From positions 36,631 through 100,630 of the forward strand of contig CAWUKD010000001.1 of assembly GCA_963922815.1 (NCBI GenBank): DNA of 64,000 nucleotides, given 5' to 3'. Source of the stretch: an uncultured Gammaproteobacteria bacterium (GTDB lineage: Bacteria > Pseudomonadota > Gammaproteobacteria > Steroidobacterales > SZUA-146). Below the pieces are notes generated by a model that worked only from the letters and a program-made list of their open reading frames with translations, searched no databases and was not told the DNA's origin. The position numbers and the translations under genes are program-made. Shown in pieces: positions 1 through 64,000 of this stretch; the first letter of the stretch is position 1; the number at the start of each line of letters is the position of its first letter.

Positions 1-218
1 ACGAAGACTGTCAACAGCAGCACCAGGCCGACCTCGGAAGGAAAAATATATCTGACACCTTTTGCCACCAGTATTCACAGAAATGAAAACCCATAGTGGC
101 AGTGGTGGTGAGTTAATAAACCTGACACTTTTTTCGATAAGGCAATACCGCTTACCACGATACTATTAAGATTAAGATGCGTCACCGATACAGCGCCCTC
201 CGGAACCAATGGTTAGCA

Positions 219-2804
219 CTATCGGTGTAGCAGTACCGATACTGAGCCGGAAGAAGGGTTTGTCGCGACCAAATCAGGGCGTCCGTCGCCGTTCAGGTCA
301 CCGATTGCCACTGTGCCCTCGTCGCTCGCCGTAAAGTACGCCCCCGACCGAAACGTGCCGTCTCCGTTACCCAACAGCACAGTGAGAATCTTATTAAAAT
401 TGCCGACTGAAACGATGTCTGGAAATCCATCTGAATTCAGATCGCCGATGGATACCCAAAACGGCCCTGAATAGGTCTCGTAGGTCTGGGAAAACGACTG
501 AAACGTACCATCTCCGTGGCCCAAATTCACGATCACATTGCCGGCTCCAGCAGTGACCCGATCCAAGATGGCGTCTTCATTGAGATAGCCGACAGCAAGA
601 GCACCCGATGGGCTATTGACGTAGCCCACGTACGACCCTGATGGGGATCCGAGGGAGCCGCTGCCATTGCCTAGCAGCACTGAGAACGAAATCTCGTCCT
701 TGGTCGAGACGTTATTCGTTACCACGTCGGGAATCTCGTCACCGTTGAAATCACCCGTGGCCATTGAGCGCGGGAAGATGGTCGGGAAGTCGTAGTGTTG
801 ATTCGCGATCTCAAACGGAGCTCCAGCCTGGAGAGAACCGTCCCCAAATCCCAGAAGCACCGACACATCACGCGATTGGAGGTTTGAAGTAACGACGTCT
901 GCGATGGAATCAGAATTCATGTCTTCAATGGCTAAGGAAAGCGGAGCGTGGCCGTTCACGGTGGTCGCTAACGCTGCCTGGAATGTCCCATCGCCGTTGC
1001 CCAGGAGAACGCTGACATCATCGCTGCCGGCATTCGCCGTAACCAAATCGACGAATGAGTCCCCGTTCATGTGGGCGCTCGCAATTGAATAGGGTGCTTC
1101 TCCCATGTCCGTTGTCATCGCTACCTGAAAGGTTCCATCGCCATTACCCAGAAGCACGGAAACGTCATGGGAACTAGTATTTGCAGTGGCCAAGTCGGGA
1201 ACAGCGTCACCGTTCAGGTCCGTGATAACTACCGAGCGCGGACTGGCGCCTACAGCATATTCGGGTGCAGGCGTGGGCAGACTACCGTGGCCCTCGCCCA
1301 ACAGCACCGCTCCGGTCGACGTAACCGCGTCGACTACACCGTCACCATTCAAATCGCTGATGGCTATGTCTGGGTCAGGGAAGTTAGTACCGGTGCCACG
1401 CCCGGCATGAGGTGCCTGGGCGACGAAACTACCGTCGCCGTTGCCAAACAAGATGGCACCGCCCCCGGCAACAAGATCCGGAGCTAAGTCGCCATTTAAA
1501 TCGAAAATCTTGATGTGTCCAATAGAGTCTTCGCCATTGTCAATCACAATGGGCGCCTGAAAGCTGCTATCACCATTGTTCAGCGACACCAATATCTGGT
1601 ACTGACTAGGGCTCTGCCCAAAAATTCCAACCGTCGTTACGAGGTCTACCGCCTCATCGGCATTCAGGTCGCCGACAGCGAAGGTACGCAAACTAAGGAT
1701 GTCGCTGCCTAGCATGATCGACAACGACGGTTGAAAACTACCGTCACCGTTGCCAAGCAGTATCGACACGTCGTCAGAACCCCCATTGAGCGTCATAAGG
1801 TCAAGCGTTCTATCACCATTCATATCCCCGATAGTTATTGCGAAAGGGCCGTCCCCAGCGCCAATACTCTGGGCTGGCGCAAAACTACCGCCGCCGAATC
1901 CAAAAAGTACAGATACATCGTCGGAAGAACGATTTGCGGTGGCCAAATCCGGGATGCCATCCGCATTCAAATCACCAATGGCGATAGAGCTGGGCCTATC
2001 CCCCGCGTCGAGTTGTTCAGCCGCAAGAAAACCACCATTGCCGGTTGCGAGTAGAACGGTGATCGTATCATTAGCGCGACTAGCGGCCACGACGTCCGGA
2101 AGGTTGTCCGCGTTAACATCGCCGATTGCCACCGAATGGGCTTCGGCCCCAATGTCAAAGGTCTGTGTTTTTACAGAAAACCCGTCGCCGGTGCCTAGCC
2201 ATATCGACACGTTGCCCGAGTTTCCTTCGGCAAGCGCAATATCTGGAATGGTGTCGCCGTTCAAGTCTGCTGTATCGAGTGCATATGCTCTAGAGCCAAA
2301 TGGTATTCGCCCTCCTGGGTACATGAATTGCGGAGACTCCTGCGGCGTGGCGCAAAGGTTGTCAGCCCTACCGCTCGGACCCGGGGCCAGGAGGAAGCGC
2401 GATGTCATGATGCTAAAATCGATAAAGTTCACTGCGCCGTCGCCGTTGAAATCTGCGTCAGGGTCAGCAGTTGAGAACACAGACCCGAACAACCCAATGT
2501 CGACGAAGTTGACGATGCAATCATTATTTAAATCAGGATCGCACATGTTTCCGATGCCGTCTGCATCGGTGTCGCGTTGAAACAGGTTGAAGAGGTTTAC
2601 ACAATTGTCGCTAAGGTTAAGAGTGCCGTCGTCATCTATGTCGCCCGGAGTACGTGTCGCGAACGGAGCCGCCCACGATACGGCGGCGAACATTGTCGCC
2701 ATTAAAAGGGCACTGGTGATTAGTGTGGGGATTAACTGACGGGGCCGGTCAATCAAAGTTGTCGACCTAAGTCGGCATGCCAAGTGTGAGTGTGAGTTAT
2801 CCAT
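219..2804 (-). CDS. Secreted FG-GAP/VCBS-repeat protein, paralog A (predicted double 7-bladed beta-propeller) with N-terminal TSP3/dockerin-like Ca-binding module
   Basis: Track ORF 219..2822 starts at TTG; the ATG at 2804 is preferred and gives 861 aa, matching the paralogs. Signal-like stretch LIPTLITSALLMATMFAAVSWAAP. Module at aa ~61-157 of the track ORF: DIDDDG..DNC..QRDTDADGIGNMCDPDLNNDC..DFNGDGAVNFIDF..PGPSG. I counted 14 D-x-N-x-D loops of the type GDLNGDGxPDLV..S.DVSVLLGNGDGTFQ. Confidence 0.85.
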   Translation of the reverse strand: MDNSHSHLACRLRSTTLIDRPRQLIPTLITSALLMATMFAAVSWAAPFATRTPGDIDDDGTLNLSDNCVNLFNLFQRDTDADGIGNMCDPDLNNDCIVNFVDIGLFGSVFSTADPDADFNGDGAVNFIDFSIMTSRFLLAPGPSGRADNLCATPQESPQFMYPGGRIPFGSRAYALDTADLNGDTIPDIALAEGNSGNVSIWLGTGDGFSVKTQTFDIGAEAHSVAIGDVNADNLPDVVAASRANDTITVLLATGNGGFLAAEQLDAGDRPSSIAIGDLNADGIPDLATANRSSDDVSVLFGFGGGSFAPAQSIGAGDGPFAITIGDMNGDRTLDLMTLNGGSDDVSILLGNGDGSFQPSLSIMLGSDILSLRTFAVGDLNADEAVDLVTTVGIFGQSPSQYQILVSLNNGDSSFQAPIVIDNGEDSIGHIKIFDLNGDLAPDLVAGGGAILFGNGDGSFVAQAPHAGRGTGTNFPDPDIAISDLNGDGVVDAVTSTGAVLLGEGHGSLPTPAPEYAVGASPRSVVITDLNGDAVPDLATANTSSHDVSVLLGNGDGTFQVAMTTDMGEAPYSIASAHMNGDSFVDLVTANAGSDDVSVLLGNGDGTFQAALATTVNGHAPLSLAIEDMNSDSIADVVTSNLQSRDVSVLLGFGDGSLQAGAPFEIANQHYDFPTIFPRSMATGDFNGDEIPDVVTNNVSTKDEISFSVLLGNGSGSLGSPSGSYVGYVNSPSGALAVGYLNEDAILDRVTAGAGNVIVNLGHGDGTFQSFSQTYETYSGPFWVSIGDLNSDGFPDIVSVGNFNKILTVLLGNGDGTFRSGAYFTASDEGTVAIGDLNGDGRPDLVATNPSSGSVSVLLHR

Positions 2805-2843
2805 TTCAAATTCCGATTCCAAAATGCCCAGGGTGACTCCGGC

Positions 2844-5432
2844 TTAGCGTTGCAACAGGAGCACGAGCTCCCGTACTCCATTGTGGGTGGTGACCACATC
2901 CGGTTGATTGTCTCCATTGAGGTCTCCAACGGCGAGCTGCCCAGGCCTATCGGCGCCCATAAAGTGTGCTTTGCGAAACAGTCCATCACCAGAGCCCAAC
3001 AGCACAACGACATTGTCGTCGACCGGATTGTTGTCGATCCTATTTGTTGCCACCAAGTCCTGAACCAGGTCGCCGTTCAGGTCGGCAACCGCGATGGAAC
3101 CCAGATCAATGTCAGTGTAGGGGGTGTTTATCGTCGACGGGAAGCCGCCATCACCGTCACCAATGAACAATCTCAGGGACCCCGTCGTGTAGACGATGGC
3201 CACGTCCAAAACTTGATCGCCATCAAGATCTTCAATGGTGTAGGACTTTACCGCGAAATCTGTACTGTAAACTACAGGATCCTGGAAGCTGCCGTTGCCA
3301 ACACCCATTAATACCGAGATGACGCCAGCTCCACCCGGTCCGGAGCCATTGACCGCGATCAGATCTGGGATTGCGTCGCCATTCAGGTCCTGGATTTCCA
3401 CTCCTAGTGGTTCAATCCCGGAACCAATATCCAGTTGAGACGCAACCTGAAACTGGCCATCGCCATCACCCAAGAGTATGGAGATGTCATTGGTCAGTGT
3501 GTTCGCTGTAACAATATCGGGAAGAGCATCGTCGTTGATATCACCAATAGCTACTGACTCTGGCGACTCACCAACCAAAAATATCCTCTCAGGCTGATAA
3601 AGGCCTTCGCCAACGCCAAGAAAAACCGATACATCATTGGTGTCGATATTGGCGGCAACCAGATCTGCTATGTTGTCGGCGTTCACGTCCGCGATAGCAA
3701 CTGAGCCCGGGTCGCCTGTGCGCAGTGTAGGCAGGATGCGCTGGAACTCGCCAGCTCCGTCTCCGCGGAACACGGTTATCTTTTTGGCTGCCCTGCTGGT
3801 GGTGACCATATCAAGATTCTGATCCCCGTCGATGTCACCAAGTGTAATGGAGTCCGGTCGATTGATGTCGCTTATGGATTTCCAAGTCTGGACACCGCCG
3901 CTGAGAGTACCCGGCCACACGGCTATGGTATCGCGCAGCCGCAGCGCGCCGACGACATCGGGAATTGAATCGCCGTTCATGTAGCCCAGGGCAATGGCAA
4001 TTGACGAGTTTCTAGCACCCGTGTTAAAAACCTGGGGCGGCTCAAAACCGCCGTCGCCAATGCCCTTAGCTACCGAAACCCGCCCAAAGCTCCCCGAATC
4101 GAACGAAGTGCTTGCCATGACTAAATCCGGGATCGTGTCAGCGTTCATATCACCTATTGCCAGCCCGAATAAAAAACCGCCGCCTGGGTCCACCACAGGT
4201 GCCGGTAAAAAACTACCGTCTCCATTTCCAAGGAGAATTGAAACGTCGTTAGAGCTGCGATTTTGGGTGACGAGATCCGGCACTGAATCGCCGTTCAGAT
4301 CGGCAATTTCGACAGCCTCTGGATAGTTTCCAACACTGAAGGTTAAGGTTATCAGGAAGCCCCCTTCACCATTTCCCAATAACACCGAAACCGTATTATT
4401 CGAGTTTGCTGTGACAACGTCCAACATCGAGTCATCGTTGAGATCGGCTACGGCCACCGCGTTGGGCGAAGGCCCGACGCTGGCTAACCACGCCACCTGA
4501 AAAGTGCCGTCTCCATTTCCGATCAGAACGGATATCTCGTCCGTGTTGCGAGCGGTGGTGAACAGATCTGGAATGTTATCGCCGTTCAAATCTCCAATTG
4601 CCACAGACACTGGCTCGGGGTCAACACTGATTGCCACGGGCGCCTGAAAACCGCCGAAGCCGTTACCAAACACTATCGCCACCTCGTCGGCTTGTGCGTT
4701 AGCCGTTATGATGTCCAATATAGTATCGCCATTCAGATCGCCGATCGCCATGGCATTTGGCCGGTTCCCTACCGTATAGTTGACCGCGGTGCCTAAGCCG
4801 CCGTCGCTGTCACTCAGGAGCACGCTCAAGTTAGACGAGAACGAGTAGGTGTTAACTACATCCGGCCGACCATCGTTGTTAAAGTCACCGATCGCGACTC
4901 TATTTGGGTTGTTGCCAACTGAATACACGGTACCGGGGAACATCTCGTGCAGCGCGACGGGAACAGCCGGGCACGCGTTGTTGGCCAAACCACTCGGACC
5001 AGGAGCACCAAAAAAGCTCGTTGTCATGATACTTAGATCTAAAAAGTTGACATTGCCGTCACCGTTGAGATCCGCATCCGGGTCGAAGCCGAAAAACACC
5101 GACGTCATCATGGCCAGATCCAAAAAGTTGATCGCACAGTCGTTATTGAGGTCGGCATCACAAACATTGCCGATGCCATCGAAGTCCGAATCACGCTGTT
5201 GGAGGTTTGCGATGTTCAAGCAATTGTCGAGGGAATCGTCGATCCCGTCACCATCTAAATCTCCTGCAACCACCATTACGACCATCGCATCGTTAGTTGG
5301 GAGGGCTGATGCTGTGTGCGATAAGCCGATCAGCGAAATCAGAATCGTCATCGCGTACGCCGCAATGACAACAATAGATCGGTAACGCACGTCTGTGCCA
5401 GAAAGATAAAGCCAATGTGCGTTTGACGACAT
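2844..5432 (-). CDS. Secreted FG-GAP/VCBS-repeat protein, paralog B, same architecture
   Basis: Track ORF 2844..5531. The internal ATG at 5432 (MSSNAHW..) sits just before the hydrophobic segment IVVIAAYAMTILISLIGLSHTASA, removes the overlap with the upstream gene and gives 862 aa. Module: DLDGDG..DNC..QRDSDFDGIGNVCDADLNNDC..DLNGDGNVNFLDL..PGPSG. 14 FG-GAP loops counted. Confidence 0.85.
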   Translation of the reverse strand: MSSNAHWLYLSGTDVRYRSIVVIAAYAMTILISLIGLSHTASALPTNDAMVVMVVAGDLDGDGIDDSLDNCLNIANLQQRDSDFDGIGNVCDADLNNDCAINFLDLAMMTSVFFGFDPDADLNGDGNVNFLDLSIMTTSFFGAPGPSGLANNACPAVPVALHEMFPGTVYSVGNNPNRVAIGDFNNDGRPDVVNTYSFSSNLSVLLSDSDGGLGTAVNYTVGNRPNAMAIGDLNGDTILDIITANAQADEVAIVFGNGFGGFQAPVAISVDPEPVSVAIGDLNGDNIPDLFTTARNTDEISVLIGNGDGTFQVAWLASVGPSPNAVAVADLNDDSMLDVVTANSNNTVSVLLGNGEGGFLITLTFSVGNYPEAVEIADLNGDSVPDLVTQNRSSNDVSILLGNGDGSFLPAPVVDPGGGFLFGLAIGDMNADTIPDLVMASTSFDSGSFGRVSVAKGIGDGGFEPPQVFNTGARNSSIAIALGYMNGDSIPDVVGALRLRDTIAVWPGTLSGGVQTWKSISDINRPDSITLGDIDGDQNLDMVTTSRAAKKITVFRGDGAGEFQRILPTLRTGDPGSVAIADVNADNIADLVAANIDTNDVSVFLGVGEGLYQPERIFLVGESPESVAIGDINDDALPDIVTANTLTNDISILLGDGDGQFQVASQLDIGSGIEPLGVEIQDLNGDAIPDLIAVNGSGPGGAGVISVLMGVGNGSFQDPVVYSTDFAVKSYTIEDLDGDQVLDVAIVYTTGSLRLFIGDGDGGFPSTINTPYTDIDLGSIAVADLNGDLVQDLVATNRIDNNPVDDNVVVLLGSGDGLFRKAHFMGADRPGQLAVGDLNGDNQPDVVTTHNGVRELVLLLQR

Positions 5433-5502
5433 CCTGCCCTGTCTTAGAGATAAACAGGTCATCTTCAAGTACTCCATTCCATTCCTCCCGGCCCCGTCTC
5501 GT

Positions 5503-8085
5503 TCAGGGTTGCAGCACAACAGTGACGGCATCGTCCAGTGAATTAATGAACACCAGATCTGGACGCGAATCGCCGTTCAAATCGCCGATTGCCGGGCGAA
5601 CAGCGGACGTATCGGCAGCAAATCGAAGCGCTGCCAGAAAGTTGCCTTCACCGTCGCCAAGATAGACACTGAAAGTGCCCTCGCCGGTTAGAACAATATC
5701 TGGAATATCGTCGTCGTTTACATCCTGAATGACCGCCCCCGACGTTATATAAGGCGCGTCGTAGGTCTGAACTGTGTAGGTAAGTCCATTCCCTGTGCCC
5801 AGCGCCACAGCGTAGTGACCGTCCTCTTCCATGAAAAAATTAGTCGGGCTGGTGGCGAGCAGGTCTGGAATATTATCAGCATTAAAATCGCCAATGGCGA
5901 CAGCAAAAGGAGGATAGTTGGTGTTGGTCGGCCAACCAGCCTGAAAGCTGCCATCCCCGTTTCCCAGTAGTACCAACAAGTGGGCAATGCTGACGTTCCC
6001 CACAACCAGGTCAGCGATTTGATCCCCATTAAGGTCGCCAGTGGCCAAATCGCCCGTTCTTCCAAATCCGGCATAGTATGTTGCTGGCGAGCCGAAGCTT
6101 CCGTCGCCATTGCCGAGCATAATTGACACATAACTGTCTGAGCCCGAACTCGCCAGATCAGGAACCCCGTCGCCATCAAAATCGGATACCACTACATAGC
6201 CGCCTCCGGCCGGATAGGATTGAGCAGTTTGCATGCCACCTTCGCCATCGCCCAGAAACACCGATACGTCATTAGAGAACGCATTTGCCGTGACCACGTC
6301 CGGGATCTCGTCGCCGTTAAGATCACTAATTTTGACAGAACGTGGATCGCCACCAGTGTCGAACCACTCCTCAGGCTGGAAGCTGCTGTCGCCGTTGCCC
6401 AGCAAGACAGAGATGTCATTCGAATCCCGATTTGCCGTAACAAGATCTGGAACATCGTCACCATCAAGATCACCCATGGTGACAGATGCCGGCCGAATAC
6501 CAGTTCGGAACGATTGCGGAACAACAAAACCGCCATCGGCCCCTCTGGTTAGAATGATCAAGCTTGTGGCTGCAGCAACCACGTCAGTAATGCCGTCGCC
6601 ATTCAGGTCAGCGATGTCCACATGCCACGCTCTGTTACCGAGGTGGGCGGGATGCGCGTCCTGGAACTGGCCGTCGCCAAGTCCCAGCATAGACCAAACA
6701 TCATTGTCGCCGCCGACGATCAGATCAGGAACACCGTCGTTGTTTAATTCTCCTATCTTGATGGTACGTGAAATATCGCCCACCTCGATCGTAGGGGCCG
6801 GTTGGAAGCTCATGCCGCCGTCGCCCAGCAAGATCGTAATCGTCTCGATTCCAGGACCGGTATCAGGCTCGATGCTGGAGACCACGATGTCGAGGATTGA
6901 ATCATCGTTAAGATCACCCAGCGCCAACTGACGTAACGAACTCAAACTGGCTAATGTAATTAACATCGGCGCCTGAAAACTGCCATCGCCGTTGCCCACT
7001 AACACCGAAAAATGGTTTGAGTTAGTCTGGCTCGAGACACTTCTCAGCGTGACTAAATCCGGGATTTCGTCGCCATCAATGTCCCCAATTGTTACTGTAC
7101 CCACTCGGTCACCAGCAGGAAACGAAATCGCCGGATCAAAGTCGCTCTTACCATTTCCAAGCAATACCGACACGTTGTCGTCATTGATGTTGGCCGTTAC
7201 AATATCGGGTACGTCGTCGCCGTTGAGGTCTCCAACAGCCAGAGAAACCGGGGAGTTACCCACGGGCCTGTCAAAGGTCGTCTGGAAGTCGCCGTCGCCA
7301 GTACCAAGTAATATCGAGACATCACGTGACCCTTGATTCATCGCCACGAGATCCACAATTTCGTCACCATTCAGGTCACCGGCGAAAAGCTCCATTGTAT
7401 AGTTCCCGGCACCGAAGTATCGCGCGGGTCCAAACGAACCCGCCCCGTCGTTAAAGAATATGGCCACTGTGTCTGAGTCCAATGTCGGCGTTGCCATGTC
7501 GAGCGTACCGTCGCCGTCCAGGTCTTCGATGACTACCCACCTTGTCTGACCAACGACATCGTGCCGGTAGTTGGGGTAGAGCGCCTGGCCGTCGAGCGGT
7601 GGTATAGCGCACGCGCTGCCGGGGACGCCGCTTGGTCCGGGCACGCTATAGAAATCCCTCTTCATAATGCTAAAATCCAGGAAGTTGACCGTGCCGTCGC
7701 CGTTGAAATCTTCTTCCGGATCCGATGATGATAAAAACTCGGACGACAGTCGATCAAAATCCTCGAAGTTGATTATGCAGTCGTTGTTCAGGTCTGCATC
7801 GCAGGCGTTACCAATGCCATCTCCGTCTGTGTCCCTCTGAGCCGAATTTGCGATAAGCAGGCAGTTGTCGCTGGCATCGGCCACGCCGTCGCTATCTGTG
7901 TCGACAAGACGAGCCGATAAATTGATGTTGTGAGGCTTAGTCGCGAATTCGATGCCTTCTACAGGAGTGCTCAATAGCAAGCTCACCATTAGCGGACAGG
8001 CTAAAAACAGTAAGCTGGCTCTACGTATTTTCGACTTAACAGTAGTAAAAACGCACGTGCGACAAACATGGTCGATCGATTGCAT
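5503..8085 (-). CDS. Secreted FG-GAP/VCBS-repeat protein, paralog C, same architecture (first gene of the trio)
   Basis: Track ORF 5503..8160. The ATG at 8085 (MQSIDH..) gives 860 aa; starts at 8145 or 8160 are also possible. Signal-like KSKIRRASLLFLACPLMVSLLLSTPVEG. Module: DTDSDG..DNC..QRDTDGDGIGNACDADLNNDC..DFNGDGTVNFLDF..PGPSG. 14 FG-GAP loops counted. Confidence 0.85.
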   Translation of the reverse strand: MQSIDHVCRTCVFTTVKSKIRRASLLFLACPLMVSLLLSTPVEGIEFATKPHNINLSARLVDTDSDGVADASDNCLLIANSAQRDTDGDGIGNACDADLNNDCIINFEDFDRLSSEFLSSSDPEEDFNGDGTVNFLDFSIMKRDFYSVPGPSGVPGSACAIPPLDGQALYPNYRHDVVGQTRWVVIEDLDGDGTLDMATPTLDSDTVAIFFNDGAGSFGPARYFGAGNYTMELFAGDLNGDEIVDLVAMNQGSRDVSILLGTGDGDFQTTFDRPVGNSPVSLAVGDLNGDDVPDIVTANINDDNVSVLLGNGKSDFDPAISFPAGDRVGTVTIGDIDGDEIPDLVTLRSVSSQTNSNHFSVLVGNGDGSFQAPMLITLASLSSLRQLALGDLNDDSILDIVVSSIEPDTGPGIETITILLGDGGMSFQPAPTIEVGDISRTIKIGELNNDGVPDLIVGGDNDVWSMLGLGDGQFQDAHPAHLGNRAWHVDIADLNGDGITDVVAAATSLIILTRGADGGFVVPQSFRTGIRPASVTMGDLDGDDVPDLVTANRDSNDISVLLGNGDSSFQPEEWFDTGGDPRSVKISDLNGDEIPDVVTANAFSNDVSVFLGDGEGGMQTAQSYPAGGGYVVVSDFDGDGVPDLASSGSDSYVSIMLGNGDGSFGSPATYYAGFGRTGDLATGDLNGDQIADLVVGNVSIAHLLVLLGNGDGSFQAGWPTNTNYPPFAVAIGDFNADNIPDLLATSPTNFFMEEDGHYAVALGTGNGLTYTVQTYDAPYITSGAVIQDVNDDDIPDIVLTGEGTFSVYLGDGEGNFLAALRFAADTSAVRPAIGDLNGDSRPDLVFINSLDDAVTVVLQP

Positions 8086-8473
8086 TCTTAACTCATACGT
8101 TCTTTCGGCTTTAGTACTGCAGTGTTTCTGTAGGTGGCCTCCCATCCTGTTTGACCTCATTAGTTATCTAGCTAACTACATCTTTAGCACTATTTAGAGT
8201 GATTAATCGATAATTGAAAAGGTGGTGTCTGCTCCAAAATCAATCGTTTCAATGAGTAATCAGACGATAGTACAAGCCGAGGAAAATTCTACCATAGCGC
8301 GCCCTTCCTGGCGAACACGCCAAAATATTCCACCGGTGAGGGATACGATTGCTGCTCTAGAAACGTCATAGCCGGGAGTATTTGAAAGTTCTTACTTCGA
8401 TTCTTATTAACATAAGGTCGCGATAGGAATGCCGGTTACCAGGCACCCCTCGCAAAGATCCCAGCGTGCGCTA

Positions 8474-9565
8474 CTAACGCTCTGGGCTCCTGCCTCGGGT
8501 ATTGGCGTCAAAGCGTTGAGCCGGATAGTTGTGTAGTAAAAGAATGACTGGCGCGAACCTTTCCACAGCTTTCCGAACCGCACCCACGTCATGCGATGGC
8601 GCTGGCCTTAGTTCAGAGTAATCGGTGCGTTTAATTTCAAATTGCCCGATCAGACTGTAGAGATTGGCGCTGGATATTGCGCCAGCGACGCTGTCGCAGA
8701 ACAAGAAATTCTTTCGGCCCATGACGAACGGCCGGATCGCGTTTTCGGTAAGGTTGTTGTCGATGCGAGGTCGTCCGTCTCGTGTGTAGGTGACGAGCTT
8801 TGGCCACTGCTTATCAGCATAGTTCATGGCCTTACCCAGGGCCGATTTAGGCGGTACGACCATCAGGTGTTTATCGAGCCATTTTCTGACGTCCTTGAGC
8901 ACTGGCAATGAGCGTTGCGTTCTGATGGTGTGACGCTGCTCTGGGGTTAGGTGTTTCGCCTTGTGCTCGATGCGGTATAACAGCTGGATACGTCGCATCG
9001 CGTCTTCCGCCAGGGACACGGTTTTGTTTTTGGCTCTGGTTTCCTGGGCTTTTAAGGCCTCATCGAACTTGCGCCTGACGTGCGCCCAACACCCGAGCTG
9101 CGCGAGCTGGTTTTTGTCGCACACGGCGTTATAGCCTTCGTACCCGTCGGTCTGAAGATAGCCGGTAAAGGGGCCGAGTAAATCGACCGGCACCCTTGAG
9201 GTCCGGGACGGATCGTAGTCGTACAGGAGAATCAGACGATCCGGTGGCCGGCCGCGCTGTACCCACAAATAGCTTTGGCTTTGCGGTGATTTACCCGGTT
9301 CTCTTAAGACCTGCAGCCGGGTCTCGTCCATCGCGATGATGTCATAAGAGAGAACGGTGTCGCGCATCAGGCTAATCAGTGGCTGAACCAATATCCCGGC
9401 CTTGATCATCCAACTGGCCAGGGTCGATCGAGGCGGATCAATGTCGATACGCTTGAGCTTTTGTTCCTGCCGATACAGCGGTAAACCATCTACGTATTTG
9501 CTCACGGCCACATGGGCCAGGGTTCCGGCACTAGCCAGGCTTTTGGGAATGGGCTGCGGTGGCAA
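8474..9565 (-). mobile_element. IS66-family transposase remnant, 5'-truncated and probably non-functional
   Basis: Family-typical strings: PIPKSLASAGTLAHVAVSKYVDGLPLYRQ, IIAMDETRLQVL, YLQTDGYEGYN, LGCWAHVRRKF, NAIRPFVMGRKNFLF. The reading frame closes at a TAG near 9630, so the roughly 150-aa N-terminal zinc-finger/leucine-zipper part is missing. No IS66 orf1/orf2 lies upstream. The C-terminal ~60 aa are divergent. Terminal inverted repeats were not identified. Confidence 0.8.
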
Positions 9566-9820
9566 TGTGGCTGTTTTTGGCGTGCTGTGCCCCGCGTAAT
9601 TGGAACATAAGGGAATCGACGTGTGGATCTACGCGTCCGACCAAAACTCTATCTCGGATATCCCATTGGCAGAAGTTATCTGCACTATTCTTAATAACGA
9701 CCGCATGCATATCTAGCCAAACTGCAGAATGATTCGACTGATCTAACGCTCAACCACACACTATGGCCCTGCCACTAGGCATCGGGTCGAGCCGTACTAA
9801 TAAAGTGCGGTTTGACCTCG

Positions 9821-12004
9821 CTAGTGTTTCTTTTCAAGACGACGCTGGTGCAACAGCGGTTCGGTATAACCACTAGGCTGTGCAGCTCCCTGTAACACCA
9901 GGTCACAGGCGGCGGCGAACGCGATGCTTTTGCCAAAGTGTGGGCTCATCGGTTCGTAGGCGGGATCGTTTTCGTTTTGTCGGTCGACGACCGCGGCCAT
10001 TTCACGCATGACTTCGAGAATTTCGTCGCCGGTGCAGACTCTGTGATGTAACCAGTTGGCCAGGAGCTGACTTGAAATACGCAGCGTGGCGCGGTCTTCC
10101 ATCAGCCCTACGTCATCGATGTCCGGCACTTTGGAACAGCCAACACCCTGATCAATCCATCTGACGACATAGCCCAGAATGGACTGGCAGCTGTTGCGCA
10201 GCTCGGCGGTGACGTCAGCGGCGGACAGCTCTTCTTTGGCCAGCGGCGGCGTCAGAATATCGAGTAGTTCGGCATGATCGCGCGTGATCAGTTTGCGCTG
10301 TATGTCGAACACATCAATCAGATGGTAGTGCATGGCGTGCAGCGTCGCGGCGGTGGGTGATGGCACCCACGCACAGTTGGCGCCGGCTTCCAGGTGCGCC
10401 TGTTTGGTCTCGACCATTTCTTTGAGCTCATCCGGTTTGGCCCACATGCCTTTACCAATCTGGGCGCGACCAGGCAGCCCGCAGCGGATGCCAACGTCGA
10501 CGTTCCAGCGCTCGTAGGCATCGATCCACGGCTGCGTTTTAATTTGGTCTTTGGGTAGCATGGGCCCGGCGTGCATGCTCGTGTGAATCTCGTCCCCGGT
10601 GCGATCCAGGAAGCCGGTGTTAATGAACACCAGCCGATCCTTAACGGCGCGGATACATTCTTTGAGGTTCACCGTCGTGCGTCGCTCTTCGTCCATAACG
10701 CCAACTTTTAGCGTGTTTCGTGCGAGTCCCAGCATGTCTTCGACGCGTGCAAACAGCGTGTCGGTAAATGCCGCTTCATCCGGTCCGTGCATTTTTGGTT
10801 TCACAATGTAAACGCTGCCGGTACGGGAATTGCGGCTGCCGGAGTCTTTGCGCAAGTCGTAAAGCGCACAGGTGCTGGTGATAATGGCGTCGAGAATCCC
10901 CTCTGGCACCTCGTCACCATGCGCATTCAATAGGGCGTTGTTGGTCATGAGGTGACCGACGTTTCTGACCAGCAGCAGACTGCGGCCCGGCAGCGTAACG
11001 TCCTGTCCATCCGACGCGCTGTACACGCGGTCTTTCGCAAGCACGCGCTCCAGCGTGCGCTGCCCTTTGCTGAAGCTCGCCGACAGAGTGCCCCGCATCA
11101 GTCCAAGCCAGTTTCGGTACACGCCGACTTTGTCTTCGGCATCGACCGCAGCGACCGAATCTTCGCAGTCCTGAATGGTGGTCACCGCCGCTTCCAGAAT
11201 CACGTCGGCCACATGCGCGTTGGCCTGGCTGCCCACCGGATGATCCGGATCAATCAGCAGCTCTATGTGCAGATTGTTATTCCTGAACAATATGGTCAGA
11301 CGACCGTCTTCCGTTCGATGCCCGATGAACTGACCCGGATCGGCCAGCACGGACTCGCCGTCATCAAACAGCACTTCAATACTGGTCACGTCATCGTGGT
11401 GATGCAGTTTGTAGATCTGCACGTCGGCGTGACTGCCCTGCTTCAACGGTACGGCGTTATCGAGAAAGGCGGCGGCGTACGCAATGACCGCATTTCCGCG
11501 AGAGGCGTTATAACCGCCCGAACGGGTCTTGCCGTCACGTTCGTCGATAACATCCGATCCGTAGAGCGCGTCGTACAAACTGCCCCATCGGGCGTTTGCG
11601 GCGTTCAGCGCAAACCGCGCGTTGCTGACCGGCACGACCAGCTGCGGACCGGCGATCGACGCGATCTCGGCGTCAACCTGCGCGGTGGTAATGGCAAACT
11701 CGTCGCCCTCGTCGACGAGATACCCGATATCGCGAAGCATGCCCACGTAGGCGTCCGAGTCCCACGGCTCCCGATGGTGCTTTTGATGCCACTGATCGAT
11801 ATCTTGCTGAAGCTTCTCCCGGGTATCCAGCAGCCTGCGGTTTTCCGGGGCCAGTTCGGTCAGAATGCGCTCGACGCCGCTCCAGTAGGCCGTGCTGTCA
11901 AGCTCAAGATCGGGGAGCAGCTCCTCTTCAACAAACGATTTGAGCGAGGACGCGACCTGCAGCGTTCCGGCGTCAATGTAATCGGGCGAAGAAGACTGAC
12001 TCAT
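9821..12004 (-). CDS. glcB: Malate synthase G
   Basis: Collinear with E. coli GlcB as I recall it: GPQLVVPVSNARFALNAANARWGSLYDALYGSD, CEDSVAAVDAEDK, RTGSVYIVKPKMHGP, FINTGFLDRTGDE, MEDRATLRISSQ. The ATG at 12004 (MSQSSSPDY) has an AGGAG upstream. The track start at 12133 adds 43 unlikely residues. Confidence 0.95.
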   Translation of the reverse strand: MSQSSSPDYIDAGTLQVASSLKSFVEEELLPDLELDSTAYWSGVERILTELAPENRRLLDTREKLQQDIDQWHQKHHREPWDSDAYVGMLRDIGYLVDEGDEFAITTAQVDAEIASIAGPQLVVPVSNARFALNAANARWGSLYDALYGSDVIDERDGKTRSGGYNASRGNAVIAYAAAFLDNAVPLKQGSHADVQIYKLHHHDDVTSIEVLFDDGESVLADPGQFIGHRTEDGRLTILFRNNNLHIELLIDPDHPVGSQANAHVADVILEAAVTTIQDCEDSVAAVDAEDKVGVYRNWLGLMRGTLSASFSKGQRTLERVLAKDRVYSASDGQDVTLPGRSLLLVRNVGHLMTNNALLNAHGDEVPEGILDAIITSTCALYDLRKDSGSRNSRTGSVYIVKPKMHGPDEAAFTDTLFARVEDMLGLARNTLKVGVMDEERRTTVNLKECIRAVKDRLVFINTGFLDRTGDEIHTSMHAGPMLPKDQIKTQPWIDAYERWNVDVGIRCGLPGRAQIGKGMWAKPDELKEMVETKQAHLEAGANCAWVPSPTAATLHAMHYHLIDVFDIQRKLITRDHAELLDILTPPLAKEELSAADVTAELRNSCQSILGYVVRWIDQGVGCSKVPDIDDVGLMEDRATLRISSQLLANWLHHRVCTGDEILEVMREMAAVVDRQNENDPAYEPMSPHFGKSIAFAAACDLVLQGAAQPSGYTEPLLHQRRLEKKH

Positions 12005-12291
12005 GAGGGACTCCTGAAAACTGTGACACCGGGTATGACCGGCTAGCGATCTGGCAAGTAATTGCCCGGCTACCCGAACAAACGAGGTGTGGAATGGCGC
12101 ATACAGACTGACAGATTCAGCCAGTCCGTACACTGTCTATTCTACAGTCGCGAGGAATTACTGGCCAGACCTGTCTGCGCCGGGAAGGATCTGAGATCAG
12201 GCTTGCCTGGGGCTACCTTCGAAGCCGCTGAAACCAACCCCCTACCCAGGTGGTACGCGGAGAGCTGGCGCTAAGGGCAGTCGCCGCTTTC

Positions 12292-14469
12292 TTATGCAGA
12301 CCCGCTTTTTCTGATCAGCGCGTCTACCGCAATAGCGCCCGGATACGATGAAGCGTTCTCAGTCGAATCGTCGACTAGACTCGGCGGGGTCTGGCGTTCA
12401 TGAGCGGCTGATACGTCGGTGTCCTGCGTATTCAATCCGGCCACCGAACGCACCAGCAGCGGATTCACATCCAGCTCCAGCAAACACTCGCGGTTTGCCT
12501 GAGCGTATCGGCACACCGACTCGATGGCATCCAGAGCGCCTTCCAGATCCCCCGATTGATCACGATAGCCCGTGATCAATCGGGCAACTCTGAGTGACAG
12601 CAGCGCCGTTTTAATCTCCTCGCGAGATGCCGGCAACAGCAGCTGCACCGAATCGTCGAGCATCTCGACGTTGACCCCACCGGCACCCAGTACCAACACC
12701 TGTCCAAAGTCCTTGTCGAAGTTTACACCGACAAACAGCTCAGCCACGGCGTCGCCAATCATCGACTCGATCAACAGCTCATCGCCAAGAGTCGTCAGCT
12801 CAGTCGCGTGTTTCGAGACCTCGGCGAGCGACAGCACACCGACCCGAACGGCACCCAATTCCGTCTTGTGCGCCAGGTGCGCACCCAGCGCCTTCATGAC
12901 CACCGGAAAACCCAGGGACATGACGGCCGCTCCGGATTCTTCGGTGCCACAGCGAACCGAAGCCGGTACCGGCAGGCCAAACTCTTCGAGCGCCTGCTTG
13001 CTGGCATGCTCGTCCAGGCAATGCGTCGACTCGGTGTCAATCTCAATGTGCTCGATGGCCTCAAGGTTGCTCGCCTGCTGCTGCGCACGCCCAATCGCAT
13101 ACGCATGGTGAATCGCCTGAACGCATTCTTTCAAGCCCTGCATGGGCGCTACGTTCAGTGTGCACAGTCGCGCGCGAGCCGACTCCGGCAGATTCTCAGG
13201 CAGTGACGAGACCAGCGCCACTCGCGTACCGGTAGCCTGCGACGCTGCGCACAGTGCCCGCTCGGCCGTCTGCCACAGCGTTACGTCGTATTGATCGGGC
13301 GGCGGATAGTCCAGAATCAGCAGCGCACAGTCGAGCGGCTCCTTTAATAACGCCGTAAACACCTGAGTCAGCACCGGCTCATCGCCCCAGACGTAGGTGT
13401 GGTAATCAAGCGGATTTGACACGTGCACGCGCTCACCCAGCAGGTTCGACAGCGAACTGACGGTAGTGGACGAGAGCTCTGGAAACCTGAGTCCCTCCGC
13501 CTCCGCCAGATCAGCAAGATGAGAGGCCTCGCCGCCCGAACAGCTCATTGAGGCTATGTGAGGCTTCTCGTTACCATCGCTCCGATTCGGCGTGATGGCT
13601 CCGCCCAGCGATACAAACTTTAAAGTCTCCAAAAGCTCAGTCAGAGAATAACAGCGCGCGACTCCGAATCGCTCAAACATGACGCTGACCAGGTCATCCG
13701 GATTGGCGAGCGACCGCGTATGACTCAGGGCCATCTCGGCACCCAGCTCCGAGCTTCCTGTTTTAATCGCTATCAGCGGCACGCCCTGGCGGAGTGCGCG
13801 CAGAGCAGCGGCCGTGAATTCGGGGACATTAGCGATCCCTTCCAGGTGCATGCCTATGGCGGTTACCCTGGGGTCGTCGAGCATCGCGTGAAGGTAGTCG
13901 TGAATCTGAAGCTGCGCGTTGTTACCCATGGCCACGACGTAGCTGAAGGCAAGCGCTCGCTGCTGAAACGTCACGTTGATGCCAATGTTCCCGCTTTGCA
14001 TCAGCAGCGCAGGGCCTCGTTCGGTCTGCTCGCCGCCGAAATGATCCGGCCAAAGTGCAACCCCGTCCAGGTAATTCACAAAGCCGTGGCAGTTGGGGCC
14101 GACCAGCGGCATCTCTCCTGCCGCGTTTAGCAACGCGCTCTGAAGGCGCTTGCCACTCTCGCCGGCTTCGGCAAATCCGGACGCGTAGCAGACCACACCG
14201 CCCGCACCTTTCTGCTTAAGCTGTTCAACGACCTCAACCGTGCGTTCTGGCGAAACGCCAATAAAGCACGCATCGGGCACTTCAGGCAGCGCATCAATGT
14301 TGGGCACGCACGTGACGCCGGCAAGCTCGTCTCGCGTGGGGTGTACGGCGTAAAGCCTGCCACCAAAGCCAATGCGGTGGCACTGAGTGGCGACCGTTGC
14401 CGCCGACTGACCGCCAATCACCGCAATGGACTTAGGTGACAGGAGGCGCGACAGATCGTTGCACGACAC
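12292..14469 (-). CDS. NDP-forming acyl-CoA synthetase (CoA-binding + succinyl-CoA-ligase-like + ATP-grasp domains); candidate betaine-CoA ligase of the operon
   Basis: N-terminus LLSPKSIAVIGGQSA..RLYAVHP..PDACFIGVSPERTVEVVEQL..GAGGVVCYASGFAE is typical of the ADP-forming acetyl-CoA synthetase family. 725 aa. Last gene of the carnitine cluster. Confidence 0.8.
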   Translation of the reverse strand: MSCNDLSRLLSPKSIAVIGGQSAATVATQCHRIGFGGRLYAVHPTRDELAGVTCVPNIDALPEVPDACFIGVSPERTVEVVEQLKQKGAGGVVCYASGFAEAGESGKRLQSALLNAAGEMPLVGPNCHGFVNYLDGVALWPDHFGGEQTERGPALLMQSGNIGINVTFQQRALAFSYVVAMGNNAQLQIHDYLHAMLDDPRVTAIGMHLEGIANVPEFTAAALRALRQGVPLIAIKTGSSELGAEMALSHTRSLANPDDLVSVMFERFGVARCYSLTELLETLKFVSLGGAITPNRSDGNEKPHIASMSCSGGEASHLADLAEAEGLRFPELSSTTVSSLSNLLGERVHVSNPLDYHTYVWGDEPVLTQVFTALLKEPLDCALLILDYPPPDQYDVTLWQTAERALCAASQATGTRVALVSSLPENLPESARARLCTLNVAPMQGLKECVQAIHHAYAIGRAQQQASNLEAIEHIEIDTESTHCLDEHASKQALEEFGLPVPASVRCGTEESGAAVMSLGFPVVMKALGAHLAHKTELGAVRVGVLSLAEVSKHATELTTLGDELLIESMIGDAVAELFVGVNFDKDFGQVLVLGAGGVNVEMLDDSVQLLLPASREEIKTALLSLRVARLITGYRDQSGDLEGALDAIESVCRYAQANRECLLELDVNPLLVRSVAGLNTQDTDVSAAHERQTPPSLVDDSTENASSYPGAIAVDALIRKSGSA

Positions 14470-14535
14470 CGGCGTTAAACCCCGTAACCCGTCAGGGCAT
14501 CACCGTATCGTACCGACACCGTCAACATGGAGCGA

Positions 14536-15333
14536 CTACTTGCCACGCCAGACCGGGTCTCTCTTCTCGGCAAAAGCCTTGAACCCTTCCAGGTTGTCTT
14601 CACTGTTGTACAGCGTATCCACCGTCGCGAGCTGACTCTTGGTGATACTGTTGAGCGCATCCTGAAACTTCATGTTTTCGGCTTCGCGCACCACTTCCTT
14701 GATTGCCGCGTAAACGAGCGGCGGCCCGCCAGCCAGCAGTCGCGCCATGTCCCAGGCTTTGTCGCTAAGTTCGTCGGCCGGCACCACGTGGTTCACGAAA
14801 CCCCATCGGTGCGCTTCGTCGGCATCCAGCCAGCGACCCGTCAACAGCATTTCCATCGCGATGTGATACGGAATGCGTTTGGGCAGCTTGATGGACGCTG
14901 CGTCAGCCAGCGTTCCCGAACGTATTTCAGGCAGCGCGAACGTGGCGTGACTCGCGCTGAGTATAATGTCAGTCGACAGGGCAAGCTCCAGACCTCCGCC
15001 ACAGCAAATGCCGTTCACCGCACAAATCACCGGCTTGTTAAAATTACCCAGCTCCTGAAGGCCACCAAAACCACCCACACCGTAGTCGCCGTCTACGGCG
15101 TCGCCATCGGCGGCCGCCTTCAAATCCCAGCCGGGGCAGAAAAACTTTTCACCGGTAGCGGTAACAATGGCTACCTTGAGTTCGGGATCGTCGCGAAACT
15201 CTCTGAAGACCTGCCCCATAATGCGGCTGGTCGCCAGATCGATGGCATTGGCCTTCGGTCGATCGAGCACAACTTCGAGTACGCCGCCGTCCGTGCGCGT
15301 GCGAATGGGGCCGGTGTCATTTTGCATAGTCAT
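14536..15333 (-). CDS. Carnitinyl-CoA dehydratase / crotonobetainyl-CoA hydratase-like enoyl-CoA hydratase (CaiD-like)
   Basis: Near-collinear with E. coli CaiD as recalled: LDRPKANAID, GEKFF..GWDLKAAA, NKPVI.AVNG, FALPE, FAEKRDPVWRGK at the C-terminus. Confidence 0.85.
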   Translation of the reverse strand: MTMQNDTGPIRTRTDGGVLEVVLDRPKANAIDLATSRIMGQVFREFRDDPELKVAIVTATGEKFFCPGWDLKAAADGDAVDGDYGVGGFGGLQELGNFNKPVICAVNGICCGGGLELALSTDIILSASHATFALPEIRSGTLADAASIKLPKRIPYHIAMEMLLTGRWLDADEAHRWGFVNHVVPADELSDKAWDMARLLAGGPPLVYAAIKEVVREAENMKFQDALNSITKSQLATVDTLYNSEDNLEGFKAFAEKRDPVWRGK

Positions 15334-15360
15334 AGCAGATTCCGATTCAATTAAAGTGTT

Positions 15361-16521
15361 CTAGGTTTCGTAAGGCCGCAGCAGTTCGCGGCTGATAATG
15401 TGTCGTTGTATTTCCGAGGTGCCGTCCCAAATCCGCTCGACTCGCGCGTCACGCCAGAAACGCTCAAGCGGCAGGTCCTGCATCAGCCCCATGCCGCCAA
15501 AAATCTGCACGGCTTCGTCAGTAACCCGGGCCAGCATCTCGGTCGAAAACAGCTTGGCGCTGGCAATAGCACGATTCGCAGGCTCACCCTGTTCAAGCTG
15601 CCACGCGGCGGCCAGCGTCAGATAGTCGGCGGCGTCAATCGACGTCACCATGTCCGCGAGCTTGAACGACACGCCCTGAAACTTGCCAATGGCCTGACCA
15701 AACTGCTTGCGCTCGGCGGCGTAGGCAATCGACAGATCCAGCGCGCGACGGGCACGGCCCACGCACATGGCGGCCACCGTAAGGCGGGTTCCGGCCAGCC
15801 AGTTGTTAGCAAGCTGGAACCCCTGGTGAACCTCTCCGAGCATCTGGCGTTTATGCACCCGGCAGTCGCTGAAACTCAGCACGCAGTTGTGATACCCGCG
15901 ATGCGACACCGAGTGATAGCCGGGCTGAATCTCGAAGCCGGGCGTTCCGCGGTCAACCAAAAAGCAACTGATCTTCTTTTTGGGACCTTTCGGCGTTTGC
16001 TCTTCGCCGGTGGCAACAAAAACAATGACAAAATCGGCGATGTCGGCGTGGCTAATGAAATGCTTGGTGCCGTTAATGATCCAGTCATCGCCGTCCTGTT
16101 TGGCCATGCACTGCATGCCGCGCAGGTCGGACCCGGCACCCGGCTCGGTCATCGCCAGCGCATCGTATTTCTCGCCGCGTACAGCCGGCAGTAAATAACG
16201 TTCGCGTTGCTCGCCTTCACACGCCGCCAGAATGCCGGACGGTCGACCGAAGAAAACGCTGAGCGCCATGGACGCCCGCCCCAGCTCACGCTCTATCAAA
16301 GTAAAATCCAGCTCGCCGAGGCCACCGCCACCGCATTCTTCAGGCATGTTTGCTGCGAAGAATCCCAGATCACGGCATTTCTGCGCGATCTCTTCGCCGA
16401 GCTCACGCGGTACGACACCGGTACGATCAACTTCATCTTCGTGCGGATAGATTTCCTGTTCGACAAACTTGCGAACGGTATCCACCAGCATGTGCTGTTC
16501 GTCACTCAATCCAAAATGCAT
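15361..16521 (-). CDS. Acyl-CoA dehydrogenase (candidate gamma-butyrobetainyl-CoA dehydrogenase)
   Basis: ACAD family: MHFGLSDEQHMLVDTVRKFVEQEI, ALAMTEPGAGSD, QFGQAIGKFQGV, IWDGTSEIQR. The ATG at 16521 has a GGAGAG upstream. The track start is 16569. Confidence 0.85.
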   Translation of the reverse strand: MHFGLSDEQHMLVDTVRKFVEQEIYPHEDEVDRTGVVPRELGEEIAQKCRDLGFFAANMPEECGGGGLGELDFTLIERELGRASMALSVFFGRPSGILAACEGEQRERYLLPAVRGEKYDALAMTEPGAGSDLRGMQCMAKQDGDDWIINGTKHFISHADIADFVIVFVATGEEQTPKGPKKKISCFLVDRGTPGFEIQPGYHSVSHRGYHNCVLSFSDCRVHKRQMLGEVHQGFQLANNWLAGTRLTVAAMCVGRARRALDLSIAYAAERKQFGQAIGKFQGVSFKLADMVTSIDAADYLTLAAAWQLEQGEPANRAIASAKLFSTEMLARVTDEAVQIFGGMGLMQDLPLERFWRDARVERIWDGTSEIQRHIISRELLRPYET

Positions 16522-16659
16522 GACCTGCTCTCCGCCCCGCCGGGCTTGTCTGTTGTTATCACCTTCCACGCAGTTCGTGGACGCACTACCCTTGACCTTG
16601 CGAATATGAATTGCCGTCGGAACACACGTGAGACACAGCCGCCGGCATCATTAACCATG

Positions 16660-18135
16660 TCATCCCCGCTTCTGCCCGACGAATCGCCCCGCCCCGTCCG
16701 GCGGCTCAAGCGCCTGATGCTGCTGGTGTATGGCCGTCAGCCGGTCCAGCACCTCGTCGCCAGCCGCACAAACAGAACCGGCTTTGCTGTCCACATGCAG
16801 CAGCATCTGTTCGGCGTTCGCAACCAGCACGTCGCCATCGGCCCGATAAATACTGTGAAAGACATGCAGCCTCTTTGAATCTACGTGCAGCACCTGGGTC
16901 GTACTGTAAAGGCGCTGTCCCAGCCTGGCCTCGTCACGATGCTGGATGTGGGTTTCCACCGTGTAATAGCTGTGACCGCCTGCCACGTAGTCGGCGTTAA
17001 CACCAACCATTTGCAACAATCGGTCGGAGGTATCACCAAACACCTGCAGATAGCGAAACTCCGTCATGTGGCCGTTGTAGTCTATCCAGGCCGGCAGCAC
17101 GTCAAACTCCAGCATGTGCAGCGGCTCACTGGAGTCATCTTCCGTCACCGGGTCATCCGCAGTACGCAACCGCACCCGCTCATCGTGCTGAGCCAGTACG
17201 TCGCCAGCGCCCCATCGCCGATCTTTCAAAGCGCGCAGAATGCCCACCAGGTTCTGATCGCGAATACGTTCCAGTTCGCGAATACCGTAGCGGCCCGATT
17301 GTGCATCGGACTGTGTGGCGATCTTGTCGATCAGTTCGTCGGTGAGCTCCGGCACGTCCATCAGCTTGGTCCACGGCCATGCAAGCGCCGGTCCAAACTG
17401 GCTAATGAAATGCGCCATACCCTCTTCGCCGCCGGCCAGTCGATAGGTTTCAAACAGCCCCATCTGGGCCCACCGAAGACCAAAGCCGTAGCGAATGATG
17501 TCGTCGATTTCCTGCGTGGTGGCAACGTCGTCATTCACCAGCCAGAGCGCTTCGCGCCACACGGCCTCGAGCAGTCGGTCGGCCACATGAGCGTCGATCT
17601 CTTTACGTACAGCCACCGGCTTCATGCCGATCGACTCAAGCGACTCGCGCACCTGATCCAGCATGGCTCCGGAGCCTGCACCGACTATCTCAACAACCGG
17701 AAGCAGATACACGGGGTTGAACGGATGCGCGACAATGATCTGCTCAGAAATCGCGGCTCCTTCACGCAGTTGGGTAGGCGTAAATCCCGACGTGGACGAT
17801 GCTACTACGGCGTCACCAGATACGGACGCCTGAATATCAGCCAGCACCCGGTGCTTAAGATCAATGGACTCCGGCACGCTTTCCTGCACCCAGTCCGCAC
17901 CGGTCACAGCCTGCTCAATGGTTGGGGAAAACTCAAGCGTTCCTTCCGGGCCAAGCGGTACATCGAGCGTCGCCGGCACGCTGAGCCGCGCGTTGTCGAT
18001 GACTTCCATGACTTTGCGCTTGGCCTGCGACGCAGGATCGTAAACCCGCACGTCCCAGCCGTTCAGCAGAAACCGGGCGGCCCACCCGCCGCCGATAACG
18101 CCGCCACCGACAATGGCTGCACAGCGCCGTGTCAT
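16660..18135 (-). CDS. lcdH: L-carnitine 3-dehydrogenase fused to a C-terminal 4HBT-type (betainyl-CoA) thioesterase domain
   Basis: N-terminal Rossmann motif AIVGGGVIGGGWAARFLLNGWDVRVYDP with a 3-hydroxyacyl-CoA-dehydrogenase-like core. The C-terminal ~150 aa (VLPAWIDYNGHMTEFRYLQVF..YTVETHIQH) look like a hot-dog thioesterase. The start overlaps the BKACE stop by 4 nt. Confidence 0.85.
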   Translation of the reverse strand: MTRRCAAIVGGGVIGGGWAARFLLNGWDVRVYDPASQAKRKVMEVIDNARLSVPATLDVPLGPEGTLEFSPTIEQAVTGADWVQESVPESIDLKHRVLADIQASVSGDAVVASSTSGFTPTQLREGAAISEQIIVAHPFNPVYLLPVVEIVGAGSGAMLDQVRESLESIGMKPVAVRKEIDAHVADRLLEAVWREALWLVNDDVATTQEIDDIIRYGFGLRWAQMGLFETYRLAGGEEGMAHFISQFGPALAWPWTKLMDVPELTDELIDKIATQSDAQSGRYGIRELERIRDQNLVGILRALKDRRWGAGDVLAQHDERVRLRTADDPVTEDDSSEPLHMLEFDVLPAWIDYNGHMTEFRYLQVFGDTSDRLLQMVGVNADYVAGGHSYYTVETHIQHRDEARLGQRLYSTTQVLHVDSKRLHVFHSIYRADGDVLVANAEQMLLHVDSKAGSVCAAGDEVLDRLTAIHQQHQALEPPDGAGRFVGQKRG

Positions 18136-19052
18136 GCCGGCGCTCTCTTGACCAGACCCAGCTTGTCCCGCACGTCCTGAGGCGACATCAAGCGGGCACC
18201 GAGACTGGTCACGATGCCAGCTGCGCGTTCTACCAGCTGTTCGTTCTTAGCAAGGACCCCTTTGTCGAGATACAGATTGTCTTCCAGCCCAACGCGCACG
18301 TTACCACCGGCTAAAACGGCCGCGGCCACATACGGCATTTGATGCCGACCGATAGAAAACGCGGAGTACACCCAGTCCGGTGGAATGTTGTTCACCATTG
18401 CCATCAGCGTGTTGAGATCGTCAGGCGCGCCCCACGGAATACCCATGCACAGCTGCACGAGCGCAGGTCCCGGCAACGTACCTTCATCAACGAGCTGTTT
18501 GGCGAACCACAGGTGTCCGGTATCAAACGCCTCGATTTCGACGCGCACACCGCACTCGACCATCATGCGTGCCATTTCACGCAGCATGCCCGGCGTATTG
18601 GTCATGACGTAGTCGGCTTCGGCAAAGTTCATGGTGCCGCAGTCCAGGGTGCAGATTTCGGGACGGCACTCGAGCACGTGCTCCATGCGTTCTTCGGCGC
18701 TGACCATATCCGTCTGCTCCGGATTCAACGGCAGCGGCCGACTCGCCGGACCAAACACCATGTCGCCGCCCATACCGGCGGTCAGATTAAGCACAACGTC
18801 CGTATCCGATGCGCGGATGCGTTCGGTGACTTCACGATACAGGTCCACGCGTCGCGACGGAGCTCCGGTTCGCGGATCACGTACGTGACAGTGCACCACG
18901 GCGGCGCCCGCCTTTGCCGCCGCGATGGCGCTGTTGGCGATTTGCTCCGGGGAGCGCGGCACGTGTTCTGACTTGTCCTGCGTACCCCCTGAGCCCGTGA
19001 CGGCGCAGGTAATAAAAACGTCTTTGTTCATGGTTAATGGCATGTCGGTCAC
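18132..19052 (-). CDS. Beta-keto acid cleavage enzyme (BKACE/DUF849), candidate dehydrocarnitine cleavage enzyme
   Basis: VFITCAVTGSGGT..VPRSPEQIANSAIAAAKAGAAVVHCHVRDP is the BKACE signature. It is positioned next to the carnitine dehydrogenase, as in cdhCAB-type clusters. Confidence 0.85.
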   Translation of the reverse strand: MTDMPLTMNKDVFITCAVTGSGGTQDKSEHVPRSPEQIANSAIAAAKAGAAVVHCHVRDPRTGAPSRRVDLYREVTERIRASDTDVVLNLTAGMGGDMVFGPASRPLPLNPEQTDMVSAEERMEHVLECRPEICTLDCGTMNFAEADYVMTNTPGMLREMARMMVECGVRVEIEAFDTGHLWFAKQLVDEGTLPGPALVQLCMGIPWGAPDDLNTLMAMVNNIPPDWVYSAFSIGRHQMPYVAAAVLAGGNVRVGLEDNLYLDKGVLAKNEQLVERAAGIVTSLGARLMSPQDVRDKLGLVKRAPA

Positions 19053-19091
19053 CCTGGTCAGACAATCGGTAAATTTTTTGTTGGGTTAAAA

Positions 19092-20210
19092 TCAGGCGGA
19101 CGCACTTCTCTCGATGACTCTGAGGCAGCTGTTAATTTCATTCAGGTCAATATAGTAGCCGCGCAAATGTCGATAGCCGGATGCCGGATCGAAACCGGTG
19201 CGACCATGAAGCACGCGCTTGTTGGCCATCATGACCATCTCGCCTGGCTGCAATCGATACTCAACGCGATACTTCTCGCTGCGAACCCGATGCATGAGAT
19301 TTTGATACGCGGCATAGAACTGCAACATCTCGTCAGTTTCCAGATCCGGCACGTCGGCAATGTGTGCGTTAAACGTGAAAGCGTCGAACTGACCGTCGGC
19401 CCGCTGCGTAATCACCGGCCAGCGAGACACGATGTCGCACGTGTCGTCGAAAAACCGCCACGGCAATGTTATGCGCTTCAGCGTTTCGAATGCGTCAGGC
19501 TCCTCACGCGCCAGGTCCTGGCAGATTTGAAAACCGTCGGCAAACACCGAATCGCCGCCTTCGGCGCTGTTGGCGATACAGTGTAAAAACTGCGCACCGG
19601 GAATGTAGTCCTGGTTGGGCAAGTCCGTGTGCAGCGGCAGCGACAAGGCGGTGTACGCCAGATTGTTCGCATCTGGCTTGTTCACCACGTCGAACATCAC
19701 ACCAAAGTTGGTGCGCCGTTTAAACCCGATCAGGTCACCGAACGCTTCGCCGGCCATAGGATCATCATCAAGCTGATCGATTATCACGATGCCATGCGAT
19801 TTGAAGGCCGCCAGCATGTTCCCAAGCTCGGCCGCACTGTCGCGACAGGCCTTCGCTGAAAACCTCGGGATGGTGCCCAGCGTATCGGCCGTCCAGGTTT
19901 GCTGCTCGATGGCGGCCGCGTCTGCACGGGGCACGCCTGGCCGGTGCCGATAGAGCCAGCCCGCATCGAACACCGATTCGGCGTCTTCGTCCGGCCAGCG
20001 CAGGAGAAGGCTGTTCGCAGTAAAACGAGGTTGTTTGGGGCGGATATCGAGAGCAACGGTCGTCAGGTCAAACGTGCGTTCGTGGGTGACCGGATGAAAG
20101 CCGGCGGGATCATTGTCGCGAAGCCAGATGTGGGGAAACGACGCCCGCACGCCATTGCCAAAGGACACATGAATGCTGGCATGGTCACAGTCAATTGCCG
20201 TTAAGATCAT
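19092..20210 (-). CDS. Gamma-butyrobetaine dioxygenase-like Fe(II)/2-oxoglutarate oxygenase (DUF971 + TauD/TfdA fold)
   Basis: N-terminal FPHIWLRDNDP (DUF971-like). H-x-D in LPLHTDLPNQ and a distal His in NKRVLHGRTGF. First gene of the cluster. Confidence 0.8.
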   Translation of the reverse strand: MILTAIDCDHASIHVSFGNGVRASFPHIWLRDNDPAGFHPVTHERTFDLTTVALDIRPKQPRFTANSLLLRWPDEDAESVFDAGWLYRHRPGVPRADAAAIEQQTWTADTLGTIPRFSAKACRDSAAELGNMLAAFKSHGIVIIDQLDDDPMAGEAFGDLIGFKRRTNFGVMFDVVNKPDANNLAYTALSLPLHTDLPNQDYIPGAQFLHCIANSAEGGDSVFADGFQICQDLAREEPDAFETLKRITLPWRFFDDTCDIVSRWPVITQRADGQFDAFTFNAHIADVPDLETDEMLQFYAAYQNLMHRVRSEKYRVEYRLQPGEMVMMANKRVLHGRTGFDPASGYRHLRGYYIDLNEINSCLRVIERSASA

Positions 20211-20563
20211 CTGAGCTTCCCTTTGGAGCGACAGCCTCTGATGAGTCTGATCGCATCACAACCGATCGGGATTAACCTGGTGCTTTCTGGAACAGAGTCG
20301 TCATCACCGGTTTAAATCGGTAAACACATTGGCCGTACCCGAGACTAACAGCCGTTGGTACGACGCACCCGTGGCAGCGGGAGCTGCCTGAGATTCAGGA
20401 AGTGGGTGGTGGCCACCAATCCAGAGTTTTTACGTAACCGCGCATGTGGGACATAGTACTTTCTCTCCCTCTGTCCTTTGAAGCTACTCCAAGATTTGCC
20501 CTGTGGCAACATATTTAACGGAGAACATCAGGTTAAAACGGGCAGGCGCAACCCCAAACGCAA

Positions 20564-20595
20564 CGCGCCGTCCGAAGCGAGCTCCGGACGGCGCG
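20564..20595 (-). terminator. GC-rich hairpin just downstream of sat-cysC (putative terminator)
   Basis: An 11-bp perfect stem, cgcgccgtccg / cggacggcgcg, with a 10-nt loop. On the minus strand it is followed by ttgcgtttggggtt, which is only moderately U-rich. Confidence 0.4.
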
Positions 20596-20622
20596 AAACG
20601 TACTTATGATAAAAATCGGGTG

Positions 20623-22335
20623 CTAGCGTACGTAGCCCAGCTGCTCGAGCTTGATCAACATGCGATGGGCCGCAAGGTCAGGCGTGAGCTGTCCCGTATC
20701 AATCACCATCTCAGGATTTTCAGGCACATCATACGGATCATCGATTCCGGTAAAGCCTTTAATCAAACCGGCGCGTGCTTTGGCGTAAAGACCCTTACGA
20801 TCCCGCGCTTCGCACACTTCGATGGGCGTAGCCACATGAATTTCGATAAACCCGCCGTTCTGCGAAATCAGCTCGCGAACCTGGCGACGCGTTGCGGCGT
20901 ACGGTGCGATCGGTGCACAAATGGCAATTCCGCCGTTCTTGGTAATCTCGCTCGCCACGAAACCAATACGCTGGATATTCAGGTCGCGATGCTCTTTGGA
21001 GAAGTTCAGCTCACTCGACAGGTTCTTTCGCACGATGTCTCCATCGAGCAACGTCACCGGTCGTGAACCGTCTTCCAGCAGCTTGACCATCAGCGCATTA
21101 GCAATAGTTGATTTGCCCGAACCGGACAGGCCGGTAAAGAATACGGTAAAGCCCTGCTCGTGCTTGGGTGGATGAGCCTTGCGCAACTCTTCGACCACTT
21201 TCGGGTACGAAAACCACTCCGGAATATCCAGCCCTTCGCGAAGGCGACGGCGGAACTCGGTGCCCGACAGGTTGAGCACGGTATCCGTCTTGTCGACTTC
21301 GTCGGCCGGCATGTACTCGGCTTTATTCTCGACGTACACCATCATCTTGAACGGTACCATCGCGATATCGAGCTCTTTCTCGTGTTTCAGAAACAGCTCC
21401 TGCGCCTCGTACGGGCCATAAAATGGATTGCCGTCCTTGTCGTTGCCAGGCCCCGCATGGTCCCGGCCAACTACAAAGTGGGTACAACCGTAGTTCTTGC
21501 GAATAATCGCGTGCCAGATCGCTTCGCGCGGTCCGCCCATACGCATCGCAAGGTTCAACAGGCTCAGCTGAGTGGTTTGCTCAGGGTACTGCTCAAGCAC
21601 GTGCTCGTAGCATCGTACGCGCGTGAAGTGATCGATATCGCCAGGCTTGGTCATACCAACCACCGGCTGAATAAGAAGGTTGGCTTCGACATCGCGTGCG
21701 GCGCGGAACGTCAGTTCCTGATGCGCGCGGTGCAGCGGGTTACGGGTTTGAAACGCCACCACTTTGCGCCAGCCCATTTTGCGAAAACGACCGCGAAGTT
21801 CTGACGGCGTGTCGCGCAGCAGTTTGAAATCGTAATAGGTCGGAGGTTCGATGCCTCGAACGATACCGCCGAGGTAAACAGGGTTCGACTGGTTCTTCAA
21901 AAAGGCTACGGCAGGATGCAGGTCGTCCGTCGTACCGTAAACCCGCTCGGCTTCCGACATCAGGTCAGGCGCGTAAATATCGGAGACCTCGAACGTCGCC
22001 AGCAGCACGCCTTCAAGATCGCGTAGCGCAATGGTCTGGCCCGCTTTGATCGAATCGGCAAACTCCTGACTCACATCAAGCGTAACCGGCATTGGCCACA
22101 ATACGCCGCTGGTCAGACGCATGTCGTCGCACACGCCGTTGTAGTCAGCTTCCGTCATGAAACCTTCAAGCGGGGAAAAGGCGCCGTTCATCATCAGATC
22201 AAGATCACAGATCTGTCGCTGCGTCAGGTCCCAGGATGGATAATCCTTGGCCAGTTCCTTTTCCTGGTCTGCCCGGTCCTCGGACATGTACAGCTCTTTG
22301 AGTTTGCCGCCATGCGGCTCTTTAAATGCGCCCAC
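20623..22335 (-). CDS. sat-cysC: Bifunctional sulfate adenylyltransferase (Sat-type ATP sulfurylase) / adenylylsulfate kinase
   Basis: N-terminal PHGGKLKEL..NGAFSPLEGFM, then QTRNPLHRAHQEL and HFVVGRDHAGPG (ATP sulfurylase motifs). The C-terminal domain has an intact P-loop, FFTGLSGSGKSTIANAL (APS kinase). GTG start with AAGGAA upstream. Confidence 0.9.
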   Translation of the reverse strand: MGAFKEPHGGKLKELYMSEDRADQEKELAKDYPSWDLTQRQICDLDLMMNGAFSPLEGFMTEADYNGVCDDMRLTSGVLWPMPVTLDVSQEFADSIKAGQTIALRDLEGVLLATFEVSDIYAPDLMSEAERVYGTTDDLHPAVAFLKNQSNPVYLGGIVRGIEPPTYYDFKLLRDTPSELRGRFRKMGWRKVVAFQTRNPLHRAHQELTFRAARDVEANLLIQPVVGMTKPGDIDHFTRVRCYEHVLEQYPEQTTQLSLLNLAMRMGGPREAIWHAIIRKNYGCTHFVVGRDHAGPGNDKDGNPFYGPYEAQELFLKHEKELDIAMVPFKMMVYVENKAEYMPADEVDKTDTVLNLSGTEFRRRLREGLDIPEWFSYPKVVEELRKAHPPKHEQGFTVFFTGLSGSGKSTIANALMVKLLEDGSRPVTLLDGDIVRKNLSSELNFSKEHRDLNIQRIGFVASEITKNGGIAICAPIAPYAATRRQVRELISQNGGFIEIHVATPIEVCEARDRKGLYAKARAGLIKGFTGIDDPYDVPENPEMVIDTGQLTPDLAAHRMLIKLEQLGYVR

Positions 22336-22346
22336 GTTATTATTCC

Positions 22347-22973
22347 TTAAGTTATCGATGCCGAGGCATCAGTTAGTTCATTGGTTGTTAGTCCACTGAG
22401 CAGCAGGTCGGTGCAGTGCTGCACGACGCTGAACAAATCCAGTTCCGGATCCCTGACAATCAGGTGTCCCCAGGAATTACACAGCCCAATCACCGAATGG
22501 GCGGCCATCCTGCAGTTGACGCCGGTGCGCACGTCTCCACGCGCCTGAGCCTCAACAAAAATATCTTCCAGCGACTGCCGGTAACCGCTGCCCAGTTCAT
22601 GCAGCGTGGTTCGCTTCTCTTCCGGCAAATACAATCGCTCGTCGTTGTAAACCTTGAGCGCCTCGTTGTTTTCCCGATAGCACGACAAATGCGACGTCAC
22701 GCTGGCCATCAGCTTGGCCGCGAACGGCTGCTCAAGCGCGACGATAGAGGCCATGCGGCCCGCGTATTCGCTCAAACCGAGCAAACACACTTCGTGCAAC
22801 GCTTCTACTTTTGATTTGAAGTAGTAGTAGAGGCTGCCCTGCTTGATGCCCAGTTTCGTCGCGATGTCTTTTGTCGTCGCCCCATGAAAGCCCTTGTCAG
22901 CGAACACGCTGGCAGCGGCCCGTATGGCGGCTACCCGTTGCAGCTGATACTTGTCGTCGTCCGTTGTCGTCAT
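22347..22973 (-). CDS. TetR/AcrR-family transcriptional regulator
   Basis: HTH region AASVFADKGFHGATTKDIATKLGIKQGSLYYYFKSK. The stop lies 11 nt before the sat-cysC start on the same strand. Confidence 0.9.
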   Translation of the reverse strand: MTTTDDDKYQLQRVAAIRAAASVFADKGFHGATTKDIATKLGIKQGSLYYYFKSKVEALHEVCLLGLSEYAGRMASIVALEQPFAAKLMASVTSHLSCYRENNEALKVYNDERLYLPEEKRTTLHELGSGYRQSLEDIFVEAQARGDVRTGVNCRMAAHSVIGLCNSWGHLIVRDPELDLFSVVQHCTDLLLSGLTTNELTDASASIT

Positions 22974-22998
22974 GGCTTGGTTCTCAAGAGGAAAACGA

Positions 22999-23018
22999 AT
23001 TCTATTGATCTATAGAAT
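22999..23018. promoter_or_regulatory. Candidate TetR operator (18/20 palindrome)
   Basis: ATTCTATTGATCTATAGAAT lies 26 nt upstream of the tetR start, inside an AT-rich divergent promoter region. A second imperfect palindrome, AATTAATTTATTAATT, lies at ~23042-23057. Confidence 0.4.
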
Positions 23019-23488
23019 AATTGCAAGGGATTTATCATGCGAATTAATTTATTAATTATAACAAATAGTTATAAATCAATATTCTGAATTATGTTCTATC
23101 GCTCAATAGTTTATTGATTTCGCGCGCTCATCACGGTCGTTTGAATAGACTCACGGAGCGTCAGAAAAGAGCAGGCAACAGTACGCGGACAGCCAGCACT
23201 GCAAGTGAGACGCCTGTCACAGTTTCGTCATCGGAGATTAGAATAATCCCCGGATTTTCAGTAGATTGTCGCGTTAGTGCTTTGATACTCTGTCAGCTAT
23301 CAGGCATAAGCGCATGAATAGAATCGTGTTTATGAGCAATCACGAAGACGCTAAAAACCCGTTCCAACCATGTGACCAATGCACAACAAAGTGATATCCT
23401 CCGCGCACTTTTACCCACGCTCGATCCATTAATGGGCACTCCTTAATAGATAGAGCAACAACGTTTACTCCCACACAGGGGAAATTTG

Positions 23489-25975
23489 ATGTTCAAACGA
23501 TTGAGTATTTTCAGCACGTCGGCACTGCTTGCCTTCGCAATCGGCATGCCGGCCATGGGCCAGGGCCTGGAAGAGGTGGTCGTCACCGCAACCAAGCGTG
23601 AAACGACCCTTCAGGACGTGCCCGTTGCAGTAACCGTCACTGATGGTGAAACGCTGCAACAAGCACAAATCATCGATATCGGCGACCTACAGTCGATCGT
23701 ACCTTCGCTGCGTATCACGCAGCTGCAAACGTCCGGTAACACCAACTTCGTGATTCGCGGATTCGGTAACGGCGCCAACAACCCCGGCATCGAGCCCTCG
23801 GTTGGTGTGTTCATTGACGGCGTTTACCGCTCTCGCTCTTCGGGTGCGATTTCGGATCTGACCAACATCGAGCGTATCGAAGTCCTGCGTGGACCACAGA
23901 GCACACTGTTCGGCAAGAACGCATCCGCCGGTGTGATCAGCGTGATCACCAGCAAGCCGTCATTCGAGTTTGGCGGCGGCGGTGAACTCACCGTAGGCAA
24001 TTTCAATACCCTGATGGGTCGCGTGAACGTCACAGGCCCTATAAATGACAAGGTTGCTTACAGCCTGAGCGCCAGCGGCAACCAGCGCAAAGGTTACTTT
24101 GACAACCTGCAAACCGGCAACGAGTCCAACGAACGCGAGCGCTGGTCTCTGCGCGGTCAGCTCTTGTTTGAACCCACTGAAAACAGCTCCTGGCGAGTGA
24201 TCGCCGATCTGGACCAGATCGATGAGTACTGCTGCGGTGTGACCAATCTTCAGGATGGACCCACCGGCGACGTCATCCGCCTGATCGGTGGACAAGTGTT
24301 CTCGAACGACCCGTTCTCACGAGCCGGCTATTTCAACATTGATTCGGTGAACGATATTGAGAACAGCGGTATTTCATTACAGGGCGACGTCGATTTCGAT
24401 CGCTTCTCGCTGACCACCATCACCTCCGTTCGCAGTCAGGACAAATTTGAAGTGGCTGACTCTGACTTCACCAGCGCCGACCTGATTGGCTACAACCTGC
24501 TGGAGACAGAACTGGACACGTTTACTCAGGAAGTTCGCCTGACCTCAAACAGTGACGGCAACGTCGACTGGATGATTGGCGCTTTCTACTTTGACGAAGA
24601 AGTGAAGTTTGCCAACGATCTGGTGTTCGGTCAGGACTTCCGCGCCTATGCTGACACGCTGGCCATGGGCGGCATTAGCGGTCTCGAAGCGGCACTGATG
24701 CTGCCTGGCGGTACGTTCTCCGCACCTGGCCAGGGCACATTCGACGTTTCAGGACAGGACGATACGGCGCTATCCATTTTTGGTCAGGTTGACTGGCATA
24801 TTAATGATCGCACCACGTTGACTCTCGGCCTGAACAACACGAACAACGAAAAAGACGCGTTTGTTACCTCTGTTTCTACAGACGTGTTCTCAGCGGTTAA
24901 TCTGGTTGATGTCGGTTTTGCCGGACTCTTCTCAGCGCTCACCGGTGGACAGGCCCCAACGCCTGCCAACTTTGCCGCGTTCCCGGCCCAGTTCACCCAG
25001 GCGCAGGCATTGAGTACGGTTCCGTGTTCACCAACCACCGGCCCGCTGTGTAACTCGGCGCTGGGACTTCAGCCGCTGCAGTTCATTCCGCCGTTTGTGA
25101 ACTTCCCTAACGCGGTTGAATCAGGTAACTCTGATGACAGCGAAACGACCTACACGGTTCGTCTTGCGTTCGAAATCAATGACACCGTTAACATGTACGC
25201 CAGTGCCGCTACCGGTTTCAAATCGACGTCATGGAACCTGTCACGCGACTCTCGCCCGTTTGCTTCGGACATTCCAGCGCTTACAGCCGCCGGCCTGAAC
25301 ACACCCAACCTGCGCGCAGGTACGCGCTTCGCCGGCCCTGAAGAAGCCACCGTGTACGAAATCGGTTTAAAAGCACAGTTCGAGCGCGGCGCTGTAAACC
25401 TGGCCGTTTTCGATCAGAGCATTGAAGGCTTTCAGTCAAACATCTTTACCGGCACCGGTTTCGACCTGGCTAACGCCGGTGAGCAGTCCACGACTGGTCT
25501 TGAAATCGATACGGTGTTCACACCTAACGACCAGTGGAAGTTTACTTTCGCCGGCACATTCCTCGATCCAACGTATGACTCGTTCGTAAATGGCACAGGC
25601 GTCAACGGACCTGAAGATCTGACGGGTCGCGACCCTGCCGGGATTCACAAAGTGAGTCTTAACACATCGGGCACGTACTACCACGACTTCAGCAACGGCC
25701 TGGAAGGGTTTATCCGCGCTGACTATACGTACGAAGATAAAGTACAGATCGTCGAAAACGTTTCGGCCGACCTCGCGTCACGCGAAGTCAGCATGCTGAA
25801 CGCCAGTTTTGGCCTGCTGTTCGACAACGGATTTGAGCTGACGGTCTGGGGCCGCAACATCACCGATGACGAGCACCTGCTCAGCGCCTTCCCTACCGTA
25901 GTACAGACCGGTAGCTTTAGCGGCTACCCTAACCCGCCGCGAACCTACGGTCTGACCGTACGTAAGAGCTTCTAA
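23489..25975 (+). CDS. TonB-dependent outer-membrane receptor
   Basis: Signal peptide MFKRLSIFSTSALLAFAIGMPAMG, TonB-box/plug LEEVVVTATKRETTLQDVPVAVTV, IERIEVLRGPQSTLFGKNA, and a C-terminal beta-barrel ending in ..TYGLTVRKSF. The ATG at 23489 lies directly after the TTG start used by the track. Confidence 0.9.
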   Translation: MFKRLSIFSTSALLAFAIGMPAMGQGLEEVVVTATKRETTLQDVPVAVTVTDGETLQQAQIIDIGDLQSIVPSLRITQLQTSGNTNFVIRGFGNGANNPGIEPSVGVFIDGVYRSRSSGAISDLTNIERIEVLRGPQSTLFGKNASAGVISVITSKPSFEFGGGGELTVGNFNTLMGRVNVTGPINDKVAYSLSASGNQRKGYFDNLQTGNESNERERWSLRGQLLFEPTENSSWRVIADLDQIDEYCCGVTNLQDGPTGDVIRLIGGQVFSNDPFSRAGYFNIDSVNDIENSGISLQGDVDFDRFSLTTITSVRSQDKFEVADSDFTSADLIGYNLLETELDTFTQEVRLTSNSDGNVDWMIGAFYFDEEVKFANDLVFGQDFRAYADTLAMGGISGLEAALMLPGGTFSAPGQGTFDVSGQDDTALSIFGQVDWHINDRTTLTLGLNNTNNEKDAFVTSVSTDVFSAVNLVDVGFAGLFSALTGGQAPTPANFAAFPAQFTQAQALSTVPCSPTTGPLCNSALGLQPLQFIPPFVNFPNAVESGNSDDSETTYTVRLAFEINDTVNMYASAATGFKSTSWNLSRDSRPFASDIPALTAAGLNTPNLRAGTRFAGPEEATVYEIGLKAQFERGAVNLAVFDQSIEGFQSNIFTGTGFDLANAGEQSTTGLEIDTVFTPNDQWKFTFAGTFLDPTYDSFVNGTGVNGPEDLTGRDPAGIHKVSLNTSGTYYHDFSNGLEGFIRADYTYEDKVQIVENVSADLASREVSMLNASFGLLFDNGFELTVWGRNITDDEHLLSAFPTVVQTGSFSGYPNPPRTYGLTVRKSF

Positions 25976-26010
25976 GACTGGCTCTAACGCAGCACCACGC
26001 AAGATCAGAA

Positions 26011-26037
26011 AAGCCGGAGTTTATCTCCGGCTTTTTT
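26011..26037 (+). terminator. Rho-independent terminator of the TonB-dependent receptor gene
   Basis: agccggag-tttat-ctccggct followed by a run of T. Confidence 0.75.
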
Positions 26038-26055
26038 GTTGGCGATTTGTGAACG

Positions 26056-27051
26056 GTGACAGGTAGACTTCACCAATTGTTCACCGCAAGTTCACCCGGG
26101 TGCGGGCAATCTGAGTATCCATCAGATTCACTCACCGGGGAGACGATCATCGACTCTTTAAGCAACCAGCAAAGGGAGACAGGCATCCACCCTTCAACCA
26201 AACGCGGCATCATAGGGATTGCCATCGCCGCCGTACTCGGCATTCTCATCGCACTGGCCGGTAACTCAGGCAGCGTTACAGCCTTCGGCACAGGACTATT
26301 CGGCCTGTGTGTCCTGCTTGCGTTCGCGATTCAGGTGGTCGTGTTTCTGCCCTCGTTCATGGCGCAGACCGAACACTATTTTGATCTGACCGGGTCCGTG
26401 ACCTATCTGTCGGTTGTCGTACTGGCGCTGGCACTAAGCCCCGTACTCGACACCCGTTCGCTGATCATTGGTGCGCTCATTGCGGTCTGGGCGATCCGAC
26501 TTGGAACGTTTCTGTTTCGACGCATTAAGAAAGACGGTTCCGACAGCCGCTTTGACGAGATCAAACCCAATTTCGCCCGCTTCCTGATGGCCTGGTGCCT
26601 GCAAGGTGTCTGGGTAAGCGTCACGGCAGCGGCCGGACTTGCAGCCATCGCCAGCCAGACCAAGACCGAACTGGGCCTGATCGGCTGGGCAGGTATCGCG
26701 ATCTGGCTCACCGGGTTTACGATCGAAGTCATCGCCGACTGGCAGAAGCGGCAGCATCGCGCCGAGCACCCGGGCGAGTTTATCAGCAGCGGGCTGTGGG
26801 CCTGGTCCCGACACCCGAACTACTTTGGTGAAATCGTTCTGTGGATCGGCGTCGCCATAATCGCGCTGCCGGCACTTTCCGGCTGGCAATACGCCACGCT
26901 GATTTCGCCCGTGTTCGTGTATCTGCTGCTGACTCGCGCCAGCGGCGTGCCGTTACTTGAGGCCAAGTCAGATAAACGCTGGGGAGACGACCCCGCGTAC
27001 CAGCACTACAAGGAAAACACGCCGGAACTCATGATGCGAAAGCCTCGATAA
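26056..27051 (+). CDS. DUF1295 / steroid-5-alpha-reductase-like polytopic membrane protein
   Basis: Multiple TM segments and the family signature WSRHPNYFGEIVLWIGVAI. The exact start is uncertain; the first ~50 aa may not be translated. Confidence 0.7.
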   Translation: MTGRLHQLFTASSPGCGQSEYPSDSLTGETIIDSLSNQQRETGIHPSTKRGIIGIAIAAVLGILIALAGNSGSVTAFGTGLFGLCVLLAFAIQVVVFLPSFMAQTEHYFDLTGSVTYLSVVVLALALSPVLDTRSLIIGALIAVWAIRLGTFLFRRIKKDGSDSRFDEIKPNFARFLMAWCLQGVWVSVTAAAGLAAIASQTKTELGLIGWAGIAIWLTGFTIEVIADWQKRQHRAEHPGEFISSGLWAWSRHPNYFGEIVLWIGVAIIALPALSGWQYATLISPVFVYLLLTRASGVPLLEAKSDKRWGDDPAYQHYKENTPELMMRKPR

Positions 27052-27066
27052 CGATAGATTTTCAGC

Positions 27067-27096
27067 GCGGGCTGTTACCTCAGCGTGACAGCCCGC
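27067..27096 (+). terminator. Hairpin after the DUF1295 gene (putative terminator)
   Basis: A 9-bp stem, gcgggctgt / acagcccgc, followed by tgtcttcgtgg (weak U tract). Confidence 0.35.
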
Positions 27097-27329
27097 TGTC
27101 TTCGTGGTGCAATAGCGGAAACCCACCAGGTTACGACTATGTCACTTACCCATCACCGCGCACACGCCGCTGTTCCTCAATGCTGCAAGGGACACTTCGA
27201 TTTTGCCCATGATCGGCTAACCTCGCCTTCGTCGGATATCAGGCTTTGTAGCCGGCGTCATGACGTCGGCCAGAGCTCGCGCGGCCCTGCTCCGGCCCCA
27301 GTTCCGGCTTCGGCTTCGGTTCAATCGCA

Positions 27330-28448
27330 ATGACACGCCCACAGGATGTCACCCAGCCGCTGGCAGGACTGCGTGTACTGGACCTGTCGCGCGTACTGGC
27401 CGGCCCGTTTGCGGCGCAAATGCTCGGCGACCTTGGTGCAGATGTCATCAAGGTTGAGCATCCCGACCGCGGGGACGACACGCGCCGATGGGGCCCACCG
27501 TTCGTACCAAACAACGCAGGCGAGCGCGGTAACGCCGCGTATTTTTACTGCGCGAACCGCAACAAAACCTTTAAAGGCATCGACTTCAAAACCGCCGAAG
27601 GCCAGCAGCGTATTCGGCGCATGGTCACTGACGTCGACATACTTATCGAAAACTACAAAGTCGACACGCTGAAGGAGTACGGCCTCGACTATGCGTCGCT
27701 TAAAGCAATCAATCCCGGTCTGATTTACTGCTCGATAACCGGGTTTGGCCAGACCGGACCCTATCGGAACCGGCCCGGATACGATTTTATTATTCAGGGC
27801 ATGTCGGGACTCATGAGCATCACCGGAAAACCCGATGACCAACCGGGCGGCGGCCCGCTGCGAGCCGGTATCGCCGTCGCCGACCTGTCGGCCGGACTGC
27901 ACGCCGTTACCGGCATCCTATCGGCACTGCATGCGCGCCTCTCAACTCAACAAGGCTGCCACATCGATATCTCGCTGCTGGATACGCAGGTGTCAATGCT
28001 TACTCACCACGCCAGCAACTACCTCAACGGCGGCGGCGTACCTGCTCGAATTGGCAACACGCACCCGAACATTGTGCCGTACCAGGTGTTTGATACCGCC
28101 GATGCGCCGATCATTGTTGCCGTAGGCAACGACCAGCAGTACGGAAAACTCTGCAGCGCGATGGGCCAACCTGAATTAGCCACAGACAGTCGGTTTGCCC
28201 ACAACCACGATCGCGTTACCCATCGAGAGACACTCGTTGGAATCCTGCAGGATATTCTGAAAACACAGACCGCTGATCACTGGCTGGATTTGCTGATCAG
28301 CGCCGACGTGCCGGCGGGCCCGGTTAACAATTTGCAGCAGGTGTTTGAAGATCCTCAGCTGGTGTCCCGGCAGATGTGTCTGGAATTCGATACCGAAGAC
28401 ACCAGCGGCGTTCGAGCGGCCGCCAATCCGATTGTGTTTACCAGGTAA
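27330..28448 (+). CDS. Family III CoA-transferase (CaiB/BaiF/Frc family)
   Basis: PLAGLRVLDLSRVLAGPFAAQMLGDLGADVIKVE..GDD.R is the canonical N-terminus of the family. Also contains PGYDFIIQGMSGLMSITG. Confidence 0.85.
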   Translation: MTRPQDVTQPLAGLRVLDLSRVLAGPFAAQMLGDLGADVIKVEHPDRGDDTRRWGPPFVPNNAGERGNAAYFYCANRNKTFKGIDFKTAEGQQRIRRMVTDVDILIENYKVDTLKEYGLDYASLKAINPGLIYCSITGFGQTGPYRNRPGYDFIIQGMSGLMSITGKPDDQPGGGPLRAGIAVADLSAGLHAVTGILSALHARLSTQQGCHIDISLLDTQVSMLTHHASNYLNGGGVPARIGNTHPNIVPYQVFDTADAPIIVAVGNDQQYGKLCSAMGQPELATDSRFAHNHDRVTHRETLVGILQDILKTQTADHWLDLLISADVPAGPVNNLQQVFEDPQLVSRQMCLEFDTEDTSGVRAAANPIVFTR

Positions 28449-28548
28449 ACTTCCCGGGGAATCTTGCCGGGTGAGCCATTCGCGAATGACTCATGCAGGG
28501 TCGGTCGTGTTGACGGGAGAATCAGCACTTCGAGAGTACTGACCGCGA

Positions 28549-30036
28549 TTACTTCACGGCGACGAGTCGCGGCCCTGGCAGCTTGTGGCTTGTACGCAAA
28601 GCGCGGCGATCATAATCAGCCACAATCTCCTGAAGAGCTTTGCTGATCTTCGTGCAGTTGCGGATCATTTCAATTTTCGGATACGTGGCCTGCTGCCCTT
28701 CGGTGATCAGGCTCATGAGTTCTTTTTCAGTCAGCCGGGTCAGCAGTCGCATCGGATTGAACCAGCGCGAGCGCGGGGTAATCGTAATGTCGCCGGTGTA
28801 TTCCTGCGTCGCTATCGAGTAAAAACTGCGATACAGATACTCAATGGAAGGAAACGAACGAACCATCTTGTGAGTCATCGGCTGGGTAGCGCGCAGCCAT
28901 TCCTGATAGCTTCTGAAAGCGGCATTAACGCCCGTGGACCACAGATTCTGCCTCGCTTTCGGATCCTGCAGGAACCACAGCACGTGCGGGTTAACCTGGC
29001 TGGCAATATAGTGATTGGTACCGTAAAGACGTGACAGTCGCTTAACCGGCATGTCCTGACTCATCGACCCGTCAATCCATTTGCGCGATGGCAAATACGG
29101 ACGACGTTTTCCGGTGCTCACGCTTTTCGCATCCAGCGTGACGGCCGGAAATACGCCCGGTATGGCGCACGACGCCATGACCGCTTTGCGCACGTAGACA
29201 TTCGGAGAAGTAATCGCATTGAGCAGTCGGGATGTCTGATGCTGTTCGTAAGGAGCCACCGACACATTGATCCATCGGCCGCTGATTTCAAACGCTTCAG
29301 CGAAAGTCACGTCGGGCAACATCCGTTCGAGCACACCCTCGAGATCACGAACGTCAAGACGAGGCGCCACAAAGGGCAGCAGGTTTTGCATCCAGCTGGC
29401 TTCGGTTTTTGCTTCAATGACCAGGTTGGATGGCTCGAAAAAGTAGTGCAGCTCATCATCGCTGTGCGTGCCCAACACGGCGGCAACCAGAGACCCGCCG
29501 CTGGAGCCTGAAATCACGGACGGCAATACAGACTCGTCGCTAAGCGCTTTGGCCACGCCCACGTGAAAATGGGACAGCGTTGCGCCACCGCTGAGCATTA
29601 ACCCTGACTGGCCAAAGCAGTGGCTCGCCCGATGAAAAAACTCGAGTCGCTCGGTAAAACTGATGGTGCGGGATCGCGTTGTGGCCAAATGCTGGAGCGC
29701 GGTGACCTGCTCATCGATGTAGTCGCTGATCAGGTCCTTGGTACCAAACTTCGCCTGACGATACAGCTTGCTGCTGCCCATGCCGCCGATGTTGCCGTGA
29801 ATGCCCTGATTAAGCGTATACAACAAACCGCGATGATCGTTGGCCTTGCGTAAGGCACGAAGCTCATCCAGACGCTGCTGAATAGCTCGATAGTCATACA
29901 TTGGAGACTGGGCTTTTTTGCGCCAGGCTGCTTTGCCTGTGGCAATATCATGCGCCTTGGCGGCCTTTACCCAGGCAGAGTAAGAAGGCGCATCGCGCAT
30001 TTGAAGGAGAAGTTTGTTCTTACTGACTAATGGCAT
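28549..30036 (-). CDS. DUF3336 + patatin-like phospholipase
   Basis: The N-terminal region (SYSAWVKAAKAHD..YDYRAIQQRLDELR) is DUF3336-like. It has the oxyanion GGATLSHFHVGV and the nucleophile elbow GSSGG (GxSxG). Confidence 0.8.
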   Translation of the reverse strand: MPLVSKNKLLLQMRDAPSYSAWVKAAKAHDIATGKAAWRKKAQSPMYDYRAIQQRLDELRALRKANDHRGLLYTLNQGIHGNIGGMGSSKLYRQAKFGTKDLISDYIDEQVTALQHLATTRSRTISFTERLEFFHRASHCFGQSGLMLSGGATLSHFHVGVAKALSDESVLPSVISGSSGGSLVAAVLGTHSDDELHYFFEPSNLVIEAKTEASWMQNLLPFVAPRLDVRDLEGVLERMLPDVTFAEAFEISGRWINVSVAPYEQHQTSRLLNAITSPNVYVRKAVMASCAIPGVFPAVTLDAKSVSTGKRRPYLPSRKWIDGSMSQDMPVKRLSRLYGTNHYIASQVNPHVLWFLQDPKARQNLWSTGVNAAFRSYQEWLRATQPMTHKMVRSFPSIEYLYRSFYSIATQEYTGDITITPRSRWFNPMRLLTRLTEKELMSLITEGQQATYPKIEMIRNCTKISKALQEIVADYDRRALRTSHKLPGPRLVAVK

Positions 30037-30265
30037 AGGCGGTGTGTGTTCTCATCTGGGTGTTCATTACAGGCACGGCCTTGTGCGCTTGCAGCATTAT
30101 ACCCACAGCTCGGCCTCGCAGACCAGAGCAAAGATTATGTCTAACCTGCGGGTTTTCTATGAATAACAACAAGTTGGGATATATGCGTAGCATTTTTTAA
30201 CCGCCCCATCGCCTGATTAAGTCCTGCATGACCCCCGACTGACCGGATTCCAGCCGTCACGCGGG

Positions 30266-31060
30266 ATGAATCTCATGCGAAAAATGTTGCCCGGTGCATA
30301 CCGGTATACTCCCGCCATGCAGGATCTCACCACACTGTCGTTAGGCATAATGATCGTCGCCGCGTTCCTTACCGGCGTTCTTCACGGTGCCGTTGGCCTG
30401 GCCGGCGGCGTGCTGATGGCCCTCGTGCTGACCCACTTCGTCGGCCTGAAAGTTGCCATTCCGATCATGACCTGCGCCCTGCTGTTCAGTCACGGCAGTC
30501 GGGTGTTTCTGTTTCGACGAGATACGGAATGGCATACGGCGGCCTGGGTACTCGCCTTCGGGCTTCCGACGATCGCGTTCGGCGCGTGGATCTTCACGCG
30601 CATCAGCGAACAAACGGTGGCCGTGATTTTTGCCGTGTTTCTTTTGACGTCGCTACCCGTCAAACGCTGGGCCAGAACCCACAAACTGACCACGACCCGC
30701 CCGCTGCTCGCCGGAGCCAGCGCCGTCTGGGGTGTTCTTGCAGGCAACGTGATCGGACCCGGCTTTTTCCTTGCCCCGTTTCTGCAAGGCACCAACATGA
30801 ATCGGCTCGCGTTTGTCGGCACGATGGCCACCATTACGCTCGCCATGAACGCGACCAAACTGATGGTGTTCAGCTCGAACCAGCTAATGGACGCGCAGGC
30901 GTTCGCACTGGGCGTGATGATTGGCGTCGCCACGATACCGGGAAACTGGGTGGGCAAGCGACTGCTTCACCGGATGACGGACGGTCATCATGGGTGGGTG
31001 ATCGACGTGTTCACGCTGCTGATGATTGCGAACTTTGTCTACATCGCACTGACGGCCTGA
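30266..31060 (+). CDS. TauE/SafE (TSUP) family sulfite/anion exporter-like membrane protein
   Basis: A polytopic membrane protein with the repeated motif FLTGVLHGAVGLAGGVLM. The start could be the ATG at 30317. Confidence 0.7.
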   Translation: MNLMRKMLPGAYRYTPAMQDLTTLSLGIMIVAAFLTGVLHGAVGLAGGVLMALVLTHFVGLKVAIPIMTCALLFSHGSRVFLFRRDTEWHTAAWVLAFGLPTIAFGAWIFTRISEQTVAVIFAVFLLTSLPVKRWARTHKLTTTRPLLAGASAVWGVLAGNVIGPGFFLAPFLQGTNMNRLAFVGTMATITLAMNATKLMVFSSNQLMDAQAFALGVMIGVATIPGNWVGKRLLHRMTDGHHGWVIDVFTLLMIANFVYIALTA

Positions 31061-31109
31061 CCATCTCGCCAGCTCCAGATCGAAGTCAGCGGTAATCCGG
31101 GAAAAAATT

Positions 31110-31150
31110 GCCCTTGCCCTTGCCCTTGCCCTTGCCGATTGGTGATTGGT
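31110..31150. repeat. Short tandem repeats (GCCCTT)x4 then (GATTGGT)x2 in a convergent intergenic spacer
   Basis: Read directly: gcccttgcccttgcccttgcccttgcc gattggtgattggt. Confidence 0.9.
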
Positions 31151-31201
31151 AACAGGTGACTGGTGGCCAGTAGTTAGAGTCGACGGACTAACGGTCTGCG
31201 G

Positions 31202-32317
31202 TTATCGCAAATCCAGACGAACGCCTTCCCGTGCCACGTTGTATCCGGCCGCTTCAACCAGGCGGGTTTCCTCGCTGTCAGCCCTCAGCAGAGGGTTGGT
31301 ATGGTTCATGTGAATAAACCACACCTTGTTTCGCTCGCTCTGGTCCAGGTCATCCAGCAGCGCCATGCTTTCGCTGACAAACGGATGCGGAATTTTCGAC
31401 ATGTCTCTGCCCGGCAGTTCACCGTCGGCAAAAAACGCTGCATCGATCAGCGCATAGTCTGTCGCGGCTACAACGGCGGTCAGACGTTCATCCCACTGAT
31501 TCCATTTGTCGATATCGGGAATAAATACAGCGCTTTTCCCGGAACCTTCAATACGATAGCCAGCGGTTTCCGAAAACTCGTCCCGATGCGGCACAACAAA
31601 CGGCGTTACGGTGACGCCGTCGACGTTCACCGCTTGATTGTTCACCAGCTCACGCAGCGTAATATTTTCAAACTCAACCAGCTGACTCCACGGGCCATTG
31701 TTTTGCAGATAGCTCGTCATGCGTGGCATGGCATACACCGGCACCTGGCGCGCGCCCATGGCTTCGTGTCCGAAGAACATCAGACCCGCGTAGTGCCCGA
31801 TGTGCGCGTGCGTCACGAACACGCCCGAGAGCGGGTGGGATGACGAAGGCGCCTCCTGCTCCAGTCGGTATAGCTGCGAGGGTAAATCAGGCGTCGCTTC
31901 GAACAGATATTTGCCGTTAGCCGTTATCAGACCAAGCGATACGGCACCACGCTGACCGCCCGGGGTTTCCCAGCCTGGAAGACAATGCGGCTGGTAGCAG
32001 CCCGCCTGGGGATAACCGGCGTCCTGCACGACGCCGAGGATATAAAGATACTGCGTGAGCGTATGCGGTACCGCCTCGCTGCCAGCGACGGCCGGCGTGT
32101 GAAACGAATCCGGTGCCGCGCCGGGCAAGCCTCTCTCGCCGGATCCTGCATCCGACGGTGAGCTGACTATCACACCGGGTCCGGCCGTTCTGAAACCCTT
32201 TACAAACCCGGCAAGACCGGATATCACCGCTACGACTATCAGCAACCAGACGCTTGCCTTGCCAGCGGCAGGTAAACCGACGTTACGCGCGCGAACCTTC
32301 CTCCCGGAACGTTGCAT
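31202..32317 (-). CDS. MBL-fold metallo-hydrolase (PqqB-like), membrane-anchored or secreted
   Basis: VFVTHAHIGHYAGL metal motif and an N-terminal hydrophobic anchor VWLLIVVAVISGLAGFV. Confidence 0.7.
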   Translation of the reverse strand: MQRSGRKVRARNVGLPAAGKASVWLLIVVAVISGLAGFVKGFRTAGPGVIVSSPSDAGSGERGLPGAAPDSFHTPAVAGSEAVPHTLTQYLYILGVVQDAGYPQAGCYQPHCLPGWETPGGQRGAVSLGLITANGKYLFEATPDLPSQLYRLEQEAPSSSHPLSGVFVTHAHIGHYAGLMFFGHEAMGARQVPVYAMPRMTSYLQNNGPWSQLVEFENITLRELVNNQAVNVDGVTVTPFVVPHRDEFSETAGYRIEGSGKSAVFIPDIDKWNQWDERLTAVVAATDYALIDAAFFADGELPGRDMSKIPHPFVSESMALLDDLDQSERNKVWFIHMNHTNPLLRADSEETRLVEAAGYNVAREGVRLDLR

Positions 32318-32393
32318 AGTGTCCTCCGATTAAAGCTCTAAAACAGCGCGTGCGAGTCCGCCAGGCGCCTGCTACGTCACCGACAATAGTCGA

Positions 32394-34004
32394 TCAGGCT
32401 ACCCGACTGTTAGCCGCATCCAGCTGAGTGCTCAGATATTCTTCGTACGTGCCGGAATAGTCGTTGATTCCGGTGGGTGTCATTTCGATAATCCGCGTCG
32501 CCAGTGACGACACAAAATCGCGATCGTGACTGATAAAAATCAGCGTGCCTTCGTAGTGCTCCAACGCCAGATTAAGGGCCTCAATCGATTCCATATCCAG
32601 GTGATTGGTGGGCTCATCCATAACCAGCACATTAGGTTTGAGCAATATCAGCTTGCCAAACATCAGCCGGGCCTCTTCACCACCGGAAACCACGTTCACG
32701 GATTTTTCAGAATCGTCGCGAGAAAACAGCATGCGGCCAAGCGTACCGCGCAGGAACTGATCGTCCGCGCCTTTCGGCCGCCACTGCGCCATCCAGTCGA
32801 ACAGCGTCATGTCTGTGTCAAAGTCGGCCGAGTGATCCTGTGCAAAATAGCCAACGCTGGCGTTCTCGGACCATTTCACTTCGCCACCACCCAAAGGCTC
32901 GTCACCAATGAGGCAGCGTGCCAGCGTGGTCTTGCCGATACCGCTGGGTCCAATGATGGCCACGCGAGAGCCGGCATCGACGTTCAAACTGAGGTCTTCA
33001 AAGAGCGAGCCTTCGTCGAATGCTTTGGTCAGGCCTTCGGCCTCAACTGCAAAACGACGCAGGGGTTTTTCCTGCTCGAAACGGATGTACGGGCTAACAC
33101 GGCTCGACGGTTTAATGTCATCAAGCTTGATTTTCTCAAGCTGTTTGGCACGCGATGTTGCCTGCTTGGCTTTCGACGCATTGGCCGAGAACCGGCTGAC
33201 GAACGCCTGCAGATCGGCCATCTTGGCTTTCTTCTTGGCGTTGTCAGCCTGTCGACGCTCCAGCGCCTGGGTGGCCGCCGTCATGTATTCATCGTAGTTG
33301 CCGGGGAACAGCTGCAGCCGACCGTAGTCGAGGTCGGCCATGTGCGTGCACACCGTGTTCAGAAAGTGGCGATCGTGCGAAATGATCACCATGGTCGAAC
33401 GGCTTTCATTCAGAAACTCTTCGAGCCAGCGAATCGTATTGATGTCGAGGTTGTTGGTGGGCTCGTCGAGCAGCAGCACGTCCGGATCGGAAAACAGCGC
33501 TTGTGCAAGCAGCACACGCAACTTCCAGCCCGGCGCGATTTCACTCATGGGCCCTTCGTGCTGGTCGGTTGGAATACCGATACCTTCGAGCAGCTCGCCG
33601 GCCCGCGATTCAGCCGAATAGCCGTCCATCTCGGCAAACTCGATTTCAAGGTCAGCGACGCGCATGCCTTCGTCGTCACTCATGTCGACTTTGGCATACA
33701 GCTCATCGCGTTCCTTCATGACTTTCCAGAGCGTCTCGTGACCCATCATCACCGTGTCAAGCACCCGGTATTCCTCGTAGGCAAACTGGTCCTGACGCAG
33801 CGTTCCGACGCGTACGTTAGGTCCCACCGACACATTACCGGAACTCGGCTCCAGCTCGCGCGACAGCAGTTTCATAAACGTGGATTTGCCGCAGCCATTG
33901 GCCCCGATCAGGCCGTAGCGCTTGCCGTCGCTGAAGGACGCAGACACGTTTTCGAACAGAGGCTTGGCGCCAAACTGGATGGAAAGATTGGAAGTTGTAA
34001 TCAC
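32394..34004 (-). CDS. ybiT: ABC-F family ATPase (YbiT-like)
   Basis: Two ABC cassettes: [12 protein letters not shown] and [11 protein letters not shown] Walker A motifs, with signatures LSGGWKLR-like and VSGGEEARL. The N-terminus is collinear with E. coli YbiT as recalled. The GTG at 34004 ([12 protein letters not shown]) gives 536 aa. The track start 34100 adds an implausible extension. Confidence 0.85.
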
Positions 34005-34196
34005 GATAAAATCCCGGCCGACGTCGGCGCTACATATAGAGAAAAAACGCCGGCCGTTACGGCTGGCGCGGGGATCATAACAGAATCCGGCCCGAACCAC
34101 CGCTTCGCCGCGACAGGCCTTAAAAATACCTTCCCGTACAATAAGATAGCGTAGTCGGAAGAACGCATGGCCGCGCCGGAACGGGTGCTGTTGTTC

Positions 34197-35096
34197 CTAC
34201 CGCAGCCGGGCCTCGACCCAGGCGATCACGTCGTTCACCACGTCAACTCGCTCAGGCTCATTGAAGATTTCATGATAGAGACCAGGAAACAATTTCAGCG
34301 TCTTGTCTGTAGAGCCAATACGCTCAAACAGTATTCGGGAAGCGTCAGGGGTCACAAGGGTATCGGCTTCGCCGTGCATAACCAGGGCCGGCAGCGTGAT
34401 GCCAGGCAGGCCTTCATGCGTTCGCTTCATGCCGGTAAACATCGCCACCAGCATGCTCGCCGTGAGCTTGCCGGTGTAGACCAGCGGATCATTGACATAG
34501 CGGGAGACGACTTCCGCGTCCCGACTTACCCCGGCCGCGTCAAGTTGCAGCGCGCCCATGGACGGCGCAATTTTGGCCAGAACCCGCATGATGGCTACCT
34601 GCATCCAGCCCGGTTCGGGATCGGCAAGCACCGCCGCGCCGGAAAACACAGCGCCCTGAAAGCGCGTTTGATGGCGCTGAAGGTAGAGCGATGCCACCAG
34701 TCCACCCATGCTGTGACCGACAAGAAAAAAAGGCACCGGAACTACGGCCTCCGGGTTATTGGAAGTGCTTGATCGACTGTCCACAGTAAAGTCTTGTTCT
34801 GCATAATCGTGTGCCAACTCGACGGCTCGCAGGTACTCATCGATATCGCGTACACAGCATTGCTTTCCATAGGACTTGCCGTGGCCCGGAAGGTCTACCG
34901 TGGTGACGGCAAATCCCTGCGAATTCACCTGCGACGCAAAGTCCGCATAGCGGCCACCATGTTCAGCGGCGCCGTGTACGACCAGCATCACAGCCCGCAG
35001 CGGTCCATCCGGTCGCCAGGACTGATAGTGGAGTGACTGACCATTGCCGGCGATAAGTGTGTGTACGCTGTGCGTCAACGGGAGCTCCCGGGTCAA
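34197..35096 (-). CDS. Alpha/beta hydrolase (lysophospholipase / monoacylglycerol-lipase-like)
   Basis: VVHGAAEHGGRY..LPGHGKS and the nucleophile elbow GHSMGG. Confidence 0.75.
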   Translation of the reverse strand: MTRELPLTHSVHTLIAGNGQSLHYQSWRPDGPLRAVMLVVHGAAEHGGRYADFASQVNSQGFAVTTVDLPGHGKSYGKQCCVRDIDEYLRAVELAHDYAEQDFTVDSRSSTSNNPEAVVPVPFFLVGHSMGGLVASLYLQRHQTRFQGAVFSGAAVLADPEPGWMQVAIMRVLAKIAPSMGALQLDAAGVSRDAEVVSRYVNDPLVYTGKLTASMLVAMFTGMKRTHEGLPGITLPALVMHGEADTLVTPDASRILFERIGSTDKTLKLFPGLYHEIFNEPERVDVVNDVIAWVEARLR

Positions 35097-35218
35097 TCGC
35101 TATGTCGATAGCATGATCGGACAAAGCGGATATGTGAGTTTAGCGGCCATACTCGAATTCGCTGACCCGTTGTGAAACGTATTGCGTTGGCCAGCGCCAG
35201 ACCGTGATTGTTCGCTGC

Positions 35219-36640
35219 TTAAAAATGCAGTGTTTTAACTTCCTGGTAATCCTCAAGCCCCATAACGCCACCCTCGCGCCCGTTGCCGGACTGGCGATAA
35301 CCGCCAAACGGCGATCCGTAGTTGTACGCGGCTCCGTTCACATGCACGGCACCGACACGCAGCTGACTCGCCACACGTTCCGCGCGCTGACGATCACTGG
35401 TCTCGATATAGGCCGCCAGCCCGTAAGGCGTATCATTAGCCAGTCGTACGGCGTCCTCTTCGCCGTCAAACGGAATGATGACAACCACCGGCCCGAAAAT
35501 TTCTTCCTGCGCCACGCGCATATCGTTAGTCACACCGGCAAACACCGTTGGCTTTACAAACCATCCGGTATCACAACCCGCCGGCTTGCCTGTACCGCCA
35601 GCGACCAGAACGGCACCCTCATCGATTCCGACCTGAATCATGTGTTGAACGCGGTCAAACTGAATCTTGTCAAACAGCGGCCCCAGATGATCCCCTTCCT
35701 GCAGCGGATCACCTACGCCTTGTCCTTCGGCCGCCCGCTTTGCAATATCAACTACCTGATCATAGCAGCTGCGTTCAACCAGCAGTCGCGTCGGCGCGTC
35801 GCAGGACTGGCCCGTGTTGCTGAAACAATTCAGTACCGAATCGGTGACGCACTTTTCAAGATCACAGTCGGCAAACACCAGATCAGGCGACTTGCCGCCC
35901 AGTTCAAGCGTCACGCGCTTGACCGTATCAGCGGCAGTGCGCATCACGGCAGTACCTGCCCGGGTTGAGCCGGTAAACGACATCATATGAATGTCCGGAT
36001 GCGCCGACAGGGCTGCCCCCACGGAGGGCCCATCGCCCTGCACCAGATTGAACACACCGGGAGGAAATCCCGCTGCGTGAATGATTTCGGCATAGATCAT
36101 TGCCGACACGGGCGTGTACTCGGAAGGTTTGAGAATACACGTACAGCCTGTGGCCAGCGCCGGGATGACTTTTAACGCAACCTGATTAATGGGCCAGTTC
36201 CAGGGCGTGATCAGCCCGCATACGCCAATGGGTTCGCGTACCAGAATGTCGCCGTTGCCCAGCGTCTCACGCTCTTCCAGTGATTGAAGCGATTCGACAA
36301 AACCTTCCAGATGTCCCACGGCCGCATCGGCCTGCATGGATCGGGAAAACGATATGGGCACACCCATCTCCGCCGTCATGGCCTGGGCCATGTCTTCCAT
36401 GCGCTTGCGCGTTTCCACCAGCAGCGATTCAAGCAGATCGAGGCGCTCCGACTTCGACGACTGGCCAAAGCTCGCAAAGGCCTCGGAGGCCGCCGCCACC
36501 GCGTTGTTTACATCGTGCTCATCGCCGAGATGAATTGTGCCAATCTGAGCTTCCGTAGCAGGATTGTTAACGGCGAACTTGCGAGTACTGTGTGGCAACA
36601 CCCACTCACCGTTAATATAAAACTTGTCGAGATTCTGCAT
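35219..36640 (-). CDS. NAD(P)+-dependent aldehyde dehydrogenase
   Basis: FYINGEWV, ITPWNWP, LELGGKSP and FSNTGQSCDAP (catalytic Cys region) with EEIFGPV. ATG at 36640. Confidence 0.9.
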   Translation of the reverse strand: MQNLDKFYINGEWVLPHSTRKFAVNNPATEAQIGTIHLGDEHDVNNAVAAASEAFASFGQSSKSERLDLLESLLVETRKRMEDMAQAMTAEMGVPISFSRSMQADAAVGHLEGFVESLQSLEERETLGNGDILVREPIGVCGLITPWNWPINQVALKVIPALATGCTCILKPSEYTPVSAMIYAEIIHAAGFPPGVFNLVQGDGPSVGAALSAHPDIHMMSFTGSTRAGTAVMRTAADTVKRVTLELGGKSPDLVFADCDLEKCVTDSVLNCFSNTGQSCDAPTRLLVERSCYDQVVDIAKRAAEGQGVGDPLQEGDHLGPLFDKIQFDRVQHMIQVGIDEGAVLVAGGTGKPAGCDTGWFVKPTVFAGVTNDMRVAQEEIFGPVVVIIPFDGEEDAVRLANDTPYGLAAYIETSDRQRAERVASQLRVGAVHVNGAAYNYGSPFGGYRQSGNGREGGVMGLEDYQEVKTLHF

Positions 36641-36877
36641 GGTTAAGTCCCGTCGTCTGTTTGGCAAATGCCTGGCTGATACAAGAGTGCCATCTTAACT
36701 GACCGGCCGCCATGCCAGTGTGCTGTATACGCCATCATGTAATCTGCTATAACGGGGCCTGGTACAAAGTCCAGGGACCGCAAGGGTAACCCGGGACACA
36801 TTGGGCCAGCAGGTGGCGATGCCGCATTCGTCAGTGACGACGGCTTCGGAAACCTTTTTCGGGATCGGAGATCGGCC

Positions 36878-37468
36878 ATGCCATGCTCAACAACCCCATT
36901 TGATTCTCTGCACCAGTCCATCCTGGACTGCCGGCTATGCGCTGAGGAACTTGAACACGGTGTAAGACCGGTCGTACAAGTGCACCCCGCCGCAAGAATC
37001 CTCATTGCCGGACAGGCACCGGGCAGCAAAGTGCACGCAAGTGGCATTCCCTTTGACGATGCCAGCGGCGACCGTCTGCGAGCGTGGATGGGTATCGATC
37101 GTGATACGTTCTACGACCGAGCGCGTATTGCCATTGTGCCAATGGGGTTTTGTTATCCAGGCACAGGCAAATCAGGCGACCTGCCTCCCAGAACCATTTG
37201 TGCAGCAACCTGGCGTACACGGCTGCTCGCCGAGCTACCCAACATTCGGCTAACGCTTGTTCTTGGCCTGTACGCACAGAAATGGCATCTGACTTCGCCG
37301 GGCAAGAATCTGACGGAAACGGTCTCGAACTGGAAAGACTACGGCACTGCAATCATGCCCATGCCGCACCCGAGCCCTCGCAATGCACTCTGGCTCAAAA
37401 AGAACCCGTGGTTCGAAAAAAACGCGCTACCGACACTCAAAAAGCGCGTCACCAAAGCGCTCGGCTAA
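36878..37468 (+). CDS. Uracil-DNA glycosylase superfamily protein
   Basis: CRLC near the N-terminus, ILIAGQAPG (the GQ/EAPG motif of UDG families 4/5), PMPHPSPRN. Confidence 0.7.
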   Translation: MPCSTTPFDSLHQSILDCRLCAEELEHGVRPVVQVHPAARILIAGQAPGSKVHASGIPFDDASGDRLRAWMGIDRDTFYDRARIAIVPMGFCYPGTGKSGDLPPRTICAATWRTRLLAELPNIRLTLVLGLYAQKWHLTSPGKNLTETVSNWKDYGTAIMPMPHPSPRNALWLKKNPWFEKNALPTLKKRVTKALG

Positions 37469-37647
37469 CATTTTGACTCATTCATGACGGCACCCACCGA
37501 GCGTTGTTGCCGACAAAATCCCCTTGGTTTCGCAATGACAACGTTGGACAATGCGTTTCAGATTTGGCGACAAAACATAACGCCATTCCATCAACGCGCC
37601 AGGTCGCAGCCGTCGGTTGGATCAGGGCATCGTTTTCTTTACACTAC

Positions 37648-37680
37648 GGGCGTCCAATTCGGGGCACGACGCCCTTTTTT
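37648..37680 (+). terminator. Rho-independent terminator 180 nt after the UDG gene and 38 nt before the gap start
   Basis: gggcgtc-(13 nt)-gacgccc followed by tttttt. Confidence 0.55.
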
Positions 37681-37718
37681 CTATTAGAACAACCCCCTTT
37701 TGCCAGAAGGAATGCACT

Positions 37719-39173
37719 GTGAATCAGGATCTCGAACAAGAACTGCTGAATAGCTGGATGGAGCGTCAGGAATACGCCGAGCTGATGCAGCCACTCGTAG
37801 GTAAGCTCTATCGCGAGCGGTCAGTCGAAATCAGCGTCTTCGGCCGTTCGCTGGTCGGTGCGAGTGCTATCGACATTATCAAGGCCCATCGCAGTGTGCG
37901 CCTTCACAAAGGCACCAAACTGAGACTCCGGGAAAGCTATCCGCTACTTGAAGCCATTAGTAAACTGTCCCTGCCTCAGCTCGAAATCGATCTGGGCAAA
38001 CTGGCCTATCAATTCGAATACGAAAACGAATCTGATCAGTCTGTCGAAGACTACCTGCAGGACACCTTCAAGGACGTTCTGGGCACGACAGACCAACGCG
38101 AACCGGTTGATATTGTTCTCTACGGTTTCGGTCGTATTGGACGACTGATGGCGCGCCTGCTGATCGAACGACAGGGCAAAAACAACTCCCTGCGTTTGCG
38201 CGCGATTGTCACTCGGGGCGGCAAAGACGGCGACCTCGAAAAACGGGCGAGCCTGTTGCGACGAGACTCGATTCACGGACCGTTCAACGGCAGCATCACC
38301 GTGAATCAGGAACGCAACGCGATCAAGGCCAATGGTGCCTTCATTCAGATGATCTACGCCAACAGTCCTGACGAAGTGGATTACACCAAGTACGGTATTC
38401 ACAACGCGATCGTCATTGACAATACGGGCATGTGGCGCGATCCCGAAGGGCTGGGCCTCCACCTGAAAGCCAAGGGTGCGAAGAAAGTCATTCTGACGGC
38501 TCCCGGCAAAGGCGACATCAAGAACATTGTTTACGGCGTCAATCACAGCGACATCGAAAACACCGACACCATTCTGTCTGCGGCCAGCTGTACCACCAAC
38601 GCAATAACGCCCGTACTCAAAGCACTCAACGAAGAGTTTGGCATTGAAAACGGTCACGTCGAATCCGTTCATTCGTTTACCAACGACCAGAACCTGATTG
38701 ACAACTATCACAAAGCCGATCGTCGCGGTCGCAGCGCTGCGCTTAACATGGTGATTACCAGCACGGGCGCGGCAAAAGCGGTGGCGAAGGCCTACCCGGA
38801 GCTTGGCGGTAAACTGACCGGCAACGCGATTCGGGTGCCAACGCCGAACGTCTCACTCGCCATTCTCACGCTCACCCTGAACAAAGACACCGACAAAGAG
38901 AACCTCAACGATTTCCTGCGTAAGCAATCGCTCTTTTCCGACCTGCAGCACCAGATTGACTATACGCAATCCAAGGAAATTGTATCCACCGACCTGGTGG
39001 GCTCTCGAGCCGCCTGTGTGGTAGACGCGCAGGCCACCATTGTGTCCGAGAATCGCGCCATACTGTATGTGTGGTACGACAACGAATTTGGCTACAGCTG
39101 CCAGGTCATGCGCGTCGTGAAACGCATGGCGGGTATCAGCAGCCTGACACCGCACTGGGCCTACCAGGCTTAG
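37719..39173 (+). CDS. gap: Glyceraldehyde-3-phosphate dehydrogenase, long form (~484 aa, with an N-terminal extension)
   Basis: LYGFGRIGR, the catalytic SCTTN, and RVPTPNVS. The GTG at 37719 has a GAAGGA upstream. Long-form Gap-2-type enzymes of this size are known in pseudomonads. Confidence 0.9.
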   Translation: MNQDLEQELLNSWMERQEYAELMQPLVGKLYRERSVEISVFGRSLVGASAIDIIKAHRSVRLHKGTKLRLRESYPLLEAISKLSLPQLEIDLGKLAYQFEYENESDQSVEDYLQDTFKDVLGTTDQREPVDIVLYGFGRIGRLMARLLIERQGKNNSLRLRAIVTRGGKDGDLEKRASLLRRDSIHGPFNGSITVNQERNAIKANGAFIQMIYANSPDEVDYTKYGIHNAIVIDNTGMWRDPEGLGLHLKAKGAKKVILTAPGKGDIKNIVYGVNHSDIENTDTILSAASCTTNAITPVLKALNEEFGIENGHVESVHSFTNDQNLIDNYHKADRRGRSAALNMVITSTGAAKAVAKAYPELGGKLTGNAIRVPTPNVSLAILTLTLNKDTDKENLNDFLRKQSLFSDLQHQIDYTQSKEIVSTDLVGSRAACVVDAQATIVSENRAILYVWYDNEFGYSCQVMRVVKRMAGISSLTPHWAYQA

Positions 39174-39193
39174 GTCGTACGGGACAAGATCTG

Positions 39194-39218
39194 CGCCGCC
39201 CCGGCTCGCGGGGCGGCG
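39194..39218. terminator. GC-rich hairpin between the convergent gap and cysB genes
   Basis: cgccgccccg-gctcg-cggggcggcg, with no clear U tract on either side. Confidence 0.3.
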
Positions 39219-39322
39219 ATTGCACTACCTTCAGAATCATCTGCCGCATGGCCGGTCGCACGCGCGTGTCGGTAACACCACGTGGATGGCCGAAACCTTA
39301 AACTACGGTACTGTGAGGGTCG

Positions 39323-40300
39323 CTAGTCGAGTACGGGCAGCGGCCAGTCTTCGAAATCGCTTTCTGCCACCGCCGCCTCCCCGGATCCATTCGCACTTTG
39401 AAAGCTGATATCGATACTCTGCGGTGACACCAGGTGAATAAACTCTTCCATATGGGGCTGAATGACCGCGTTTTTCTTGAACCCGATCCAGGTTGTGCTG
39501 CGTGGAAATAACCCGGACGCATCCAGTGCCACCAGATCGGACTCCTGCCCGGCGTCGAACGCCATGCTCGCGACAATGCCAACCCCCATACCCATACGCA
39601 CATAGGTTTTAATGACATCGGCATCGCGCGCGGTAAACACCACATCCGGTTTCAGGCTGCGAACATCAAACGCCTGGGTCAACGATGACTCCCGGCCAAA
39701 ACTGAACACGTAGGTCACCAATGGGTAGTCCGCAAGGAGCTCAAGCGTCAGAGGCGTGTCCAGCCGGGCCAGCTCGTGCTCGACCGGCACCAGCACAATC
39801 CGGTCCCACTGAAAACAGGGCACACGCACCAGGTCGCTGAAATGTTCGTCCGAGCCACTCGCCATGGCGAAATCGATTTCGTCGCGCTGAACCAGCTCGG
39901 CGATCTGTTCCGACGTTCCCTGGTGCAGATTCAGTTTGACGTCCGGATAGCGTTCGCGAAAACGAGCAATAATTTCCGGAAGCACGTATCGGGCCTGGGT
40001 ATGCGTCGTCGCGATGGACAACACGCGCTCTTCGTCCCGGTGCTCTGCGGTACGTGACTTGATGCTCTCCACGTGGAACATAACGCGGCGAGCATGCTCA
40101 ATCACTTTTTCGCCGGCGGGCGTTATCCCGGTCAGACTCCGCCCTTTACGATCAAACAGAGGCACACCCAGCTCGTCCTCAAGCAGCTTGATCTGCTTGC
40201 TGACACCGGGCTGCGACGTATACAGCCGCTCCGCAGCGGCTGTGATACTGAGGCGGCTGTCCACCACCGCAAGTAAAAATCTGAGTTGCTGTAATTTCAT
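39323..40300 (-). CDS. cysB: LysR-family regulator CysB
   Basis: MKLQQLRFL..LYTSQPGVSKQIKLLEDELG is collinear with E. coli CysB as recalled. 325 aa. Confidence 0.9.
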   Translation of the reverse strand: MKLQQLRFLLAVVDSRLSITAAAERLYTSQPGVSKQIKLLEDELGVPLFDRKGRSLTGITPAGEKVIEHARRVMFHVESIKSRTAEHRDEERVLSIATTHTQARYVLPEIIARFRERYPDVKLNLHQGTSEQIAELVQRDEIDFAMASGSDEHFSDLVRVPCFQWDRIVLVPVEHELARLDTPLTLELLADYPLVTYVFSFGRESSLTQAFDVRSLKPDVVFTARDADVIKTYVRMGMGVGIVASMAFDAGQESDLVALDASGLFPRSTTWIGFKKNAVIQPHMEEFIHLVSPQSIDISFQSANGSGEAAVAESDFEDWPLPVLD

Positions 40301-40514
40301 ATCCTGATGCTACAGACCGCTCAAGACGGCCATACATTTCGTGCACGGAAAATAAAGTGTCCAAAGACACATCGTCAGGCTCGACGTAATTACATTGCGG
40401 ACAAAAACGCACGAAGGAGTCGTTGCGCTCCCTCTTTAGCGGAATTTTTTACGCGCCCGCAAGCTGAGATCAAATCGGCGCAGTCCTTACTTTAGCGTCG
40501 GTCGTTCACTTGAG

Positions 40515-41954
40515 TCAATTCACGGCAACCGGTTTCAGTTGCAAGGTATTTTCTGACTGCGGCTGAAACCACTGCTGGGTCTTTGCGTACGCGGCAACTT
40601 CACCAATAATCAGCATGGCCGGCGCCTCAATGCGCTCGCGTTTCGCAAGCTCGGCGAGCCCCCGAAGCGTGCCCACCGATACGCGCTGATCAGGCCTCGT
40701 ACCGCGCTCAATGACCGCTACCGGCGTGTCGCCGTGCCGGCCATGCAGCTGAAGCTTTCTCGAGATCTCGCCAAACCGGGACACGCCCATATACAGCGCC
40801 AGCGTTTGCCGGTCACGAGCCAGAGCACGCCAGTCGTGCGTATCCTGGGAGTCTTTGCCATGGCCTGTGATCAGCGACACCGACTGCGCGTGATCACGAT
40901 GGGTCAGGGGTATGCCTGCGTAGGCCGCGCAGGCCGACGCCGCCGTAATCCCGGGAACGATCTGATAGCGCAATCCCTCCGCCTGCAAGGCGGTTACCTC
41001 TTCTCCGCCGCGACCGAACACAAACGGATCACCACCCTTCAGCCGGCACACGCGCTTACCTTCACTAACCAGCCTGATCAGCAGGGCGGTCGTCTGGTCC
41101 TGCACGTGGCTGGCGCAGCCGGTTCCCGGCAACGGCTTGCCGACGTCAATAAACTCGGCGTCACGTCGTGCCATGGCGAGAATCGCATCCGGCACCAGGC
41201 GGTCGTGCAACACAACATCGGCACGATGCAGCAGCTGCTGGGCACGCAGGGTCAGCAAGGACGGATCGCCAGGACCCGCTCCGACCAGCCACGCTTCCCC
41301 TTCTCCGCTTGCTGCCGAATCACGTGCAAAAGCTTCCAGCTGGTGATCCATCGCGTCATCGAGCTGCTGCGGGTGTTGTGTGTGAGCCGCCTCAACATGC
41401 CGCGAAAAAAACGTTTCCCAGAACCGTCGCCTCGCCGTTAGCGACACCAGCCTGAGCTTGACGCGGTCTCGCCAGCGAGCAGCCAGACGGGCAAGCGACG
41501 CGTACCCGTCTGACAGTTCCCGCTCGAGCTTTTCCCTGACCATGCGCGCCAGCACGGGCGCCGAGCCACCGCTTGAAATGGCAATTACCAGAGGCGACCG
41601 GTCGACAATGGCCGGCGTAATGAAACTGGAGTGATCCGGATCGTCAACCGAGTTGCTTAACATCGCGCGTTGTTCAGCGTCCTTAAAAACCTGCGCATTG
41701 ACGTCCGGCGAATTCGTCGCAGCAATGACCAACACGTTACCGGGCAGAAACATCGGTGAATAGACGCCAGGTACGTAGTCAACGAGCGCCGCAGCACTCA
41801 TCGCCTGAACCTGCGGATTAAGCTCTGGTGCTACCACGGTAACGCGGGCGCCAGCCTCCTTCAGAAGGCGGATTTTGCGCAAGGCCACGTCGCCGCCGCC
41901 GACGACAAGACAGCGGCGGCCCGACAGGTTCGCAAACAGGGGAAAATAGTCCAT
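40515..41954 (-). CDS. cysG: Siroheme synthase (precorrin-2 dehydrogenase/ferrochelatase + uroporphyrinogen-III methyltransferase)
   Basis: MDYFPLFANL..RCLVVGGGDVALRK, LVGAGPGDP, RLKGGDPFVFGRGGEE. The ATG at 41954 lies 2 nt after the cysH stop. Confidence 0.92.
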   Translation of the reverse strand: MDYFPLFANLSGRRCLVVGGGDVALRKIRLLKEAGARVTVVAPELNPQVQAMSAAALVDYVPGVYSPMFLPGNVLVIAATNSPDVNAQVFKDAEQRAMLSNSVDDPDHSSFITPAIVDRSPLVIAISSGGSAPVLARMVREKLERELSDGYASLARLAARWRDRVKLRLVSLTARRRFWETFFSRHVEAAHTQHPQQLDDAMDHQLEAFARDSAASGEGEAWLVGAGPGDPSLLTLRAQQLLHRADVVLHDRLVPDAILAMARRDAEFIDVGKPLPGTGCASHVQDQTTALLIRLVSEGKRVCRLKGGDPFVFGRGGEEVTALQAEGLRYQIVPGITAASACAAYAGIPLTHRDHAQSVSLITGHGKDSQDTHDWRALARDRQTLALYMGVSRFGEISRKLQLHGRHGDTPVAVIERGTRPDQRVSVGTLRGLAELAKRERIEAPAMLIIGEVAAYAKTQQWFQPQSENTLQLKPVAVN

Positions 41955-41956
41955 GG

Positions 41957-42742
41957 TCAGGAATCCGCGACCGACTCGAGTTCGTGAATACCGCATTCAC
42001 GTTTCAGGCCGAAGAAACGCGTGTCTTCAACGCGATCCACCTCATGCAGCGAACGCGTGGTGTGCACGTCGCCAATAGACACATAGCCCTGCTCCCACAG
42101 CGGGTGGTACGGCAGGTTGTGACGCTTTAGATAAAGAAAAACGTCTTTGTCCGTCCAGTCGAGGATCGGATGCGCTTTCCACACGCCGCCGCGATATTCC
42201 ACAAACGGCAGTTTGCTTCGGCCATCGGATTGACCACGACGCAAGCCCGCAAACCAGGTACCCGCGTTCAGCTCGCGCAGCGCGCGGCGCATGGGCTCAA
42301 CCTTGTTTTCCGCATTGTACGACTCGATGCCGCTCACACCGTGCGCCCAGCGCTGGCCGCTGCGTGCCTCCTGCCAGGCCGCACTGACCTTCGGGCGAAA
42401 CACCTGCAGATTCAACTCAAGCCGGTCGGTCAGCTCGTCTATGAACTGATACGTTTCAGGAAACAGATACCCGGTATCCAGCAGAATAACGGGTATATCG
42501 GGAACCTGCCGGGTCAGCAGATGCAGGGAAACAGCCGCCTGTGCGCCGAAGCTTGACGACAGCACGTGAACCGATGGCAGGGTTTCGAGCGCCCAGGTTA
42601 CGCGCTGCTCTGCCGTGAGCGCCTGCAGGCATTCGTTAGCTCGGGCAATCGCAACCTGCCGGCTACCCGACTCATCAAGCGTCAGCGCGCCGCAGGGCAA
42701 GGATCGGGGAAAGTTTGAGACGACGGATGCCTGTGCGTTCAT
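41957..42742 (-). CDS. cysH: Phosphoadenosine phosphosulfate (PAPS) reductase type CysH
   Basis: [13 protein letters not shown], and a C-terminal ECGIHE as in E. coli CysH. No CC...CxxC iron-sulfur cysteine cluster of APS reductases is visible. ATGA overlap with the cysI stop. Confidence 0.88.
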
Positions 42743-44466
42743 ACCGAAGCCTCCTTGAGCACCGTGTGATCGTGAAAATCAACGCCATGCCGGGTTGCGA
42801 CGACCACGCCGGTACGCACGCAAAAATCACCGAACGCTTCGTCCGGATGGCGTTGTTGTGAATAGTCTTTAAACAACGGATCCAGCACCGCGAGAATGCG
42901 AGCCTCGTCAATGTTTTCAGCCACCAGTTTGTTCAGTCGCTCACCGTTGTGACCGCCACCCAGGTACAGGTTGTAGCGACCGGGCGCCTTGCCTACCAAT
43001 CCGATTTCGGCAACAAACGGTCGCGCGCAGCCGTTAGGACACCCGGTCACGCGCATCACGACCGGCTGATCTTCCACGCCATGACTACTCATCAGCGCAT
43101 GCACTTTATTGACCAGATCCGGCAGATACCGCTCTGCGTCAGCCATCGCAAGACCACAGGTCGGTAGTGCGACACACGCCATGGCGTGGGCATGCAGTGC
43201 GGATACCGGCGCATGCAATCGATACTGCTCAAGCAACGCCTCAATGACCGGCTTGTTCGATTCGCTGACGTTGGCAATCACCAGATTCTGATTGGGGCTG
43301 ATGCGAAACTCGCCGTCGTGCACGCGGGCAATGTCTCGCAGTCCGGACTTTAGGAAACGACCACTAGAGTCGGTATCTTTTACCCTTCCGCTGTCGATAA
43401 ACAGCGTGAAGTGATACACACCGTCGGCACCCTGCTCCCAGCCCAGCCGATCGCCCGTTCCTCTGAGCACCACCTTGTGTGCGGGCTCAAATACCCAGCC
43501 CAGTCGCGATTCGACTTCGCGCCTGAACCAGTCGATGCCGTGCGTATCAATGGTGTACTTGAGACGTGCATGTTTGCGATCGGTACGATCTCCATAGTCG
43601 CGCTGAGTCGTTACAACCTGGGTTGCGACGTCCAGCACCTGATCCGGCGTGCAAAAGCCCAGGGTGTCGGCAAGCCTCGGATACGTGGTGACATCACCGT
43701 GCGTGCTGCCCATACCACCGCCTACGGTAACGTTGAACCCGATGAGTCGTTTGTTTTCGACGACTGCGATAAAGCCCAGGTCCTGCGTGTAAATATCCAC
43801 ATCATTTTGCGGCGGAATAACCACCGCGGTTTTGAATTTTCGCGGCAGGTAGGTATCGCCATAAATCGGCTCCACGACTTCTGGCTCATCCGTGATGCGC
43901 TTTCCATCCAGCCAGATCTCGTGATAGGCGTTGGTCTGCGGCGTCAGATGCGCGCTGATTTTGGCAGCCCAGTCATGCACTTCCTGATGGACATCAGACA
44001 AGTACGGATTCGGGCTGCACATGACGTTTCGATTCACATCACCACACGCGGCGATCGTATCCAGCAAGGTCTGATTGATTCCCTGAATCGTCGTTTTCAA
44101 CTGCCGCTTAACGACACCGTGAAACTGAAAGGCCTGACGGGTAGTGAGTCGCAGACTGCTGTTGGCGTGAGCGTCGGCGAGCTGATCGACGGCAAGCCAC
44201 TGCTCGGGGGTGCATACGCCACCCGGCAGGCGAGCGCGAATCATAAAGCTGTAGGCCGGCTCCAGTTTCTGGCGCTTGCGTTCGCTGCGACGATCCCGGT
44301 CATCCTGCTGGTAGATTCCATGAAACTTGGACAGCTGCGTATCGTCCTCGGCAATCGCTCCGGTAATGGCATTGTCCAGACTTTCCGCCAGGGTGCCACG
44401 CAGGTGTCGACTGTGCGTTTTGATGCGCTCAACGTCACTCAGTGCTCTTTTTTCCATGTTAGTCAT
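42739..44466 (-). CDS. cysI: Assimilatory sulfite reductase (NADPH) hemoprotein beta subunit
   Basis: [23 protein letters not shown] and [12 protein letters not shown] (siroheme/4Fe-4S Cys motifs). Confidence 0.93.
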
Positions 44467-44467
44467 C

Positions 44468-46300
44468 TCAGTAGACGTCGCGCAAATAACGGCGCTCGCG
44501 TTTCATGTTTTTAAGATAGGCGTTCGCCGCTTCTTCACTGTGCCCGCCTTCACTGGCCACGATCGAAACAAGCGCGGCATGTACATCAGGCGCCATTGAA
44601 GTCGCGTCGCCGCACACGTAAATACTTGCCCCGGAAGTCAGCCAGGCATAGATTTCGGCACGGTTCTCCAGCAAGCGGTCCTGTACATAGACCTTGTTGC
44701 TCTGGTCACGTGAGAACGCGACGTCCAGCCGGTCCAGTGCGTGACGTTTCAGATGCTGCTGCCATTCGGTCTGATACAGAAAATCTTCGTCAAACTGCCG
44801 ATCGCCAAAGAACAGCCAGTTGCGACCTTTGCCGGTGCTTTCAGCGCGCCGCTGTACGAACGCACGAAACGGCGCCACGCCGGTGCCCGGCCCGATCATG
44901 ATAATGTCGGTGTCACGACTTTCGGGGAGTCTGAAGCGCGGGTTTTTGTCGATAAACAGCGGCACCCGATCACCTTCTTCGAAGGACTCGATCAGCGCCG
45001 TGGAAGCAACCCCGCTATGCGCGACACCGAATGCGTCGTAGGCCACGTGCGCTACCGTGAGGTGCACTTCGTCAGGATTCGACTCGAGCGACGACGAGAT
45101 GGAGTACACGCGAGGGGTCAGAGGGCGCAGAGTCTCTACAAACGACTGTATTGAACGGGCCTCACTAACAGCGTTAAACGGCCATTTGCGCAGCACATCA
45201 ATCACCTGATAGTCATCCAGCAGAGCCTGCCGTTGCCCGGCGTCATCCAGCGCGGTCGCCAGCTCGTCATAGCCCGTCAGAGCGGCATACTGAGTCAGGA
45301 ATGCACCGCTGTTAAGCGTCAGCTCCAGGCGGTGGGTCAGCGCATCTTCGATAGTCACTGACTCGCCGCCAATGCTAACGAAATCGCCATCTATGCCCAG
45401 GAGGTCCACGACTTCAGCCACCAGTTCGGCCGGGTTTGGGGTGATGACCCCCACGGCGTCACCAGGCTCGTAGTCGAGACCCGAGCCTTCCAGTGACAGT
45501 TCAATATGATGAACCGTCTTGGTCGAACCGCTGCCAGTTATGCGTTGATTGGCCAGCACTTCGGCTTCAAACGGACGGGTTTTCGAATACTGTGGACGAT
45601 TATCCACAACCTGGAGAGGCACGCGCGCTACGGCGTTATCAGCCGAGGCAGAGCCCATTTTGTCAACGGCAATATCAAGCGTTGATTCAAACCATGCCGC
45701 CGCCGGTGCGTCGTAGTCTACGTCGCAGTCGACGCGATCTGACAAACGCGTGCCGCCAAGCGCAGCGAGTCGCTCGTCAAACTCCCTACCCGTCTGGCAA
45801 AACTGTGCATAGCTTGAGTCTCCAAGCGCCAGTACGAAAAAGCCAAGTGCATTGAGATTGGGGGCTCGCTTGCTGTTTATGTACTCGAGCAGCAACTCGG
45901 CATCATCCGGCGCATCGCCTTCGCCGTGAGTGCTGACAATCACCGCCAACCAGCGCTCTTTGGCAATGTCGCGAATGGTAAATTCGGCCATATCAACCAG
46001 CGCAGCGTTAACACCTCGGGCGCTGGCCTGCGCGTACAGCGTTTCGGCCAATGCGCGGCCGTTGCCGGTCTGGGAACCGTACAAAATCGTCAGTGTTTCT
46101 GTTGTTTCTGCAGCAGCCGCACCGTCGACTGCCGCCGGCTGTACGACGCCGCCTGACGCCGAAGCAAGACCGGCAAGATAGCCGCTTGACCAGATAAGCT
46201 GCTCTTTTGACAACCCTTCCGCGGCGCTGTCCAGGCGTTCAGCCTGTTGCCGGTCGAGAGAAAGTGGAACGATAGCTTCGTTAGAAAGTGCCACGCGCAT
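44468..46300 (-). CDS. cysJ: Assimilatory sulfite reductase (NADPH) flavoprotein alpha subunit
   Basis: Flavodoxin-like ILYGSQTGNG, FAD/NADPH part RVYSISSS and MIGPGTGVAPFR, C-terminal RYLRDVY. Confidence 0.93.
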   Translation of the reverse strand: MRVALSNEAIVPLSLDRQQAERLDSAAEGLSKEQLIWSSGYLAGLASASGGVVQPAAVDGAAAAETTETLTILYGSQTGNGRALAETLYAQASARGVNAALVDMAEFTIRDIAKERWLAVIVSTHGEGDAPDDAELLLEYINSKRAPNLNALGFFVLALGDSSYAQFCQTGREFDERLAALGGTRLSDRVDCDVDYDAPAAAWFESTLDIAVDKMGSASADNAVARVPLQVVDNRPQYSKTRPFEAEVLANQRITGSGSTKTVHHIELSLEGSGLDYEPGDAVGVITPNPAELVAEVVDLLGIDGDFVSIGGESVTIEDALTHRLELTLNSGAFLTQYAALTGYDELATALDDAGQRQALLDDYQVIDVLRKWPFNAVSEARSIQSFVETLRPLTPRVYSISSSLESNPDEVHLTVAHVAYDAFGVAHSGVASTALIESFEEGDRVPLFIDKNPRFRLPESRDTDIIMIGPGTGVAPFRAFVQRRAESTGKGRNWLFFGDRQFDEDFLYQTEWQQHLKRHALDRLDVAFSRDQSNKVYVQDRLLENRAEIYAWLTSGASIYVCGDATSMAPDVHAALVSIVASEGGHSEEAANAYLKNMKRERRYLRDVY

Positions 46301-46494
46301 TGCCTGTTTAAATGGGAGATATTTAAACTACGCGATGCCGCGGCAAATCAGAACGAACTTAAATGCACATACTCATAACCAAATGATATGGACGCTCAGC
46401 TACGCACGAGACAGCGAGTTTGTCTGGTCCGCGGCCAACACGTCATCGCGTCGAATGGCTCTCATTAATTAGAGGCTAACGGTTACGCCGAAAA

Positions 46495-47712
46495 CTAATC
46501 GAGCTTGAAGGTCAGACCGGAATGCATTTCGAGACGCTCTATCAGCGTGTCACCCAGTAATGTCGCCGGCGTCCAGAAACCACCGGGAGTTGTCTCAGGC
46601 ACATCCTGTGCTATCGAAGCGGCCGCCTGCCCCAGCATTTTTGCGGTTGAACCATAGCCCGGATCACGGTCACCGGTGACGCGGCCCTTGATGGTGTTAC
46701 CACCCGGCGTGGTGCCTCTGAACAGCAGCACGTATTTTCCCTTCTCCTGCTGTTCTGGCGTCGGACCGCTACCCGGTTTCGGCAAAATATAGTTTTCCAG
46801 CAGCCACCGTACAGGACCAACGGAAGCACCGGCCATAAAGGCACCCAGGCCCCAGAGCATTTTGCGTGCACGACTTTTGCCGGCGTTGCCGCTTCCGGTC
46901 ATCATGGCTTCTTCATAGGTGAAATCATCACCGTAGCTATTGCCACTCAGGGCATTGGACCGATGAACGATCCGCGTGTTAATAGCGGCCATCACAAAAG
47001 GCGCCAGCCAGCTTTCAACGTGATCGTCATATTCCATCTTGATGTTGCGCTGACGAGCTGAAAACCCGTGTCCCGGCGGGCACAGCGAATACGGATCCGT
47101 CATCACCCTGCGCAGTTTCGGATCTTTTCTGACTTCCTTGAAAATATTAATCATACTGGCAATGGTGCCACCCGACGCGCCACCTTTCATTACCGCAACG
47201 CGCATGCGAACGTCATTGCACATTTCACCGAACTGGCTTTGGGCCTGCTGCTGAAGAAAGTGCACGCCAAGATCGGACGGTATCGAATCAAAGCCACAGC
47301 AGTGCACAATCCAGGCACCGGATTTTTTGGCCGCGGCCTCGTAGCGCTCCTGCATTTGCCGGATCCACTGCGTTTCGCCGGTAAGGTCACAGTAGTGCGT
47401 ACCGGATTCGGCGCAGATCTTCAGCAGCGGCTCGCCGTAAAGTGCGTACGGGCCAACGGTTGACACAATTACTTTCGCCCGGGCGCACATGGCCTTTAGC
47501 GCCGCTTCGTCGGTTGCATCGGCAATAATTTCATCAAGATCCGGTGCGTTGAGCTCGGTTTTCAGCTCAGCGAGCTTGCTGTGGGATCGACCCGCCAGCG
47601 CAAACGACAAGGAACCGTCCGCAAAATGTTCGTTCATGTAACGAGCGAGAATCTGACCGACGAAGCTCGTCGCGCCATACACAACGACATCGTACTCTTT
47701 ACTCTTACTCAT
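46495..47712 (-). CDS. Saccharopine-dehydrogenase-family NAD(P)-binding protein
   Basis: MSKSKEYDVVVYGATSFVGQILARY Rossmann N-terminus. The ATG at 47712 has a GGAG upstream. Confidence 0.7.
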   Translation of the reverse strand: MSKSKEYDVVVYGATSFVGQILARYMNEHFADGSLSFALAGRSHSKLAELKTELNAPDLDEIIADATDEAALKAMCARAKVIVSTVGPYALYGEPLLKICAESGTHYCDLTGETQWIRQMQERYEAAAKKSGAWIVHCCGFDSIPSDLGVHFLQQQAQSQFGEMCNDVRMRVAVMKGGASGGTIASMINIFKEVRKDPKLRRVMTDPYSLCPPGHGFSARQRNIKMEYDDHVESWLAPFVMAAINTRIVHRSNALSGNSYGDDFTYEEAMMTGSGNAGKSRARKMLWGLGAFMAGASVGPVRWLLENYILPKPGSGPTPEQQEKGKYVLLFRGTTPGGNTIKGRVTGDRDPGYGSTAKMLGQAAASIAQDVPETTPGGFWTPATLLGDTLIERLEMHSGLTFKLD

Positions 47713-47934
47713 TGAATTCTCTACTCCGAAAGACAGAAAGCCTGTTGAAACCAGCCGCGCATCAGCGACAGGCGGCGCCATTCAAACACCGGAGTATACG
47801 CGTTTCAATAGGCGACGGCCGCACTTACCTGTGCTCGTCCGCGCGCCGGACAGGGCCTGTATACGACCGATCAGCCGCACGGGACTTCAGTTAATTCAAA
47901 CTACTGGACGGAAGTCTTAACCCGCTGGCTACTG

Positions 47935-50391
47935 TCAGAGCAAGCCGCTGGGACCCGGCGGTAACAAAAAGAATTCGCCGAGCAGTTCAAAGTCGAGAAA
48001 ATCCACCTTGCCGTCGCCGTTGAAGTCGGCGTCCTCATCATCAGACTGAAAGCGCTGTGCAAACAAAGCTATATCGACAAAGTTGGTGACCTGATCATCA
48101 TTAAGGTCCGTATCGCAAGCGTTCCCGAATCCATCCGCATTGCTGTCTCGCTGATCGCTATTGGCCCGATCCAGACAGTTGTCCGCCGTATTGGCAACAC
48201 CATCAAGATCGCTATCGGCCTGCGCCGCTACTCCGAGGGTTAGTCGCGTTGGGCTCAGACCCACGGCATCCGGCACCAGCAACACACTGCCGTAATAAGG
48301 CCCATCCTGTGCGCTTGCCATATCGAACACAACGTCGATAGCTTGTTCCTCGCCGGCGTCGAGCGTAAAACTTTGCGGAATAGCCGAAACGATTGGGCCC
48401 GCCTGATCGGTCTCCACCACTACCGTCCAGCTAGCAGGCGCCACGGCCTTGACCGTGCGAGACCAGGAGCATTCGTTTACGCAGTTCAGATCAACCAGTC
48501 CGGCCAAATTCATGCGCGACGGCTGACCGCCCTGAGCGGGGTTCGCCGCTTCAAACCCGGCGATCGTTTCGTTCAGTAATAACCCGGCCTGAACCGCAGC
48601 CGCCACGTCGATGCGACCGCCGCCGTAATCAAAGGGAGTGGTCGGATCATCTTCAAATTGCTCGTCCAATGGACCCACACCGGTGGTCATCAACGCTGAC
48701 AGCACTTCAGCGTCGGACCAATCAGGCCTGGCCGATTTAATCAGGGCTATCGCACCGCCACCGGGCCCCGCTGCCGGACCGGTCGCCACCTTGAACGACG
48801 CTTCCCCGGTTGGAACAATGACATCAATCGACGGTACGGCAACCGAAGGGGCCAGATAGTCAAGCCCCAGCACCGGGCCCCGGCTGCTCGCGCCGGAAAC
48901 ACGATCGGCCAGCTCCGGATCAATGGGCGCGTCGTTAAGCGTGATAGAGGCTGCATGCCCGCTTCCGCTGGCAAGCCAGGTCCGCAGTAAAGTAGAGTCT
49001 GCGGCATTCAGATGAATACCGGGAAACGGGAAGAAATCCGCGTGTACAGAATCAAAGCCGCCGACCACATTAGCGAGCACCATGCCACCGGCACCGGAAT
49101 CCAGTGCGTTCTGGGCTTTTTGTATGCGTGCAATCTGACCGCGATCACAGACCAGAATTTCACCGTTAAGCGTGCCAGGAGGAAACGGCTCAAGGCACTG
49201 CGCAGGGTCAGCAACCGGCACATCGAGACTACCGGCGTACACAATGTTCGCGGTAATTGGTCCGCCGAGAGAACCGCCCAACAAATCACCGGGAGGTGGC
49301 GTATCACCGCCGCTAAAGTTTGTCAGCACCTTGAAATTATTGGTTCGGCCATGGGTGCTCGAGATAAACGTTGCCGTCCACGGAGCGGCCAGACTGAGGC
49401 CCAGCGTTCCGGGTTCAGGTCCGCCGTTGCCAGTTATGTATGCCAGGCTGACGCCGTTGGCCCTGAGTGAAAGACCCGCCAGCCCGTAGAGGCCGTCCCA
49501 GGCCGTACTGATTGACGAGCCGATAAAATGCACGAGCACGTCAACGTCATCGTTGATGGCCTGCTCGAATGCGCTTAGCACACTGGTTGCTGCGCAGCTG
49601 GATTCACACGTTCGATACACGATCAGATTGGCATGAGGTGCAACCCCGGTAACGATCGGAAGCCCAATATTGCCAAGACTGGTCTCGCTCAACCGGTTGC
49701 CCGCAGCCTGACTGGCCGCCGAGTTGCTGGCACCGTCAAGCTCTTCCGAGGTCAGCTGTGAATCATTGCTGAACGTGTAGCGCCCGATCAGCTTGCTGTT
49801 GCACAGGACTTCCGGTGCGGTAAGGCACTCTCCCAGATACACGCCGTCGCCCAGCGGATTGGTGTGCGTGTAACCGTCATCGCCGGTAGCCGCAAAGGCA
49901 GGATGACTGCCGCTGATTCCGGTGCCGGTAATACCGATAACAACACCTTCTCCAAGGTGTCCACTATCATTCGTTGCCGAGCCGTCCCAGACTTCGTTAG
50001 CACGAATCAAATCCACGACAGGATCACCGCTACCGCCCGCACCATTGCGTTCCACCGTGGCCGTCAGTTCGGTCAATTCACGGGGCGATAGAGACGGAGT
50101 CAGCAGTTCGAACACTTCGTCTTTGATAACGGCTTGCACGCCTGGATGGCGACTAAGCCTGGACGCCTCGACGTCGTCCATCAGCGTCGAAAAACCATTG
50201 ATGACGTGTCGGTACTCCCGCACGACTTTTAGTTCGCGTCCAAGATCGGCGTTAAGCTGTGATCGCACCGACGCCGCATTTGCCGACGATTCAAGATGGA
50301 CGATGTAGCTGGCTTCCTCCGCCTGAACGGCACACGTCCCGGCAAGAGCCAACACGCAGGCTACGATGGTGTTTCTTAATGACTGAATCAT
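47935..50391 (-). CDS. Subtilase (peptidase S8, pyrolysin/plant-type with I9 propeptide and PA insert) homolog with Asp/His/Ser all substituted, plus a C-terminal TSP3/dockerin-like module; predicted pseudo-protease
   Basis: Signal peptide ..AGTCAVQA. I9-like YIVHL..VVREYRHVINGFS. Asp box reads VVIGITGTGI (expected ..DTG/DSG..). His box reads DGASNSAASQAAGN (expected DGHGTHTAS.AAGN). Ser box reads VATGPAAGPGGGAIALIK (expected SGTSMA.PHV.G). The oxyanion Asn is kept (ITGNGGP). PA-like ILVCDRGQIARIQK. The last 93 aa match the module of the FG-GAP trio. Confidence 0.85.
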   Translation of the reverse strand: MIQSLRNTIVACVLALAGTCAVQAEEASYIVHLESSANAASVRSQLNADLGRELKVVREYRHVINGFSTLMDDVEASRLSRHPGVQAVIKDEVFELLTPSLSPRELTELTATVERNGAGGSGDPVVDLIRANEVWDGSATNDSGHLGEGVVIGITGTGISGSHPAFAATGDDGYTHTNPLGDGVYLGECLTAPEVLCNSKLIGRYTFSNDSQLTSEELDGASNSAASQAAGNRLSETSLGNIGLPIVTGVAPHANLIVYRTCESSCAATSVLSAFEQAINDDVDVLVHFIGSSISTAWDGLYGLAGLSLRANGVSLAYITGNGGPEPGTLGLSLAAPWTATFISSTHGRTNNFKVLTNFSGGDTPPPGDLLGGSLGGPITANIVYAGSLDVPVADPAQCLEPFPPGTLNGEILVCDRGQIARIQKAQNALDSGAGGMVLANVVGGFDSVHADFFPFPGIHLNAADSTLLRTWLASGSGHAASITLNDAPIDPELADRVSGASSRGPVLGLDYLAPSVAVPSIDVIVPTGEASFKVATGPAAGPGGGAIALIKSARPDWSDAEVLSALMTTGVGPLDEQFEDDPTTPFDYGGGRIDVAAAVQAGLLLNETIAGFEAANPAQGGQPSRMNLAGLVDLNCVNECSWSRTVKAVAPASWTVVVETDQAGPIVSAIPQSFTLDAGEEQAIDVVFDMASAQDGPYYGSVLLVPDAVGLSPTRLTLGVAAQADSDLDGVANTADNCLDRANSDQRDSNADGFGNACDTDLNDDQVTNFVDIALFAQRFQSDDEDADFNGDGKVDFLDFELLGEFFLLPPGPSGLL

Positions 50392-50643
50392 CCCTAATCC
50401 CCCCGGATTACTAATTCTTAACGGTCGCAGTTCTTATCCCTTTACTATACACCCACGTTGAAACAGTGTTTAACAAGCTGATTAATATTATTTTTTCAAA
50501 GGGTCGTGCGCGCAGACACGAAAAACAGGCCCGGCAAAGAGCTTGGGTACTGACCACGGGCTGTTTTGATGCAGCGCCTGTGTGCGAGGACAGGCGATCA
50601 TTTGCGGTACGCCCGATCAAACACTCACAGCGCGAATGGCGGG

Positions 50644-51588
50644 CTAATCATTGGCGGCAATGTGTCGATCTATCAACCGCACAAAGCGTGGCAGTAATTC
50701 CTTCGGCAGATCGTGACCCATACCCTCAAACAGCTTGAGTTCAGCGCCATCGATACAGTTGGCGGTGTCGATGCCACCGGCCACCGGAATGAGCACATCG
50801 GCCTTGCCGTGAATCACCAGGGTTGGCCGATCAATAGACGACAGCATTTCCCGCCGGTCTCCGTTGTGCACGATGGCCGCCAACTGGTGCCGATAGCCGG
50901 GTGGGTATAACGAACGTCTTATCGAGCGCATCAGGCGCTGTCTCAGCTCCTGCTCGCTCGGCATGTAATCCGGACTGCCAATTATTGACCAGGTTCTTAG
51001 TCCGTGACTGATCAGCTCTTCTTCATCGGCGCCCTGAGGTCGCGTGAGCAACTGCCGGGTCGCGCGCCAGCTGGTGCCCGGCAGCTTGGGGTTGCCGGTT
51101 GTTGACATGATGGACGTTAACGAACGAATGCGCTCCGGAAATTGCGCCGTCACGATTTGCGAAATCATGCCGCCCATTGACGCACCAACGATATGAGCCG
51201 CGTCGATATCGAGCGCATCAAGCACGCCAATCGTGTCCTCAGCCATATCATGCAATGTGTAAGGGACATTTACCGACATGCCCAGTTGCGACCGGAACAA
51301 GATGCGCGGGATCGAAATGGGTTTCTCAAACGGAATTTTCTCGGAGAGTCCGATATCGCGATTGTCGAAACGAATCACCCGATAGCCGCACTGGGCAAGG
51401 CCATGGCAAAACTCGTCTGGCCAGGCAATCATCTGCGTACCCAGTCCCATTACCAGAACCAGGGGCGTATCGTCGGGATTGCCAAACTCTTCGTAGGCAA
51501 TTTTCAGATTGTTGGCCACCAGAAACTGTTCGTTTCGTTCCTCTTCCATCGCAGCGTGTGTCGCAGGGTCCGTCATTGTTCGATTCAA
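50644..51588 (-). CDS. Alpha/beta hydrolase
   Basis: LVLVMGLG..FDNRDIGLS and the nucleophile elbow GASMGG. It starts 15 nt after the WS/DGAT stop. Confidence 0.75.
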   Translation of the reverse strand: MNRTMTDPATHAAMEEERNEQFLVANNLKIAYEEFGNPDDTPLVLVMGLGTQMIAWPDEFCHGLAQCGYRVIRFDNRDIGLSEKIPFEKPISIPRILFRSQLGMSVNVPYTLHDMAEDTIGVLDALDIDAAHIVGASMGGMISQIVTAQFPERIRSLTSIMSTTGNPKLPGTSWRATRQLLTRPQGADEEELISHGLRTWSIIGSPDYMPSEQELRQRLMRSIRRSLYPPGYRHQLAAIVHNGDRREMLSSIDRPTLVIHGKADVLIPVAGGIDTANCIDGAELKLFEGMGHDLPKELLPRFVRLIDRHIAAND

Positions 51589-51603
51589 TTCCTGGCTGGC
51601 CGT

Positions 51604-53373
51604 TTAATTCGGGTCGACTTTCGACATCTTGCGCGCACGCTTGCGAATCACAGGCTTTTTGAATGCACGTTTGGGTTTCACTGCAGGCGGACTGCTGGTC
51701 GCTTCCGTTTTATCGTCTGCAGCCTTTACAGATGCTTTGCTGCTTGACGCTTTCGTCGCACCTTTTTTCTTGCTCGCCGATTTGCCCGAGGCCTTTTTCT
51801 TTGTGGCAGCACGTTTCCCCGACGCTTTTTTGGCTGACGATTTTTTTGCCGTCGCTTTCTTGCTGGTCGCTTTGCGGCCGATCACTTTCTTTTTCGCCGC
51901 CGGTTTCGTTGTTTTCGCGCTCACCTTACTGACCGCTTTGCCGTCTTCATCGGCTTCGACAATATTCCGGGTGGCGTCATAAAGCTCGTCGAATGATTCC
52001 TGCAGACACTGCGCGTAAAACGCCGGGTCCGGCATCATTTCGCGGCAGCAACATACGGCAATATTAAACGTGCCACAGTAGCTGCCAATGGCGTGGAACA
52101 GTCCTGTCCCGTCAATGGGCGGCCCCATACCAAAGCTGCTGATCATGCGGGCGCCGGTAAAATATAGCGGTACCTGCGGACCGGGTACGTTAGTGATCAC
52201 ACAGTTATAAAGCGGCTTGATCCGATTGACCAGCCCCATGCGACTCGCCAGTCGTGCCGCCGACGCGGTCAGGGTTGACGGTATGAACTGCGCGTAGTCC
52301 GTCATGCTCTTGGCACCTATGGCATTGGTCAGTTCTTTGGCGTGACGCGTACCCTTACTTACCGACAGCAGGCGCTCGATCGGGTCTTCGATATGACTGC
52401 CTATACGGACCGTCATTTGAGACACCTGATTACCCGCCGTACCGAGCTTGTCTTTGGTGCGCACGTTAATGGGCGCCATTGCTGCCAGCGACTTTCGGGG
52501 CAATTCGCTCTTGCTCTCAAGATATTTGCGTAGCCCGCCTCCACAAATGGCAAGCGCCACATCGTTAACCGTTACACCTTCAATCGAGCTTTTAATGGCC
52601 TTGATGTCTTTGAGCTTGAAGAGCACCGAGTCGAACACACGGTGAGGGGAAACATTGGTATTGAACCGGGTGCGCGGCAAGTCGGTAACGCGATTGATAT
52701 TGCCTGCGGCCATGCCGGTAACAAACCTGGTCAGCCCGGGCAGCGTATTGCGCGCGACTGAAAACACCCGCAGCGGTGTTTTAATGGTGTTGATCTGAGC
52801 GCGCCAGAGCAGTTCGAGGTTGGAAGGCATGCGTTCGGTTTCAATCGGACGAACTTCAGGATATTTTTCAGGTGACGGTTCAAGATCATGAATAATGGAC
52901 GCAATCTCCACCCCGGATGCGCCGTCTATGGCCGCGTGGTGCATCTTGCTTAATACGGCGAAACAGCCTGGCGGGTATCCCTCGACATTATCGAGCCCTT
53001 CGATAATGTACATTTCCCACAGCGGATGGGCCCGATCGAGCGGTCGTGCGTGCAGACGGGATACCTGAATACAGAGCTGGCGCCAGTCGCCGGGTTTGGG
53101 TAGCGCGATGTGCCGGATATGAAACTCCGGGTCAAAGTCGCCATCGGCTCGCCAGTAGGGGTGATCAAGACTCAGGGGGACTTCAACCAGCGTATTGGTC
53201 AGTGCGGCAATGCGCTGTGCACGAGCGGTCAGGTTGGCCAGAATTTGCTTGAACGTGACGTGACCGCCTTCCGCCGTAGACGGATCGTAGATGGACAGCC
53301 CTCCAATGTGCATGGGTGTATTGGCTGTTTCCAGATACAAAAACGATGCGTCGAGTCCACTGAGCTGCTGCAC
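51604..53373 (-). CDS. Wax ester synthase / diacylglycerol acyltransferase (WS/DGAT) with a ~104-aa C-terminal Lys/Ala/Ser-rich histone-H1-like tail
   Basis: MQQLSGLDASFLYLE..PMHIGGL and the active-site HHAAIDGASG. The C-terminus reads AKTTKPAAKKKVIGRKATSKKATAKKSSAKKASGKRAATKKKASGKSASKKKG..KPKRAFKKPVIRKRARK. Confidence 0.88.
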   Translation of the reverse strand: MQQLSGLDASFLYLETANTPMHIGGLSIYDPSTAEGGHVTFKQILANLTARAQRIAALTNTLVEVPLSLDHPYWRADGDFDPEFHIRHIALPKPGDWRQLCIQVSRLHARPLDRAHPLWEMYIIEGLDNVEGYPPGCFAVLSKMHHAAIDGASGVEIASIIHDLEPSPEKYPEVRPIETERMPSNLELLWRAQINTIKTPLRVFSVARNTLPGLTRFVTGMAAGNINRVTDLPRTRFNTNVSPHRVFDSVLFKLKDIKAIKSSIEGVTVNDVALAICGGGLRKYLESKSELPRKSLAAMAPINVRTKDKLGTAGNQVSQMTVRIGSHIEDPIERLLSVSKGTRHAKELTNAIGAKSMTDYAQFIPSTLTASAARLASRMGLVNRIKPLYNCVITNVPGPQVPLYFTGARMISSFGMGPPIDGTGLFHAIGSYCGTFNIAVCCCREMMPDPAFYAQCLQESFDELYDATRNIVEADEDGKAVSKVSAKTTKPAAKKKVIGRKATSKKATAKKSSAKKASGKRAATKKKASGKSASKKKGATKASSSKASVKAADDKTEATSSPPAVKPKRAFKKPVIRKRARKMSKVDPN

Positions 53374-53550
53374 AGGGCACCTCCCTACAAAAAGGCTGAT
53401 TAGCCGTTCAGACTAAAAGGCCCACCCGCGAAAGTCTATACTTTTACTGGCGCCCATCGATTCCCGTACTTGTCATAATTGAATAACGGGCAATTTGCAG
53501 GAATAGCCGATCTATGGCGAACACGCGCCACCAGCTGACTACGGGGGCTG

Positions 53551-54246
53551 TTACCCATCAAGCGCAAACTGCACGGCGCGGGCTGCGTGCAGGCCGGTCG
53601 TATCGTAGAGCGGCACATCCGTGTCGTCCTGACCGATCAACAACGCGATTTCCGTACATCCCAGTATGACAGCCTCGGCGCCGCTGGCCTTCAGCGACCC
53701 GACTATCTGCAAATACGCCTTCGCCGATTCGTCACGGATTTCTCCGAGGCACAGCTCATTGAAAATCACATCATGGATCAGGTTCCGGTCATCCGCTTCC
53801 GGAACAACAACATCAATGCCGAATTTATCTTGCAGCCTGCCTTTGTAGAAGTCCTGCTCCATGGTGAAGCGCGTACCCAGCAAACCCACCCGACCGATAT
53901 TGTCGGCAACGAGTTTTTCCGCCGTTGCATCCGCAATATGCAGCATGGGAATCGCCACCGCGGACTCGATAGCAGGCGCTACTTTGTGCATGGTATTCGT
54001 ACACAGAACGATGCACTCGGCGCCGCCTGCCTCTACCGACCTGGCAGCATTCGCCAGAGTGCTACCCATTGCCTCCCAGTCACCTTCACGCTGCTGCTTT
54101 TCGATCTCGTCAAAATCCACGCTGTACAGGCAGATTTTCGCCGAATGAAAACCTCCCAGCGCGGCTTTGACGCCCCGGTTTATCTGGGTGTAGTAACTCG
54201 CGGTGGATTCCCAGCTCATCCCGCCTATCATGCCGATGGTTTTCAT
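53551..54246 (-). CDS. Aspartate/glutamate racemase family protein
   Basis: MKTIGMIGGMSWEST, and the two catalytic-Cys contexts LCTNTMH and LGCTEI. Confidence 0.85.
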   Translation of the reverse strand: MKTIGMIGGMSWESTASYYTQINRGVKAALGGFHSAKICLYSVDFDEIEKQQREGDWEAMGSTLANAARSVEAGGAECIVLCTNTMHKVAPAIESAVAIPMLHIADATAEKLVADNIGRVGLLGTRFTMEQDFYKGRLQDKFGIDVVVPEADDRNLIHDVIFNELCLGEIRDESAKAYLQIVGSLKASGAEAVILGCTEIALLIGQDDTDVPLYDTTGLHAARAVQFALDG

Positions 54247-54728
54247 TGTTCTACCTCAGTGGTCACGCCCGACGAAGGATTGATATCGAAATGTAATACT
54301 TCCTCGCGAGTTCCGAGCTTTTCGTATAACGCAATAGCCGGTGCATCTTCAGGACCCGTATCCGCCTGAACGAATACTACATACGCGCCCCGCGCTCTGG
54401 CGATTTTCTTAAGTTCATCGATCAAAGCAGTAGCAACACCTTTACGACGGTGGGCCTCGAGAACAGCAAGGTCGTAAAGATAGATCTCGCTGCGCTCCTG
54501 CTCAAACTTTTTGAGTTCATAGGCCGCCAGACCGCCTGCGACTTCGTTGTCGACAGAAGCAATCAATGCAATAAACGTGTCATCTGCGAGGAGCGCCCGT
54601 AAGTAATCAGGGCCTGGCCGGTTTGAGGAATAGTTTTGCTCATCTTCAAATGCCTGACTGAAGGCGTCCAGCAACATACCCATCAGGTCTGGATCAGTTG
54701 GATGAATTCGTTGAACTCTGGTGTCCAT
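54243..54728 (-). CDS. GNAT acetyltransferase closely resembling aminoglycoside 3-N-acetyltransferase AAC(3)-I
   Basis: KFEQERSEIYLYDLAVLEAHRRKGVATALI..ARGAYVVFVQAD..AIALYEKLGTREEVLHFDI is near-collinear with AAC(3)-Ia as I recall it ([60 protein letters not shown]). ATGA overlap with the racemase start. The track start is 54749. Confidence 0.8.
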   Translation of the reverse strand: MDTRVQRIHPTDPDLMGMLLDAFSQAFEDEQNYSSNRPGPDYLRALLADDTFIALIASVDNEVAGGLAAYELKKFEQERSEIYLYDLAVLEAHRRKGVATALIDELKKIARARGAYVVFVQADTGPEDAPAIALYEKLGTREEVLHFDINPSSGVTTEVEQ

Positions 54729-54788
54729 GTCAGTTTTATCCCGCTCCATGTCCCTTAGTAAGATAGCTTGCCAGGTTCGACGATCGAT

Positions 54789-55079
54789 TCAGACGACCGT
54801 TTCCACCAGAAAGATCATTCCGGAGCCCGTCATCTGACCACCCTTTTCTACCAGCAAAGTAACGCCTTCGTGATCGTTAATCCGAAACTCGTCCCTGATG
54901 TGTTCCCACTGGAGTTCGCCCGCCCGCTGCAGCGACGCTAAAAACTCGAATTCCTTTGTGCTCTCAATGGCCTTATCCGCGGCAATCGATCGAATCGCAC
55001 AGTCACCGGCATCCGGCCCGCCTGACATCACGATAAACCCCAAATGGTCGCCATGTATGTTTGATATAGCGTACGTCAT
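54789..55079 (-). CDS. Hypothetical 96-aa cytoplasmic protein, translationally coupled to the sensor kinase
   Basis: Its ATG overlaps the kinase TAA (TAATG). No signal peptide or TM segment, and no family recognised. Confidence 0.5.
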   Translation of the reverse strand: MTYAISNIHGDHLGFIVMSGGPDAGDCAIRSIAADKAIESTKEFEFLASLQRAGELQWEHIRDEFRINDHEGVTLLVEKGGQMTGSGMIFLVETVV

Positions 55080-56593
55080 TAGTGTCCTGTCAGATTCGTC
55101 TGGCGAACAGCGGGTATGGTCATGCGAACCCGCAGGCCAGAAGGTTCAACATTTTGGGTTTCAACTCGCCCGCCGTGCTGCCTCATCGCGCGTGCCACGA
55201 TGGCCAGACCCAGGCCATAGCCCTGACCTGGCGCGCTGTTTGACGCGCGATAGAACGGCTCAAAGAGTGCGGCATGTTCATTCGGAGGAACTCCAGGCCC
55301 CTGATCCTGAACATCCAGTACGGCGACTCCGTCTTCAGAACGACACGATACGGTAACCGCGCCGCCCTCGGGGCTGTACTTGATGGCGTTGCGCACCACG
55401 TTCTCAATGGCCCGATCCAGCAGCTCACCTTTTGAACTGACCGAAACGTCATGATTCATCGTATCGAACTCAATTCGTACGTTTGCTGCCTGTGCATCCA
55501 TGGCGACGCGCTCTGCCGTTTCCTCAACAAGCTGTGCCAGTGATACGACCGTTTCCGCTATCGGGTTTGCGTCATTCTCGCTTCGTGCCAGCTGCAGCAT
55601 TTCATCCATCAATTTATCAAGGCGGTCAATTTCAAGGTCTGCACGATCAATATAGGTATCGTCCTGCGTATCCGCACCTCTTGCCAGTTCCAGTGCAAAC
55701 CGCAACCTCGCCAGCGGCGAACGCATTTCATGAGACAAATGATGCAGCAATCGATCGCGACCGCGAATCATTTCCTCAACGCCATCGGCCATGTGATCGA
55801 AATCTCGGGCCACGCGACCCATATCGTCGCCACGTGTCGACAAGTGCGTTCCAACGCGCGCCGAGAGGTCGCCGTTGGCGAATTGATTGATAGCGGCCTG
55901 TACCGACCTCAAAGGCGCAGTCAGATTGCGAGCCACAACCCATCCCGCCACGGCGATGCCCACCATTAACAAACCCAGATACACCAGCAGCGTCGTCCGC
56001 GTGGCGCCATGCAACAGGTTGCCTGACTCGTCGGGCAGGCCACCGGAACTGCCTCCGGGGCCGCCACCAGGTTCGCCACCCGGGCCGCCCGGAGGACGAC
56101 CCGGTCCACCGGGTCTGTGTTCCGGCCCTCCCGGCCCACCAGCCCGCCTTCCCGGCCCGACTCGATCCAGCGAGAGTGGTCTTTGGTGCACTATGAGCGC
56201 CGTGTCAGGGGGGATACCCTCTCCAATTAACGGCAGGGAGTGCAATTGCTGGCCGTTACGGGGGAGCTCAATGGTGGATCGTTGACCAAGAGACAATCGC
56301 GTACTGGAGTCCATTAGCGGGCGCGGCATTTCGCTGTCGGCAGTCTCGCCGTTTTCAAACAAGAACAGAGACAGGCCCCGTGCTGAATACTTGCGGTTAA
56401 GCGCCCGCACTCCCGATGCGCCATCGGTTAGATAAGTCTGCCTGGCCAGCGCCTGCAGCGCATCGAGATCGATGTCGTGTTCCACCACGGTCTCACTGTC
56501 TATGAGCAAACGTGTACCGAAAATACTGATGCCCAGAACGATAAAATTGGCCAGCATAAAGGCGAGAAGCAGACGCACGTAGAAGGTGTTCAC
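55079..56593 (-). CDS. CpxA-like sensor histidine kinase (2 TM, periplasmic domain with a Gly/Pro-rich insert, HAMP, HisKA, HATPase)
   Basis: H-box LSHEMRSPLARL, N-box VRNAIKYSP, G-boxes DQGPGVP and GYGLGLAIV. A GTG at 56593 lies 4 nt after the regulator stop. The track start 56623 would overlap the regulator gene. Confidence 0.85.
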   Translation of the reverse strand: MNTFYVRLLLAFMLANFIVLGISIFGTRLLIDSETVVEHDIDLDALQALARQTYLTDGASGVRALNRKYSARGLSLFLFENGETADSEMPRPLMDSSTRLSLGQRSTIELPRNGQQLHSLPLIGEGIPPDTALIVHQRPLSLDRVGPGRRAGGPGGPEHRPGGPGRPPGGPGGEPGGGPGGSSGGLPDESGNLLHGATRTTLLVYLGLLMVGIAVAGWVVARNLTAPLRSVQAAINQFANGDLSARVGTHLSTRGDDMGRVARDFDHMADGVEEMIRGRDRLLHHLSHEMRSPLARLRFALELARGADTQDDTYIDRADLEIDRLDKLMDEMLQLARSENDANPIAETVVSLAQLVEETAERVAMDAQAANVRIEFDTMNHDVSVSSKGELLDRAIENVVRNAIKYSPEGGAVTVSCRSEDGVAVLDVQDQGPGVPPNEHAALFEPFYRASNSAPGQGYGLGLAIVARAMRQHGGRVETQNVEPSGLRVRMTIPAVRQTNLTGH

Positions 56594-56597
56594 AGAC

Positions 56598-57314
56598 TTA
56601 GTCCCCGCCGCCGGTGTCAGCATTGAGCGTCAGAATATAACCCGCGCCCCGAACCGCATCGATGACGGGTGCTTCGGTCCCGGCCGCCCCGAGTTTCTTG
56701 CGCAGGCGGCTGATATGAACGTCAATGGCGCGATCTTCCCGTTCCAGCTCGCGGTGCAGGCCCTGTCGGGTAAGCTCTTCGCGACTGATCACCGTACCCG
56801 CCCGTTGCATTAATACGGCGAGCACGTCAAATTCTGCGCCGGTCAGACCAAGCTCGGCATCGCCTGACGTCACCAGCCGGCTGGCTGGCGTCAACGACAG
56901 GCAACCTGCAGTCAGCGTCGAGGGTGTTACCACTTCCTGGTGGCCACGCCGGCGTACCAGCGCATTGATTCGTGCGAGCAGTTCGCGAGGCAGACAAGGT
57001 TTGGACAGATAATCGTCTGCGCCCAGTTCCAGGCCCACCACACGGTCTACCGGCTCTCCGCGCCCCGATAGCATGAGCACCGGCAGAGTGTGGTTCTCGC
57101 GGATACGACGCAGTGCCGTAAGGCCGTCGATACCCGGCAACATGACATCCAGCACCAGTACGTCAATATCAGCCTGTCCGAGCGCCAGGCGCTCAATCGC
57201 CGCCTCCGCCGTCAGAACGGTGGAAGCACTGAGCCCCTGCCCGCCGAGATAGTCGACCAGCAGGTCGCCGAGCTCCGCATCGTCATCCGCTATCAGTACC
57301 TTTGTCTTCGTCAT
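56598..57314 (-). CDS. OmpR-family response regulator, CpxR-like
   Basis: VLIADDD..LDVMLPGIDG..DRVVGLELGADDYLSKP..DRAIDVHISRLRKKL..GAGYIL is collinear with E. coli CpxR as recalled. Confidence 0.88.
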   Translation of the reverse strand: MTKTKVLIADDDAELGDLLVDYLGGQGLSASTVLTAEAAIERLALGQADIDVLVLDVMLPGIDGLTALRRIRENHTLPVLMLSGRGEPVDRVVGLELGADDYLSKPCLPRELLARINALVRRRGHQEVVTPSTLTAGCLSLTPASRLVTSGDAELGLTGAEFDVLAVLMQRAGTVISREELTRQGLHRELEREDRAIDVHISRLRKKLGAAGTEAPVIDAVRGAGYILTLNADTGGGD

Positions 57315-57373
57315 TCCGTTCCATCCTGTTCTGTTCCGGAACTATGCCAGAGCACCGCCCGGCCGGCACAAAC

Positions 57374-57388
57374 TTTACCTAACTTTAC
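57374..57388 (-). promoter_or_regulatory. Perfect CpxR-type box GTAAA-N5-GTAAA
   Basis: The plus strand reads tttacctaactttac, so the minus strand reads GTAAAGTTAGGTAAA. It lies 60-74 nt upstream of the CpxR-like start codon. Confidence 0.55.
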
Positions 57389-57399
57389 GCAGCCGTAAC

Positions 57400-57615
57400 C
57401 CTACTTAAACCAGCCCGGTGTTCCAATACTCAGCACAAACGCTACAAACATGGATGAGCCTGAACCGCAATCTCTGCCAAGAGCATTGGCTTGATTCCCC
57501 TGACGCTCGAATAGCCTGTTCGATGAGCCCGGCTTAGCTCGTCGGTACCACAGGCAATGAGTAACGCGGTTCTGTGAATACGGCATCGGCGACGTTCGCC
57601 GGTGCCGGTTTTTTT
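57400..57615 (+). ncRNA. Candidate small RNA / ORF-less transcript divergent from the Cpx-like operon (5' end unknown)
   Basis: A plus-strand intrinsic terminator at 57581-57615 has no plus-strand CDS upstream. The longest plus-strand ORFs in 57315-57580 are 20 aa or shorter. The unit occupies the position of cpxP relative to cpxRA. Confidence 0.25.
57581..57615 (+). terminator. Orphan rho-independent terminator
   Basis: cggcatcggcg-acgtt-cgccggtgccg: an 11-bp stem including one G-U pair, followed by g + ttttttt. Confidence 0.65.
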
Positions 57616-57715
57616 GGAGTTGCTCATGCGTCGCATCGAACTTTCAAAGGGCGTAACCCGCAAGCCATCTCGCGGCTTGTACAGACCGAAACGGCTCGCC
57701 GAACGCACGCAATGA

Positions 57716-58297
57716 TTATGGCCGCAGCGCTTCAATAAACTGACGAACGGTCGCCTCCTGTTTCGCCACGGATGTCGCAGGCTCTCGATGCAGCGCGGCC
57801 AGCGCGGTTTCGGCAAGCATGGCATTGATCAATCGGGCCGACAGCTCCAGCGAAGGAACCTGCACTTCGCCGGCGTCCATGGCACGCTCAAGCCCGCGAA
57901 GCATGATCCCAAGACTTGAACGTGCCTCAAGATCCCTCGCCCGTTTCCAGCCAAGCACCTGCGGCCCCTGATCCAGTAATATGGACGCGAATTGCGGGTG
58001 CCTGACGGTTTTCAACCAGGCCAGACAGGCTAGAGTCAGTTCCTCCAGCGGGGAGCTCCTTCTTCCGCCGCGTCTTACGGCGCGAGTAATCGCGTCGTCC
58101 GAGGCCGCAACAAATACCGCCTCAAACAATTCCTGTTTGCTGCCGAAATGGTGATAAAGCGCTCCGCGCGACAGGCCGGCACGAGCAAGAATGTCGTTCG
58201 TATGCGTGTTGTCGTAACCGTCGCGAACAAAATGGACGCGTGCCGCATCAACGAGTTTGGCGCGGGTAAGCTCCCGCCTTTCCTGCTGGGTTGCCAT
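57716..58297 (-). CDS. TetR-family transcriptional regulator
   Basis: HTH region ARVHFVRDGYDNTHTNDILARAGLSRGALYHHFGSKQELF. Confidence 0.88.
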   Translation of the reverse strand: MATQQERRELTRAKLVDAARVHFVRDGYDNTHTNDILARAGLSRGALYHHFGSKQELFEAVFVAASDDAITRAVRRGGRRSSPLEELTLACLAWLKTVRHPQFASILLDQGPQVLGWKRARDLEARSSLGIMLRGLERAMDAGEVQVPSLELSARLINAMLAETALAALHREPATSVAKQEATVRQFIEALRP

Positions 58298-58346
58298 ACA
58301 GATACTTTACAGACTCCATGTCGGTTTGCTAGTGTAATCCGATATT

Positions 58347-58363
58347 ACCGACACCGTGTCGGT
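58347..58363. promoter_or_regulatory. Candidate TetR operator, perfect 8-1-8 palindrome
   Basis: ACCGACAC-C-GTGTCGGT lies in the 83-bp divergent spacer. The half-site tgtcggttt occurs again at ~58318-58326. Confidence 0.45.
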
Positions 58364-58380
58364 TTATTGAGGAGCTGACC

Positions 58381-58743
58381 ATGGCCGATTATCCGGAATC
58401 ATTCGATCACATGCTGGCCGCCTGGAATGAACAGGACGCCACCCTGGTACGCGGGCACCTTGAGCAGGCGCTGGCACCTGGCGTACGGTTTGTGGACCCT
58501 TCTGTTGATGTGACCGGCATCGATGAATTTGAAGCCAATGTTCACGAAGTGCATGGCCGACTGCCTGGCGCCGTGTACTCGCGCACTAGCGGAATTGATT
58601 CACAGCGCGGGTTTCATCGCTATTCCTGGGCGATTCACCTCGAAGGCAAGCTCGTACTGCCAGGTTTCGATGTGGTCGAAACAGATAAGTCTGACCGGGT
58701 CGTTCGCGTCATCGGATTCTTTGGACCCTTGCCTGATAAATAG
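58381..58743 (+). CDS. NTF2-like (SnoaL-type) small protein
   Basis: 120 aa with an alpha+beta-barrel-like pattern. GGAG RBS. Divergent from tetR. The family call rests on overall resemblance only. Confidence 0.55.
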   Translation: MADYPESFDHMLAAWNEQDATLVRGHLEQALAPGVRFVDPSVDVTGIDEFEANVHEVHGRLPGAVYSRTSGIDSQRGFHRYSWAIHLEGKLVLPGFDVVETDKSDRVVRVIGFFGPLPDK

Positions 58744-58806
58744 CCGCGGCCTCACAGCAGACTCAACCGAACTCAACCGCTGCGAAAGCGCATGCCAACC
58801 GGTTCT

Positions 58807-58827
58807 ACAGAGCACAGAGCACAGAGC
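58807..58827. repeat. Heptanucleotide tandem repeat (ACAGAGC)x3
   Basis: Read directly in the convergent intergenic spacer. Confidence 0.9.
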
Positions 58828-58860
58828 AGCAGCGCGCCCTCAAGCCAGGCGCACAACGCT

Positions 58861-59499
58861 TCAGGGAGAAACGCAGGGGTAAAAGTCGTGTTTCATTCTA
58901 AAATCATACCGAACGCGCCTGACCGAATCAGTGAACCCCTCTTGCAGTACCGGTTTAAACTGCCAGCGACTCATTGCGATTTTGATCGCCGGAAAGTAGG
59001 GCTGGTCTTTTGACGCGTTCACCAGGCGAATGCCATACGCCTTACCCACCGGAGAGATCTTGAACGTAACGGCAATATCCGGGTGATCACAGCTCCCCCC
59101 TTCATCATTAGGTAATCGGGCAAGCTGCTTATGCCGGACCAGCGGCCCGTCCGTGAACAAGGGCTTGTAGTCACCGGCCTTTACCGAATCGGACGCAGCG
59201 GCACTTATCGACGCGAAAGCCAGAAAGACAAGCCCTATGGCGCGCCAGGACGCATGCGCTCGCGCAGTTCTTTTTATTGCAACAGATACCTGCTGAACCG
59301 ATGAAACGGAACGTGTACTCAAGATGCCAGAGGAAACGACCGCGCACCACAGACCGTCGTACCGACCGTCGGTAAGATATCCGAAAACTGATGGCTGTAA
59401 TAAGAGTCGCATCCTGAACCGCCCTGCCGTGCTGTCCGTTTTGAAGATTCGCGCCTCAATGAGCAACGCGAAGCTCAGCGTACGATAACGCCCCTGCAC
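58861..59499 (-). CDS. Hypothetical exported protein with a TonB-C-terminal-like domain; start uncertain
   Basis: The C-terminal pattern VTFKISPVGKAYGIRLVNAS..FPAIKIAMSRWQFKP fits the TonB_C motif (V.F.I...G......V..S....F..A...A...W.F.P). An internal signal-like segment is WRAIGLVFLAFASISAAAS. The first ~70 aa of the track ORF are doubtful. Confidence 0.4.
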   Translation of the reverse strand: MQGRYRTLSFALLIEARIFKTDSTAGRFRMRLLLQPSVFGYLTDGRYDGLWCAVVSSGILSTRSVSSVQQVSVAIKRTARAHASWRAIGLVFLAFASISAAASDSVKAGDYKPLFTDGPLVRHKQLARLPNDEGGSCDHPDIAVTFKISPVGKAYGIRLVNASKDQPYFPAIKIAMSRWQFKPVLQEGFTDSVRRVRYDFRMKHDFYPCVSP

Positions 59500-59520
59500 A
59501 AACCGGAAAGATCAATACAG

Positions 59521-59559
59521 TACAACAAATAAATTACGGCCCGACAGGCGGGCCGTAAT
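59521..59559 (-). terminator. Rho-independent terminator of the PEP-CTERM gene
   Basis: An 11-bp perfect stem, attacggcccg / cgggccgtaat, with a 5-nt loop. On the minus strand it is followed by ttatttgttgta. Confidence 0.65.
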
Positions 59560-59581
59560 CTGAATTCACCGGTTCTTCCGG

Positions 59582-60214
59582 CTACTTCCTTCTCGAAAAC
59601 CCCAGCAGGCCAGCTATGCCAGATAGTAACAGCCAGACAGCTGCAGGCACAGGCACGGGTGCCGCCACGACCAGATAGCTTCCATAAGGCTGAATATTGG
59701 ACAGTGAATCAGAGATCACGGTGAGGCCTTCAACTTCGTACGTAGTAAAACCAAAATCAGTCTGATAAGCACCCATAGCATCGTGACCCGCACCATTGAC
59801 GTTGGCCGTCAGGCCCGAAACACCTGCCGGATAATCAAATGCCGCGTAAATCGTCCAGGTATTACCTAAAAAACTGCCGGCCAGTGCCACATTGGGGTCA
59901 GCACCGGGGCTCGAAGTCGCAGCACCAGCGGACAGGTCTATACCGAAGTTTGCCCACAGTGCCTGGACTTCGGCGTTAGTTGCGTAGCGAAAGCCTTCAA
60001 ATTCTCCGCCGGCGCCAAACTCGCCGCTTACGTAGTCGTACGTCAGCCCATACGTTTCCGTCAGATCCAGCCACTGAAGTCCGCTCACATCATCATACGT
60101 CAGCAGATTATCTCCGGCGCTCTGCCAGTCCGTACTGACGACCGATGCCCCCACACCCACCGAACAAAAAGCGAAGCAAACAGCCGCTGCTTTTACTAGT
60201 GTATTAATACTCAT
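59582..60214 (-). CDS. PEP-CTERM sorting-domain protein (exosortase substrate)
   Basis: Signal peptide MSINTLVKAAAVCFAFCSVGVGA. The C-terminus VPVPAAVWLLLSGIAGLLGFSRRK gives the VPxP motif + TM + basic tail. N-terminal body: GLQWLDLTET..Y..V..GFRYATNAEVQAL. Confidence 0.88.
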   Translation of the reverse strand: MSINTLVKAAAVCFAFCSVGVGASVVSTDWQSAGDNLLTYDDVSGLQWLDLTETYGLTYDYVSGEFGAGGEFEGFRYATNAEVQALWANFGIDLSAGAATSSPGADPNVALAGSFLGNTWTIYAAFDYPAGVSGLTANVNGAGHDAMGAYQTDFGFTTYEVEGLTVISDSLSNIQPYGSYLVVAAPVPVPAAVWLLLSGIAGLLGFSRRK

Positions 60215-60457
60215 ATTTGAACCCTCTTATTCTTTTGAAGGCAACAGGCGCTGCCTGTATCCAACGATAGAGGATGGTTCTATTAATTTCCAATCAGAAT
60301 AATTCCAAAGAGAACATTTTTACATAAGCGAGTTGTTATAAAAACGTAATGAGAATCGTTACCATTATTCGTAGCCGATGGCACAATTGAACCACTGCCG
60401 AATCAAACGTTCACTCTGAAATAGTTAACGAATACTCTGGAACTTTGAACCGCTGCA

Positions 60458-61765
60458 TCAAAACACCAGACTGATCGTCGTCCCTTCTGTATCGGATTTG
60501 ATGGCAATCTCGCCACCATGAGCGATCATGATTTGACGGCTCAAACTTAGTCCAATACCGCTGCCGTCCCGCTTGGTGGTAAAAAACGGCACAAACACCT
60601 GGTCGAGCACACTGTCCGGTATGCCCGGGCCATTGTCCTGCACCTGGATAACCGTTCTCCCATAGTTCAGCCTGGCGAGCAGCCGGACTCGCGGCGCTGT
60701 CGTTGACTCCAGCGCCGATACGGCGTTCTTCACGATGTTCAACAGCAGCTGATCAAACAGCGTGCGGTCGGCGACCAGTTCAAGCGACTCCGGAGTAATG
60801 CCCACCTCAACATCGATGTCGTTTAATTCAGTTTTCAGCAGCGTCACCGCGTCGTCGACAGCGGCGCGAATTGAAAACGTTTCGGGGTTGGGCTGCGGAA
60901 TGTGCAGCAGCTCACGATACTTTGAAACAAACCGCATCAATCCATCGCTGCGTCTGGCGATCGTGCTAACGGCCGACCGAATGTCCTCGGTGGCGTCTTC
61001 GTCGTCGAGCAGTGACTCGCACGTATTCGCCAGCGAGGTCACCGGAGTCAGCGTATTCATGATTTCATGGGTCAGCACCCTGATCAGGTTTCGCCACGCG
61101 CTCGTTTCGCGCTCGGTTAACTCACCCGACAGGTTTTCAATCGAATACAGCCGCTCGGTTTCTCCCGCCATTCGAATCTCGGATACCGACACGCGCAGCT
61201 CAACCGGTACTTCGCGTATCCGGGTTTGCAGCAGCTGTTGATCACCGGCACGAATAGCCCGCACCAAAGCCGGAAGCTGGGCATCGAGTTCGGCCAGTTC
61301 GTCAAGATGGCCCAGGTTGGGCATACCCGTCAGCCGTCGGGCCGGATTATTCACCAGACTCAAACTACCGTCTGCTTTCGCGGCGAAAAAAGGCACCGGC
61401 ACGTGTCGCACCACCGTTTCAAGGTAGTTGGCCTGAAGGTCCCGCTCGGCGCGAGAATCCTGAAAACGCTCGAGTATGCGGTTGAATGCGTCTTTGAGTT
61501 CGGCGTCGACGTCGTCCGCGATAAAACGACGCGTAAAGTCTTCATAGTTAATCGAGGCAAAAAAGTCCTGCAGCGTTTCCACGTGCGCCTCAACCGAATG
61601 CAGCAAAGCCACTACCTGCAGGACCACGACCACTCCCAGCACGATCGGAACAGCCGTGTGCCCCGTTGTGAACACAGCGTAAACCAGCGCCGCGATGGTT
61701 ATGACCAGCAGCACTACCTGCAGCGTGATGATCAGCCTGAAGCGTGCACGATAGCGCGGTTTCAC
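60458..61765 (-). CDS. Sensor histidine kinase (2 N-terminal TM, PAS-like region, HisKA, HATPase)
   Basis: H-box LTHEIMNTLTPV, N-box NIVKNAVSAL, DNGPGIP, GSGIGLSLSRQI. There is a 4-nt overlap with the upstream regulator gene. Confidence 0.85.
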   Translation of the reverse strand: MKPRYRARFRLIITLQVVLLVITIAALVYAVFTTGHTAVPIVLGVVVVLQVVALLHSVEAHVETLQDFFASINYEDFTRRFIADDVDAELKDAFNRILERFQDSRAERDLQANYLETVVRHVPVPFFAAKADGSLSLVNNPARRLTGMPNLGHLDELAELDAQLPALVRAIRAGDQQLLQTRIREVPVELRVSVSEIRMAGETERLYSIENLSGELTERETSAWRNLIRVLTHEIMNTLTPVTSLANTCESLLDDEDATEDIRSAVSTIARRSDGLMRFVSKYRELLHIPQPNPETFSIRAAVDDAVTLLKTELNDIDVEVGITPESLELVADRTLFDQLLLNIVKNAVSALESTTAPRVRLLARLNYGRTVIQVQDNGPGIPDSVLDQVFVPFFTTKRDGSGIGLSLSRQIMIAHGGEIAIKSDTEGTTISLVF

Positions 61766-63105
61766 AGGTCGAACTTCTCAATGCGACGATACAGGGCCGC
61801 ACGCGTAATGCCGAGCACATCGGCGGCGCGCGAAATATTGCCTTCATTGCGCTGCAGAGCTTCGACAATCAGACGCCGCTCGTTTTGTTCGAGATTCAGT
61901 GACGCGTCCGGTGCCGCGTTGACCGCCGGTTTGAGTACAAAGTCGTCCACACCCAGCGCGTCGCCTTCCGACAGGATCATGGCGCGTTCTACGACGTGCG
62001 ACAGTTCACGCACGTTGCCTGGCCACCCGTGCGCTCGAAGCGCCGCGAGCGCAGCCGCACCGACGGACTTTTCTTTAAGGCGGTACTTGCGGGCAAATCG
62101 CTTGATAAAGTGTTTGGTCAGTGCCGGCAAATCTTCCAGTCGTTCGCGCAGCGGTGGTAGTTCAATCTCAATAGTATTCAGTCGAAACAAGAGATCCTCC
62201 CGAAACCGCCCCTCGGCTACCATGTATTCAAGCGGCTGATTGGTAGCGGCCACCAGGCGCACATCAATCGCAACGGGCTGATCACTGCCCAGCGGTACCA
62301 CTTCCCGACTCTCCAGTACGCGAAGAAGCTTGGTTTGTAGTGCCAGAGGCAGGTTGCCAATTTCATCCAGAAACAGCGTGCCCTCGTGAGCGGCCTGAAA
62401 GCGACCGGCACGCGAGCTTGTGGCGTCAGTAAACGCGCCCTGCCTGTGTCCGAACAACTCGCTTTCAAACAGATTCTCGGGAACGGCACCCAAATCGACG
62501 GTCACCAGCATTTTCTCACTGCGCGCACTCTGCCGATGCAGCGCCTGAGCGATGAGTTCTTTACCCGTACCGTTTTCACCACGAATTAAAACGTTGACGT
62601 CCGTGGGGGCTACTCGTTCAACGACTCGCAGTACATCCTGCATCGCACTGGAGCCGGCCACCATATCCGTGACCGGGCGCGGCACGCTCATGGCGCTCAC
62701 AGTAGCCCGGGTTTTTCGAAGCGCCGCGGCCACGCCGAGCGTTGCCAGCAGTTTGTCGTTCTGCCACGGCTTCAGAATGAAATCGGCAGCACCTTCACGC
62801 ATGGCCCGCACCGCCATATTAAGATCACCAAAGGCCGTCATGAGTATCACTACCGCATCAGGATCGAGTTCGATAATGCGGTTGAGCCAGTGCAACCCCT
62901 CTGCCCCGGTATTGCGGCCAATGGCAAAGTTCATGTCCACCAGAAACACATCGATACTTTCGCTGCGCATCAGCGTTTCGATGTTGGACGGGTCTTCCGA
63001 GGTCAATACGCGCGAACAGTGCTTGCGCAGCAGCAACCGCGCGGCGGTCAAAACATCAGCGTCGTCGTCTACGATCAGTATGGTTGCCTGCATCATGCTG
63101 GCCAC
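61762..63105 (-). CDS. Sigma-54-dependent (NtrC-family) response regulator
   Basis: Receiver [18 protein letters not shown]+ domain with Walker [15 protein letters not shown] (the GAFTGA-type loop) and FLDEIG. C-terminal [23 protein letters not shown]. Confidence 0.9.
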
Positions 63106-63137
63106 TCTATCGGCATGAGTGTCCGAAATCGATCACT

Positions 63138-63153
63138 TTGTACGATTCCGTAC
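63138..63153. promoter_or_regulatory. Candidate enhancer (UAS) inverted repeat for the sigma-54 activator
   Basis: TGTACG-attc-CGTACA, centred about 75 bp upstream of the -24 element. Confidence 0.3.
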
Positions 63154-63205
63154 ACTGCTCCCACCCCACACCCACCCTATCTTATTGATTTTCTTGGCAT
63201 CTGGA

Positions 63206-63222
63206 TTGGCACAGAGATTGCA
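63206..63222 (+). promoter_or_regulatory. Sigma-54 (-24/-12) promoter
   Basis: TTGGCACagagaTTGCA, with GG and GC separated by 10 nt. This matches YTGGCACG-N4-TTGCW closely and lies immediately upstream of the HlyD-type gene. Confidence 0.7.
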
Positions 63223-63233
63223 TTTTTAAAGGC

Positions 63234-64000
63234 ATGAGCCCATCAAATACCCAAACCCGTCACTCGTCCATGGATCGGGGCATCGAAAAAAGCCGCCGCA
63301 AACCGATCATGGCAGGCGTCATCGTCGCGGGCCTCGCCGCTCTGGCGTACATCGCCTGGTCGTCCATCGACGCCACGACCTCGTTCACGCTGGACGGCCA
63401 GCGCATTCGCATTGCCGAAGTCGACAGCGGTGTCTATGAGGATTTTATTCCGCTGCGGGCGGCCGTTGAACCCGAGCGCACGATCTATCTGGACGCGATC
63501 GAAGGTGGCCGCGTCGAAGCCGTGCTCGTAGAAGAAGGCGCGATGGTTGAAAAAGGCGATCCGCTCATCGAACTGTCCAACACGGCTATGCAACTCGACG
63601 TCATTGCACGCGAGGCGCAGGTCAGCGAACAGCTGAACAACCTGCGCAACACACAGCTGGCCATCGAGCAGAACCGATTGGCCCTGAAAAGTGAGCTGAT
63701 CGAAATCGACTATCAGATCATTCGCCTAAACCGTCTGGTCAAGCGCTACGACGAACTCGATGGCAAACAGTTTATTTCCCGAACCGAATACGACAACGGT
63801 CGCGACGAACTGGCGTACTGGAAGAAACGTCGGGACGTCACGCGCGAGAGTCAGGCGCAGGACGAAAAGATTCGACTCGCCCAGATCGAACAGCTCAACG
63901 GTTCTGTGACCCATCTGGAAAAAAACCTGGAGTTAACGCGGGCCAACCTCGACAGCCTGCTCGTACGTGCCCCCCGCTCGGGCCACCTGACCTCGCTGAA
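63234..64000 (+). CDS. HlyD-family / efflux periplasmic adaptor (membrane fusion) protein, 3'-partial at the window edge
   Basis: Not in the ORF track because there is no stop inside the window. My translation: MSPSNTQTRHSSMDRGIEKSRRKPIMAGVIVAGLAALAYIAW..VEEGAMVEKGDPLIELSN..QLNNLRNTQLAIEQNRLALKSEL, that is, TM anchor, lipoyl-like hairpin and coiled coil. Given the promoter position, the true start may be the ATG at 63270 (MDRGIEK). Confidence 0.75.
   Translation, partial: MSPSNTQTRHSSMDRGIEKSRRKPIMAGVIVAGLAALAYIAWSSIDATTSFTLDGQRIRIAEVDSGVYEDFIPLRAAVEPERTIYLDAIEGGRVEAVLVEEGAMVEKGDPLIELSNTAMQLDVIAREAQVSEQLNNLRNTQLAIEQNRLALKSELIEIDYQIIRLNRLVKRYDELDGKQFISRTEYDNGRDELAYWKKRRDVTRESQAQDEKIRLAQIEQLNGSVTHLEKNLELTRANLDSLLVRAPRSGHLTSL

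Follow-up and report, generated by a model that had tools for sequence, protein, structure and literature searches.

Our analyses revealed that the wax ester synthase/diacylglycerol acyltransferase (WS/DGAT) encoded in the 64-kb stretch of DNA studied here (the window) carries, beyond an intact catalytic core, a strongly cationic C-terminal tail of about 109 residues that is predicted to be intrinsically disordered, and that such fused tails are widespread in a large subfamily of WS/DGATs, within which they are evolutionarily labile. The enzyme family and lysine-rich tails on granule proteins are both known already; the presence of such a tail on the synthase is not mentioned in the literature that could be searched. 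We put forward, as a plausible if not quite probable reading by analogy, that the tail would act as an electrostatic tether, with chromosomal DNA as its most likely partner, and that the synthase would thereby couple lipid bodies to the nucleoid.

The WS/DGAT coding sequence in the ORF list spans positions 51604..53373 on the (-) strand, starts with GTG, ends with a TAA stop codon at 51604-51606 and encodes 589 aa. A 589-aa protein in public collections (P0001) is identical to it, and its nearest named relatives belong to Arenicella MAGs (74-78% identity). Residues 4-273 match the Pfam family WS_DGAT_cat (PF03007; E 9.5e-67, 226 bits, cutoff 23.6), residues 314-464 match WS_DGAT_C (PF06974; E 1.8e-30, 106.3 bits, cutoff 20.7), and the NCBIfam model TIGR02946 gives a full-length match over residues 4-467 with 432.5 bits (cutoff 309.95). 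The catalytic core, residues 1-468 (51970..53373, (-) strand), has a net charge of about 0, and that of residues 1-480 is 0. The solved WS/DGAT 7NXG aligns with residues 2-460 (E 7e-54) and 6CHJ with residues 3-463 (E 1e-51), and the AlphaFold2 model contains a folded core whose last helix is formed by residues 450-481. The active-site motif HHAAIDG (HHxxxDG) was located by a regular-expression match at residues 145-151 (52921..52941, (-) strand), and H145, H146, D150 and G151 are invariant in an alignment of 34 homologues. With both Pfam domains, the TIGR02946 match and this motif intact, the gene encodes an active-looking WS/DGAT, in agreement with the preliminary description, which had called it canonical. 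The two-domain acyltransferase fold family and the HHxxxDG motif are common to this protein, AtfA from Acinetobacter baylyi (7NXG) and the Marinobacter WS/DGAT (6CHJ), although sequence identity to both is low. However, the latter two (463 and 455 aa, respectively) stop a few residues past the core and have no tail, whereas the protein from the window continues for ~109 residues.

The tail comprises residues 481-589 (51607..51933, (-) strand) and contains 32 K, 6 R, 21 A, 16 S, 8 T and 6 P (K 29%, A 19%), for a net charge of +34. Its final 104 residues hold 31 K and 6 R, exactly the 37 Lys/Arg counted previously, and carry a net charge of +33. In the AlphaFold2 model, residues 483-589 have pLDDT values below 50 and no secondary structure, and the ~109-residue tail is accordingly predicted to be disordered. 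Across the six frames of the window it is the sole K-rich segment. The AKK/SKK/TKK repeats reported at first reading are present as an irregular low-complexity pattern but not as tandem repeats; Tandem Repeats Finder returned one weak array in the tail DNA (15 nt x 2.2 copies). Given this array, the mixed Lys codons (22 AAA and 10 AAG) and a longest A run of 7, an origin of the tail in slippage-prone tandem-repeat DNA was rejected. The term histone H1-like, which had also been applied to the tail, fits its cationic composition, but no histone-like profile was matched significantly: HC2 (PF07382, Pfam) scored 15.7 bits, below its cutoff of 40, and hist_H1_lk_Burk (NF038053, NCBIfam) scored 19.3 bits, below its cutoff of 80. 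A motif scan of the tail found one KPAAK, no PAKKA and no PAKKA/KPAA tandem repeats, and a homology search with the tail only (112-aa query) scored 789 candidates, none with E <= 1e-3. The resemblance to histone-like families is probably only compositional. NCBIfam also gave a weak local match of the tail to a ValRS model, in the lysine-rich C-terminal part of that model.

Near its end the tail contains a conserved terminal peptide, KKPVIRKRARKMSK (residues 572-585; 51619..51660, (-) strand), with the invariant core KKP[VL]IRKRA[KR]KMSK. This core is common to P0001, P0002, which is encoded by L001, a separate NCBI genome assembly, and P0003, from a Logan contig; the remainder of these tails is ~35% identical, and the motif was absent from all other proteins and loci examined. 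Further lineage-specific conserved tail ends occur among the relatives, namely KRKPKLTIVSAAE together with frequent -AA ends. Over the 14 codons of the terminal motif, the window and L001 differ by nine synonymous changes and one conservative R->K change. Because these changes are nearly all synonymous, the tail is, on comparative grounds, translated; the terminal peptide is evidently under purifying selection.

The possibility raised in the preliminary description that the tail might not be translated was thus not borne out. An annotation or assembly artefact, for instance a frameshift or the loss of a stop codon that opened the frame into an A-rich spacer outside the protein, would be in keeping with the open reading frames on the strand opposite the tail (51629-51982 and 51663-51932), as low-complexity DNA would give. 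However, both P0002 and P0003 hold the frame through to the shared terminal peptide, the differences from L001 within that peptide are almost wholly synonymous, the other two sense frames across the tail contain stops, the mixed Lys codons and short A runs noted above also speak against an artefact, and equivalent in-frame tails are found in hundreds of homologues. The shared frame, the synonymous changes and the homologous tails effectively refute artefactual read-through, which we rejected as vanishingly improbable.

The tailed fusion is not peculiar to this gene. A homologue search, which had been proposed as a check, revealed a tail common to a large WS/DGAT subfamily. Nearly all close homologues (110/112) carry a polybasic tail, as do about half of 134 distant cluster representatives; a count over 140 distant homologues gave 66. 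Among 77 species-representative genomes, 56 have a tail, with Arenicella, Halieaceae, Woeseiaceae, Sphingomonadales and Acidimicrobiia represented, and in 16 the extension is 12 residues or shorter. Tail lengths range from 8 to 275 aa with very variable sequence, many relatives having tails of only 8-25 residues with net charges of +5 to +12. The tails examined have an H1-like make-up (K 34%, A 15%, T 11%, S 9%, F+Y+W 0.1%), with R, A and P taking the place of K in more distant, apparently GC-richer lineages, and 20 of 183 related tails contain at least one PAKKA/KPAA-type motif (12 in P0229 and 6 in P0134). Out of 285 extensions, 241 have a net charge of at least +5 and only 6 a net charge of -3 or lower, and cationic extensions exceed acidic ones about 40 to 1. 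Because charge is retained in this way while the tails vary so widely in length, the comparison indicates that selection acts on positive charge, not on sequence, across hundreds of lineages.

The tail is also readily gained and lost: no fewer than 45 changes of state were counted on a tree with 245 tips, P0041 is a close relative without a tail, and at the tail-less locus L006 no remnants of tail or hydrolase were found. In related genomes, polybasic residues in the last 25 aa characterize 29 of 73 WS/DGAT ORFs versus 13 of 430 neighboring ORFs (odds ratio 21, p 1e-17). The 13 polybasic neighbors are mostly R-rich and probably represent spurious frames. A genome-wide habit of polybasic tails was rejected in view of this low count among neighbors and of the lack of a second K-rich segment in the 64 kb.

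Such lability is what would be expected if the tail had no specific partner and were a solubility "entropic bristle", a spacer that presents the terminal peptide to a partner or protease, or a nearly neutral, labile low-complexity extension. The very fast turnover of length and sequence, the tail-less P0041 and the genomes with extensions of 12 residues or fewer are all consistent with this explanation, and the lineage-specific ends (the terminal motif described above, KRKPKLTIVSAAE and -AA) would fit a linear-motif or degron role. However, a solubility tag could equally be acidic, whereas the bias toward cationic extensions is overwhelming; the charge is kept with different residues (K versus R/A/P) in different lineages; tails are enriched 21-fold on WS/DGATs over neighboring genes; and the terminal motif is under purifying selection. 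Together, these four observations argue against neutrality, and we regard a tail without a specific partner as rather improbable.

Several known systems use similar tails. The lysine-rich tail of MLDS from Rhodococcus jostii binds DNA non-specifically and tethers lipid droplets to the chromosome (PMC5504291). In PhaM from Cupriavidus necator and PhaF from Pseudomonas putida, the lysine-rich, histone-like C-termini are DNA-binding and anchor PHA granules to the nucleoid; PhaM in addition interacts with the polymer synthase PhaC1 and activates it (PMC9049629). By analogy with these proteins, we propose that the WS/DGAT core would reside on the lipid surface where neutral lipid forms, as in the characterized tail-less enzymes, while the tail would form an additional, independent binding module that attaches the enzyme through non-specific electrostatic contacts to a polyanion of the cell, with chromosomal DNA as the likeliest candidate. 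The synthase itself would then couple nascent wax-ester/TAG bodies to the nucleoid, a task performed elsewhere by a separate adaptor (MLDS, PhaM or PhaF). The polyanion tether suggested in the preliminary description fits the predominance of cationic extensions (241 versus 6), the predicted disorder and these precedents, to which AlgP (polyphosphate granules) and HBHA (anionic lipids) add; the choice of polyanion, by contrast, is purely inferential, and we favor the nucleoid over an anionic membrane or polyphosphate because of the analogy with MLDS, PhaM and PhaF.

The protein from the window shares with the AlgP-, PhaF-, PhaM- and MLDS-type proteins a lysine-rich, disordered and strongly cationic C-terminus, in this case joined to an enzyme that makes neutral lipid, but it does not have their tandem KPAA/AAKP/PAKKA motifs. 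Like MLDS, TadA and HBHA, it is a neutral-lipid protein with a lysine-rich C-terminal tail. However, those three are structural, non-enzymatic proteins of Actinobacteria, whereas the tail described here is on a lipid-synthesizing enzyme and such fusions are found mostly in Proteobacteria. The tail-only search gave no sign of sequence homology to them, and the query tail has no PAKKA and a single KPAAK. With PhaM and PhaF the proposed logic is alike, in that a granule-binding module would be combined with a polycationic DNA tether, but these proteins serve PHA rather than wax ester/TAG, and their tether is a separate protein that is not fused to the synthase. The AAKP/KPAA-type repeats of PhaF, moreover, are regular; the query tail has an irregular, Ser/Thr-rich sequence, with more Ser and Thr and less Pro than either AlgP or PhaF. 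The H1-like make-up of the tails and the explicit PAKKA-type motifs of P0229 and P0134 speak for a tether; the histone-like profile matches far under their cutoffs, the empty tail-only search, and the lone KPAAK without tandem repeats in a Ser/Thr-richer, Pro-poorer tail speak against it. Against DNA in particular, the 8-25-residue tails of many relatives would suit a membrane-binding polybasic patch equally well, the SCP2 and alpha/beta hydrolase additions found where the tail joins the core are lipid-binding or lipid-processing modules, and HBHA uses its lysine-rich C-terminus to bind anionic phospholipids.

These last observations bear on an alternative in which the target of the tail would be anionic phospholipids, both the PG and cardiolipin in the inner membrane and the monolayer around nascent lipid bodies. 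The enzyme would then reside longer at the interface that holds diacylglycerol or fatty alcohol together with the product phase. Tail-less Acinetobacter WS/DGAT is reportedly active at the cytoplasmic membrane and at lipid bodies, a location consistent with such a role. The C-terminus of HBHA binds the anionic lipids PI and PIP2 and is required for the formation of lipid inclusions (PMC6176652), and the short tails, with net charges of +5 to +12, are typical of polybasic membrane patches. The C-terminal junction that carries the tail holds in other relatives an SCP2 domain (P0245) or lipase-like alpha/beta hydrolase domains. WS/DGAT-SCP2 fusions are known from Bacteroidota (PMC10351704) and thus place an accessory module at the same junction, although that module folds into a lipid-transfer domain, unlike the disordered, polycationic query tail. 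In a few relatives (L033, L043 and P0238) the tail position is filled by an HHH_5 domain, which scores 27.4 and 27.9 bits (cutoff 27). Among solved structures, this HHH-like domain is closest to a complex I subunit and a reaction-centre protein, both of which belong to membrane complexes; because of these relatives it gives no clear pointer to DNA, and they are in line with binding at the membrane. Being also barely above the Pfam cutoff, the domain is ambiguous and was rejected as proof of DNA binding.

Other data argue against phospholipids as the target. The hydrophobic and aromatic partners of membrane-binding basic clusters are nearly absent from the tails, in which F+Y+W amount to 0.1%. 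The terminal motif was rejected as an amphipathic membrane-targeting helix: its maximum muH of 0.68 was reached by 28% of shuffles, no better than chance, and its mean hydrophobicity is -0.78. Tail-less relatives, moreover, do not have a more basic core, as core net charge averages -1.3 in tailed and -2.4 in tail-less proteins (Mann-Whitney p = 0.36; Spearman rho 0.11), and the idea that the tail substitutes for a basic membrane-docking surface was rejected. As tail-less cores are not compensated, the core seems able to reach the lipid surface without the tail, and as core charge is alike in both groups, the tail would add a property rather than replace surface binding by the core. We consider phospholipid binding as the purpose of the tail unlikely, if worth serious consideration.

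The tail could also bind another polyanion, namely polyphosphate granules or RNA/ribosomes, and so co-locate carbon and phosphate stores or drive condensates. AlgP from Pseudomonas aeruginosa provides the model: its H1-like, disordered C-terminal domain is found at polyphosphate granules and is required for their even spacing (PMC9239181). The net charge of the query tail, +34, lies in the range quoted there for PhaF (+35) and AlgP (+55), and the ValRS-model match means that similar tails exist on RNA-handling enzymes. Like the query tail, the K/A/P-rich domain of AlgP is disordered and has a large positive net charge; a storage granule depends on it for its spatial organization. AlgP, however, is not an enzyme, it associates with polyphosphate granules and its KPAA repeats number 25, all perfect. 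The query tail scores below the cutoffs of H1-like profiles. Neither the window nor the related loci showed a link to polyphosphate or RNA metabolism, and we regard this target, proposed by analogy, as distinctly improbable.

We know of little work on how Gram-negative bacteria position, space and inherit wax-ester/TAG bodies. The known tethers are separate adaptors, MLDS for actinobacterial droplets and PhaM/PhaF for PHA granules, whereas here the tail is fused to the synthase. Most members of the WS/DGAT subfamily concerned have it; this subfamily abounds in marine sediments, and the bacteria that carry it are marine and soil-dwelling. If the nucleoid tether is real, the fused tail would be a compact and testable answer to the positioning of lipid bodies. 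More speculatively, and as a possibility that we rather doubt, the synthase of a large and for the most part uncultured proteobacterial branch (Arenicellales, Halieaceae, Woeseiaceae, Sphingomonadales) and of some Acidimicrobiia may be its own nucleoid anchor, such that lipid bodies nucleate on and partition with the chromosome without an MLDS/PhaM/PhaF adaptor, the terminal peptides recruit a partner such as the co-transcribed lipase, and tail length tunes droplet number and spacing. WS/DGATs are used for wax esters and biodiesel, and a natural localization or solubility tail would be easily removed or transplanted. Tails of 8-275 residues with repeated gains and losses also form a natural series for the study of selection on charge rather than sequence in disordered regions. 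We found no description of lysine-rich or C-terminally extended WS/DGATs in the searchable literature; a survey of marine-sediment WS/DGATs reports the SCP2 fusions, and the words "lysine" and "disordered" do not occur in it (PMC10351704).

Immediately downstream of the WS/DGAT gene lies an esterase/lipase-like alpha/beta hydrolase gene (50644..51588, (-) strand), whose product has 314 aa if translation starts at the TTG at 51588 and 310 aa if it starts at the ATG at 51576. The gap of 15 nt given in the preliminary description requires the TTG start; the orthologues align from the ATG and favor 27 nt. The spacer (51577..51603, (-) strand) contains AGGA, and no terminator-like site was found in it on the (-) strand. 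The hydrolase matches Abhydrolase_1 (PF00561, Pfam; E 1.6e-20, 74.2 bits against a cutoff of 25.8), and its translation contains the nucleophile elbow G-A-S-M-G at residues 135-139 counted from the TTG (51172..51186, (-) strand). The NCBIfam macrolide-esterase models all scored far below their cutoffs (the best, NF052610, 171 bits versus 420; EstT, 130.5 versus 450; EstX, 124.7 versus 600). Features in common with 8PZG and the EstT/EstX/RdmC esterase clade are the alpha/beta hydrolase fold, the GMGHDLP motif and an elbow of the form GxSMGG. Among solved structures the hydrolase is closest to 8PZG, "ORF17" (E 2.3e-75, aligned over residues 18-312), which is unpublished; a later preprint cites ORF17 as a lipase from a metagenomic library. 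The elbow is kept as G-[AI]-S-M-G-G in the orthologues, and GASMGG aligns with the GISMGG of 8PZG. The suggestion that the downstream hydrolase is the mobilizing lipase gains some support from this elbow, from the match to 8PZG (E 2e-75) and from linkage in several lineages. Indeed, orthologues adjoin the WS/DGAT gene in L001 (73% identity), L002 (62%), L003 (54%) and L005 (54%), and the linkage is conserved in some lineages only. The hydrolase is probably co-transcribed with the WS/DGAT and probably acts on the same lipid pool, in mobilization or remodeling.

Our analyses revealed that the window encodes an intact WS/DGAT of 589 residues, read from a GTG start on the minus strand (51604-53373). 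The protein matched both Pfam domains of the family, WS_DGAT_cat over residues 4 to 273 (E 9.5e-67) and WS_DGAT_C over residues 314 to 464 (E 1.8e-30), and scored 432.5 bits with the NCBIfam subfamily model TIGR02946 (cutoff 310). The catalytic motif, HHAAIDG, begins at residue 145 and is intact, as the preliminary description had stated; by every sequence criterion tried, the protein is a member of the WS/DGAT family. However, the solved WS/DGATs 7NXG (A. baylyi AtfA) and 6CHJ (Marinobacter) end directly after the core, whereas the window's enzyme continues into a polycationic tail (residues 481 to 589).

With 31 Lys and 6 Arg, the last 104 residues include exactly the 37 basic residues counted earlier, and their net charge is +33. 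The net charge is 0 over residues 1 to 480 and +34 over residues 481 to 589, and the tail is the sole lysine-rich segment in all six frames of the 64-kb window. The AKK/SKK/TKK "repeats" of the preliminary description proved to be irregular low complexity, as Tandem Repeats Finder detected only one weak array in the tail DNA (15 nt × 2.2 copies). In an AlphaFold2 model built on a 34-sequence alignment the core was folded, and residues 483 to 589 had pLDDT values below 50 and no secondary structure; the tail is therefore predicted to be disordered. The earlier label "H1-like" fits the composition of the tail, but not its family: the profiles HC2 (15.7 bits, cutoff 40) and hist_H1_lk_Burk (19.3 bits, cutoff 80) fell below threshold, and the protein contains no tandem KPAA or PAKKA repeats. 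The tail lies outside the histone-like families and may well work like their tails.

The possibility that the tail is not translated, raised in the preliminary description, was examined with related sequences. Public collections hold an identical protein (P0001); next in similarity come P0002, a 567-aa protein of an NCBI MAG, and P0003, with 606 aa. In both, the core shares about 91 to 92% identity with that of the window's protein, whereas identity in the tail drops to about 35% and tail length differs; yet all three proteins close with the invariant peptide KKP[VL]IRKRA[KR]KMSK. Across the 14 codons of this peptide, the window and the homologous locus L001 are separated by nine synonymous substitutions and a single R-to-K replacement, the pattern left by purifying selection on a coding sequence; on this codon comparison the tail is shown to be translated. 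Both other sense frames of the region contain stops, and the tail's Lys codons are mixed (AAA, 22; AAG, 10). Together with the synonymous changes, these features led us to dismiss an artefactual tail, which we consider extremely improbable.

Tailed WS/DGATs are far commoner than the preliminary description supposed. Of the 120 clusters nearest to the window's protein (61-100% identity), which come mostly from Arenicella-like marine Gammaproteobacteria, 115 have an anchorable core end; 114 of these carry a polybasic tail, 8 to 137 residues long with net charges of +4 to +31, and P0041 alone lacks one. When the core by itself was searched more widely, against 1.84 billion cluster representatives, 16,122 homologues were retrieved, and in the best 150 of these (35-72% identity) 65 of 134 full-length cores have polybasic tails, the longest reaching 275 residues (P0266). 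Complete orthologues from species-representative genomes are tailed in 56 of 77 cases (73%), and named genomes with tails, cultured isolates included, span Arenicella, Haliea, Halioglobus, Woeseiaceae, Sphingomonas, Sphingorhabdus, Parvibaculum, Sansalvadorimonas and Acidimicrobiia. The tail is confirmed, and is a trait shared well beyond this gene. Under a strict test requiring the last 25 residues to be polybasic, 29 of 73 WS/DGAT ORFs qualified versus 13 of 430 neighboring ORFs (odds ratio 21, p 1e-17); the 13 neighbors that passed mostly resemble spurious R-rich frames. On a neighbor-joining tree of 245 WS/DGAT cores the trait required at least 45 changes, versus 76 ± 4 with shuffled labels; it is phylogenetically structured yet very labile. 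In one MAG locus (L011, about 5400-5620), a masked run of N, translated as X, sits in the tail-coding region, making its tail statistics unreliable.

Pooled near-clade tails consist of K (34%), A (15%), T (11%), S (9%), R (6%) and P (5%), with 3% acidic and 0.1% aromatic residues; distant tails are richer in R, A and P. This variable residue use indicates that charge, not sequence, is conserved. Among 285 extensions of 8 to 160 residues, 241 have a net charge of at least +5 and only 6 of −3 or lower, showing that the positive charge is under selection. The near absence of acidic extensions also argues against a generic solubility bristle; that the tail has no specific partner, being such a bristle, a spacer, a degron or a near-neutral extension, appears unlikely. 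A second lineage-specific terminal peptide, K[RK]KPKLTIVSAAE, closes variable basic tails at five loci from alphaproteobacterial and other MAGs (L034, L040, L042, L050, L053), four of which have an orthologue of the window's downstream hydrolase directly after the WS/DGAT gene. A C-terminal -AA, resembling ssrA-like degrons, ends 18 of 317 WS/DGAT relatives versus about 3% expected from Ala content, an enrichment that may simply be inherited because the sequences are kin. These are mostly Halieaceae (L015, L017-L019, L022-L025, L031, L061 and others) and include the tail-less L017 (...MDLAA) and L024 (...LEAAA).

The cores of tail-less relatives are not more basic than those of tailed ones, so the tail seems to be a second binding property and no substitute for the core's access to lipid surfaces. 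We tentatively favor the tail as an electrostatic tether that would link WS/DGAT to the nucleoid or DNA. In Rhodococcus, MLDS binds DNA with its C-terminal PAKKA motifs, which fix TAG droplets to the chromosome (PMC5504291), and PhaM and PhaF play the same role for PHA granules (PMC9049629). All three combine a lipid-binding module with a polycationic disordered tail, an architecture common to tailed WS/DGATs, and we therefore rank a DNA tether above the other readings. Binding to an anionic phospholipid surface, as the lysine-rich domain of HBHA binds PI and PIP2 (PMC6176652), is somewhat doubtful; the near absence of hydrophobic and aromatic residues from the tails and a failed amphipathic-helix test speak against a classical membrane-inserting anchor. 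Polyphosphate or RNA as the partner has a precedent in AlgP (PMC9239181) and seems quite improbable here. The tether to a polyanion or anionic membrane first suggested for this protein is accordingly supported in part: it agrees with the cationic bias, the predicted disorder and the architecture of MLDS, PhaM and PhaF, its function still being argued by analogy. Tethering of a storage granule by a lysine-rich tail is an established concept, and the tailed WS/DGAT is a robust, widespread and experimentally tractable feature. As the preliminary description had supposed, the searchable literature, with incomplete coverage, yielded no report of a WS/DGAT with a lysine-rich or disordered tail. A survey of marine WS/DGAT diversity mentions an SCP2 fusion and alpha/beta-hydrolase neighbors (PMC10351704) and contains neither "lysine" nor "disordered." The combination of known enzyme and known tether-tail type thus seems uncharacterized.

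Other modules also occur at the C-terminal junction. In three distant relatives (P0216, P0236 and P0250, whose cluster includes RLB74437.1 from a Deltaproteobacteria MAG), an alpha/beta hydrolase of ~270 to 300 aa and PGAP1/palmitoyl-thioesterase/esterase type is fused to the WS/DGAT C-terminus. In L003 and L004 a hydrolase of this type is encoded by its own gene immediately following WS/DGAT, which supports a functional link between WS/DGAT and lipid hydrolases in general. P0245 has an SCP2 domain at the junction, a fusion already described for Bacteroidota (PMC10351704). P0266 (743 aa) and its cluster member P0270 (748 aa) join WS/DGAT through a ~160-residue AKK-rich polybasic linker to two DUF1508 (YegP-like) domains (E 3e-23), and P0152 (837 aa), with an N-terminal short-chain dehydrogenase (SDR), WS/DGAT and a 55-residue polybasic tail, may unite a reductase and an ester synthase in one protein. 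In L033, L043 and P0238 the place of a long polybasic tail is taken by a short linker, either basic or rich in Pro and Ala, and a folded HHH_5 domain, which scores 27.4 bits in L033 (about 5400-5730), 27.9 in L043 (about 5400-5720) and, under the cutoff of 27, 22.9 in P0238. Its nearest solved relatives, C-terminal parts of the complex I 41-kDa subunit (9wqv_a, E 3e-12) and photosynthetic reaction-centre protein O (8yy9_O), decide neither for a DNA nor for a membrane partner.

The alpha/beta hydrolase adjoining the WS/DGAT gene on the minus strand (50644-51588; Abhydrolase_1, E 1.6e-20) was placed 15 nt downstream in the preliminary description. That spacing requires a TTG start; alignments with orthologues begin at the ATG at 51576, giving a gap of 27 nt. 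The coding strand has no terminator-like site between the two genes, which are therefore probably co-transcribed. The hydrolase has the nucleophile elbow GASMGG, and among solved structures it best matches 8PZG "ORF17" (E 2.3e-75 over residues 18 to 312), an unpublished entry that a citation in a 2026 preprint describes as a metagenomic-library lipase; all NCBIfam macrolide-esterase models scored far under their cutoffs. Orthologues lie immediately downstream of WS/DGAT in L001 (73% identity) and in Arenicella xantha (L002, 62%), where the flanking genes are entirely different. L003 and L004 share the order acyl-CoA synthetase, WS/DGAT, PGAP1/LCAT-like hydrolase, hydrolase orthologue (54%) and AraC regulator, and in L005 the orthologue (54%) is upstream. 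Across the 77 named genomes, an orthologue (at least 45% identity) lies within 4 kb of WS/DGAT in 12, which belong either to the Arenicella-like group or to a group of alphaproteobacterial MAGs, and in none of the Halieaceae or Sphingomonas; the linkage is therefore real but limited to some lineages. The locus of P0041 (L006, 1-2650), the sole tail-less close relative, also lacks the Abhydrolase_1 gene. No remnant of hydrolase or tail is recognizable in the 275 nt after its WS/DGAT stop, beyond which a Palm_thioest-like hydrolase is encoded on the opposite strand; in A. xantha this hydrolase sits past the Abhydrolase_1 gene. The joint absence is a single case and may be coincidental.

Directly upstream of WS/DGAT (53551-54749, minus strand) are a 231-aa Asp/Glu racemase-like and a 168-aa GNAT acetyltransferase-like ORF, labels judged from the translations alone; neither is conserved beside WS/DGAT in L001-L006, so both are probably unrelated to it. 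Elsewhere in the window, a 514-aa sensor histidine kinase ORF (55079-56623, minus strand) carries a Gly/Pro-rich low-complexity insert (GPGRRAGGPGGPEHRPGGPGRPPGGPGGEPGGGPGGSSGG), and local GC reaches 0.65 to 0.67 around 55800-56250. An 818-aa subtilisin-like protease ORF (47935-50391, minus strand) has Asp-rich, calcium-binding-like terminal repeats (DSDLDGVANTADNCLDRANSDQRDSNADGFGNACDTDLNDD ... DADFNGDGKVDFLDF).
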